This document shows, in pieces, positions 1 to 45,843 of a stretch of DNA of 45,843 nt (position 1 is its first letter; each line of letters begins with the position of its first letter). Origin of the DNA: an uncultured Actinomycetes bacterium (GTDB lineage Bacteria; Actinomycetota; Actinomycetes; S36-B12; UBA5976). The notes below the pieces were generated by a model that was given only the letters and a program-made list of their open reading frames with translations, was not told where the DNA came from and did not search any database. The stretch is from positions 1 through 45,843 of the forward strand of contig CAJBBC010000101.1 in the NCBI GenBank assembly GCA_903951185.1. Reading direction: 5' to 3'. The translations under genes were made by a program, and so were the position numbers.

Positions 1-11
1 CCAGCTAACCG

Positions 12-530
12 CTAGAAACCCCAGATGATAGAAGTGGCTCGCCATTTTCCATCTAATCCTTCTAAGCGCATTGCCATAGCAAATGATCGATTTGTTGACC
101 CAAAGACAGCACTAACTTCAGCAACTCCATCGTCGGTTTCGTGAACATTAATACTGCGCACTGAAAATTTTGGAAATCCTTTGCGCTGTATTTGTGACTG
201 CAAAGCTGACATTACTTCTGGGGTCACCCAGCGCAATAGCTGAGAGATCGGGCGTACTCCATTCACAACTTCGATTAGAGCCTGGACTAAGCGCATTGAC
301 CATTGTGAAACTGCTGGCAAATCATTTCGACCAGTTGGGCGAACTGTGAAATCAGTTGGCTTTAATTCGGTAACTCTTGGTGAGAGGTAGTTAGTATTCG
401 GTTTTGCCGGCCATTCAAATGGCAGCGCTTCTTGTAACCCATACTTTGTTCGCGTTGGTAACGCGATGACATTAGCGGTTGGCTGTTGATTTCCTGATGG
501 CACTGGAAGTGCATAAACAATTGCATTCAT
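12..530 (-). CDS. Rv3235-family (DUF6459-like) conserved actinobacterial protein
   Basis: 172-aa ORF. Segments RLVQALIEVVNGVRPISQLLRWVTPEV and AEVSAVFGSTNRSFAMAMRLEGLDGKWRATSI match the signature I recall for the Rv3235 family. A GGGGGA run lies just upstream of the ATG at 530. Confidence 0.6.
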   Translation of the reverse strand: MNAIVYALPVPSGNQQPTANVIALPTRTKYGLQEALPFEWPAKPNTNYLSPRVTELKPTDFTVRPTGRNDLPAVSQWSMRLVQALIEVVNGVRPISQLLRWVTPEVMSALQSQIQRKGFPKFSVRSINVHETDDGVAEVSAVFGSTNRSFAMAMRLEGLDGKWRATSIIWGF

Positions 531-674
531 TTTTCCCCCGAGCTGTCGTTGTAATTCCAGTTTGTTATTGCAACTTGTACTGCTGTAGGGCAGTTCTATT
601 CCAGCGAATTATCCAGGTCAATAGGTCTTACTTTTTCTTTACTTTTCTGTGGATAACTTAAGCAACTAGATTTC

Positions 675-1274
675 GTGGAGGTTCAAGATTTGGTAATGAA
701 AAACGAAAATACCCAAATCACTGCGCTAGATGTTCTAGATCAAGTTGAAGTGATTTTGCAGGATGTTGCAGAGTTAGTTGAAACTGAGAACCGAGTCGAC
801 GAAACTCTTGAGCTCACTGAAAGTATTCGGTTAGAACAAGAGTCAATTAATTTAATTGATCGAATAAGGAACACCGCAGGTGAAATAACAATTTCGCTAA
901 ATTGCCCAAGTTACCCTTTGTTAACCGGCCTTGTTCGCTTTAGTTCGCCAGAGTATTTAGTCTTGCGTGGCAATAACTCGGACTACTTTATAAATCTGGC
1001 GCAGATAGTTATGTTGAAATCTGTAGACGAGCGGGCTATTTTCAAATTAACGCAACTTGAATTCGATACCACCAAAATGTGGTTAAAGAATTTACTTGAT
1101 GAGTCGCAATACGTGACAGTTATTCTCGCCGATGGAAGCCAGCACGATGGGGTAGTAACTCGCTTAAATCACGATCATATTGATCTAGTGAATTACAACT
1201 GCGCGAATTCCAAAACCAGCCTTTTAATCCCACTTAATTCAATTACGTTAATTCGGAAATCAAATGAAAACTAA
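675..1274 (+). CDS. hypothetical protein (acidic N-terminus plus two similar beta-rich modules)
   Basis: 199-aa ORF starting at GTG 675 or ATG 696. It overlaps the next gene by 11 nt, which implies an operon. No family recognised. Confidence 0.5.
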   Translation: MEVQDLVMKNENTQITALDVLDQVEVILQDVAELVETENRVDETLELTESIRLEQESINLIDRIRNTAGEITISLNCPSYPLLTGLVRFSSPEYLVLRGNNSDYFINLAQIVMLKSVDERAIFKLTQLEFDTTKMWLKNLLDESQYVTVILADGSQHDGVVTRLNHDHIDLVNYNCANSKTSLLIPLNSITLIRKSNEN

Positions 1275-1896
1275 TTTGAAATTTAGATCTGCTAGAACAC
1301 CAAGATCAGTTAAAGATTTACGGCTCTGGTTTGGTATTTTGCTGATGGGGTTTTCAGTTTTACTCACTCAATCCGTTATTTCAAAAGCTAATGCACGCAC
1401 TGAAGTCCTAGTTTTAGTTAAAGACATTCCAGCTGGCAGCCCAGTTACGCGTAATGATCTGCAAATCGAAAATGTAGTCCTACCGGCAATTACGCAACCA
1501 TTTGATGTGACAACCGAAATACTTGGCTTTACAGCGACTAGAGATTTATTTACTGGTGAAGTTTTGATAACCAATTCAGTAACAGCAATTGGCACACCAA
1601 GCTTGCGTTTAGTTAGTGTGCCAATTAAAGCTGGCCATTTACCAATTTTAGAATCAGGGCAACTAGTTGATATTTGGGTGACACCCAGTATGGATGGCAT
1701 GGCTCTACCGGGACCAGCTCAATTAGTAATCGGCCAAGCAACTATTAGCGACATCCCAACCGAAATTGATCCAACTTTGGATACAGCTGTCACTTTGTTA
1801 ATTGCCAGATCTGAAGTCCAAGTATTAGTTCAAGCTATTCGTGATGGCGTCATAGATTTAGTGGCTTTACCGAATAATCGGCGTAGCGACCAATGA
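1264..1896 (+). CDS. SAF-domain membrane-anchored protein (CpaB/RcpC-like)
   Basis: N-terminal TM helix (WFGILLMGFSVLLTQSVI) followed by an SAF-type motif (VLVLVKDIPAGSPVTRNDLQIENV). It overlaps both neighbours (ATGA at 1893). Confidence 0.7.
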   Translation: MKTNLKFRSARTPRSVKDLRLWFGILLMGFSVLLTQSVISKANARTEVLVLVKDIPAGSPVTRNDLQIENVVLPAITQPFDVTTEILGFTATRDLFTGEVLITNSVTAIGTPSLRLVSVPIKAGHLPILESGQLVDIWVTPSMDGMALPGPAQLVIGQATISDIPTEIDPTLDTAVTLLIARSEVQVLVQAIRDGVIDLVALPNNRRSDQ

Positions 1897-3116
1897 TCAA
1901 CGTGATTGCTGCAATTGGCAAAACTGAATGGGAACCTCAGTTTGTTAGTGCACTGGCACACCCAATGACCGGTATCCAAGTTCAGCGTCGCTGTGTTGAT
2001 GCACTCGATGTACTTGCGGTAGTCAAAGTCTTGGCCTGTGAGGCAGTTATTATCTCTGACCACACTCTGCGTGTTACCGCAGAATTTATCGCTGAAATTA
2101 ACCGGCAAGGTATTCGGCTAATTGCTTTAACTAGTAATCCAGAGAACTTTAGCGATCTAGGTCAGGTTGAGTGCTTAACCATTGAGGAAAGTAATCCTTT
2201 AGCCGCAATTTCAATGTTGGCTGCGTTAGTGCGCGTTGACAAAGTTATTCCGATTTTAAAGAGCGAATCAATCGGTGAACTTATTTTGGTCTGTGGTTTT
2301 GGTGGTGGAACTGGAAAAACTAGAACTGCAATGGAAGTCGCAGCGTATTTAGCAAAACTAGGAAAATCTACGCTACTGGTTGACGGTGATACCTACGGTC
2401 CAGCTTTACTACAGATGTTTGGCCTACCTATTAATACACCTGGACTATTAGAAGTTTGTCGGAAAATTGAACGCAAAGCTGCAGCCGAGAATTTAATCCG
2501 TGAATCAAGTTTAGAAATATGCCAAAACTTAAATCTCATTTCAGGGCTAACTAAGAGTTCACGTTGGTTGGATTTACGTCTTTCTGCATTACAAGTATTT
2601 TGGGAACTTGCACTTAGTGAATTTGAATTTGTTGTAGTTGATGGTGGCCCAGTACTTGAAGCTGAAGCTATGGCCAATTTGGAAACCGGTTTGCCACGTC
2701 GAAATTTAGTTTCGCAAAGCGCACTGTCAGCATCTCACACAGTGCTAATTACTACTCGCCGTGATGAATCTAGTATTACTCGTTTAATAAAGGGGGTAAC
2801 TGAATTTCAAGCGCACTTTGCCAGAAAACAACTTTCCGTTGTTGCCTTAGGGCCAATTAATCCACGTAATCGAAAAGAAGTTATTTCAGCAGTTCAAATA
2901 CATGCGGGAATCTCAGATGTTAATGTCATCGACTTTGATTATGAACTAATCAACCAAGTTGAATATCAGCGAAGTTTTGTAATCCACCGAAAAGAAAGTC
3001 AGTTGCAGAAGCAATATATTTCAGTAACTTGTGCTCTACTGGAACCAACTGATTTAGCCGTTAGTACCGATCGATTAAAGAAATTAATCCATCACCAAAA
3101 AGTTAAAGCTCGCTAA
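1893..3116 (+). CDS. CpaE/TadZ-like MinD/ParA-family ATPase (Ssd/Rv3660c-like)
   Basis: 407 aa. Receiver-like N-terminal domain, then the P-loop LILVCGFGGGTGKTRTAMEVAAYLAKLGKSTLLVDGD. The overall MinD/ParA layout resembles the actinobacterial CpaE-like family. Confidence 0.75.
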   Translation: MINVIAAIGKTEWEPQFVSALAHPMTGIQVQRRCVDALDVLAVVKVLACEAVIISDHTLRVTAEFIAEINRQGIRLIALTSNPENFSDLGQVECLTIEESNPLAAISMLAALVRVDKVIPILKSESIGELILVCGFGGGTGKTRTAMEVAAYLAKLGKSTLLVDGDTYGPALLQMFGLPINTPGLLEVCRKIERKAAAENLIRESSLEICQNLNLISGLTKSSRWLDLRLSALQVFWELALSEFEFVVVDGGPVLEAEAMANLETGLPRRNLVSQSALSASHTVLITTRRDESSITRLIKGVTEFQAHFARKQLSVVALGPINPRNRKEVISAVQIHAGISDVNVIDFDYELINQVEYQRSFVIHRKESQLQKQYISVTCALLEPTDLAVSTDRLKKLIHHQKVKAR

Positions 3117-4349
3117 TTACTTAAGTAAATCCTGCATTCGGGAAATACCTTCAACTAAGTCATCATCACCAAGGGCATAAGACAACCGAATGTAACCCGG
3201 TGTACCAAAAGCCTCACCTGGTACAACGGCAACTTCAACTTCATCAAGAATTAAGGTCGCCAGTTCAGCTGAGGTAGTTGGTGTTTTACCGCGGAAAGTT
3301 TTACCTAATAAGTTTTTAACTGATGGATATACGTAGAACGCACCTTCAGGTTCAGGGCAGTTAATCCCTTCAATTTCGTTAAGCATTTTGGTTATCAGAA
3401 TACGACGACGATCAAAAGCAACTTTCATTTCTTCAACAGCTTTTAAATCACCAGAAACTGCAGCGAGCGCCGCAATCTGGGCAACATTGGAAACATTTGA
3501 AGTTGCATGTGATTGCAGATTGGTAGCTGCTTTAACAATGTCATTTGGACCAATCATCCAGCCCACTCGCCAACCAGTCATGGCATAAGTTTTTGCAACG
3601 CCATTAACCACAATGCACTTGTCGGCAAGTTCAGGAACTAAAACAGGCATCGAAGAAAATTCGGCATCGCCATAAACTAAGTGTTCATAGATTTCATCGG
3701 TGATAACCCAAAGTTCTTTTTCAACGGCCCATTGACCGATTGCTTCTACTTCAGCTGGTGAATAAACAGCTCCAGTTGGATTACTTGGCGAAACAAAAAC
3801 AAGTGCTTTTGTTTTTGGTGTTAAGGCTTTTTCAAGTTGAGCAATTGAAGTTCGGTAACCTGTTGACTCATCAGTCATTACTTCAACTGCTTTGCCACCA
3901 GCAAGTGCAATTGATTCAGGATATGTAGTCCAGTACGGCGCAGGTAATAAAACTTCGTCACCTGGATCAAGTAATGCTGCAAAAGCGTTATAAAGCGCTT
4001 GCTTGCCACCGTTAGTAACTAAAACTTGGCTTGGCTCTACTTTGTAACCAGAGTCGCGCAAAGTTTTTTCGGCAATCGCAGTTTTTAATTCAGGTAATCC
4101 ACCAGCTGGGGTATAACGGTGCCAACGTGGATCGCGACAAGCGGCAACTGCAGCATCAACTATGTAATCAGGAGTTGGAAAGTCAGGTTCGCCCGCACCA
4201 AAGCCAATTACTGGGCGACCGGCGGCTTTCAGTGCTTTCGCTTTAGCATCCACCGCTAGTGTGGCGGATTCAGCAATAGCTCCGATTCGGGCAGAAACTC
4301 TTGGCTTTGTCATAAGTAAAGTATTGCCGATTAATAAGGTTTTCGGCAC
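3117..4349 (-). CDS. aspC: aspartate aminotransferase (class I PLP-dependent)
   Basis: Motifs [22 protein letters not shown] and the PLP-lysine motif [15 protein letters not shown]. Its position just upstream of tRNA-Trp/secE matches Streptomyces. The start is ambiguous: GTG 4349 or ATG 4313. Confidence 0.9.
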
Positions 4350-4476
4350 TTCAGGGTTGACCGATAAGTGGTATTTGGCTTGGGAAAATTACCTTAGACT
4401 TGACTCACCGACACAAACTTTAACCTCCTTTAGCGCGCCCAAAAACGCAATAGAAGTTGGATGAAATTGTGCCAAA

Positions 4477-4549
4477 AGGGTCGTGGCTCAATTGGTAGAG
4501 CACCGGTCTCCAAAACCGGTGGTTGGGGGTTCAAGTCCCTCCGGCCCTG
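4477..4549 (+). tRNA. trpT: tRNA-Trp (anticodon CCA)
   Basis: A 73-nt cloverleaf folded by hand. Acceptor AGGGTCG/CGGCCCT, D-stem GCTC/GAGC, anticodon stem CCGGT/ACCGG with loop CTCCAAA, and T-arm GGGGG-TTCAAGT-CCCTC. No CCA is encoded. It sits in the classic position before secE. Confidence 0.95.
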
Positions 4550-4595
4550 CGAGCAAGAAAAACGCAAGAGTTAAGTCAGAAAAGAAAGGCAAGAC

Positions 4596-4811
4596 ATGAA
4601 CGCAGTAGCGGACGAGAAGGTTGGATTCTTCCGTCGCATCTCTTCTTTCCTACGTCAAGTAGGTTCCGAGCTGCGCAAAGTTGTTTGGCCAACGAAAGAG
4701 CAGTTAGGTACGTACACCGCAGTTGTAATTGTGTTCGTAGTTATTGTCGCTATTTTCGTTTCAATACTTGATTTAGCTTTTGCACAACTAGTACTTTTCG
4801 TTTTCGGATAA
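4596..4811 (+). CDS. secE: preprotein translocase subunit SecE
   Basis: 71 aa with one C-terminal TM helix. Motif LRKVVWPTKEQL. Sits directly upstream of nusG. Confidence 0.9.
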   Translation: MNAVADEKVGFFRRISSFLRQVGSELRKVVWPTKEQLGTYTAVVIVFVVIVAIFVSILDLAFAQLVLFVFG

Positions 4812-4827
4812 GAAGTAAGGATTAATT

Positions 4828-5778
4828 GTGACTGATCCACAGTTCATGGCAGCAGGTGCTGTTAAAGCAGATGTTGATACTGCAGACATTAATACTGCAG
4901 ATATTGAAAGTGTTGACCTGCCTATTGATAGTGAAATGACAATTGAAACAGTTGAAAATGACTGGAATGGCCAAGTTGATGTAGACATCGATGGTGAAGT
5001 AACTAGTGACATCACAGGTGACTTAGTAACAGAAAATTCTTTTGATATTTCGGAAATTGTTGAGCAGGAAATAACTGATCCGACAATTGAAGAAGTTATT
5101 CCTGAAGCTACTGCACCGCAAGCAGAAGTAGTTGCTGAAGAAGAAGATCCAATTGCTGCTTTCCGTGCTCGCCTTGAATCAAAATTTGGTGACTGGTTTG
5201 TGGTTCATTCCTACGCAGGTTTCGAAAATAGAGTTAAGCAAAACCTTGAAACACGTACAACGTCCTTAAATATGGAAGATTACATTTTTGAGATTGCCGT
5301 TCCACAAGAACAAGTAACTGAAATCAAAAATGGTGTTCGCAAAGTTGTTAAGCGAAACAAATTCCCAGGATACGTTCTTGTTCGGATGGATTTAACTGAC
5401 GAGTCATGGGGTGTAGTTCGACACACACCAGGTGTAACTGGTTTCGTTGGACAAGGACATAATCCAGCTCCACTTTCAATGGATGAAGCATTTGAAATGC
5501 TGCGCCCGTCACAAGAAAAGCCGGTTGCAACCGTTGCTTCAGCAGCTGCAGCCAAGAGTGCAAAGGGCGCCAAGTCCACACCAGGATCGCCAACACCAAA
5601 GATCGATATCGATCTAAATATTGGCGATTCAGTAACAGTTGTAGACGGACCGTTCGCAACTTTGCACGCAACGATTTCTGAGATTAACTTGGATGCACAA
5701 AAGGTCGTAGGTCTAGTAGAGATCTTCGGTCGAGAGACTCCTGTGGAACTTGGCTTCAACCAGATCCACAAGAACTAA
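4828..5778 (+). CDS. nusG: transcription termination/antitermination factor NusG with a long acidic N-terminal extension
   Basis: NGN motif [19 protein letters not shown] and KOW motif [24 protein letters not shown] start preceded by AAGGA. The extension is about 110 aa and D/E-rich, as in other actinobacteria. Confidence 0.95.
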
Positions 5779-5823
5779 TAAATAAAGTAAACGAAACACA
5801 AGAAATAAAAGGACGCAAAAGAC

Positions 5824-6252
5824 ATGGCACCAACTAAAAAGGTCGTCGGTCTGATCAAGCTACAGATTAAAGCTGGGGAAGCAAATCCTGCTCCACCAGT
5901 TGGTCCAGCACTTGGTCAGCACGGTGTAAACATCATGGATTTCTGCAAAGCGTACAACGCTGAAACAGAAGGCCAACGTGGTCAGGTAATTCCTGTTGAA
6001 ATTTCGGTCTATGAAGATCGCACTTTCACATTCGTTACTAAGACTCCTCCAGCTGCACGATTAATCCTCAAAGCCGCCGGCATTGAAAAGGGTTCTGGTG
6101 TTCCACACACCAACAAAGTTGCAAACATCACTAAGGATCAGGTGCGCGAAATCGCAACTACCAAGATGGTTGACTTGAACGCTAACGATGTAGAAGCAGC
6201 AATGAAGATTATCGAAGGTACTGCACGTTCAATGGGCGTAACAGTTTCCTAA
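5824..6252 (+). CDS. rplK: 50S ribosomal protein L11
   Basis: Sequence [41 protein letters not shown] upstream. Confidence 0.97.
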
Positions 6253-6363
6253 GTAGTACTAAATAATAAATACGAAGACCAGTGGGAGAACCTGCTTCAG
6301 GTTCGCACCACGAACTCCAAGTAAGAAGTGAAAGACACTTCAAGAGAAAAAGGGAGAAAGAAA

Positions 6364-7083
6364 ATGAAGCGTGGCAAAGCTTATAGAAATACAGCAGCCA
6401 AAATTGATAAAGATGCGATGTACAGCCCACTTGCAGCAGTTCGAATTGCTAAAGCAGGCGCAACCAGCACAAAGTTCGATCAGACTGTAGACATTTCGAT
6501 GTCACTGGGTGTTGACCCACGTAAAGCAGATCAGATGGTTCGAAGCACAGTTAACTTGCCACACGGCACCGGAAAGACCGCACGCGTCCTGGTCTTTGCT
6601 GGTGGCGAAAAGGCAGAAGAAGCTCGTGCAGCAGGTGCTGACTTTGTTGGCGTCGATGAATTAATCGAAAAAGTTGCAGCCGGTTGGACTGACTTTGATG
6701 CAGTCGTAGCTACTCCAGATTTAATGGGTAAAGTCGGCAAATTGGGTAAGGTACTGGGTCCTCGTAACTTAATGCCAAACCCAAAGACCGGAACTGTAAC
6801 TCTTGATGTGGCTAAAGCAGTTGACGATATCAAGGGCGGAAAAATAGAATTCCGCGTTGATAAGCATTCAAATCTGCATTTCATAATTGGTAAAGCATCA
6901 TTCACTGAACAGCAGTTAGTTGAAAACTACGCTGCTGCATTAGATGAAGTACTTCGTGTTAAACCATCCTCATCAAAAGGCCGCTACATCAAGAAAGCTG
7001 TCCTTTCGACAACTATGGGTCCTGGTCTACAAATAGACACAAACAAGACCCGCAACTTACTTGCTGACGACGAAGACAACTAG
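6364..7083 (+). CDS. rplA: 50S ribosomal protein L1
   Basis: MKRGKAYR... begins at ATG 6364, preceded by AAGGGAGA. I judge the 12-codon upstream extension of the ORF track (GTG 6328) to be spurious. Confidence 0.93.
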
Positions 7084-7092
7084 TAGTTCTTA

Positions 7093-7134
7093 GGGGCTTT
7101 AGGGCCGGATTTGATTATCTGGCCCTAAAACCCT
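7093..7134 (+). other. long hairpin immediately after rplA
   Basis: A 13-bp stem, TTTAGGGCCGGAT (7098-7110) pairing with ATCTGGCCCTAAA (7117-7129), including one G-T pair. It can extend by GGG/CCC. No U-tract follows, so it is not a classic intrinsic terminator. Confidence 0.45.
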
Positions 7135-7139
7135 AAAGT

Positions 7140-7285
7140 TCTAACAGAACGAACCGAAGACCGCCGGTCATCACCCAAAAAGTGAGGCTAAGGCTCCAAG
7201 AACTGGAGCGCCAGCGCAGGGGAGTATTAAGAAAACACATTATGTGTTTATTTGATGCCTCGCTTGCGCGGGGCTTTTTTCTTTT
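7140..7285 (+). promoter_or_regulatory. rplJ (L10) leader with terminator/attenuator hairpin
   Basis: A 235-nt untranslated gap lies before rplJ. Hairpin GCCTCGC-TTGC-GCGGGGC (7257-7274) is followed by TTTTTTCTTTT (7275-7285), just upstream of the rplJ SD. L10 leaders acting by attenuation are known in Gram-positives and Actinobacteria. Not verified against a covariance model. Confidence 0.45.
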
Positions 7286-7318
7286 AGTCATAGTTACGAC
7301 CATTACCTAAGGAGCACC

Positions 7319-7993
7319 ATGGCACGCGCTGACAAGGCAGCTGCAGTTGCAGAGATCACGGAAGAATTCCGCGCATCAAATGCTGCAGTTCTGACCGAGT
7401 ACCGCGGTTTGACCGTGGGTCAGTTAAAGGAACTTCGCCGTTCCCTTGGCTCAGACACCACTTACGCCGTTGTTAAGAACACACTTTCAAAAATCGCTGC
7501 TAAAGATGCAGGCGTTGAAGGCTTTGATGCATTACTTCAAGGACCAACAGCGATCGCATTCATTAAGGGCGATCCAGTTGCTGCAGCAAAGGGACTAGAT
7601 ACCTTCGCTAAAGACAACCCATTCCTTGTGATCAAGGGCGGAATCATGGATGGCAACATTCTGACTGCTGATGATCTTAAGAAACTAGCCAAACTTGAAT
7701 CTCGTGAAGTACTGCTTTCCAAAGTTGCTGGCGTGGCAAACGCTGCACTTGCCAAAGCTGCATCACTTTTCCAAGCACCACTATCCAAAGCAGCACGTAC
7801 TATCGCTGCGCTTGAAGCACAGACTGCAGCTGCAACACCAGCTGCTGCTGCTCCAGTAGCGCCAGTTGTAGCCGAAGTTGCAGAAGAAGTTTCTGCTAAT
7901 GCAGAAGTTGCCGAGGCACCAGCTGAAGTAGCAGAAGAAACTCCAGTCGAAGACGCGTCCGCTGAATCGACAGAAGAAACAACCGAGGGCTAG
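7319..7993 (+). CDS. rplJ: 50S ribosomal protein L10 with an Ala/Glu-rich C-terminal extension
   Basis: Sequence [36 protein letters not shown] upstream. 224 aa, which is about 50 aa longer than typical bacterial L10. Confidence 0.95.
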
Positions 7994-8065
7994 GCCCCTC
8001 AAATCACTTACAAAGTGTGAGTGATTAAACCGGGCCTTAAAGCCCCAAACCGGAAGGACGCCGAA

Positions 8066-8452
8066 ATGGCAAAGCTAAGCACAGATCAGTTGATCGATGC
8101 ATTCAAGGAACTAACTCTGATTGAACTTTCAGAATTCGTTTCACAGTTCGAAGAAGTATTCAACGTAACAGCAGCAGCTCCAGTAGCAGTTGCAGCAGCT
8201 CCAGCAGCTGGCGGCGGCGACGCAGGTGGCGCAGCAGCTCAAGATACTTTCGATGTAATTCTTGAAGATGGCGGCGCTCAGAAGATCGCTGTTATCAAGG
8301 AAGTACGCGCACTAACTAACTTAGGTCTAAAGGAAGCTAAGGATCTAGTTGAAGGTGCACCAAAGCCAGTTCTTGAAGGTGCTAAGAAAGATGTAGCTGA
8401 AGCTGCTAAGGCACAACTAGAAGGCGCTGGCGCGAAAGTTACTCTTAAGTAA
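8066..8452 (+). CDS. rplL: 50S ribosomal protein L7/L12
   Basis: [25 protein letters not shown]..., an Ala/Gly hinge, and C-terminal [21 protein letters not shown] before ATG 8066. The upstream extension from 8021 is rejected. Confidence 0.95.
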
Positions 8453-8468
8453 TTTTTCGTTAGTTCTT

Positions 8469-8507
8469 AAAAGAGGCGGTTCCAATTGGAATCGCCTCTT
8501 TTATTTC
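8469..8507 (+). terminator. intrinsic terminator after rplL
   Basis: AAAAGAGGCG...CGCCTCTTTT stem followed by a T-rich tail (TTTTATTT). Confidence 0.8.
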
Positions 8508-8562
8508 ATCTGTTGCTAAGCCTTTGCAACTTTTGTTACCGATAAGTTCGTAGAGTTAGACA

Positions 8563-9474
8563 GTGACTAAAAACATGAGTGAAAATTTACCGAGCCGCAG
8601 ACTCATTCTGGTACATGCACATCCGGATGATGAGTCAATTACATCTGGCGCAACGATGGCTAAGTATGTAGCTGAAGGGGCGCAAGTAACACTGGTTACC
8701 TGCACGCTTGGTGAAGAAGGCGAAATTCTGATTCCAGAAATGGCACACTTAGCCGCTGGTCTTGAAGACAAATTAGGCCAGCATCGAATAACTGAACTTG
8801 ATGCCGCCATGAAAGAGCTGAATGTTACAGACTGGCGATTACTCGGTGGGCCAGGAACATTTCGAGATAGCGGCATGATTGGTACAACTGCAAATGAGCG
8901 AAAAGATAATTTCTGGCAAACCGATTTACTTGTGGCCACTAAACATTTAGTGAAAATCATTCGCGAAATGAAACCTCAAGTTTTGATTACTTATGACGAT
9001 TTTGGCGGGTACGGTCATCCAGATCACATCCAAGCTCACCGAGTAGCAACTTATGCAGTTACGTTAGCGGCAGCGGCAACTTTTGAGTTAGAACTGGGCG
9101 AACCATGGGAAGTTCAAAAGGTTTACTGGACTGCGTTCCCAAAGAGTGTGATTCGTGCTGGTATTACTGAACTAAAAGCTGCTGGTGATACTTCGGAGTT
9201 TGCAGCCCAAGATCCAAATTCAATTCCATTTGCCTGCGACGATGAATTAATTACCACCGTAATTGATGCTGGCGATTTCGCTGAAGCAAAAGTTGCTGCC
9301 CTCAAAGCACATGTAACGCAAATCAGTATGGAAGACGGTTTCTTTGCGCTATCAAATAATTTAGGTAGCCGCATTTTAGGTTCCGAGTATTACCGACTGG
9401 CTAAAGGTGAAAAAGCTGGACCATTCAATGACGCTGGTCAAGAGAATGATTTATTTAATGGAGTTGCTAGTTGA
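8563..9474 (+). CDS. mshB: GlcNAc-inositol deacetylase MshB (LmbE/PIG-L family)
   Basis: Motifs LILVHAHPDDESI and GGYGHPDHIQAHRV. The neighbourhood (small membrane protein, ferredoxin, dapC) matches Mtb Rv1170-Rv1178. Start is GTG 8563 or ATG 8575. Confidence 0.85.
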   Translation: MTKNMSENLPSRRLILVHAHPDDESITSGATMAKYVAEGAQVTLVTCTLGEEGEILIPEMAHLAAGLEDKLGQHRITELDAAMKELNVTDWRLLGGPGTFRDSGMIGTTANERKDNFWQTDLLVATKHLVKIIREMKPQVLITYDDFGGYGHPDHIQAHRVATYAVTLAAAATFELELGEPWEVQKVYWTAFPKSVIRAGITELKAAGDTSEFAAQDPNSIPFACDDELITTVIDAGDFAEAKVAALKAHVTQISMEDGFFALSNNLGSRILGSEYYRLAKGEKAGPFNDAGQENDLFNGVAS

Positions 9475-9839
9475 AGTTTTTAACTAAGTGGATTCCTGGC
9501 TTTGTCCTTGGCCTAGTCGCCGGAAGTATTACTGCATTTGCTCATGCTGACCGGATTAAGCTTTTTGATCAGCCAGTTTATTTTGGATTAGTTCTCGCTC
9601 CAGTATTTTTATTAGTAACACAGCGCGGGATTATGAGTTATTCAAAGAATCGTATTTCGGGGATCGCATTTGCTTTGGGTTGGCTTGCAATCACTCTCAA
9701 AATGGGTTCCCAAAACGCGGATGGCGACTTAGCTCTGGGCGGCAATTGGTTTACCTCTGCTTACGTAGGGCTGGCTGCTCTGGTGCTATCGATGAGTTCA
9801 GTAATCAGCCCCCGCAGTAAACACCTAACTAGCCAATAA
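9471..9839 (+). CDS. small integral membrane protein (Rv1171-like position)
   Basis: 122 aa with about 4 TM helices. The TTG start overlaps the mshB stop (TTGA). Confidence 0.55.
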   Translation: MKFLTKWIPGFVLGLVAGSITAFAHADRIKLFDQPVYFGLVLAPVFLLVTQRGIMSYSKNRISGIAFALGWLAITLKMGSQNADGDLALGGNWFTSAYVGLAALVLSMSSVISPRSKHLTSQ

Positions 9840-9947
9840 AACAGTCCACAAAATTACGGCACAATCGCTCTAAGTGGTATCCAGTAAAGCAAAGCTGTAG
9901 GTTTCGGAGTACGGTGGAACTACTAAAATTTCCAACTTGGAGGACCT

Positions 9948-10268
9948 GTGACCTACATAATTGCCCTTCCGTGTGTAGACCTAAAAGACAAAGCATGTGT
10001 TGAAGAATGCCCGGTCGACTGTATCTACGAAGGCGATCGCATGATGTACATCCATCCGGATGAATGCGTGGACTGTGGCGCTTGTGAACCAGTATGTCCA
10101 ACTGAAGCAATTTTTTATGAAGACGATGTTCCAGAAAAATTTAATGACTACAAAGACATCAATAAAGACTTCTTCGTAACACTTGGCTCGCCAGGTGGTG
10201 CAGCTAAAGTTGGTAAAACAAGTAATGACCCAGCTGTTGTAGTTGCGTTACCTCCACAGGAGCACTAA
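9948..10268 (+). CDS. fdxA: 7Fe ferredoxin (3Fe-4S + 4Fe-4S)
   Basis: Sequence [21 protein letters not shown]...[24 protein letters not shown] before the GTG start. Confidence 0.9.
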
Positions 10269-10270
10269 AA

Positions 10271-11365
10271 CTGTTTACGCCACTTGCATCTGGGTTACCA
10301 GATTTTCCCTGGGATCGAATTGCGGCGGCTGGTGAAAAAGCCAAAGCCCATAAAGATGGAATAGTCGATCTTTCAATTGGTACACCAGTAGATGATGTAC
10401 CTGAGCTAATTCAAACTGCACTTGCAAAACATGCAAATGCGCCTGGCTACCCAACTGCAGCTGGCATAGTTGAACTTCGCCAAGCCTGGATTAACTGGGT
10501 TAAAACAGTGGCTAATTGTGATTTAACTGTTGATCAAGTTGTCCCCACTTTGGGATCAAAAGAATTAGTGGCTTGGTTACCAATTATTTTTGGTTTAGCT
10601 AAAGGCAGTACTGTTGCGATTCCAGAACTTGCTTACCCAACGTATGCAGTAGGCGCATTAATGGCACATGCCAATGTCATTACTTATGTCACGGCCCAAG
10701 ACATTACTGACACAGTCGATTTGATTTGGGTTAATACCCCAAGTAATCCAACTGGCCAGGTTTTGTCAGCTGTACAACTAAAAGAAATAGTTGAGCGTGG
10801 CCGAAAAATTGGCGCCCCAATAGTTTCGGATGAGTGTTACATCGAACTTGGTTGGTCAGTTAAGCCAGTTTCAGTCCTTGATCGTTCGGTTAATGATGGC
10901 GACTTAACTGGAATTTTGGCGGTCTACTCACTTTCAAAGCGCTCTAATTTAGCTGGCTATCGATCTGGCGCAGTTGTTGGAGATCCAGAATTAATCGATA
11001 ACATCACAAGTTTGCGAAAGCATTCCGGGATGCTGCTGCCAACGCCAATTCAACATGCCACGATCGCTGCACTTGGGGATACTAAGCATGTTGAAATACA
11101 AAAAGCTAAATATGGCGCTCGCCGTGATTTACTTCACACCGCGCTAGTTGAAGCTGGCTTTGAAATAAGTCATTCAGAGGCAGGCCTATACCTTTGGGCT
11201 ACTCGAGGTGAAGATTGCTTTGCAACGGTTGATTGGCTTGCAACCAGGGGTATTTTGGTAGCTCCAGGGGACTTTTATGGCGTTGCCGGTGCCAAACATA
11301 TCCGCGTAGCCATGACCGGAACTGACGAGCGAATTTCACATTTTGCCAGTCGGTTACGTAGTTGA
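10271..11365 (+). CDS. dapC: N-succinyldiaminopimelate aminotransferase DapC; N-terminus extended beyond the ORF-track call, probable CTG start
   Basis: The frame is open from 10229. Codons 10271-10507 encode LPDFPWDRIAAAGEKAKAHKDGIVDLSIGTPVDDVPELIQ...GYPTAAG..LRQAW, a typical DapC N-terminus. There is no ATG/GTG/TTG before 10508. AGGAG (10258-10262) lies 8 nt upstream of CTG 10271. Confidence 0.8.
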   Translation: MFTPLASGLPDFPWDRIAAAGEKAKAHKDGIVDLSIGTPVDDVPELIQTALAKHANAPGYPTAAGIVELRQAWINWVKTVANCDLTVDQVVPTLGSKELVAWLPIIFGLAKGSTVAIPELAYPTYAVGALMAHANVITYVTAQDITDTVDLIWVNTPSNPTGQVLSAVQLKEIVERGRKIGAPIVSDECYIELGWSVKPVSVLDRSVNDGDLTGILAVYSLSKRSNLAGYRSGAVVGDPELIDNITSLRKHSGMLLPTPIQHATIAALGDTKHVEIQKAKYGARRDLLHTALVEAGFEISHSEAGLYLWATRGEDCFATVDWLATRGILVAPGDFYGVAGAKHIRVAMTGTDERISHFASRLRS

Positions 11366-11425
11366 AATTGCATAAATTAAGTTGCTCGATTATTCGAACT
11401 GGTGCTTTGGGGGTAAATTTAAGAC

Positions 11426-12709
11426 ATGTCTGATGTAATCCTTAAACATGGTTCGGCCGAGATGCCGCTAGATGAAGTAGCTGCAACTGTTGGCTCAGCC
11501 GGCTTAGACATCTCAAATTTATTAAAAGAAACTAACCATGTTGCTTTAGACCATGGCTTTATGAATACCGCTTCCTGCTCTTCGGCAATTACTTACATTG
11601 ATGGCGACGCTGGAATTCTGCGTTACCGCGGATACCCAATCGAAGAGCTCGCTGAAAAAAGCTCTTTCTTAGAAACTTCTTACTTACTTATTTATGGCAA
11701 ATTACCAAACGCGCAAGAGCTATCAACTTTTGAAAGTGAAATTGGCAAGCACACTATGGTGCATGAAGATCTTCGCCGATTCTTTGACGGCTTTCCACGT
11801 GATGCACATCCAATGCCAGTACTTAGTTCAGCTGTTAGTGCGCTTTCAACTTTCTATCAGGATTCACTTGATCCATTTGATGAGCGCCAAGTTGAAATAT
11901 CAACTATTCGCTTAATGGCAAAACTGCCGACTTTAGCTGCTTATTCCCATAAGAAAACTATTGGTCAGCCATACATGTACCCAGATAATGAACTTGGTTA
12001 TGTAGCGAACTTCTTAGCTATGACATTTGGTGTGCCAGCTGAAAAGTATGTCGTTGATGAATCAATAGTTAAAGCCCTAGATATGCTTTTCATTTTGCAC
12101 GCTGATCATGAGCAGAACTGTTCAACTTCAACAGTTCGCATGGTTGGCTCCTCGCACGCAAATTTATTTGCCTCGATTTCGGCTGGCATTAACGCGCTAT
12201 TTGGTCCGCTACATGGTGGTGCAAATCAAGCTGTACTTGAGATGCTAGAAGAGATTCGCACCTCTGGAGATTCAATCGAGAATTTCATTAAGCGGGTTAA
12301 GAATAAAGAAGATGGTATTAAGTTAATGGGCTTTGGCCACCGGGTTTACAAAAATTACGATCCGCGCGCGGCAATTGTGAAAAAGCATGCTGACGAGATT
12401 TTGACTCGGATGGGAATCGACGATCCATTATTCGATATGGCAAGAAAACTAGAAGAAACAGCTTTAGCTGATGAATTCTTTATTGAGCGCAAACTTTACC
12501 CAAATGTGGATTTTTACACAGGATTGATTTATCGCGCTATTGGTTTCCCGAATCGCATGTTCACTGTTCTATTCGCACTTGGTCGTTTACCAGGCTGGAT
12601 TGCACAGTGGCATGAAATGATCAATGACCCAGAAACGAAAATTGGCCGACCACGTCAGGTATATGTCGGCGAAGCACAACGTGCATATTCATCAATTAAT
12701 AAACGTTAA
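11426..12709 (+). CDS. gltA: citrate synthase
   Basis: Motifs ILHADHEQNCSTSTVR, GPLHGGAN and GFGHRVYKNYDPRA. Confidence 0.95.
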   Translation: MSDVILKHGSAEMPLDEVAATVGSAGLDISNLLKETNHVALDHGFMNTASCSSAITYIDGDAGILRYRGYPIEELAEKSSFLETSYLLIYGKLPNAQELSTFESEIGKHTMVHEDLRRFFDGFPRDAHPMPVLSSAVSALSTFYQDSLDPFDERQVEISTIRLMAKLPTLAAYSHKKTIGQPYMYPDNELGYVANFLAMTFGVPAEKYVVDESIVKALDMLFILHADHEQNCSTSTVRMVGSSHANLFASISAGINALFGPLHGGANQAVLEMLEEIRTSGDSIENFIKRVKNKEDGIKLMGFGHRVYKNYDPRAAIVKKHADEILTRMGIDDPLFDMARKLEETALADEFFIERKLYPNVDFYTGLIYRAIGFPNRMFTVLFALGRLPGWIAQWHEMINDPETKIGRPRQVYVGEAQRAYSSINKR

Positions 12710-12712
12710 TTA

Positions 12713-13636
12713 TTAATTCTTATGCAGGACTGAATTAAGTCCACTCCAAGTACCAGTTTTTGGTTTTGCTTCAAGTGCGCCGGTAACTGAGTTTCGCCAG
12801 AAAACTAATCCGGCTGCTCCGGATAATTCTTTAGCTTTAACAAATTCACCGTCTGGTAATTTAATCTTTGATCCGCTGGTTACGTAGCAGCCAGCTTCAA
12901 TTACGCAATTATCACCAAGTGAAATTCCAACACCAGAGTTTGCGCCAACTAAACAGTTTTCACCGATCGTAATTACTTCTTTACCGCCGCCAGATAGTGT
13001 GCCCATAATGCTGGCGCCACCACCGATGTCTGAACCATTACCAACAACGACTCCGGCAGAAATTCGACCTTCCACCATGCTGGTACCAAGAGTGCCAGCA
13101 TTAAAATTCACAAAACCTTCATGCATAACGGTTGTACCGTCAGCCAAGTGCGCTCCTAGCCGAACACGGTCAGCATCGGCAATTCGCACTCCACTTGGCA
13201 CAACATAATCAACCATGCGTGGAAACTTATCAACGCTGTAGATGTGAAACGGCTGACCGTGTACTCGAGATTGGAGTTGAACTTCAGTTAAATTAGCGAT
13301 TGTCACTGGCCCAGAAGAAGTCCAAGCAACATTTTGCAGTAAACCAAAAATACCGTCCAAATTAATAGCATGCGGTTTTACTAAGCGATGGGAGAGTAAA
13401 TGTAGCCGCAGGTAGACATCAGCCGCATCCACTGGGGCAGCAGATAGGTCAGTAATTGTGGTTGTGATTACTCGAGTTGTCACTTGCCGGATAACTTCAT
13501 TGAGTTTTCCATCGGCATTAAGTCCAGACACATCTGCTGGCTTTGTACTGAGCACTGGTTTTGGATACCAAACATCAAGCAGTGTTTCACCGCTAAAGGT
13601 GGCTAGGCCAATTGCGGATGCCGACATATTGGTCAT
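12713..13636 (-). CDS. dapD: 2,3,4,5-tetrahydropyridine-2,6-dicarboxylate N-succinyltransferase
   Basis: Hexapeptide-repeat beta-helix ([52 protein letters not shown]). Divergent from dapE as in Mtb Rv1201c/Rv1202. Confidence 0.85.
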
Positions 13637-13696
13637 TTTTCCCTCATTCGTGTTGCTCGGTTTACATTAAAAGTCCAACAGCACTACCGTAGTCGT

Positions 13697-14806
13697 GTGA
13701 CCCAAAAACTGCTTAATCCGCACGCCGATGTAGTCACTTTGACTGCTCAGTTAATTGATATCCCTAGTGTTTCAGGCAATGAAGCACAGATCGCTGACTT
13801 AGTCGAAGCTGAATTAAGTGCTTGCAGTTGGTTAACTGTAGAGCGACTAAATAACAACGTAATCGCGAGAACTAATTTAGGTCGAGATTCTCGGGTGATC
13901 ATTGCTGGCCATCTGGATACAGTCCCAGTGGCTAATAATGACAAAGCCGTTTTCCTTTCCGCAGGCCAGCAACTTCCTGTTGAAGGCAGCACTTTATCTG
14001 AAGATGTGCTTTTCGGTCTTGGCGGCTGCGATATGAAAGGTGGCGTCGCGGTAGCACTGCGGGCTGCTGTAACTATCCAAGAACCTGTTTTTGATGTGAC
14101 TTACATTTTTTACGAATGTGAAGAAATAGAAAGCACGCGCAATGGACTAACTAAAATTGCTGCGCAAAAACCCGAATGGTTAGCTGCGGACATTGCCATT
14201 TTGCTAGAACCATCAAATGCAAATATCGAAGCAGGCTGCCAAGGAACTATGCGGGCTGAAATTCGAACTTCAGGTATCCGTGCGCATAGCGCACGCGCAT
14301 GGATGGGTAAGAATGCTATCCATGAACTGGCTGAAGCTTTAAAGTTACTTTCTGAATACAAGTCTTTATCAGTTGAAATTGACGGACTTGAATACCGTGA
14401 GGGTCTAAATGCGGTAGCAATTTCTGGTGGCGTAGCCGGAAATATAATTCCAGATGAAGGATTATTAGAAGTTAACTTTCGCTATGCACCAAACCGCTCA
14501 GCAGCTGAAGCTGAAAATTTTGTGAAGGAATTTTTCAAGAATTACGAAGTAACAGTTCTTGACAATGTTGCTGGCGCATTGCCAGGACTTGATCGCCCAG
14601 CATTACAAAGTTTGATCAAAATGGTAGATGGCAAAGTAGCACCTAAATTTGGCTGGACAGATGTTGCACGTTTTTCAGCAATGGGAGTTCCAGCGGTAAA
14701 TATGGGACCTGGTAACCCAGCTGTAGCTCACGCTAGACATGAGCATGTCCCACTAGCCCAGTTAATTTCATGTGAAGAATTAGTTTTGAGTTGGCTACGC
14801 GGTTAA
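13697..14806 (+). CDS. dapE: succinyl-diaminopimelate desuccinylase (M20 family)
   Basis: Motifs IIAGHLDTVP and GLGGCDMKGG, with an M20 dimerisation-domain layout. Synteny with dapD. Confidence 0.85.
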   Translation: MTQKLLNPHADVVTLTAQLIDIPSVSGNEAQIADLVEAELSACSWLTVERLNNNVIARTNLGRDSRVIIAGHLDTVPVANNDKAVFLSAGQQLPVEGSTLSEDVLFGLGGCDMKGGVAVALRAAVTIQEPVFDVTYIFYECEEIESTRNGLTKIAAQKPEWLAADIAILLEPSNANIEAGCQGTMRAEIRTSGIRAHSARAWMGKNAIHELAEALKLLSEYKSLSVEIDGLEYREGLNAVAISGGVAGNIIPDEGLLEVNFRYAPNRSAAEAENFVKEFFKNYEVTVLDNVAGALPGLDRPALQSLIKMVDGKVAPKFGWTDVARFSAMGVPAVNMGPGNPAVAHARHEHVPLAQLISCEELVLSWLRG

Positions 14807-14821
14807 CTCGCAAAAACGAAA

Positions 14822-15256
14822 ATGGAACATATTCAACTAACAGTTCGAGTTAACGCACCGGCCCAAGTCGTCTGGGAACAAATCACAAATTGGGCAAGTC
14901 AGAGTGACTGGATGCTTGGCACCAAAGTAACCGGTGAGGGCAACAGTATCGGGGGCAAAATCGCTGCTTTTACTGGCATTGGTCCAATTGGTTTCTTAGA
15001 CACAATGGAAATAACGCGCTGGGAACCGCCATTTCGCTGCGATGTTTTACATACCGGTCGAGTTGTGCGTGGCACTGGAAGTTTTCAAGTTGAAAGTATC
15101 GATCAACAAACAAGTAATTTCATTTGGATTGAGGATCTAGATCTTCCACTTGGAGTTATTGGCCTAGTTGGTTTTAAAATTCTTCGACCATTTTTTGTTT
15201 TTGGTGTTCAAAAATCATTAGAAAAATTTGCAAAAATAGCAAGTACAAATTCTTAA
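14822..15256 (+). CDS. SRPBCC (polyketide cyclase/dehydrase-like) family protein
   Basis: An N-terminus of the form VRVNAPAQVVWEQITNWASQSDWM is typical of the SRPBCC fold. Confidence 0.6.
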   Translation: MEHIQLTVRVNAPAQVVWEQITNWASQSDWMLGTKVTGEGNSIGGKIAAFTGIGPIGFLDTMEITRWEPPFRCDVLHTGRVVRGTGSFQVESIDQQTSNFIWIEDLDLPLGVIGLVGFKILRPFFVFGVQKSLEKFAKIASTNS

Positions 15257-15392
15257 TAAGTCAATTCACATTTGGCTGCATTTAGGCCTACTAAATTCAA
15301 GGATTAGCACTACGATTTCGCGCATTTAAATTCATGCGAGATAATAGAGATAGTTCAAAACAGTGAAGTTAAGACCTATGAAAGGGACCGAC

Positions 15393-15575
15393 ATGGCGGC
15401 AATGAAGCCTCGTACGGGTGACGGCCCAATGGAATGTCCAAAAGAAGGCCGCGGATATGTATTACGTGTGCCACTTGAAGGCGGCGGACGTTTAGTTGTT
15501 GAGTTAAACGCGCAAGAAGTAAAAGATTTAGGTGCAGTGTTAAAAGATACTGTTGCCGCAATGCCAAAGAAGTAA
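15393..15575 (+). CDS. DUF3117 protein (Rv1211-like)
   Basis: MAAMKPRTGDGPMECPKEGRGYVLRVPLEGGGRLVVEL is close to the mycobacterial Rv1211 sequence as I recall it. ATG 15393 is preceded by AAAGGGA. The upstream GTG extension from 15363 is rejected. Confidence 0.8.
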   Translation: MAAMKPRTGDGPMECPKEGRGYVLRVPLEGGGRLVVELNAQEVKDLGAVLKDTVAAMPKK

Positions 15576-15595
15576 ATTTAGAAGTATTACTAAAA

Positions 15596-15628
15596 CAAAA
15601 AGCGGGCTACGGCCCGCTTTTTGTTTTT
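15596..15628. terminator. bidirectional intrinsic terminator between convergent genes
   Basis: Stem GCGGGC-TACG-GCCCGC flanked by an A-run and T-runs (AAAAA...TTTTTGTTTTT). Confidence 0.8.
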
Positions 15629-15645
15629 AAGTTAAGAACTGAAAC

Positions 15646-16332
15646 TTATTTTTTGACAGCAACTAATAGCCCGCCGCCAACAGGTAATAAAGCTCCAATT
15701 AAATCTTCATTTAAAGCAAGGTTTTCAACTACACCGCGGATTGCAGATGTTTCTGGATCATGCTGAGCGGGATCAGCTAGTTTGTCATTCCAAAGTGCAC
15801 GATCAATTATTAATAGCCCACCTGGCCGCAATAGTTTTTGCGCCCGTTCTAAATGAGCACTAAGTTCAAGTGGTTTTCCAGAGATTAAAACTAAGTCGTA
15901 GGCAGACTCAGTGAGTCGATCAATAACTTCTTGTGAATTACCGTGGATTAAGCGAACACGATTTGAGGAAATTCCGGCTTGTGAAATCGCATCTTTGGCG
16001 ATTAGTTGGTGTTCAGCTTCATTATCAATGCTGGTCAGAATTCCTTCTGAATTCATTCCTTCAAGTAACCACAGTGCCGATACGCCAGCACCAGTGCCAA
16101 TTTCAACAACATTCTTGGCATCAATTGCTGCAGCAAAAGTTCTAAGAACAGCGCCGGCACCTGGGCTTACGGCAACGCAACCAATTTCAGCAGCTTTTGC
16201 TCGAGCATGTGCGCGAATACCATCTTCACCACTCCAGCCCTCAGCGTAATCACAGGAAGCTCGATGTATTGCCAATATGCGCGGATCGGTAGGTGCCATG
16301 AAGTAAGCGTAAGGCCTCACTTGAAATTTCAT
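15646..16332 (-). CDS. class I SAM-dependent O-methyltransferase (Rv1220c-like)
   Basis: SAM motif I VVEIGTGAGVSALWLLEG. Overall layout resembles caffeoyl-CoA OMT. Confidence 0.8.
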   Translation of the reverse strand: MKFQVRPYAYFMAPTDPRILAIHRASCDYAEGWSGEDGIRAHARAKAAEIGCVAVSPGAGAVLRTFAAAIDAKNVVEIGTGAGVSALWLLEGMNSEGILTSIDNEAEHQLIAKDAISQAGISSNRVRLIHGNSQEVIDRLTESAYDLVLISGKPLELSAHLERAQKLLRPGGLLIIDRALWNDKLADPAQHDPETSAIRGVVENLALNEDLIGALLPVGGGLLVAVKK

Positions 16333-16424
16333 GAAGATTGGTCCCCGATTTGGCTAGTTGGTATTTTTGGCTCAATATTTGAGTAAGACTTATTAGATAC
16401 CGCTGGCCTTAGAGGAATTTGAAA

Positions 16425-17600
16425 ATGACTGACCAAACCGAGAATGAGCAGAGCCCAGTTAATCCAGCTGGCCCGCCAACTTGGATTTACTCAAGTACAT
16501 CAAGTGACCGACCAGATATGGCCTCTAAGAATGAGCGCAAGAAATCCGGCTTGAAGATGGCAATAGTAGCTGGCACAGTCAGTGGTTTATTGGCTGGCAC
16601 AGCAGGATTTGCCGGTGCAAGTTATTTGAATCTGAAACCAAATCAGTCAATCACTTTGCCAGCCGAAAGTGGCGATACTTCACCGCGGCCAGATGATTCA
16701 ATTGCCGGTATTGCAAAGTCAGTTTTACCAACAGTTGTTTCAATCTCTGTTGAGTCAACAAGCGGCCAAGGAACTGGCTCAGGTTTCTTAATTCAAAGTA
16801 ATTCAACCGAATCTTATGTTTTAACAAATAATCACGTAGTCACTGGTGCCGGTAGTGGAGCAACTATTACTGTTTCGTTTCAGGATCAATCTGAAGCTCC
16901 GGCAACAGTTGTGGGAACTAATGAGTCTTACGATTTAGCTGTACTAAGGGTTGAACGTGGAGATTTACCAGTTGCAGCACTTGGTGATTCTGATGATGTA
17001 GTTGTCGGCGACTTAGCAATTGCGATTGGTTCACCTCTTGGTTTAAGTGGAACAGTAACAAGTGGAATTATCTCCGCACTAAATAGGCCAGTTACCGCCG
17101 GCGGTGATGGCGAATCCTCATTCATCAATGCAATCCAAACGGATGCAGCGATTAATCCAGGTAATTCTGGTGGTCCGCTAGTTAACGCACAAGGCCAAGT
17201 AATTGGGATCAATTCAGCAATTGCCACATTGAGTTCATCTTCATCAAGTCAAAGCGGAAGTATTGGACTCGGATTTTCAATCCCGATTAATCAGGCAAAG
17301 CGAGTTGCTGAAGAGTTAATCAATTCAGGTACTTCGAGCTACCCAGTTATTGGCGTACAACTTGATATGGCTTTTGAAGGTAAAGGCGCATTAGTTTCAT
17401 CCGTTGTTGAAGGTGGGCCTGCTTCAACCACAGATTTACAAGGTGGCGATGTGATCGTCGCTATTGATGGTCAGTCAGTATCCGATGGGGCTGAATTAGT
17501 GGTTCGAATTAGAGCGAAAGCACCTGGTGACACTGTGCAGCTCAAACTTGATAACGGCGACGTGATAAGCGTTGTTTTAGGTTCTGAAACTAGCCAATAA
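16425..17600 (+). CDS. htrA: HtrA/DegP-family serine protease with PDZ domain
   Basis: Catalytic triad contexts TNNHVV, YDLAVLRV and GNSGGPLV. N-terminal TM anchor and C-terminal PDZ. ATG 16425 lies 8 nt after GAGGA; the TTG at 16419 is an alternative start. Confidence 0.9.
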   Translation: MTDQTENEQSPVNPAGPPTWIYSSTSSDRPDMASKNERKKSGLKMAIVAGTVSGLLAGTAGFAGASYLNLKPNQSITLPAESGDTSPRPDDSIAGIAKSVLPTVVSISVESTSGQGTGSGFLIQSNSTESYVLTNNHVVTGAGSGATITVSFQDQSEAPATVVGTNESYDLAVLRVERGDLPVAALGDSDDVVVGDLAIAIGSPLGLSGTVTSGIISALNRPVTAGGDGESSFINAIQTDAAINPGNSGGPLVNAQGQVIGINSAIATLSSSSSSQSGSIGLGFSIPINQAKRVAEELINSGTSSYPVIGVQLDMAFEGKGALVSSVVEGGPASTTDLQGGDVIVAIDGQSVSDGAELVVRIRAKAPGDTVQLKLDNGDVISVVLGSETSQ

Positions 17601-17633
17601 CTAAATAGATAACTAACTAGATAGAGTTAACAC

Positions 17634-17924
17634 ATGTTCGATATCGGGTTACCAGAGTTATTAGTTATTGCCATGGTTGCGTTAATAGTCTTTGGTCCAG
17701 ATCGTTTGCCAGAGATGGCAACCCAATTTAGTAAGTGGGTTAACGCAATACGAGCACAAGCAAGTGTGGCCACAGCAGATTTGAAAAAGTCAGCAGACGT
17801 AGCCGGCTTCTCTGATATCGCTAATGACCTAAAAGGATTAACTCCACGTGGACTTTTAAGCGATACAAATAAACCAGCAAATATGCCAGAAGTTAAAGTT
17901 GTTTACGATCCGGACGCAACTTAA
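17634..17924 (+). CDS. tatB: twin-arginine translocase subunit TatB
   Basis: MFDIGLPELLVIAMVALIVFGPDRLPEMA. Its position after htrA matches Mtb Rv1223/Rv1224. Confidence 0.8.
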   Translation: MFDIGLPELLVIAMVALIVFGPDRLPEMATQFSKWVNAIRAQASVATADLKKSADVAGFSDIANDLKGLTPRGLLSDTNKPANMPEVKVVYDPDAT

Positions 17925-19055
17925 TTAATTGCGATTCGGGGTAACGCCTAAATTCATCCCAACTAAACCGCGCGGCCTGGTGCCTAATTTACTGGCAATC
18001 TCAATTAGCGCTTTAGCTGCTGGTAAATCTGGATCCGATAAAACAATCGGCTGACCATTGTCGCCGCCAGAACGAAGTTTTGGATCGAACGGGATTTTTC
18101 CAAGTAGTGAAACCTCTTGGCTAATGTTTTTAGTTAGCGTTTCAGCAACCATTTGTCCGCCGCCAGCACCGAACATGTCAATTGGCTCACCACAATGTGG
18201 ACAAGCAAACGCTGACATATTTTCAATAACGCCAGCTACTCGTTGTTTAAGTTGCGGAGCCAACATACCTGCACGCACAGCAACATCTGCTGCGGCAGCT
18301 TGTGGCGTAGTGACAATAATTAATTCGCTTTGCGGAAGTAAGTGTGCAGTTGAAATCGCGATGTCACCAGTACCTGGCGGCAAGTCAAGTAGTAAAACGT
18401 CTAAGTCGCCCCACCAAACTTCAGACAAGAATGATTCAAGGTAGCGATGTAACATCGGTCCACGCATGGCTACTGGCTCATGGCGACCCTGAGGTTTCAA
18501 TGCCAACATACTCATCACGCGCACTTCATGACCCTGTGGTGGCATGATCATGTTTTCAACTTTTAACGGTGCTTCGGTAATACCCAGCATGTCCGGAATT
18601 GAATGTCCGTAAATATCTGCATCTAAAATGCCAACTGCTAAGCCTTGCGCGGCCATAGCGGCAGCTAAGTTCGTGGTCACTGATGATTTACCAACTCCGC
18701 CTTTACCTGAGGCAATGGCGTAGATTCGAGTTAAATTACCAGGCTGGTTAAAGCGAATTTCTTTAGTTGGCCCTTGTAGTTTTTCACGAAGGGCAGTGCG
18801 CTGTTCTGGGCTCATCACATCTAGTTCAACTTCGACAGCAGTTACGTCCCGGACTTTACTTACTGCATCTTTTACGCCGCCGACAATTTTGTCTTGCATT
18901 GGGCAAGCGGCGATTGTGAGGTAAACGGAAACAGTTACTGTTCCACCATCAATTTTTACATCTTTGACCATATCCACTTCAGTGATAGGTCGGCGGATTT
19001 CAGGGTCAATAACGGTTGCTAATGCAGCGTCAACTGCTTCGCGGGATACGCTCAC
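17925..19055 (-). CDS. mrp: Fe-S cluster carrier ATPase Mrp/ApbC with N-terminal DUF59
   Basis: Motifs IASGKGGVGKSSVTTNLA and CPHCGE. N-terminal MIP18/DUF59-like domain. Confidence 0.9.
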   Translation of the reverse strand: MSVSREAVDAALATVIDPEIRRPITEVDMVKDVKIDGGTVTVSVYLTIAACPMQDKIVGGVKDAVSKVRDVTAVEVELDVMSPEQRTALREKLQGPTKEIRFNQPGNLTRIYAIASGKGGVGKSSVTTNLAAAMAAQGLAVGILDADIYGHSIPDMLGITEAPLKVENMIMPPQGHEVRVMSMLALKPQGRHEPVAMRGPMLHRYLESFLSEVWWGDLDVLLLDLPPGTGDIAISTAHLLPQSELIIVTTPQAAAADVAVRAGMLAPQLKQRVAGVIENMSAFACPHCGEPIDMFGAGGGQMVAETLTKNISQEVSLLGKIPFDPKLRSGGDNGQPIVLSDPDLPAAKALIEIASKLGTRPRGLVGMNLGVTPNRN

Positions 19056-19081
19056 AAATACTCCAGAGTCAAATGTTGAAA

Positions 19082-19618
19082 TTAATTTTTAGATTTAGGT
19101 TCGTTAGAGTCATCTTCTGATAATTCTTTTTCGCCTTTTAGTAACTCATTGAATTCTTCCAGAAGTGAACGGATTTCGCTTCTTAAGTAATCACGAGTAG
19201 CCACTTCACCCATAGCGATACGTAAGGCAGCAATTTCTCGAGTTAAGTAATCAGAATCAGCCATTAACCGTAAAGTTTGTTCACGGTCCTCTTTGTACTG
19301 CACGCGATCACGGTCAGTTTGACGATTTTGGGCAAGCAAAATTAGCGGGGCAGCGTATGAAGCTTGTAGCGACAATGCCAAAGTTAAAAATAAAAACGGG
19401 AATGGATCTATCCGTAAATCAGCTGGCGCAAATTGATTCCAAACTAACCAACCGGCAATTACTAAAGTCATCCAACCTAAGAACCGCCAGGAACCTAAGA
19501 ACCGGGCAACTCGTTCACTTACTCGACCAGCTGCTTCAGAATCAACAGTTGGTCGCAGTGAGCGACTACGTACTAGAGGCTGATCCAATCGTGGACCACG
19601 TCGTTCTTTGCGTGCCAT
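19082..19618 (-). CDS. DUF1003 membrane protein
   Basis: Sequence RFLGSWRFLGWMTLVIAGWLVWN...DPFPFLFLTLALSLQASYAAPLILLAQNRQ. Confidence 0.8.
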   Translation of the reverse strand: MARKERRGPRLDQPLVRSRSLRPTVDSEAAGRVSERVARFLGSWRFLGWMTLVIAGWLVWNQFAPADLRIDPFPFLFLTLALSLQASYAAPLILLAQNRQTDRDRVQYKEDREQTLRLMADSDYLTREIAALRIAMGEVATRDYLRSEIRSLLEEFNELLKGEKELSEDDSNEPKSKN

Positions 19619-19620
19619 AA

Positions 19621-20874
19621 TCAGCCCTCCTCATCTAGTTCTTTGTCGCGCCAATCCTCTGGCAACATGTGGTCGATAACGTCATCAATCGTCACCGCCC
19701 CGATCAAATGATCATTCTCGTCTACAACCGGTAATGCCACCAAGTTGTAAGTTGCGAAATACCGCGCAACTTGACCAAGCGGAGCACTTGGACCGATTGG
19801 TTCAAGTGAAGTATCAAGTGCACTTGAAACTAGTGTTCCTGGGTGTTCACGTAGTAGTCGCTGAACATGTGCCACACCTAAGTATTTTCCAGTTGGAGTT
19901 TCAAGCGGTGGCCGCACAACATAAACCTGTGAAGCTAATGCCGGGGAGAGTTCAGGTACACGCACTTGGGCTAGAGCTTCAGCAATAGTTGAGTCCGGGC
20001 CAAGGATTACCGGTTCTGTAGTCATCATGCCGCCAGCTGAAAAGTCGTCATAGGAAAGTAGGCGGCGAAGATCTTCAGCTTCATCCGGTTCCATTGCTTC
20101 GAGAAATTCTTCAGCTTGTTCTGGTGGTAATTCACTTAATAGATCTGCAGCGTCGTCTGGATCCATTTCTTCCAAAACTTCACGGGCTCGATCTAATCCC
20201 ATCGCCGACATAATTTCAACGCGATCGTCTTCAGGTAATTCTTCAAACACGTCAGCTAGTTTTTCTAAATCCAAACCACTAACTAATTCAAGGCGTCGCT
20301 TACTTGGCAATTCTTGTAACATGTTCGCTAAATCAGCTGGGCGCATTTCTTCGATTGACGCAAGAAGTGAATCAACAGCTTGATCAGCAGATTCTAGAAA
20401 TAACCCGGAAACTTCGTTCCAATCAAGATTTTCAGTTGAACCACGTCGACCAAAACCTGGGGCAGCATGACGAATGAATAACCGAGAAACAACCCAATCA
20501 CGAGTGCGTTCTTGAGTCATTGCAATGTCTTGTACTGTTGCTTTCTTAGTTGAGCCAAGTAAAGTCACATTTCGATCTAATAATTCTGCAATAACAAGTT
20601 TTTCACCAGCTCGTCGTTCAAAGCGGCGAAGATTAACTACACCACTGGTCACAACTGCGCCTGAATCAATTGAATTAATCCTTGACATAGGCACAAAAAT
20701 CTTGCGGCGTGGAGCAACTTCAACAACAAAACCTAAAACAGAAGGTGCGCGTCCAGTTGCTCGGTCAGTTACTACGACATCGCGAATTTTGCCTACTTGA
20801 TCACCGGCTGGATCAAATACGGCAGTACTGGCTAACCGAGCCAGATATATGCGAGTTTGAGTTGTAGTCACCAT
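19621..20874 (-). CDS. MgtE N-terminal/CBS-pair domain protein without a channel domain (Rv1232c-like)
   Basis: Acidic helical MgtE_N-type repeats (ELPEDDRVEIMSAMGLDRAREVLEEMDPDDAADLLSELPPEQAEEF), then a CBS pair. No TM segment. Confidence 0.8.
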   Translation of the reverse strand: MVTTTQTRIYLARLASTAVFDPAGDQVGKIRDVVVTDRATGRAPSVLGFVVEVAPRRKIFVPMSRINSIDSGAVVTSGVVNLRRFERRAGEKLVIAELLDRNVTLLGSTKKATVQDIAMTQERTRDWVVSRLFIRHAAPGFGRRGSTENLDWNEVSGLFLESADQAVDSLLASIEEMRPADLANMLQELPSKRRLELVSGLDLEKLADVFEELPEDDRVEIMSAMGLDRAREVLEEMDPDDAADLLSELPPEQAEEFLEAMEPDEAEDLRRLLSYDDFSAGGMMTTEPVILGPDSTIAEALAQVRVPELSPALASQVYVVRPPLETPTGKYLGVAHVQRLLREHPGTLVSSALDTSLEPIGPSAPLGQVARYFATYNLVALPVVDENDHLIGAVTIDDVIDHMLPEDWRDKELDEEG

Positions 20875-21064
20875 CCAAAGTTACCCTAGATTTAAGGCTT
20901 TTCTGGTTCGCCCAACTCCGCTAAGTACTTGCAGGGATAGAAATATCAACAGATTTTCACAATGGGCTGACTAACTTTTATTCAAATAGGCTTAAGTTCA
21001 TGTCCGGTGGCAAGCACAATTTCAGGTTGGCTAAATCAAATATCAATGGCCGAATAATTGGTCT

Positions 21065-21793
21065 TTGCCCGAGCAATTTGGTGGCAGGTTACTAATGTTT
21101 GAAGCCAAGCCGGGAACTTTTTTAGCCACCCTCAATAAGCGCCTTACTCGAACCATCATCACTGGTGCTGAGCATTTAGTGGCGCTCGGCAAATCTGGCC
21201 CAGGGATGTTGATTATGAATCACACGACGGTTGTTGATGTGATTGTCACTTTAGGTTCATTACATAAGTTGGGTTACACCGTTGATGTTGCTTGTAAAGA
21301 GAGCTGTACACACACTCGGCACATTCGCCCGATTGGTACTTCAGATGTTTGGAATTATTCCTTCACCCGAAAAATTGTTGAAGGCAGCGGAGTAATTCCC
21401 GTTGATCAACATGATGGTCGAAGCGCATATCGTGACGCACTTCGCGCATTAGATAACGATGAGTGTGTACTTATTTATCCAGAAGGCGATGTGAAAATAA
21501 ATGCAGACGCTTCACCTCGACCTTGGCGTCCAGGTGCAGTTGCTTTAGCAAAGTCTCGACTAATGCCGATTATTCCAATTGCTCATCACGACAGTCGAAA
21601 ACTTGGTTCAGGTACTGTTGCTAAAAGTATTATCTTGGCGTTAACGCGTTGGTCTAAGCGACCGGTTATTCATTTAAATATCGGTCGACCAATATTTCCT
21701 GAAGAGTTAGTTGGTAAGAATGCAACTGAGATTGGGCAAATAATGTTTGATCGATTAGTTGAAACTTGGCAGCTTGCTAAAGCGGCTAACTAA
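21065..21793 (+). CDS. PlsC-family acyltransferase
   Basis: HX4D motif NHTTVVD and the YPEGD motif. Start is TTG 21065 or ATG 21095. Confidence 0.7.
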   Translation: MPEQFGGRLLMFEAKPGTFLATLNKRLTRTIITGAEHLVALGKSGPGMLIMNHTTVVDVIVTLGSLHKLGYTVDVACKESCTHTRHIRPIGTSDVWNYSFTRKIVEGSGVIPVDQHDGRSAYRDALRALDNDECVLIYPEGDVKINADASPRPWRPGAVALAKSRLMPIIPIAHHDSRKLGSGTVAKSIILALTRWSKRPVIHLNIGRPIFPEELVGKNATEIGQIMFDRLVETWQLAKAAN

Positions 21794-21795
21794 AG

Positions 21796-23244
21796 TTAAT
21801 TACTTTTACGAGTGCGGGTCCGCTCACGCTTTTCACGTGGTTCACGCTTTTGCGCGGCAGCTTCGACTTTTTCAGTTTCCTTTTTAGGAGCATCTTTTCT
21901 CGGCAAATCTTTTTTAGCCGCAAGCCTGGCAGAAGAATTAGTTGATTTTGGCTTCTTATTCTTATGCGTTCCAGTTTCACCTAAGTCTTCGATTTTTTCT
22001 GAATCTAATCCAGAACGCTCACGCTTAGCGGTTGGTAATTTTCCAGTAACTGACTTAGCAATGTTTAAACCAGTGTAGATATGTTCACTTGATGAGTAAG
22101 TTTCAATTGGGTCATGGAATGGTAAGCCCAGTGCTCGGTTGATCATTTGCCAGCGATTTATGTCTTGCCAATCAACAAGTGTGATTGCAACGCCCGAGTT
22201 TCCAGCTCGACCGGTTCGACCGACTCGGTGTGTATAAGTTTTTTCATCATCTGGACATTCGTAATTAATTACGTGCGTTACATCCGCTACATCGATACCG
22301 CGAGCAGCCACATCAGTAGCTACTAAAATATCGATTTTGCCTGCGCGGAATGCCCGCAACGCTTGTTCACGCGCACCTTGGCCAAGGTCACCGTGTACTG
22401 AGCCAACAGCAAAACCGCGACCAGCTAAGTCGTCGCTTAATGAACTAGCGACACGTTTTGTGCGACAGAAAACAATAGTTAGACCGCGACCTTCGGCTTG
22501 CAAAATCCGAGCGACTAGTTCTTGTTTATCCATTTGATGACAGCGCCAAACATGCTGCTCAATTGCATCAACAAGAGATGAATCACTATCTGGATCAACT
22601 GCGCGAATGTGAGTTGGCTGAGTCATATATCGCTTGGCCAGCGAAACAATCTGACTTGGCATAGTGGCCGAGAAAAGCATAGGTTGGCGATCTGCATTAC
22701 ATTTACTAACTAATTTTTCAACGTCTGGCAAGAAGCCCATATCTAACATTTCGTCAGCTTCATCCATGACAAGAACTTTGATATGTGAAAGATCTAAGTA
22801 GTTCTGTTTAATCAAGTCAATTAATCGACCTGGTGTACCGACTATTACTTCAACACCTTTAGCAATTGCTTCAATTTGTGGTTCATAAGCTCGGCCACCG
22901 TAAAGACTGAGAACTCGAATACCTAAATTCTTACTGGCCATATCTAAATCTTCAGCAACTTGGACAGCTAGCTCACGAGTAGGCACAATGACTAGAGCTT
23001 GCGGAGAACCGGCATGTTTAAACGAATCCCAAGAAGGTGAGTTCGGGCCGATAACTCGAGTAAGTAAAGGTAGCCCGAAACCAAAAGTTTTACCGGTTCC
23101 AGTTTTGGCTTGGCCAATTAGATCTTTGCCAGTTAATGCCAGTGGCAAAGTAAGTTCTTGGATTTGAAAAGCTTCAGTAATTCCATGGTTTGCCAAAGCG
23201 ACACATATTTCGTCTGGGACGCCAAGTTCGGCAAAAGTAGTGAT
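21796..23244 (-). CDS. rhlE: DEAD-box RNA helicase (RhlE-like); the true start lies upstream of the ORF-track TTG
   Basis: Motifs AKTGTGKT, PTRELA, DEAD, SAT and HRVGRTGRAG, plus a basic C-terminal tail. Q-motif residues TTFAELGVPDEICVALANHGITEAFQIQ begin upstream of TTG 23196. The 5' end at ATC 23244 is tentative. Confidence 0.88.
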   Translation of the reverse strand: MTTFAELGVPDEICVALANHGITEAFQIQELTLPLALTGKDLIGQAKTGTGKTFGFGLPLLTRVIGPNSPSWDSFKHAGSPQALVIVPTRELAVQVAEDLDMASKNLGIRVLSLYGGRAYEPQIEAIAKGVEVIVGTPGRLIDLIKQNYLDLSHIKVLVMDEADEMLDMGFLPDVEKLVSKCNADRQPMLFSATMPSQIVSLAKRYMTQPTHIRAVDPDSDSSLVDAIEQHVWRCHQMDKQELVARILQAEGRGLTIVFCRTKRVASSLSDDLAGRGFAVGSVHGDLGQGAREQALRAFRAGKIDILVATDVAARGIDVADVTHVINYECPDDEKTYTHRVGRTGRAGNSGVAITLVDWQDINRWQMINRALGLPFHDPIETYSSSEHIYTGLNIAKSVTGKLPTAKRERSGLDSEKIEDLGETGTHKNKKPKSTNSSARLAAKKDLPRKDAPKKETEKVEAAAQKREPREKRERTRTRKSN

Positions 23245-23330
23245 TTTGACTCCCAGATAAATATGAACAAATTAAGCGATTTTCGCAGTGGATTACATCG
23301 TACCGTCAAGGTGTCGCTAACCTAAACGTT

Positions 23331-23981
23331 GTGACTAGTCCCGCAGTTGTTGATCTCTTAGGTTTACTCGCATATGGCGAATTAGCCTCATTTGGACATA
23401 TGGCCGCTGATGCACAAAATGCACCTTCTCTCTATGACAAAGCTCAGATGTCAAAATTCGCAACTGTTGAGCATGACAATTACAACAGTATTTGCGCTCG
23501 GCTGACTGCTTTGGGCGTAGATCCGATTACTGCGATGCAACCTTTCTCAACTGCACTCGACGCTTACCATGCGCAATTAATCCCAAGTAATTGGTTAGAA
23601 GGTTTAGTTAAGTCATACATCGGTGAAGGCATTGCCGCAGATTTCTATCGCGAAGTTAGTAAGTATTTAGATAAAGAAACTGCCGAACTAGTTGAAGAAG
23701 TTTTGACCGATCGTGGTTTAGCAGATTTTGCAATTGAGCGCATTAGACAAGCTTGCGATGGTGATTCAGTTACTGCTGGTCGCCTTGCGCTCTGGGGTCG
23801 CCGCATGATGGGCGAGATGATTGCGCAAGCTGGACAAGTGGCCACACATCGAAATGCATTAGCTGAATTATTTATTTCAAGTGAACCAAATGAATTATCA
23901 GCAGAAGACGTAACTGGATTAGTAAATCGATTAACAGTCGGTCATGCTCGAAGAATGGATGTTTTAGGTTTCGCTAGTTAG
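23331..23981 (+). CDS. ferritin-like fold protein (Rv3210c-like position)
   Basis: All-helical 216-aa ORF. It sits between the rhlE-like and DUF3107 genes as in Mtb Rv3211/Rv3210c/Rv3208A. The assignment rests mostly on synteny. Confidence 0.55.
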   Translation: MTSPAVVDLLGLLAYGELASFGHMAADAQNAPSLYDKAQMSKFATVEHDNYNSICARLTALGVDPITAMQPFSTALDAYHAQLIPSNWLEGLVKSYIGEGIAADFYREVSKYLDKETAELVEEVLTDRGLADFAIERIRQACDGDSVTAGRLALWGRRMMGEMIAQAGQVATHRNALAELFISSEPNELSAEDVTGLVNRLTVGHARRMDVLGFAS

Positions 23982-24064
23982 CGAAACTAAAACATCCAAA
24001 AAGATACTGTGTTTATTAATTAATTTGCAAAGCAAATTAATTTTAGGTTTCGCTAGTTAGCGAA
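23962..24064. repeat. 24-nt perfect direct repeat (23962-23985 and 24041-24064) flanking an AT-rich palindrome
   Basis: TTTTAGGTTTCGCTAGTTAGCGAA occurs twice, 79 bp apart. Each copy contains the palindrome TTCGCTA-GT-TAGCGAA. Confidence 0.9.
24018..24042. terminator. perfect 11-bp AT-rich hairpin between convergent genes (possible bidirectional terminator)
   Basis: AATTAATTTGC-AAA-GCAAATTAATT, followed by TT. Confidence 0.5.
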
Positions 24065-24274
24065 TCCGACTTTGCCTGAAGTTGGTACGCCAACTTCAAC
24101 GTAAGCAATTTTGTCGCCAGGCACCATCACAGTGCGACCTTTGTCGTCAGTAAGAGTAAGTAGTGAACCATCTTTAATCGCAGCTGCTACTTTTGTATTC
24201 ACATCAGTAGGGGAGTCATTGCTTTCGAGTGCTACTTCGCGAGCTGTATTTTGAACGCCGATTCGAATATCCAT
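24053..24274 (-). CDS. DUF3107 protein (TB9.4/Rv3208A-like)
   Basis: MDIRIGVQNTAREVALES...LLTLTDDKGRTVMVPGDKIAYVEVG. ATG 24274 is preceded by AGGAG. The longer ORF-track N-terminus is rejected. Confidence 0.8.
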   Translation of the reverse strand: MDIRIGVQNTAREVALESNDSPTDVNTKVAAAIKDGSLLTLTDDKGRTVMVPGDKIAYVEVGVPTSGKVGFAN

Positions 24275-24451
24275 GATGCTCCTAAAGGGACTAACTTTTG
24301 AGGTATAAGTACCTCTCCACCTTATTTGGCGCGCCAAATATGTGTTGGCCCGCTTCGCTACGGGCAAAATGTTCGGCTAGTGCACCATTTACAGGGTAAA
24401 CATTGCCCGAATCGTAAATCCCTTATTTATTAGGGTAAATTTGGGTTCATT

Positions 24452-27400
24452 GTGGTTCGGCAAAAACAAAAAATTATGGGCAGCACCTTGGTATCGGTGC
24501 GTTTTCTTATTGCAACAATTATCGCAATAGTTCCAACACTTACAGTTTTAAATCCAGCAAATGCGGCAGCTTCGGGCACTATGCCGAATTCAATGGTGGC
24601 TGACATCACAAACTTTAAACTGCTTTCCAGCACTGGCACTACTCCGAGTATTTCGAATTTTTCAGGTTCTGTTCGAGTTGTAGTTACAACCACAAATGGA
24701 ACATCTAAAATCACAACGACGACGGGGCTTACGGCCCCTACTGGCTATTCCTCAAGTGACTGGACTGCGGGAGCAGCCTCGCTTGGTTTTGAAGGTAATT
24801 TAACAAACGTAAATAATGCAATTGCGACAATTAGTTTTAAGGGAACGTCCGCAGCTTCAGCAGCAAGTGTTCAAGTAAGCGCAATATCTGCTGGGGCGGC
24901 TTACAATCCTGACAACGGACATTATTACGAGATTGTTAATAATGGCTCTGCAATCAACTGGGCAACCGCTAGAGCAAATGCTAAAGCTCGAACATTCAAC
25001 GGATTAACTGGATATCTGGCAACTATTACTTCACAAGCTGAACAAACCTTTCTTTACAGCAAAACTGTAACTACAGGATGGATTGGTGCATCCGACGGAT
25101 ACGACGTTTCAACTAACCAAATTTGGAAATGGGCAGATGGTCCCGAAGCCGGCCAAACTTTCTGGACCACCGCTTGCGGAACAGGTGCACAAGGGATTTG
25201 TTCCAGTACCGGAATGTATAACTTTTGGAACTCCGGTGAACCCAATGGGGTTAACGGTAGCGAAGATAATGGCGAATTTGGTTTCGGTAGCGGTGGTCAA
25301 TGGAATGATTGCCAAAATGGCTGTAACCGTACTCAGTACATTGTTGAGTATGGCGGTGCCGGCGGTACAGCAGCCGAGTCCTTTGAAGCAACTACATCAA
25401 TAACCGTCACCGCCGTTCCGGCAGCACCAACAATTAATTCATTAACTATAGACAATGCTGCAATCGGTGTTAATTTCACAGCCGGTTCTGCGAACAATTC
25501 TGAGATAACTAAATTTCAATATTCGACTAACAGCGGAACTAACTGGGCAGATTTATCTGGTTTAACTTCGCCTCAAGTTATTACGTCAACTAGCGCTGGA
25601 ACATCGCTCTCAAATGGGACGAGCTATACCGTGATCATTCGAGCCGTGAATGCGGTTGGTAACAGTTTGGCAAGCTCAGGCGTAAGTGGAACTCTTGGGA
25701 GTCCTACAAATAGCGACACTTGGTCGGGTGCAGCACAAGTCTGCCCTCGATTAAGTCTTTCCTCTTCGTGCACATTCACCGGAAATAACAGCAGTGGAAC
25801 ATCTCAGTCGCACTCAGGTTGGTCAGAAGGCTGGGGTGGGAAAACAGTTTGGTACAAGTTCTCTCCGCTAGAAAGTGGAACAGTTACTATTCGTGCAACA
25901 TCACCAAGCTTTGACAACACATTACATTTAACAAGCAGTTCTGATTCCCTCTTAACTTCTAACGACGACTCCTATGGATTAGACGCAAAAGTTGCCTATT
26001 CGGTAACAGCAGGGCAGACGTATTATTTCGCTCTTGGCTCCTATTCAAGCGGAGCGGGTAGCGCAACTCTTAGCGTTTCGATGTCAGTACCAACACCACC
26101 GTCTAGTCCAACGGCAAGTACTAGTGGAGTAAGTCGCACGGCGGTTGTTAGTTGGACTGCCTCAAATGCTTCGGCTGAAGGAACGACAAGCTATGAAATT
26201 GCTCCATTTGTTGGCGGGGTGCAAGTTACTCCAACCACTGGCATAACAAATTTGACGGTTTCAGGTACACCGCCACTGACTACCTCAACTGTTTCTGGCT
26301 TAACTAATGGCACTTCATACACGTTCAAAATTCGTTCAGTAAATGCAAATGGACCGAGTGCATGGTCCACTGAAACTTCTGCCATCACAATTTATGGGCC
26401 AGCGAGTGCGCCTTCGTCTTTAATTAAGGCACAAGATAATCAACAAGTAACGGTTTCTTTCACGGGTGTTTCGGGTTCTGGCCTAAATGGTGGAACTTTT
26501 GTCAGGTACGAATATCAAGTGGGATCAGGATCGTGGGTTGATATTGGATCAAGTTTAAGTTTTACAGCATCGGGTTTAACTAATGGAACTGCTTACACAT
26601 TCAACGTCAGAGCTATAACGCTGGTCGGCGCTTCAAACATTAACGGAACATCAGCATCTATTTCTGGCACGCCAAATATTTTGCCTGCAAACACAGTCAG
26701 TCCAACTATTTCAGGTACAGCGCAACATGGACAAACATTCTCTATTCCAAGCGAAGGAACATGGACCGGCGGAGGAATAAGTTACACATACCAATGGCAA
26801 CGAGCTAGTTCACCGTCCGGAACTTTCACGGACATATCTGGTGCCACATCAACAACCTATGTAACTGGAAATTCAGATCTAGGAAATTTTCTAAGAATTA
26901 AAATTATTGGAACAAATTCGACTGGAGCGGGCTATGGTTACTCCGGCGCTTCGGCAGAAATTTTAGACCAACCGGCAATTAACAGTTCCGCTCCATCGAT
27001 AACTGGTACAAAAACTGTCGGCTCAACACTCACAGCATTAGCAGGAACTTGGGCAGGTACAAGAAATGTCTACACTTATGAATGGTTTCGGTCTGAGGTA
27101 TCTGGAGGTGCTGCAACCCTAATTTCCGGTGCAAATTCTTCAACATATTTACTAGCAGTTGAGGATGCGGGAAAGTTCATACACGTTTTGGTAACGGCAA
27201 CAAATTCATCAGGTATTAATTCAGCGAATAGCTCTGAAACTACCGCTATCAGCAAAGCAAGCCAAACGCTCTCCAATTTTTCAAATCCCGGCACCACTGC
27301 GTATTCTTCAGGTTCTGCCGCTATTTCCGCAGAGAGCAACCGGGGATTAGTAATTGATTTTGGTTCAGCGACATCAGCAGTGTGTTTAGTTGGAAGTGAA

Positions 27401-30154
27401 TCTCTTGCTGGCAATACAACTTCAGCAACAGTCACGTTTCTTGCAGCTGGGACTTGTTCTATTACAACCTCACAGTCTGGAAGTGCTGGATATGACTCCG
27501 CCACACTCTCTAATCAAAGCTTCACAATTTCACTGTCGGCACCTTCGGTGCCTAGAAATGTTACGAGTTCAGTTTCAGGAACTTCAGCAACAATTTCATG
27601 GCTTGCACCAAGTAGCAATGGTGGATCGGCAATCTCTAAATACATTGCTTCGGCGCAGCGGGGCTCAGACACACCATTTACTTGCAACGTGACTAGCGGT
27701 TCGATGGATTCCTGCCTAATTACAGGGCTAACTGAAGGCGATCAGTATACGGTCACGGTCGTTGCCGAAAATACCTCTGTTGGTGCATCGAATAAACAAT
27801 CGTCTGCAAATAGCACTTCAGTGAAATTTGCAGTGCCAACAAAAGTTTCAACTCCAGGAACAATTCCTGCGCAAATCACAAAAGTTGCACCAGTTAAATT
27901 TGTTGGAAATATTTCCGATACCTCAAGGCAACTTTTAGCCAACTCTGGTGTTGTAACGCCACCGGCACAAGCGCCAGAAGTAAAAGTTTCAACGAATCTT
28001 TCAACAGCTTCGATTAGCAATGCGACTGCAGTAACTCTTGAAGAAACTGTTACTTCAGGGTCAGAAATCGTTTTAGAAGTTATTCCGCCATCAAATACAC
28101 CGATAGGGACAGTCTTTCGAGGTTACTTGGAGCTACTTGACGGCACACTTGTCGATCTTGGTAATTTCACATTGAGCGCAAATCAAATAACCCAAGGCGC
28201 CGGTCCCGATGGATTCACTATTGTTCCAATCGGCGATTACAAGGTCTACTTATATGTAGGTGACCGAGTTAACTCCAGCAGTTTTTCAAATTCCTCAGGT
28301 GCGTTTAATTCAAACTCGACAATGCAAGTGCAGAGCGCATTGTTTATGCCAAATGCAGTTACTAGATCTCCTGGCCAAGTAGAGGTCACATATGACTTAA
28401 CTGTGGCAGCAGGACCGAATGGTGTGCCTTCACTAACTAACCCAGTAACTTCAACCCCAACCCCAACCCCGACACCAACCCCGACACCAACACCTACGCC
28501 AACACCAACTCGAAGTACGGCTGCACCAACACCAACTCCAGAACCAACTACTGCGCCGGCTCCAGAGCCAAGTCCAGAAGCTTCAGTTCAAGCACAAGAG
28601 CAAGCCGAAGTAATTGATGATCGCGGTCTTGAAGTTGTCGATCCAATTGCTGATGCACCAGAAGAAGTTGCGCAAACAACAGTTACTGCCGTAACTCTGG
28701 TTGCTGCAGTAACTGCCGCGGCTAGCGCTGCAACAGCAGTTGCCGCAGCAGCAGGAGCAGCTGCAAGTGCTGGCGCGGCTGCTGCAGGCGGAGCAGCCGG
28801 TTCCTCTTCTGGTGGAAGTTCATCAGGTGGCGGTTCAGGTTCACGTTCATCAGGTGGCGGTTCATCATCTGGTGGATCAAGTTCATCTTCAAGTGGCGGA
28901 TCTGGTTCTGGTGGTTCTGGTGGTGAAGGTGGCGACGATGAAGGCGCAACTATTGAAGGTGTTGATTTTGAACTTGAAGGTTTCGAAGCTCAACACATTG
29001 CTTGGGGTGATGGCTTAAAAGTTTGGTCAATTCCAGTTGCAACTGCGTTGGATGCACCAAGTCATAATGCAACGATCAAAATTTCACCGATCACACCATT
29101 AGTTGCAAAATTAATTTCTGATGGCGCTTACTTAAAAGCAATGCTTGGCACCATCGCAATGAGCTTGCCAGTTCTTGGCATGGTGCTTGGGTTAATTGGC
29201 GTAATTCAATCTGGCGGTTTACTGCTGCCACCGGCCGGAGCAATCGTGTTAGCGATTGCAGTCATTGGTGTATTTGACGCATTGGCTGGCTTCTTAGCCA
29301 TGCTGGTATTCACAATTGGCATTACTGCAACAGCAGGTATTAGCACGGCTGCTGATGTGCGAATGATTCTTGGTTTGTTCATTATTGGTTTTGGTCCAGC
29401 ATTGCTTGCCGGCGCATTCCGCGGACTAAGACGTCCGGCTGCAAGCGCGCATCATGAATGGTGGGAGCGCGGTGTTGACTTAGCTGTTGCGCCATTCTTA
29501 GGTGGCTGGGCAACTAAGGGAATGGTTGAAGCATTACCTGCGCTAAGTGGTGTGCAATTACCGATTGCTGATTATGCAACCTCCATTGCTTGGGCAGTTG
29601 CGATCGCATTAATTGTTCGCGTTGTTTTAGAAGAAGTAGTTGCCAAGTTATTCCCAGGTCGCTTGAACTTTATTCACCCAACTGATCTGCCTAGCCCATC
29701 GAATTTGCAAAAAGTAATTGCCCTAACGATGCGGGCTGGAATTTTCTTCTTCGTTGCTGGAGCATTTATTGGCAACAGCTGGCATTTGTATGCAGGTACG
29801 TTCTTATTTATCGCGCCAAGTTACCTTGGACTATTACAAGATAGATTCCCGAACTATCCAAAGCTTTACCAACTTTTGCCAGCAGGCTTACCTGGCCTTG
29901 CTTTCACTTTGTTAGTGGCTTCAGCTTCACTTTCGGTAATGACCTCAATTTTTGGCGCAACTCCTGACTTAGCTAAAGTTGCGTTCGTCCTATTGCCGAT
30001 TCCATCGGTTATTTTAAGTGTGCTTGGCATGTTTGGTCGTGAGCCAGCCCAAGGTGATGTGCGCTGGTATCAACGTGAGAAACTCACCTGGCTTTACCGA
30101 ATCGGCGGCATTGGCATGCTGATTTACACCATGCAATTAACTGGCGTTATTTAA
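24452..30154 (+). CDS. giant (1900 aa) multidomain surface protein with a polytopic C-terminal membrane domain
   Basis: Domain order: signal peptide (...VLNPANAAAS), C-type lectin-like domain, four FN3-like modules, a PPC-like domain (WYKF...YYFALGSY), two YxYQW-type Ig-like repeats, a (TP)9 linker, an Ala-rich TM-like segment, a Gly/Ser tract, then about 10 TM helices. No LPXTG. Start is GTG 24452 or ATG 24476. Confidence 0.85.
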   Translation: MVRQKQKIMGSTLVSVRFLIATIIAIVPTLTVLNPANAAASGTMPNSMVADITNFKLLSSTGTTPSISNFSGSVRVVVTTTNGTSKITTTTGLTAPTGYSSSDWTAGAASLGFEGNLTNVNNAIATISFKGTSAASAASVQVSAISAGAAYNPDNGHYYEIVNNGSAINWATARANAKARTFNGLTGYLATITSQAEQTFLYSKTVTTGWIGASDGYDVSTNQIWKWADGPEAGQTFWTTACGTGAQGICSSTGMYNFWNSGEPNGVNGSEDNGEFGFGSGGQWNDCQNGCNRTQYIVEYGGAGGTAAESFEATTSITVTAVPAAPTINSLTIDNAAIGVNFTAGSANNSEITKFQYSTNSGTNWADLSGLTSPQVITSTSAGTSLSNGTSYTVIIRAVNAVGNSLASSGVSGTLGSPTNSDTWSGAAQVCPRLSLSSSCTFTGNNSSGTSQSHSGWSEGWGGKTVWYKFSPLESGTVTIRATSPSFDNTLHLTSSSDSLLTSNDDSYGLDAKVAYSVTAGQTYYFALGSYSSGAGSATLSVSMSVPTPPSSPTASTSGVSRTAVVSWTASNASAEGTTSYEIAPFVGGVQVTPTTGITNLTVSGTPPLTTSTVSGLTNGTSYTFKIRSVNANGPSAWSTETSAITIYGPASAPSSLIKAQDNQQVTVSFTGVSGSGLNGGTFVRYEYQVGSGSWVDIGSSLSFTASGLTNGTAYTFNVRAITLVGASNINGTSASISGTPNILPANTVSPTISGTAQHGQTFSIPSEGTWTGGGISYTYQWQRASSPSGTFTDISGATSTTYVTGNSDLGNFLRIKIIGTNSTGAGYGYSGASAEILDQPAINSSAPSITGTKTVGSTLTALAGTWAGTRNVYTYEWFRSEVSGGAATLISGANSSTYLLAVEDAGKFIHVLVTATNSSGINSANSSETTAISKASQTLSNFSNPGTTAYSSGSAAISAESNRGLVIDFGSATSAVCLVGSESLAGNTTSATVTFLAAGTCSITTSQSGSAGYDSATLSNQSFTISLSAPSVPRNVTSSVSGTSATISWLAPSSNGGSAISKYIASAQRGSDTPFTCNVTSGSMDSCLITGLTEGDQYTVTVVAENTSVGASNKQSSANSTSVKFAVPTKVSTPGTIPAQITKVAPVKFVGNISDTSRQLLANSGVVTPPAQAPEVKVSTNLSTASISNATAVTLEETVTSGSEIVLEVIPPSNTPIGTVFRGYLELLDGTLVDLGNFTLSANQITQGAGPDGFTIVPIGDYKVYLYVGDRVNSSSFSNSSGAFNSNSTMQVQSALFMPNAVTRSPGQVEVTYDLTVAAGPNGVPSLTNPVTSTPTPTPTPTPTPTPTPTPTRSTAAPTPTPEPTTAPAPEPSPEASVQAQEQAEVIDDRGLEVVDPIADAPEEVAQTTVTAVTLVAAVTAAASAATAVAAAAGAAASAGAAAAGGAAGSSSGGSSSGGGSGSRSSGGGSSSGGSSSSSSGGSGSGGSGGEGGDDEGATIEGVDFELEGFEAQHIAWGDGLKVWSIPVATALDAPSHNATIKISPITPLVAKLISDGAYLKAMLGTIAMSLPVLGMVLGLIGVIQSGGLLLPPAGAIVLAIAVIGVFDALAGFLAMLVFTIGITATAGISTAADVRMILGLFIIGFGPALLAGAFRGLRRPAASAHHEWWERGVDLAVAPFLGGWATKGMVEALPALSGVQLPIADYATSIAWAVAIALIVRVVLEEVVAKLFPGRLNFIHPTDLPSPSNLQKVIALTMRAGIFFFVAGAFIGNSWHLYAGTFLFIAPSYLGLLQDRFPNYPKLYQLLPAGLPGLAFTLLVASASLSVMTSIFGATPDLAKVAFVLLPIPSVILSVLGMFGREPAQGDVRWYQREKLTWLYRIGGIGMLIYTMQLTGVI
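24914..25354 (+). other. C-type lectin-like domain within the giant protein
   Basis: Sequence WATARANAKARTFNGLTGYLATITSQAEQTF, WIGASDG, WKWADG, FWNSGEPNG (EPN at 25238-25246) and GQWNDCQNGC (WND at 25301-25309). Confidence 0.75.
28454..28510 (+). repeat. imperfect hexanucleotide tandem repeat encoding (Thr-Pro)9
   Basis: ACC CCA / ACC CCG / ACA CCA units read directly from the sequence. Confidence 0.95.
28799..28924 (+). repeat. Gly/Ser low-complexity tract with an internal 20-nt perfect direct repeat
   Basis: GTTCATCAGGTGGCGGTTCA at 28818-28837 and again at 28845-28864. The 27-nt offset keeps them in frame. Confidence 0.9.
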
Positions 30155-30270
30155 GGTTATTTCCAAAACTCTTGCAAACAATTTGCGATAACTGTCCAGA
30201 TCGGATTCTGCGGGAACAAGTTTTGCCAAAACAGGGTTGGATAGTAGGTAACACTTAATGAGGAGTACCA

Positions 30271-31461
30271 ATGTCGTTGCCACCACTAGTTAGTGATGAT
30301 GCGCAATTAAGCGTTGATGAAGTTCGTCGGTATAGCCGGCACTTAATCATTCCTGATGTTGGTATGTCTGGGCAGAAACGCCTTAAGAATGCAAAAGTAC
30401 TTTGTGTAGGTGCAGGTGGCTTAGGTTCACCAGCACTTATGTATTTAGCGGCAGCTGGCGTTGGAACCTTAGGCATTGTTGAATACGACACAGTCGATGA
30501 ATCAAACTTGCAGCGCCAGATTATTCACGGCCAAAGTGACATCGGAAGATCTAAAGCGGAAAGCGCGCGTGACAGTGTTAAAGAAGTTAATCCTTATGTA
30601 CAAGTAAATATCCACGAACTTAGATTAGATAGCTCTAATGTGATGGATCTATTTGCTCAATACGACTTGATCGTTGATGGTACAGATAACTTTGCTACAC
30701 GTTATTTAGTTAATGACGCCTGTGTACTACTTGATAAGCCTTATGTATGGGGATCTATTTATCGCTTTGATGGACAAGCAAGCGTTTTTTGGTCTGAACA
30801 TGGGCCTTGCTACCGCTGTTTATATCCTGAACCACCACCGCCAGGTATGGTTCCATCTTGTGCTGAGGGTGGCGTGCTAGGGGTGCTTTGTGCATCGATT
30901 GGTTCTATTCAAGTAACTGAAGCAATCAAAGTAATTACCGGTATCGGCGATCCACTAGTTGGTTCATTAATTGTTTACGACGCACTTGAAATGTCTTACC
31001 GAAAAATTAAGGTTCGTAAAGATCCAAACTGCGCAGTGTGTGGAGAAAATCCAACTGTTACAGAATTAATTGACTACGAACTATTCTGTGGGTCAGTTTC
31101 GCCTGAAGCCGTTGATGCAATTGTTGATTCGACAATTAGCGTTAAGCAACTTGATGAAATGCTTAAAGCACGTGAGCGCGGTGAAAAAGATTTTGTACTT
31201 ATTGACGTACGTGAACCTAATGAATACGAGATAGTAAAAATCCCTGGCGCAGTGCTAATTCCAAAGAATGAATTTTTGATGGGTGACGCGCTAACTAAAA
31301 TGCCGATTGATAAGCAGATTGTGTTGCACTGTAAAGCCGGAACTAGATCAGCTGAAGTTTTAGCTGCAGTTAAAGGTGCTGGCTTTAAAGATGCCATTCA
31401 CGTTGGCGGCGGAGTGCTTGCTTGGGTTAACCAAATCGACCCAAGTCAACCGACTTACTAG
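30271..31461 (+). CDS. moeZ: adenylyltransferase/sulfurtransferase MoeZ (MoeB/ThiF domain + rhodanese)
   Basis: Motifs VLCVGAGGLGSPALMYLAAAGVG, SNLQRQ and CYRCLYPEPP...CAEGGVLG. C-terminal rhodanese with CKAGTRS. GAGGAG SD upstream. Confidence 0.9.
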   Translation: MSLPPLVSDDAQLSVDEVRRYSRHLIIPDVGMSGQKRLKNAKVLCVGAGGLGSPALMYLAAAGVGTLGIVEYDTVDESNLQRQIIHGQSDIGRSKAESARDSVKEVNPYVQVNIHELRLDSSNVMDLFAQYDLIVDGTDNFATRYLVNDACVLLDKPYVWGSIYRFDGQASVFWSEHGPCYRCLYPEPPPPGMVPSCAEGGVLGVLCASIGSIQVTEAIKVITGIGDPLVGSLIVYDALEMSYRKIKVRKDPNCAVCGENPTVTELIDYELFCGSVSPEAVDAIVDSTISVKQLDEMLKARERGEKDFVLIDVREPNEYEIVKIPGAVLIPKNEFLMGDALTKMPIDKQIVLHCKAGTRSAEVLAAVKGAGFKDAIHVGGGVLAWVNQIDPSQPTY

Positions 31462-33917
31462 AGATTGCCGGTTCGCTGCAAGTTATTAAAAGCTAACCAA
31501 CCTGGAATTGTTGGGAACCAGAAAGTCCAAAATCTAAATAACAGTGTTGCTGAAACAGCAACGCCAGCATCTACTCCCGCTGTAGTTAAACCTGCAGCGA
31601 TAGCAGCTTCAATCGCGCCCAGACCACCAGGAGTTGGAGCTACTTGGCCGATAACCGAACCAGCTAAATACACCACAGCGATTGTGACGATTGTGGCATC
31701 GTCAGTAAATGCGCGCACAGAAGCGTATAACGCACCAATGTAAGAAAGGTTAAGCAAGATAACGCCGCCAACACCTGCCAGAAGTTTAAGTGGTTGGTTG
31801 GCCAGTGCAGTGAAACGTGGCACTACTTGACCCAGGATTGGTTTAACTCGATCGCCGACTCGGTCACGAACATTTGGAATTGAAAGTGCAAACGCAATCG
31901 CCAACGCAATAACAAAAACAGCAATGATTACTGTGCGTGATGGGCGGAACGCTAATTCACTTGAAGTGCCAGCAACAATTGCCATAATCAGTAAAAAGCT
32001 GATGTGGCTAATGAATGCCAGCACTTGCACCAGAGCAATACTTGCGGCGGCAACAGCTGAATTTAAACGCTGTTTAGTTAAATATCGAATATTTATTGCC
32101 ACTGAACCAAGAGTTGGCGGTGCAACTAAAGTGGCAAATGAAGCAGCCCACTGAGTTTGAAAAGTTTTCCATGTGGATAGACGCTCCGGCACAACACCCA
32201 ACATATTTATTGTTGCCGCGATATAAGTCAGGACTGAGAAACCAAATGCAGCTAAAACCCAACTCGGCTTAGCTGAACCAATTAACTCAATCAAATTAAC
32301 TTTTGTTAACTGGCCTAATAGTAAGTAGGCAGCTAAAGTTCCGGCTGCAATAGTGATCAGCGTCCGTGGTTTAACCCGTTCAATTTCAACAGATTGGTCA
32401 TCTGAGCCTTCAGGAAGCAGAGTCAATAAAGTATTTCGAATTTCGGTTAGTAAGTTTTTATTCTTTTTAAGTAAATCTCGAGTTGGGTTTGAAAAAGCTA
32501 CTAATTGCAGCGCTGGTAAAGCTTTTGTAATTGTGGCATCGCCAAGGATGTACCGGGCCGCTGTGATGGCTCGCTCAGGGGAACTTCGCATTGACAGCGT
32601 GCAAAGTGCTTCGGCTAAATCAATTCGAAGTAGCACATCGCTGGCAGCAATTGCCCCATCTTCTAATTCAGTTAAATAAACCTGACCATCTGAACCCAGA
32701 ACGAAACTTTCGGCAGTCAAGCTGCGATGAGCTATTCGCGCGGCATGTAAATCACGAACTATTTCCCAAGCACCAGCTAATTCAGCATCAGCAAGTTTGT
32801 GGTCAATTACATCGAATCGGCGCCCAGGCAAGTGATCGAATGCCAAAACGGCAGCGTCTGGACCAACTTCAGCTACTGAAATTAAATTTGGTGTGCGGAT
32901 TCCGGCTGTTGAAATAGCCCAGCTATTTAGCGCAATTCGCTCAAGCCGGCGTCGCATAGATGTTCCGCTGCCACCAGAATCATCGCGAAGTCGAATTGAG
33001 CGATAAATAGCTTGGGCTAAGCCTGCGCCTTCTAAGTCGCGATCAAGCACAATGAGATCTAATCGGCGACCATCTAAAGTGCTGGCATCGTAACCACGAC
33101 CAGACTCAAGTACTTCAGCTGCACGTAGTAACGAAAGCGGTAAATCTACAGTGGCGAGTGTGTCCGCAATTTGATTTCCAGGTGGCCGAGTTGTGTCAGT
33201 ACCAAGTAAATATCGAATTAGTAAACCAACTGCCCAGCCGGCCAAAATTGAAACTAATAAACCTGTGGTCGTAATACCACCACTGATGATGTCAGATAGT
33301 GCAATTGATCCAATGACGACTCCGGAAACAAAATTCCATCTATGCCTAGACATAGTTCGCGCCACAGTGTTCATGGCCGCAAGACCACCAATAAGTAAGT
33401 TCAACGGAACTGCAACTGTGGTGTCAGTTGTGCCAGCAAAAGCCAATAGTAAGGGCTGAGCATCTACTTGTGTGACTGTCCAAGATGCAAAAGATAAAAG
33501 CGCAACAGTAATCAGTAGGCCGGCGATTGCTTCCATCAACTGACGTGCACGTCGGCGCAAAATTAAGTCAAAAGCAACAGCCACTGGGAAAGCTAAAGCA
33601 CCTAAACCTGAAACGAAACTAGCTACATATAAAAGGGCGCTAGGTAGTCGGTTAGCTCCTTGTGAAATATCTTGGCCAATACCTGTGGCCGTACTTTGGG
33701 CTAAATATGAAAGCAAACTTGCCGCGGCAATACTCACCAGCACTATTGCAAAACGTGCCAAATCACCTGGTCGACGTAGGCGGCGCTCGAGAACTGCATC
33801 CTCGATAACCAGAGTCGAGCTGTAGGAACTCAAGTGAACACCTTGTAAGTACTTGCGCCGGTAGACCGGAGCGGGCGGATTTATTGGTTTTCCTATTATC
33901 TCTAAGTTTTCAGGCAC
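31458..33917 (-). CDS. large integral membrane protein: N-terminal TM bundle, central kinase-fold-like (probably inactive) domain, C-terminal flippase-like (LPG_synthase_TM/UPF0104-type) domain
   Basis: 819 aa. The central soluble segment has an HRSLTAESFVL-type loop where the kinase HRD would be. The C-terminal 8-TM region resembles UPF0104. The domain calls are tentative. Confidence 0.6.
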   Translation of the reverse strand: MPENLEIIGKPINPPAPVYRRKYLQGVHLSSYSSTLVIEDAVLERRLRRPGDLARFAIVLVSIAAASLLSYLAQSTATGIGQDISQGANRLPSALLYVASFVSGLGALAFPVAVAFDLILRRRARQLMEAIAGLLITVALLSFASWTVTQVDAQPLLLAFAGTTDTTVAVPLNLLIGGLAAMNTVARTMSRHRWNFVSGVVIGSIALSDIISGGITTTGLLVSILAGWAVGLLIRYLLGTDTTRPPGNQIADTLATVDLPLSLLRAAEVLESGRGYDASTLDGRRLDLIVLDRDLEGAGLAQAIYRSIRLRDDSGGSGTSMRRRLERIALNSWAISTAGIRTPNLISVAEVGPDAAVLAFDHLPGRRFDVIDHKLADAELAGAWEIVRDLHAARIAHRSLTAESFVLGSDGQVYLTELEDGAIAASDVLLRIDLAEALCTLSMRSSPERAITAARYILGDATITKALPALQLVAFSNPTRDLLKKNKNLLTEIRNTLLTLLPEGSDDQSVEIERVKPRTLITIAAGTLAAYLLLGQLTKVNLIELIGSAKPSWVLAAFGFSVLTYIAATINMLGVVPERLSTWKTFQTQWAASFATLVAPPTLGSVAINIRYLTKQRLNSAVAAASIALVQVLAFISHISFLLIMAIVAGTSSELAFRPSRTVIIAVFVIALAIAFALSIPNVRDRVGDRVKPILGQVVPRFTALANQPLKLLAGVGGVILLNLSYIGALYASVRAFTDDATIVTIAVVYLAGSVIGQVAPTPGGLGAIEAAIAAGLTTAGVDAGVAVSATLLFRFWTFWFPTIPGWLAFNNLQRTGNL

Positions 33918-33920
33918 TAT

Positions 33921-36900
33921 GTGGCCGCAGATTTGTCATGGCTACATGGTGGAATAGACCTAATGACCCGCTTAATCCTTGACGCTACGCCACCGGAACA
34001 ACCGGTAGCCACTGCTTTAGATGTGAACCAACAAGCGGTGGTCGATCACACTCGAGGTGCACTACGTGTTTTAGCCGGTCCTGGCACCGGAAAAACTACG
34101 ACATTAGTTGAAGCAATGGCCGCACGCCTAGTTGGCGAGCAAGCTCTAAAACCGAATCAAGTTCTTGGCTTAACATTCGGTCGACGCGCTGCGCTTGATT
34201 GGCGCGATCGCGTGACTGCTCAAATAGGCGGCGGCGAAGTTCCACTTATTAGCACCTTTCATTCGTTCTGCTATGCCTTAGTGCGGATGTATGAACCAAG
34301 TGAGCGTTATGTAAATCCCATTCGGTTACTTTCTGGCCCAGAACAAGAAGCTAGGTCTAGACAACTTTTTAATAATTCAATTAATGACGGCCGGCTAACT
34401 TGGCCAACAGAATTAATGCCAGCAGTTGGCACTCGTGGATTAGCTGAAGAAGTTCGCGAAGTTATGTCTCGTACTCGTTCGCATTTAATGGATCCGGCGC
34501 AATTAGTTTCACTTGGTAAGCAATCTGCAAATGAAACTTGGCAAGCAATTGGCAAATTCATGGATGAATATCTAGACGTCCTAGACTCTGAAGGCGTTTT
34601 AGATTACAGCGAACTTATTTATCGCGCTGTGCTTTTGTGTAATCAACCTGAAGTTGCGAAGGATTTACATCAGCAGTTTAAAGCCATCTTTGTCGACGAG
34701 TATCAAGATACTGATCCAGGCCAAGTTGAATTGCTTAAAGCAATGATCGGACCAGAAACTTCCTTAGTTGTAGTTGGTGATATCGATCAAGCTATTTACG
34801 GCTTCCGTGGTGCAGATGAATCTGGGTTACGTAAATTTGATGAAGTTTTTGCTCCACTTTTCAGCGGTGACATTAAAGATGAAGTTTTAACTAACTGTCG
34901 TAGATTTGGTCCGACTATTCGTGCGGCAGCCACGGCAGTAATTGAAAAACAATTCCCAATCGGAATCGATCCAGAATTAATTCGGGAACATCGAAACCCG
35001 ACTGTAAGTGCGACAAATAAAGATGAATTACTAGTTCGAACTTATGATTCAGAAGGTGCTGAAGCTTCAAATATTGCCAATTTAGTAGCCAGAGCTCATG
35101 CCCATGAAGGTTATGCCTGGTCTGATATCGCAGTAATAGTAAGGTCAGCGAGAGTTTCGATGCCAGCAATCCAACGGGCTTTGATTTCGGCTGGTGTTCC
35201 CGTCACGGTGGCGGCTGACGAAGTGCCGTTACATCTAGACCCAGCAGTTATGCCCTTACTTGATTTACTTCGAGTTATTGATGAACCATCGGCATTAAGT
35301 CCAGAAGTTGCGATGGATTTATTGGCCGGACCGTTAGCAAACGTTGACCAAATTGATTTAAGGCGACTTACTGCTTATTTGCGCAAAACTGAGCGCATTA
35401 ACGGTAACTCACCTAAACCATCGACAGTGTTAATCGCCCAAGTTATTGCTGAACCGGGACTACTTTCGCAAGTGCCAAGAGGTGCTTTTGATTCAATAGT
35501 TTCAACAGTAACTCGGCTTGGTAATTTGATTAGCTCAGCTCGAAGTTTAATTACAAAAGGTGCAACACCGCATGAAGTTCTAGATTTTATCTGGCAAGAG
35601 TCAGACTGGCGAATACAACTTGAAGATCGATCGCTCTCATTTGATTTTAGTTCGCAAAATGCTAATCGTGATTTAGATTCAATTTGTGCGCTATTTGATT
35701 TGGCGAATCGATTTGTTATTCGCGGCGGCGGAAAAGATTTAACAATTTTCTTAGCGGAAATTGAATCACAAGCTATCCCAGCTGAACCATTAGCTGAAAA
35801 CGATATACGTAGTGATTCAGTTCGACTTTTAACTGCACACCGCGCTAAAGGTTTACAGTGGCCGATGGTGATTGTTGCTGGTGCGCAAGAAAACCTATGG
35901 CCAGACCTTCGGTCACATCAAACTATTTTGCAAGCAGATCGAATAGGTAAAAACGAAGTTTTGATGCCACCTACTTTTGCCGAAACACTTGCTGGTGAAC
36001 GCCGACTCTTTTATGTGGCAGTCACTAGAGCGATGCAAAAGCTTGTTTTAACTGCGGTCGATACTTCGATTAACGATGACGGGGTTCAACCATCCCGATT
36101 CTTAAGGGATATTCAAGCAAAATTAACGGATTTAGATTGGCAACACATAGGCGGTCGTCCTAAGCGCCCACTGAATGTGGATGGTTTAGTTTCTAGTTTG
36201 CGGCGCGTTCTGATGGATGCTAATTCCAGCCCAGAGTTGAAAACTGCGGCAGCTAGCCGATTAGCCAAAATAGGTAAGAAAGATTCGCCTGTATTCAAAA
36301 ATGCACTACCTGAAAATTGGTGGGGGATTAATGAAATTACTAAGAATGAGAAAGCTAAAAATAATTCTGTAGCGCTTTCAGCTACAGCAATTGAAAATAT
36401 TGAATTATGTTCATTGCGCTGGTTCCTCGAACGTAAAGTTGGGGCCATTTCAGATTCATCAACCAAAATGATTTTTGGCAACATTTTGCATTTAATTGCA
36501 GCCGGACTGCAAAATTCAGAAATTCCAACTGACTTAGATTTCATAAACACAAAAATTGACCAAGTTTGGCCAGAGTTAGGTTACGAAGCTAGTTGGGAAT
36601 CTACTCGGGAAAGGCAAGAGGCTCGGGACGCTTCAGTTCGATTGCTTAATTGGTTTATCGAACATAATGAAAATGAAAGTTTGGCAGAAACACAACTTGC
36701 CTTAACTAAATCAATCTCAGATGAATTTGGAAATGACTACCAAGTAAATATCACCGGCTTTGCCGATCGGGTGGAATTCACTGTAGACGGAGTAATGATT
36801 TATGATTTCAAAACTTCAAAGAAAATTGTGAAGAAAAGTGAACTTGCTCAAAATGTGCAGTTAGCACTTTATTCTTATCTGTTTGAAAATGGCAACTACA

Positions 36901-37184
36901 AAGTTGGTGACGAAGTTCGCAAACTAGAAGAAGGACAGTTTGTTCAAGGCGCTGCGCTTATTCAGCTGCGTAACGGAACGGCTGACTCTCCTGAAATTCA
37001 GTTATTAAAAGCTGGCGATCATGATGATAGTTCTGATCGATCAATTGAAACAAGAATCTCAGAAGCTGCTTTTGTTGCTGCCAATGAAATTTATGAAACA
37101 AAGTACGATGAACAAACTTGTAAATTTTGTGCAGTCCGAACACTTTGTCCCGCCACAACAGAGGGTCGGCAGGTGCAGTTATGA
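33921..37184 (+). CDS. adnA: helicase-nuclease AdnA (UvrD-like motor + RecB-like nuclease)
   Basis: Motifs LAGPGTGKTTTLVE, FVDEYQDTD and RRLFYVAVTRA. C-terminal nuclease GFADRVEF...IYDFKTSKK...QLALY, and a CxxCx5C motif (CKFCAVRTLC). Paired with adnB. Start is GTG 33921 or ATG 33963. Confidence 0.85.
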   Translation: MAADLSWLHGGIDLMTRLILDATPPEQPVATALDVNQQAVVDHTRGALRVLAGPGTGKTTTLVEAMAARLVGEQALKPNQVLGLTFGRRAALDWRDRVTAQIGGGEVPLISTFHSFCYALVRMYEPSERYVNPIRLLSGPEQEARSRQLFNNSINDGRLTWPTELMPAVGTRGLAEEVREVMSRTRSHLMDPAQLVSLGKQSANETWQAIGKFMDEYLDVLDSEGVLDYSELIYRAVLLCNQPEVAKDLHQQFKAIFVDEYQDTDPGQVELLKAMIGPETSLVVVGDIDQAIYGFRGADESGLRKFDEVFAPLFSGDIKDEVLTNCRRFGPTIRAAATAVIEKQFPIGIDPELIREHRNPTVSATNKDELLVRTYDSEGAEASNIANLVARAHAHEGYAWSDIAVIVRSARVSMPAIQRALISAGVPVTVAADEVPLHLDPAVMPLLDLLRVIDEPSALSPEVAMDLLAGPLANVDQIDLRRLTAYLRKTERINGNSPKPSTVLIAQVIAEPGLLSQVPRGAFDSIVSTVTRLGNLISSARSLITKGATPHEVLDFIWQESDWRIQLEDRSLSFDFSSQNANRDLDSICALFDLANRFVIRGGGKDLTIFLAEIESQAIPAEPLAENDIRSDSVRLLTAHRAKGLQWPMVIVAGAQENLWPDLRSHQTILQADRIGKNEVLMPPTFAETLAGERRLFYVAVTRAMQKLVLTAVDTSINDDGVQPSRFLRDIQAKLTDLDWQHIGGRPKRPLNVDGLVSSLRRVLMDANSSPELKTAAASRLAKIGKKDSPVFKNALPENWWGINEITKNEKAKNNSVALSATAIENIELCSLRWFLERKVGAISDSSTKMIFGNILHLIAAGLQNSEIPTDLDFINTKIDQVWPELGYEASWESTRERQEARDASVRLLNWFIEHNENESLAETQLALTKSISDEFGNDYQVNITGFADRVEFTVDGVMIYDFKTSKKIVKKSELAQNVQLALYSYLFENGNYKVGDEVRKLEEGQFVQGAALIQLRNGTADSPEIQLLKAGDHDDSSDRSIETRISEAAFVAANEIYETKYDEQTCKFCAVRTLCPATTEGRQVQL

Positions 37185-40100
37185 AACTAGAACAAGATTT
37201 AGTGCGTAAATCACTCGCCAAGATGATTGCAAAAACTCCGTCACCTGAACAATGGATTGCGATCGAAGCCCCGCTTGAGCCGGGATTAATTGTGGCGGGG
37301 GCCGGCACAGGTAAAACAACTGTGATGGCTGCGCGGATTGCGTGGCTGGTGATGACCGGAAAGATTTCGCCAGATCGAATTTTAGGTTTAACTTTCACAA
37401 CTAAAGCGACAAGTGAACTTCAAAATAGGGTGCGCTCATACTTGCCAGCCGCCATTAAATTCGCTCAAGAAGCAGGTTTTCATACTGCTGATGAAATGGG
37501 TGAACCAACAATTTTGACGTACAACGCATTTGGTTCCCGATTACTTAAAGAACATGCGCTCAGATTAGGCCTTGAACCAGGTGCTCGAGTAGTTGTTGAT
37601 GCCACCAGATATCAACTTGGTATGCGGGTTGTTTGTAATACAGATGTTGACTTATCTAATTTTGGTTTTACGGCAGTAGATGCGGTTTCCGATTTAATAA
37701 AACTTGATGAGCAACTGGCTAACTATCTGATTGAACCTGACCTACTGATCGAAACTGATCTTAAAACTATTGCAAATCTTGATTTAGTCGAAAAACCGCA
37801 AGCCATAACTGAAGCAATGCGTACAACCTGTGCGAAGCGAATTGAATTAGCCAAGTTAGTAAAAGCATTTAGACTTGCCAAGATTTCAGCTGACATTATT
37901 GATTACTCGGATCAAATTAGGTTGGCGGCCAAAGCAGCCCAAACTTCGATAGCAATGCAAGAGCTACTTAAAGAGCAATTCGGCGTTGTATTACTAGATG
38001 AATATCAAGACACTGGAATCGGGCAAAAAGTTTTATTGCAGTCACTCTTTGGAAACGGTCACCCAGTTACAGCAGTGGGTGATCCATGCCAAGCAATTTA
38101 TGGCTGGCGTGGTGCTGAAATTACAAATATGGATCTATTCCCAACGGACTTTCCAATTGCAACTGAACCATTTAAGCCAGCTAATCAATTCAATTTAACT
38201 GGCAATCGACGGTCAGGTGAAAATATATTGGCCGCTGCTAACACGTTAAGTGAGCAACTTCGTGAACTGCATCCAATCATTTCGCCACTTGAGGCAAAGA
38301 ATGAAGAAATTGCACCAGGCAAAATTCAAGTTGGTTTGTTAAATACTTTTGAAGATGAAGTTCAATGGATTGCTGATCAAGTTGCAAATCTAGACCTCGG
38401 GGATAACTGGGGCCAAGTTGCTGTCTTAATCCGCGAAAACAAACATATTGGATATTTTGTTAAAGCTCTTGAGGATAGAAATATTCCTGTGCAAGTCGCT
38501 GATGCGGGAGCGTTAATTAATCTGCCAGAAGTTCGCGATGTAATTAGCTATTTAATGGTTACCGCTGATCCAACCTCAAATACGGCCTTAGCTCGGATTT
38601 TGACGAGCCCTCGGTGGGCAATTGGCCCAAGAGATTTAGCGTTACTTGGTCGCGAAGCAAGCGAATTAGTTAAGAGTGAAACTCGCGATTCAACATTCAG
38701 TGAACAATTTGAAATGGTGGCAGCTAGCACTGATCGAGTAGACCGAGCCTGTTTATTAGATGCCCTTGAATTAGCCGGCGAAAGTGAGATGAGCTATTCG
38801 CCTGAAGCCAGGGCGCGGATGGTGGCTTTAGCCAGTGAGTTACGTGATTTGCGAAAGCATGTAAGTAATTCGATTCCTGAACTAATTAGCCGAATAGTTC
38901 GAGTTACTGGGATCGGAATCCAAGCGATGTTACATCAAGAAGGTAAGCAAGTAACCGGGTTTGATCGCATTTCGGCTTTGATGGATTTAGCTGGATCATA
39001 TTCAAATTTAGATGGCGAAACTTCACTCCGAGCATTTATGGCATTCCTTTCGGATGCTGGTCGGTTTAATCAACACACAGCTGCAGAAATTTCATTACTA
39101 GAAAACGCAGTCACTGTTATGTCTATCCATAAATCCAAAGGTTTGGAATTCCCGATTGTAGTTCTTCCCGAAGTCACTAAATCAGTTTTTCCATCCGGAA
39201 CTAACCTTTCACACTGGCCTAAATCTGCAAATAGAATTCCAACTGAACTTTTGCCAAAAAATATTTATTCAAAAGTTCCAACTTTCCCAATTAACAATGT
39301 TCCGAAATTAAAAGACTATGAAGTTTTTACAAAATCGCATAGTAGCGAACGCGATATAGACGAAAGACGTTTAGCTTATGTCGCTGTAACAAGAGCTGAA
39401 CATACATTAATTGCGAGTGCTTCATGGTGGGGTCCAACTCAAGTTAAAACTCGTGGACCAAGCGATTTTCTAGCCGCAGTTAAAAAACATGAAAATGTAC
39501 CCGGTATTTGGGAACTAGCGCCTGATGATGATGCCATAAATCCGTTAACGGAATCGGTAGTTGGAATTTCTTGGCCGCAAGATACAGCTGGCGAAATTCG
39601 ACCAAAACTAATTGAAGCTGCGAAATTAGTCACAAATCCAAAAACTGAAGATGTAACTAAGTTATCCGCAGACGAGCTGGCGCTAATCAAGCAGTGGGAT
39701 GCAGATCTTGAATCTATTGAAATCGAATTTGACCGCAGTAAGCAGACTGAGCGGATAGTTAAACTTCCAGCGAGCTTGTCAGCCAGCCAAGTTATGGATC
39801 TAAAGAAAGATGAACAAAGCTTCTTAAAAACTTTAGTTCGACCAATGCCGCGCAAACCTTCACCAGCGGCAACTCGAGGAACAAAATTCCACGCCTGGGT
39901 TGAAGAGTTTTACCATAAGCGTGCGCTGATTGATCCAGAAACATTACCTGGTGCAGGTGACTCAGATATTTACTCGGATGAAGTTTTAGCTCAGATGAAA
40001 GAAGCTTTCCAAACTGGATTATTTGCCGAGCGGCCTAATGCCGAATTAGAGCTGCCATTTGCGCTGGTTATAAAAGGTAGAACCTGGCGAGGCCGAATAG

Positions 40101-40342
40101 ATGCAATTTTTAAGGGCACCTTGGAAAACCCGGATACCCCAGGCTGGTTAGTAGTTGACTGGAAAACCGGTAAATCGGGAACCGCAGATGAATTACAACT
40201 TAGTATTTATCGCCACGCCTTGGCTGAGTTGAAACAGTGTGATCCTGAAGAAGTTCAGGCGGCTTTCTATTATGTTTCTGAAAAAGTTGTTGCTTTCCCG
40301 CAGAAATTACTCTCGCGAGAAGACTTAGAAGATTTGATCTAG
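37181..40342 (+). CDS. adnB: helicase-nuclease AdnB
   Basis: ATG 37181 overlaps the adnA stop (ATGA). Motifs AGAGTGKTTVMAARI, LLDEYQDTG and RRLAYVAVTRA. Nuclease GRIDAIF...VVDWKTGK...QLSIYRHA. Confidence 0.85.
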   Translation: MKLEQDLVRKSLAKMIAKTPSPEQWIAIEAPLEPGLIVAGAGTGKTTVMAARIAWLVMTGKISPDRILGLTFTTKATSELQNRVRSYLPAAIKFAQEAGFHTADEMGEPTILTYNAFGSRLLKEHALRLGLEPGARVVVDATRYQLGMRVVCNTDVDLSNFGFTAVDAVSDLIKLDEQLANYLIEPDLLIETDLKTIANLDLVEKPQAITEAMRTTCAKRIELAKLVKAFRLAKISADIIDYSDQIRLAAKAAQTSIAMQELLKEQFGVVLLDEYQDTGIGQKVLLQSLFGNGHPVTAVGDPCQAIYGWRGAEITNMDLFPTDFPIATEPFKPANQFNLTGNRRSGENILAAANTLSEQLRELHPIISPLEAKNEEIAPGKIQVGLLNTFEDEVQWIADQVANLDLGDNWGQVAVLIRENKHIGYFVKALEDRNIPVQVADAGALINLPEVRDVISYLMVTADPTSNTALARILTSPRWAIGPRDLALLGREASELVKSETRDSTFSEQFEMVAASTDRVDRACLLDALELAGESEMSYSPEARARMVALASELRDLRKHVSNSIPELISRIVRVTGIGIQAMLHQEGKQVTGFDRISALMDLAGSYSNLDGETSLRAFMAFLSDAGRFNQHTAAEISLLENAVTVMSIHKSKGLEFPIVVLPEVTKSVFPSGTNLSHWPKSANRIPTELLPKNIYSKVPTFPINNVPKLKDYEVFTKSHSSERDIDERRLAYVAVTRAEHTLIASASWWGPTQVKTRGPSDFLAAVKKHENVPGIWELAPDDDAINPLTESVVGISWPQDTAGEIRPKLIEAAKLVTNPKTEDVTKLSADELALIKQWDADLESIEIEFDRSKQTERIVKLPASLSASQVMDLKKDEQSFLKTLVRPMPRKPSPAATRGTKFHAWVEEFYHKRALIDPETLPGAGDSDIYSDEVLAQMKEAFQTGLFAERPNAELELPFALVIKGRTWRGRIDAIFKGTLENPDTPGWLVVDWKTGKSGTADELQLSIYRHALAELKQCDPEEVQAAFYYVSEKVVAFPQKLLSREDLEDLI

Positions 40343-40352
40343 GCTCATACCT

Positions 40353-41273
40353 GTGAGTCATCTACTTTCCGAGTTACCGCTAGCTAGATTTGAAGTGGAT
40401 CGAGCAGCGTATTTACGGTCAAGGCCAGACTGGTTAACTGAAATCTGGACACAAGATTCAACCAGAGTTTTAGTAGTCAATGATGGAAAAATTCCGGTTA
40501 CCGATGACCTCTCCTTAATTTTGACAAAACCAGGACACTTTAATTTATTGAGTGCCCAAGTCGCCGAAGATATTTCTTTACTTGGTGTGACGAGCGAACA
40601 TACTTACCTTGTTTATTTCACAACTAATGATCAGTTATCCGAAGCCAGCTGGGTTAGCCTTCGTGACGTTGGCGCTCAACTTTCTGCGCTCGATGTTGGT
40701 TTAGCCACAAGTGCAACTGCACTGGGTGCTTGGCACGAGAACCATAAATACTGTGCAAAATGTGGAGCAAGCACAATTGTGAGTGCAGCCGGTTGGTCGC
40801 GGACTTGTTCGATGGAAAAAACTGAACACTATCCACGCACTGAACCGGCAATGATTGTTGCTGTTCAAGATCAAGCCGGACGGATTTTACTTGGGCGCCG
40901 TAAGCAATGGGCAGATAGTTGGTTTTCAACGCTCGCGGGTTTTGTTGAAGCAGGAGAATCAGCAGAATCTTGTGTTATTAGAGAAGTTTTTGAAGAATCA
41001 GGCATAACTATAGATCCAAATACTTTGCAGTACTTAGGCAGTCAACCTTGGCCATTTCCAGCATCCCTAATGCTTGGGTACCGAGCAACGGCAATAAGTA
41101 CCGACTTGAAATCTGATGATGACGAGATGGCTGAAGTTAAGTGGTTTAGCAGAAGTGAATTCATCGCCGCCTGTGAAAGTAAAGGCCTACAGTTACCGAA
41201 CCAAACAACAATTGCTTGGCACTTAATTCAGGCTTGGTTTGGCGAAGATATGCCAACTACTTGGTGCAGGTAA
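40353..41273 (+). CDS. nudC: NAD(+) diphosphatase NudC (Nudix)
   Basis: Zn-ribbon CAKCGAS...CS and Nudix box GFVEAGESAESCVIREVFEESGI. Synteny with adnAB/uvrD2 as in Mtb Rv3199c. Confidence 0.88.
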   Translation: MSHLLSELPLARFEVDRAAYLRSRPDWLTEIWTQDSTRVLVVNDGKIPVTDDLSLILTKPGHFNLLSAQVAEDISLLGVTSEHTYLVYFTTNDQLSEASWVSLRDVGAQLSALDVGLATSATALGAWHENHKYCAKCGASTIVSAAGWSRTCSMEKTEHYPRTEPAMIVAVQDQAGRILLGRRKQWADSWFSTLAGFVEAGESAESCVIREVFEESGITIDPNTLQYLGSQPWPFPASLMLGYRATAISTDLKSDDDEMAEVKWFSRSEFIAACESKGLQLPNQTTIAWHLIQAWFGEDMPTTWCR

Positions 41274-41306
41274 CTCGGTCAAACTAGCCTTTGCGAGAAT
41301 AGACCG

Positions 41307-42998
41307 ATGTCAAAAATACTTAAAGCTCTAGATGAACAACAACGTGCAGCCGCTGAATGTGTTGCTGGACCAGTTGTAATTTTCGCTGGTGCTGGCACTG
41401 GAAAGACCAGAACTATTACCCATCGGATTGCTCATGCAGTTAGTGCCGGAGTACATGACCCACAAGCAACTTTGGCAGTTACTTTCACAACTAGAGCTGC
41501 TGGCGAATTACGCAGTCGATTAGGCCAACTCGGTGTGGCTGGAGTGCAAGTTCGAACATTTCATAGTGCAGCACTACGTCAATTAAAGTTCTTTTATCCG
41601 CAGGTTTTTAATAAAGAGTTACCAAATCTAGTACCGAGTAAGTTTAAATATGTGGCGCAAGCTGCGACTCGGTGCCACATAAATGGCAGCACTGAATTAA
41701 TTCGAGATATTGCCAGTGAAATTGAGTGGGCAAAAGTAAATATGTACTCACCTGAGGTTTATCGGAATAAAGCAAATGAACTGCGCCGAAATTTAGGTAG
41801 TGGAATAAATAATGAACTAATCGCCAAAGTTTATGAAGCATATTTAGCCGAATTAGACGATGCCAATGCGATGGATTTTGAGGACGTACTTCTAGTGACA
41901 ACTGCAATTTTGGAGAATTTTCCTGAAATTGCAGCGCAAGTTAGATCCCAATATCGAAGTTTCACAGTTGATGAATTTCAGGACGTAAGTCCAGTCCAGT
42001 TTGAATTATTGAAATTGTGGCTGGGTAATCGTGATGATGTTTGTGTAGTGGGCGATCCAGCTCAAACAATTTACTCATTTTCGGGTGCCACTTCGACTTA
42101 TTTGAAGAACTTCAAAAAGCATTTTCCGCGGACCCAAGAATTTGAGTTAACAAACAACTACCGAAGCACTAAACACGTAATTGATGTGGCAAACCAAGTA
42201 CTCGCAAAAGATGGCACCAGTTCAGTTCGACTTGCTACTAAAAAAGAAGCTGGACCAAAAGTCACGTTAACTGATTACCAAAGTGATGAAGCCGAAGCTA
42301 AAGGTACGGCCAGCAAAATATCTAAGTTAATTGACCAAGGGATTGAGCCGCGAAATATTGCAATTCTATTTCGAATTAATAGTCAGTCTGAAGTTCTTGA
42401 AGCGGCTTTAGCTGATCATGGGATACCAGTAACGCTACGTGGTGCTGAGCGATTTTTTGAACGTGCTGAAGTTAAAAAAGCATTATTGAACTTACGAGCT
42501 GGTCTACATATCGCTAGTGATCACAAATTAGGTCAAACTGTAAAAGACATACTTTCAACACTTGGCTGGAAACCTAGTTCACCGGAAGGTGGTCGAGCCG
42601 TTCGTGAAGTTTGGGAATCTTTGAACACTATTGTTGAACTCGCCGTTGACTTAGAGCTCAAAAATCCAGCCGCCACGTTAGCTGATTTCGTTTCTACTTT
42701 AGATAAGCGAAATGAGATGGAATATGCGCCGAGTGCAAATGCAGTAACACTAGCCTCAATTCACGCAGCTAAAGGCCTGGAGTGGAATTCAGTTTTCTTA
42801 GTGGGGTTAAGTGAAGGCTTACTTCCTATTTCACATGCCACTAAAGCCGATGAATTTGCCGAAGAGCGACGACTTTTTTATGTTGCAGTAACCCGTGCCC
42901 AAGAGCATCTTTCATTATCTTGGGCTCACTCAAGGCATAACGATTCAAAAGGTTACCGAGAGCAATCAACGCTACTTCGTGATTTGAAGTTAAATTAG
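41307..42998 (+). CDS. uvrD2: UvrD/PcrA-family helicase, short UvrD2-like (no HRDC or tetra-Cys region)
   Basis: Motifs FAGAGTGKTRTITHRIA, VDEFQDVSP, TLASIHAAKGLEW and RRLFYVAVTRAQ. The ORF ends about 30 aa after motif VI. Confidence 0.8.
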   Translation: MSKILKALDEQQRAAAECVAGPVVIFAGAGTGKTRTITHRIAHAVSAGVHDPQATLAVTFTTRAAGELRSRLGQLGVAGVQVRTFHSAALRQLKFFYPQVFNKELPNLVPSKFKYVAQAATRCHINGSTELIRDIASEIEWAKVNMYSPEVYRNKANELRRNLGSGINNELIAKVYEAYLAELDDANAMDFEDVLLVTTAILENFPEIAAQVRSQYRSFTVDEFQDVSPVQFELLKLWLGNRDDVCVVGDPAQTIYSFSGATSTYLKNFKKHFPRTQEFELTNNYRSTKHVIDVANQVLAKDGTSSVRLATKKEAGPKVTLTDYQSDEAEAKGTASKISKLIDQGIEPRNIAILFRINSQSEVLEAALADHGIPVTLRGAERFFERAEVKKALLNLRAGLHIASDHKLGQTVKDILSTLGWKPSSPEGGRAVREVWESLNTIVELAVDLELKNPAATLADFVSTLDKRNEMEYAPSANAVTLASIHAAKGLEWNSVFLVGLSEGLLPISHATKADEFAEERRLFYVAVTRAQEHLSLSWAHSRHNDSKGYREQSTLLRDLKLN

Positions 42999-43004
42999 CT
43001 AAAC

Positions 43005-44060
43005 CTAAGCAGTTGCCGCCGGTAACCAAAAACACCCGCAAGAGACATGTGGGTAGTTCTGAGTTTCAACCGTTTCAGTTGAGCCCGATAAATACCACCA
43101 GTGGTTCAGTTCGGTGGAATTAAAGTCAATCCAATTAGCAATTTGCTGGTAACTGAACAAAGCAGCTCGAAGTACAAGATCAGTCGGGGTTAAATCAGGT
43201 GTAGACCGGCCAACAAGTTGAGAAATTAATTTAGGCCAATCTGAGTCTTGATCCTGTTGGTGTAAATGAAAACAACGAACACAGCCTGTTACTCCCGGAA
43301 TATTTACAGATGTAACTAGGGCAGATCGATCGGAACTTGCCAGGACTAGATATGGGGTATCTGACGAAACAGCCAGATCAACAAGATGTGGTTCAAGGTA
43401 TGGAATATCAGCAATTGGATCAGGGGCAAAGACAATTAACGATGATTTACTCCTTGTTTCTTTGAGGCGCATAGTTTGAAGTTGTTCACGATGTACTCGC
43501 TCCAATAATGTTTGGACAACGTAATCACGACGCGCACCCACATCAAGTCGACTAAAACCCCACGGCGTTAAATCAGAGTTAGAGATTCTAGTTGAATCGA
43601 TAATTCTAATATTTGAAAAACCAGAATTACCAAGTAAGAGGGCTAGCGTAGAACCGTTTCGACCAGCACCAACTATTGATATTCGCGCAGCTGTTCGATT
43701 TGCAATTGAAGTTGGATTTGAGTACGTGGCCCGCTGAGCATCGAGTAGATGACTTACTTGGTTGTTACTTAAGCTACGAAGTTGTGGAGTTGATGAAATA
43801 AGTAATCCATTTTTAATGAGCAAATCAATTACGTTTAAAGTTGAAGTTTTATCTAAATCAAATTCAAGGGCTAGTTCAGCTAATTGAGCGACAGTATGCG
43901 AACCATCGCAGCTATCGAGTACACCGCGGAATACATTAGGTAACTGCACAGCCGTTTGCGGATTAAGTCCAAGTTGAATTGTTTTTGAATTACGTTGTAG
44001 TGGATAAATCCCTGGCGCAATTCGAATATGTTGCTGGCTAAATTCAGGCGAATGTTTCAT
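43005..44060 (-). CDS. E1/ThiF-like protein with an N-terminal PqqD/RRE-like winged-helix segment
   Basis: N-terminus: TIQLGLNPQTAVQLPNVFRGVLDSCDGSHTVAQLAELA...VIDLLIKNGLL. Rossmann segment: RISIVGAGRNGSTLALLLGNSGFSNIRIIDSTRISNSDL. Cys pairs CVRC and CGC. Confidence 0.65.
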   Translation of the reverse strand: MKHSPEFSQQHIRIAPGIYPLQRNSKTIQLGLNPQTAVQLPNVFRGVLDSCDGSHTVAQLAELALEFDLDKTSTLNVIDLLIKNGLLISSTPQLRSLSNNQVSHLLDAQRATYSNPTSIANRTAARISIVGAGRNGSTLALLLGNSGFSNIRIIDSTRISNSDLTPWGFSRLDVGARRDYVVQTLLERVHREQLQTMRLKETRSKSSLIVFAPDPIADIPYLEPHLVDLAVSSDTPYLVLASSDRSALVTSVNIPGVTGCVRCFHLHQQDQDSDWPKLISQLVGRSTPDLTPTDLVLRAALFSYQQIANWIDFNSTELNHWWYLSGSTETVETQNYPHVSCGCFWLPAATA

Positions 44061-44099
44061 GCGCTATTTCTATAGATTTATCGGCGAAACGGTGCCCGG

Positions 44100-44325
44100 T
44101 AATCCACATTTGGCGCTTAAAGCCAGGGTTTGTCCAGATTCTGGACTAAAGCCAAACTATTTTCTGTCCACATGGGGTGGATAGTAAAACCCCTGATAAA
44201 ACCAGTTATTTGTGCAGGGTTTCAAAAAGTATCCCCAAGTTTTCCACCGCAAAACCCCTCAATTCACAGGCCTTTCCCCAAGTGATCCCCAGCTTTATCC
44301 ACAGGAAATCGGACTAAATCCGCAA
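44100..44325 (+). promoter_or_regulatory. phased array of about 10 DnaA-box-like 9-mers
   Basis: Sites: TAATCCACA 44100, TTGTCCAGA 44130, CTGTCCACA 44164, CTATCCACC (minus strand, 44176-44184), GTATCCCCA 44229, TTTTCCACC 44240, CAATTCACA 44260, TGATCCCCA 44283, TTATCCACA 44295, AAATCCGCA 44316. Confidence 0.5.
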
Positions 44326-44371
44326 TTACATTGCGCTACCTACTTAATACCCCGTAAATTCAGTGTTCGTT

Positions 44372-44466
44372 GAAGCTCTCGAGATAACGAGCCGACATTC
44401 GCAAGGGGAAGGCGAATGGCCGAGCACGTGGCTCGAGGGCTTCATCTTTTGCCGGAGTTACCCTAG
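44372..44466 (+). promoter_or_regulatory. structured leader with a 16-codon uORF upstream of the DUF45 gene
   Basis: A 12-bp helix, GAAGCTCTCGAG (44372-44383) pairing with CTCGAGGGCTTC (44432-44443). An inner 7-bp helix, CATTCGC/GCGAATG, has a purine-rich AAGGGGAAG loop. The uORF runs from ATG 44416 to TAG 44466 (MAEHVARGLHLLPELP). Confidence 0.35.
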
Positions 44467-44470
44467 TTAA

Positions 44471-45082
44471 GTGGCCGATGAACAGCAATCGTTATTTGAT
44501 GATTTTCTAGCAGATTGCCAATTAGATGGAACTGTATTTTCTAAGTCAACAAAAATTTCAGCAAAACCTGATTATGAAATTAGACGAAGTAAACGGCGCA
44601 AGAAGTCAGTCGGAGCTTTTCGCGAAAATGGCAAAACAATTATTGTGGCGCCAATCAGGATGTCTCTAAAAGAAGTTCATGGTTACGCCCAAGAGCTAGT
44701 TGCAGAATTAAATGGACACTTCGACAAATTAGCTTCACAGGAATTACTTGAACAGCGTGCAAAGTTTGTAGCCAAGCAGTATTTAGATGTAGATGTTTTC
44801 AGTACTCATCCAGTTCCGGTTTCAATTAGCTGGGTTGCAAATCAGAATTCACGCTGGGGTTCGTGCACGCCAGCTGATGGAAAAATCAGAATTTCAAATC
44901 GAATCCAAGGTATGCCGCAATATGTAATTGATGCAGTATTACTTCACGAGTTGATTCATTTAATTGTGGCTGATCACAGCCCAAAATTTTATGAGTATTT
45001 GAACAAATTTCCAGATTACAAATTAGCGAAAGAATATCTAGCTGGATATTCATTTGCCCAACAAAATTACATTGGTGATTAG
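44471..45082 (+). CDS. DUF45/M48-like (YgjP/SprT-like) zinc metallopeptidase
   Basis: HExxH in VLLHELIHLIVADHSPKFY. Also NSRWGSCTP...KIRISNRI, typical of DUF45. GTG start. Confidence 0.8.
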   Translation: MADEQQSLFDDFLADCQLDGTVFSKSTKISAKPDYEIRRSKRRKKSVGAFRENGKTIIVAPIRMSLKEVHGYAQELVAELNGHFDKLASQELLEQRAKFVAKQYLDVDVFSTHPVPVSISWVANQNSRWGSCTPADGKIRISNRIQGMPQYVIDAVLLHELIHLIVADHSPKFYEYLNKFPDYKLAKEYLAGYSFAQQNYIGD

Positions 45083-45843
45083 TCTTCTTCTGGAGCGGTT
45101 GTAGTATCGATTATTCGATTTAGTTCAGCAATTAAATCCGTGGATTGATTAGTTAAATAGCTTTCTACATCTGCCAAGTCTTCAACGGTTGGCAATAAAT
45201 CTGGATGTTGCCATATTTCATCGCGAGTAGTTTGACCTTTAAGTTCAGTTAAGTTCTTCCAAAGTGTGGTTGCTTCGCGCATCCGCTTTGGCCGCAATTC
45301 AAGGCCGATTAAACCAGCAAAGAGTTTTTCAGCTGGCCCACCGGCTGCTCTGCGTCGGCGGAATGCTTCATCAAGAGCAGTGGCACTAGAGAGTCGATTG
45401 TTAATTGAATCGGCCACCACTAAAGAAACCCAGCCTTCAATTAAAGCCAGTAGCTGCTCAAGACGTTCATGTGCTTGCTTTTGTTCATTGGTTAGAACGG
45501 GCTCGAATAAATCTGCAGTGATTGCAGATTGAATCTGTTCAGGGTTACTCGGGTCAAGTCCAGCAATCGCATCTTGAATCCGGCTGGTGTCAATCCGAAC
45601 ACCTTTTGCGTAAGCAGTAATGGCCGAAAGTACTTGTGAACTTAGCCAAGGTGAATTTGCAAATAGTCGACTATGCGCACGTTCTCTAAGCGCAATGTAG
45701 ATGCGCACATCACTCTCATCGATGCCAAGTGACTTACTGAACTCAGTTACATTTGCAGCAACGTAGCCGCTTGATGATTTATCGGTTAGTGGGATACCGA
45801 TATCAGAAGTGCTTAGAATTCCACTAGCCATATTGCCAAGCGC
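45079..45843 (-). CDS. zinc-dependent metalloprotease, DUF2342 family (C-terminal part; N-terminus lies beyond the window)
   Basis: The frame stays open to the window edge. C-terminal WQHPDLLPTVEDLADVESYL is typical of this actinobacterial family as I recall it. The HExxH region would lie upstream, outside the window. Confidence 0.65.
   Translation of the reverse strand, partial: ALGNMASGILSTSDIGIPLTDKSSSGYVAANVTEFSKSLGIDESDVRIYIALRERAHSRLFANSPWLSSQVLSAITAYAKGVRIDTSRIQDAIAGLDPSNPEQIQSAITADLFEPVLTNEQKQAHERLEQLLALIEGWVSLVVADSINNRLSSATALDEAFRRRRAAGGPAEKLFAGLIGLELRPKRMREATTLWKNLTELKGQTTRDEIWQHPDLLPTVEDLADVESYLTNQSTDLIAELNRIIDTTTAPEED

Follow-up and report, generated by a model that had tools for sequence, protein, structure and literature searches.

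A conserved, helically phased array of DnaA-type boxes precedes a putative promoter and a new hairpin RNA in Actinomycetota

Clusters of DnaA boxes outside the replication origin oriC are found in several bacteria. Bacillus subtilis has them at sda and at the DnaA-box clusters (DBCs) that Ishikawa reportedly described in 2007, and clusters near oriC of Streptomyces are said to have been described by Smulczyk-Krawczyszyn et al. in 2006. These, like datA and DARS, are non-origin clusters, the last two and those of Streptomyces modulating initiator availability. DnaA boxes also lie upstream of the promoter of dnaA itself, where they serve autoregulation. Initiation control is poorly understood in Actinomycetota, including Mycobacterium and Streptomyces, and we know of no clear counterparts in this phylum of the E. 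coli and Bacillus regulators Hda, SeqA, YabA, datA or DARS, nor are we aware of any DnaA-controlled small RNA. A phylum-wide hairpin sRNA with conserved C-rich loops, 6C RNA (RF01066), is established in Actinomycetota. In the low-affinity arrays of Escherichia coli oriC (R1-tau-I and R4-C), weak sites spaced by helical turns guide the cooperative filling by DnaA-ATP (PMC4451416), and at gidAB-parAB of Pseudomonas aeruginosa DnaA is presented as a transcription factor acting at a box-preceded promoter (PMC13438810).

The locus analysed here lies in a window, by which we mean the whole 45.8-kb stretch of DNA under study (~44% GC, about 93% coding), and is best read as a conserved Actinomycetota regulatory module that would combine DnaA-type sites, a sigma-A-type promoter and a hairpin RNA. 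The first part is a consensus box (site j) with four to six weaker TCC(A/C)CA sites of the same orientation upstream and a distal head-to-head pair (sites b and c) further upstream; the second is a sigma-A-type promoter placed a whole number of helical turns downstream of box j; the third is a hairpin RNA of ~75-85 nt with an invariant purine loop. As at sda and the DBCs of B. subtilis, a non-oriC cluster immediately precedes a very small gene with a product that could signal replication status, and the cluster may both regulate and titrate. However, the product here is a non-coding hairpin RNA whereas that of sda is a peptide, and compared with the DBCs the array is strictly unidirectional, keeps an 11-bp register and is conserved through much of a phylum, where theirs is the scale of a genus. 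Like the arrays of E. coli oriC, it has a presumptive high-affinity anchor followed by same-orientation weak sites one turn apart, but the module lacks a clear unwinding element and a second opposed array, shows no signs of origin activity, and its array ends at a promoter. No conserved RNA gene is known to be coupled to the non-origin clusters datA, DARS and those of Streptomyces, and conservation on the scale of a phylum is not known for them. Boxes ahead of a promoter are common to the dnaA and gidAB-parAB promoters and to this locus, where the product is a small RNA. That RNA resembles 6C RNA in being a short, very stable, Actinomycetota-wide hairpin with an invariant loop and variable stems; it differs in having one hairpin with the purine loop AAGGGGAAG instead of two with C-rich loops, and 6C RNA did not come up on either strand in the Rfam scans. 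Searches of full-text literature returned no paper tying DnaA boxes to an actinobacterial small RNA and no sRNA named after this locus. On our best reading, a non-origin DnaA-box cluster with a DnaA-controlled promoter carrying a new RNA family would be new.

The array occupies a 410-bp gap (44061-44470), the longest non-coding stretch of the window; the initial annotation had said as much and had put the coding fraction at ~94%, close to the value measured here. The next-longest gap candidates contain secE and a DUF3117 gene (the latter in a gap of 389 bp). Upstream, the window holds adnA, adnB, nudC and a uvrD2-like helicase gene (Pfam), and the gene adjoining the gap encodes a member of a rare ThiF/E1-like family (27 homologues) with invariant CxRC...HxxCGC motifs. 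With up to 2 mismatches from TTATCCACA allowed, the whole window contains 143 sites, and the gap contains 8 where the window-wide rate predicts 1.28; its box cluster is the densest 250-bp stretch anywhere in the window, and the proposed excess over background is thus borne out. The flanking genes and the sites, with offsets counted from box j, are as follows.

43005-44060, minus strand: ThiF/E1-like gene (351 aa; Pfam ThiF), divergent from the array
44164-44172, plus strand: site b, CTGTCCACA, distal conserved box, 131 bp upstream of the anchor
44176-44184, minus strand: site c, CTATCCACC, head-to-head pair with site b (TCCACA-N-GTGGA)
44229-44237, plus strand: site e, GTATCCCCA, weak box at offset -66, consensus nTnTCCcCA
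44240-44248, plus strand: slot f, TTTTCCACC, offset -55, weakly conserved, consensus ttgTnCACc (6.0 bits)
44251-44259, plus strand: slot g, AAAACCCCT, degenerate here, TnATCC(A/C)CA in most relatives, offset -45/-44
44272-44280, plus strand: site h, CTTTCCCCA, offset -23, consensus cTgTCCCCA
44283-44291, plus strand: site i, TGATCCCCA, offset -12
44295-44303, plus strand: site j, TTATCCACA, anchor box with the perfect DnaA-box consensus
44471-45082, plus strand: YgjP-like/DUF45 (SprT/WLM-like) metallopeptidase gene (Pfam)

All ten 9-mers listed in the initial annotation were located at the coordinates given for them. Those at 44164, 44176-44184 (minus strand), 44229, 44283 and 44295 are conserved among relatives and the one at 44240 weakly so, while those at 44100, 44130 and 44316 are not, and the one at 44260 is weak or off-register; site h at 44272 and the degenerate slot g at 44251 were absent from that list. 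A conserved T-rich stretch, CTATTTTC, precedes site b, and the head-to-head b/c pair is seen again in both low-GC and high-GC loci.

Relatives were collected along two routes. An alignment of the ThiF-like protein with its 27 homologues led to 28 loci of 43-52% GC from freshwater Actinomycetota, many of whose genomes carry the label Nanopelagicales. In addition, metagenome contigs were searched with a 17-nt core of the hairpin RNA, TTCGCAAGGGGAAGGCG; at least 60 matches passed a fold filter, and 3 of them were dropped as coding. About half of the core matches listed are chance occurrences in coding sequence, such as IS transposase and trigger factor genes. Genome and metagenome loci were pooled into 76 non-redundant loci with 300 bp upstream (43-76% GC), anchored on the promoter-proximal box, the high-GC members being placed in Actinomycetota from GC content or composition and from gene neighbourhood. 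In essentially every genome locus that retains its upstream region, the densest 250 bp of box-like sites lie directly upstream of the ThiF-like gene, even where protein identity has fallen to 28-37%, and the array stands ahead of the hairpin RNA in each of the 76 non-redundant loci, contigs of 62-76% GC among them. Alignment of the orthologous gaps showed that the boxes are kept in the same orientation and at the same spacing, as counted below for the 76 loci.

Offset 0 (anchor): TCCACA in 74 of 76 loci
Offset -12/-11, same strand: TCC[AC]CA in 63 of 76 loci
Offset -23/-22, same strand: TCC[AC]CA in 57 of 76 loci
Offset -45/-44, same strand: TCC[AC]CA in 58 of 76 loci
Offset -67/-66, same strand: TCC[AC]CA in 46 of 76 loci, 53 counting -68
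Offset -132/-131, same strand: TCC[AC]CA in 45 of 76 loci, 49 counting -133

The slots fall at 0, -12, -23, (-34), -45, (-56) and -67, that is, in an 11-bp register, and the helical phasing suspected from the window copy is thereby found to be conserved among related loci. The same register describes the sites better than the duplication of a 55-bp module that had been suggested from that copy. Within the 146-bp array TCC[AC]CA occurs at 35.4 per kb, compared with 0.71 per kb in the other 489 kb of the 76 loci, an enrichment of 50-fold, and 387 of its 393 matches there are on the RNA strand. The anchor has the matrix T-T-G/A-T-C-C-A-C-A with 14.6 bits (T53/T63/G58+A14/T76/C76/C74/A76/C76/A76 in 76 loci); in the other slots T4, C5, C6, C8 and A9 are retained and position 7 is either A or C.

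Every site of the array lies upstream of a -35 element, and what follows box j has the layout of a sigma-A promoter.

44331-44360, plus strand: putative sigma-A promoter, with -35 TTGCGC at 44331-44336, an 18-nt spacer and -10 TAAATT at 44355-44360

A scanner built on the E. coli consensus called neither a promoter nor a terminator in the window, the long hairpin being missed as a terminator. The window hexamers are weak by that consensus, and the promoter call therefore comes from comparison of loci: the pattern TTG(A/C)NN-N17/18-TAnnnT stands between box j and the hairpin in 74 of the 76. Typical hexamers are TTGACG or TTGACC with TAGCGT or TAGGTT in high-GC loci, and TTGCGC or TTGCGT with TAAGTT in low-GC loci. 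Box j and the -35 element are separated by either 18 bp (30 loci, range 17-20) or 27-28 bp (44 loci, range 27-29). As these two classes differ by one helical turn, the array faces RNA polymerase from the same side of the helix in both. Between the end of the -10 element and the 17-nt core lie 33-38 nt, so transcription, with a predicted start about 7 nt past the -10 element, would be expected to begin within a few bases of the foot of the hairpin.

The alignment of the orthologous gaps also contains a near-invariant element to the right of the boxes, and this element is a hairpin RNA with the following parts in the window.

44367-44450, plus strand: hairpin RNA of ~84 nt, identified by fold, covariation and covariance model
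44372-44383 paired with 44432-44443: basal stem, GAAGCUCUCGAG/CUCGAGGGCUUC
44396-44402 (CATTCGC) paired with 44412-44418 (GCGAATG): apical stem
44403-44411: invariant 9-nt purine loop, AAGGGGAAG
44447-44450: T-run after the hairpin

The window copy folds with -39.5 kcal/mol (z -2.9), and the same hairpin occurs in at least about 57 metagenome matches, most of them on contigs of 62-76% GC, where the stems are fully rewritten and the loop and its closing pairs are invariant. In an alignment of 50 sequences, 11 of the 13 basal-stem pairs have changed on both sides, 95.8% of stem cells are paired (34-62% when the partners are slid) and double changes are seen in 98 cells, compared with 8-21 after sliding. 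G.U pairs far outnumber A.C pairs in the hairpin alignment (64 to 15), and a covariance model, which detects a single copy in the window, gives it 82 bits for the plus strand against 30 bits for the minus strand; both results indicate that the RNA is read from the plus strand. Rfam 15 gave no match at gathering score in the window, and relaxing the threshold to E<=10 for the region, or to E<=1 for seven high-GC copies, brought up nothing relevant. The hairpin RNA is thus a new family, absent from Rfam. Its T-run is present in low-GC loci and often missing in high-GC loci. The initial annotation had allowed that the repeats might be explained by pairing within a structured RNA, which does not apply to the boxes because the structured RNA adjoins them without including them.

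Since the loop and its closing stem are both invariant, recognition by a protein or by a specific RNA partner is suggested. Several other accounts of the element were considered and rejected. A small peptide could be read from AUG 44416 after the Shine-Dalgarno-like loop, but the start codon is not conserved, being lost in loci L001, L008, L013 and L019 and in most high-GC copies, with substitutions that preserve pairing. The loop is not a convincing mimic of a ribosome-binding site, its duplex energy with the 16S 3' end being no better than that of shuffled loops, and a mobile or phage origin of the module finds no backing in 2.9 million viral contigs, from which the core is absent. In a search for targets of the loop, the window yielded no CTTCCCCTT-like site besides the hairpin gene's own complement, and none was conserved near dnaA in five origin loci.

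We infer that DnaA is the protein that binds the array. The anchor satisfies TT(A/G)TCCACA both in the window and in the matrix of the 76 loci, matching the full 9-bp consensus, so the sites were rightly called DnaA-box-like. For comparison we used five canonical rpmH-dnaA-dnaN loci of 66-74% GC, the fifth of which ends at dnaA. In the four dnaA-dnaN gaps (L153-L156, GC 0.66-0.74), TCCACA and TCCCCA together occur at 4-13 per kb, as against ~1 in the flanks; both variants thus populate canonical origins, which supports the idea that DnaA reads both. The five loci were reached through actinobacterial dnaA fragments that matched domain IV of Mycobacterium tuberculosis DnaA (PDB 3PVP). Stand-alone domain-IV proteins were rejected as the binder, as the 90-130-aa matches are frameshift fragments of dnaA in long-read assemblies.

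Together, these features lead us to favour, with a confidence only somewhat above even, a reading in which DnaA assembles on the array and controls the promoter of the small RNA. DnaA would first bind the high-affinity anchor and then spread cooperatively over the phased low-affinity sites, probably as ATP-DnaA if the low-affinity sites of E. coli oriC are a guide. Placed on a helix face common with RNA polymerase, it would set the output of the promoter, in either direction, and binding would in this way alter transcription. The RNA level would then track initiator status, and the invariant apical hairpin would convey that status to a target. A further step, which we put forward tentatively and hold to be possible rather than probable, is a replication-status circuit: the phased, DnaA-ATP-sensing array would act as an analogue sensor setting the level of the hairpin RNA, and the RNA would feed back on replication or the cell cycle by way of the invariant purine loop, which might, for instance, pair with another RNA or sequester an RNA or a protein.

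The array might instead serve mainly as a DnaA sink, or as a site where DnaA is inactivated or reactivated, with the RNA gene incidental or merely keeping the region open. It does comprise several DnaA-type boxes outside oriC, as a titration cluster should, and the initial annotation had named such a role. At 35 per kb, against 4-13 per kb in the four dnaA-dnaN gaps, the cluster is at least as dense as canonical origins; phased weak sites would suit the assembly of a DnaA oligomer, and the module has been retained in a streamlined genome that is ~93% coding. However, each locus has just one to three strong boxes and hence a small titration capacity, and neither the orientation bias of 387 to 6 nor a distance to the -35 element quantised in helical turns is needed for titration, to which the joint occurrence of array and RNA in 76 of 76 loci examined adds a further argument. 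We therefore regard this explanation on its own as unlikely, while a titration or DnaA-inactivation role could possibly coexist with the regulatory role.

The same geometry raises the question of whether another regulator, such as an OmpR-family response regulator, binds the TCC(A/C)CA repeats and controls the RNA promoter. Direct repeats of 11 bp just upstream of a -35 element are typical of OmpR/PhoB-type activators, and position 7 is a C in most sites of the array (TCCCCA), a departure from the classical CACA core that might point to another protein, either in place of DnaA or beside it. In many low-GC loci the sequence of slot f is TTGTTCACC, which resembles the Streptomyces PhoP repeat unit; PhoP was nevertheless rejected as the binder, as the likeness is confined to this one slot. 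MtrA was also rejected: it shares the 11-bp period, but its published ChIP-seq motif, a direct repeat of c-G-T/A-n-A-C/T-c with a 9-nt unit and 2-nt spacing, does not fit TCC(A/C)CA (PMC6265350). The anchor, on the other hand, agrees with the DnaA box at nine of nine positions, including T1, T2 and G/A3, and, as noted, both box variants also populate canonical origins. Control by such a regulator appears quite unlikely to us.

A DnaA-controlled divergent promoter had also been among the roles offered for the gap. Its promoter component fits best of those roles and stands; the controlled unit, however, is to be sought in the RNA gene, since the ThiF-like and DUF45 neighbours vary. That bound DnaA mainly regulates these flanking genes, the ThiF-like gene leftwards and the DUF45 gene rightwards, would agree with the b/c pair and a T-rich stretch (GAAAATAG on the minus strand), which lie where a leftward promoter would sit, and with the start of the DUF45 gene 20 nt past the T-run of the RNA in the low-GC lineage of the window. 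In that lineage the hairpin RNA could form the leader of the DUF45 gene, which may be expressed by read-through from the RNA or from a leaderless promoter. Across the set, however, the gene to the left of the array changes by lineage (ThiF-like, YgjP-like, PHP/HhH or a co-directional Zincin_2 gene), and the YgjP-like gene is found on the opposite side of the array in several high-GC loci, whose neighbourhood is the same conserved stretch of actinobacterial chromosome, made up of Zincin_2, Lon_C/PDZ, YgjP-like, PHP/HhH, ThiF-like and NUDIX genes. Past the hairpin, a convergent gene is often met in high-GC loci (enoyl-CoA hydratase, NUDIX), and there the RNA would be its own transcription unit. 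Because the flanking protein genes vary by lineage, the conserved controlled unit is probably not the ThiF-like or DUF45 gene. As far as the sequences compared here tell, the only constant partner of the array is the hairpin RNA, and we consider regulation aimed mainly at the flanking genes very unlikely.

A displaced, secondary or relic replication origin had been proposed as well. The context is not that of a canonical oriC, as the initial annotation recognised: tblastn detected no dnaA in the window or in ~150 loci, nor was any present in the gene neighbourhoods. The cumulative GC skew climbs through the whole window, with values beside the site of +0.030 on the left and +0.043 on the right and hence no change of sign, and the means over 32 loci are likewise positive on both sides (+0.026 left, +0.018 right). 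The nusG-rplK-rplA-rplJ-rplL genes and most other left-hand genes run towards the site, and 27 of the 38 genes are on the plus strand. The phylum has canonical rpmH-dnaA-dnaN origins, and two of those compared here (L153 and L154) carry two abutting boxes, a GC cluster, trinucleotide repeats (TACTACTGTTAC, GACGACGACGAT) and an AT-rich block; the module shows no conserved counterpart of this unit after box j. Averaged by position, the AT content of the high-GC loci follows a flat line and rises to 53% at most in windows of 9 bp. Some single high-GC loci do reach 70% AT in 30 bp, and a triplet-run measure applied alongside separated the controls poorly. Some features do speak for an origin of one of these kinds: boxes packed as densely as in oriC, divergent genes on either side, a short run rich in T beside box b, and those AT-rich single loci. 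It is nevertheless extremely improbable given the skew, the direction of the ribosomal protein genes, and the lack of a conserved box-pair and repeat unit and of a clear unwinding element.

The reading that we favour, control of the small-RNA promoter by DnaA, concerns an array that has been kept with base-pair precision from streamlined freshwater lineages of 43% GC to contigs of 76% GC, always with the RNA attached. Its predictions are a strong ChIP peak of DnaA at a site other than the origin, a new abundant RNA, and a link between initiator status and gene regulation. If the more tentative replication-status circuit were also true, the module would represent the first DnaA-controlled riboregulator and would fill a gap among the regulators of initiation in Actinomycetota, which are without Hda, SeqA and YabA.

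The stretch of the window that holds the DnaA-box-like sites is flanked by two features:

43005-44060, minus strand, ThiF/E1-like gene of a rare protein family
44367-44450, plus strand, hairpin RNA of about 84 nt with the invariant loop AAGGGGAAG

Between the head-to-head box pair b/c and the array of TCC(A/C)CA sites (44185-44228, and the equivalent stretch from box c to box e in other loci), we observed a short conserved motif, whose form is GCCTGATAAA where the locus is low in GC and GCAGGTCAG or GCTGGTCAG where it is high in GC; a second factor could bind there. Directly 5' of box b lies a T-rich stretch, CTATTTTC (44156-44163), that is retained even in genomes of 70% GC and is degenerate where the divergent gene is missing (comparison loci L035 and L054); possibly it serves as the -10 region of a promoter that points leftwards. 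Short perfect inverted repeats occur at two places, GTCCAGATTCTGGAC (44132-44146) and CGGACTAAATCCG (44310-44322); both are particular to the window's lineage, and the latter sits between the anchor box j and the putative -35 element.

Outside the array, a perfect TTATCCACA recurs just once in the window, as a solitary box on the minus strand (648-656), 19 nt upstream of a GVG-start ORF (675-1274) for which Pfam returned no match. A cluster of four TCC(A/C)CA sites, all on the minus strand within about 55 bp, was also found in L153 (10146-10199), an actinobacterial origin region of 74% GC, directly upstream of the gene for the helicase loader DciA (10207-10701); this four-site cluster was not seen in L154, another canonical rpmH-dnaA-dnaN locus. 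The protein collection contained many proteins of 90-130 aa that consist of the DnaA C-terminal domain only (P0028-P0147; loci L153-L157). We considered these as stand-alone paralogues and rejected that reading, as they are pieces of frameshifted dnaA genes from long-read metagenome assemblies.

The ThiF/E1-like family gave 27 matches among 5.8 billion proteins, and its invariant motifs are C260-x-R-C263, H265 and H338-x-x-C-G-C343. Neighbouring genes include those for SprT/WLM-like (DUF45), Zincin_2 and Lon_C/PDZ peptidases. Elsewhere in the window, a plus-strand ORF of 1900 aa with fibronectin-III and Ig-like domains (24452-30154) is unusually large for a streamlined genome.

No Rfam 15 family matches the hairpin RNA, which is kept, with its loop, across contigs of 43% to 76% GC. 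On the 52% GC contig of L051 (556-611, minus strand), the invariant core lies inside a hairpin that matches the covariance model partially, at 22 bits; this hairpin possibly belongs to the RNA family as a diverged member.
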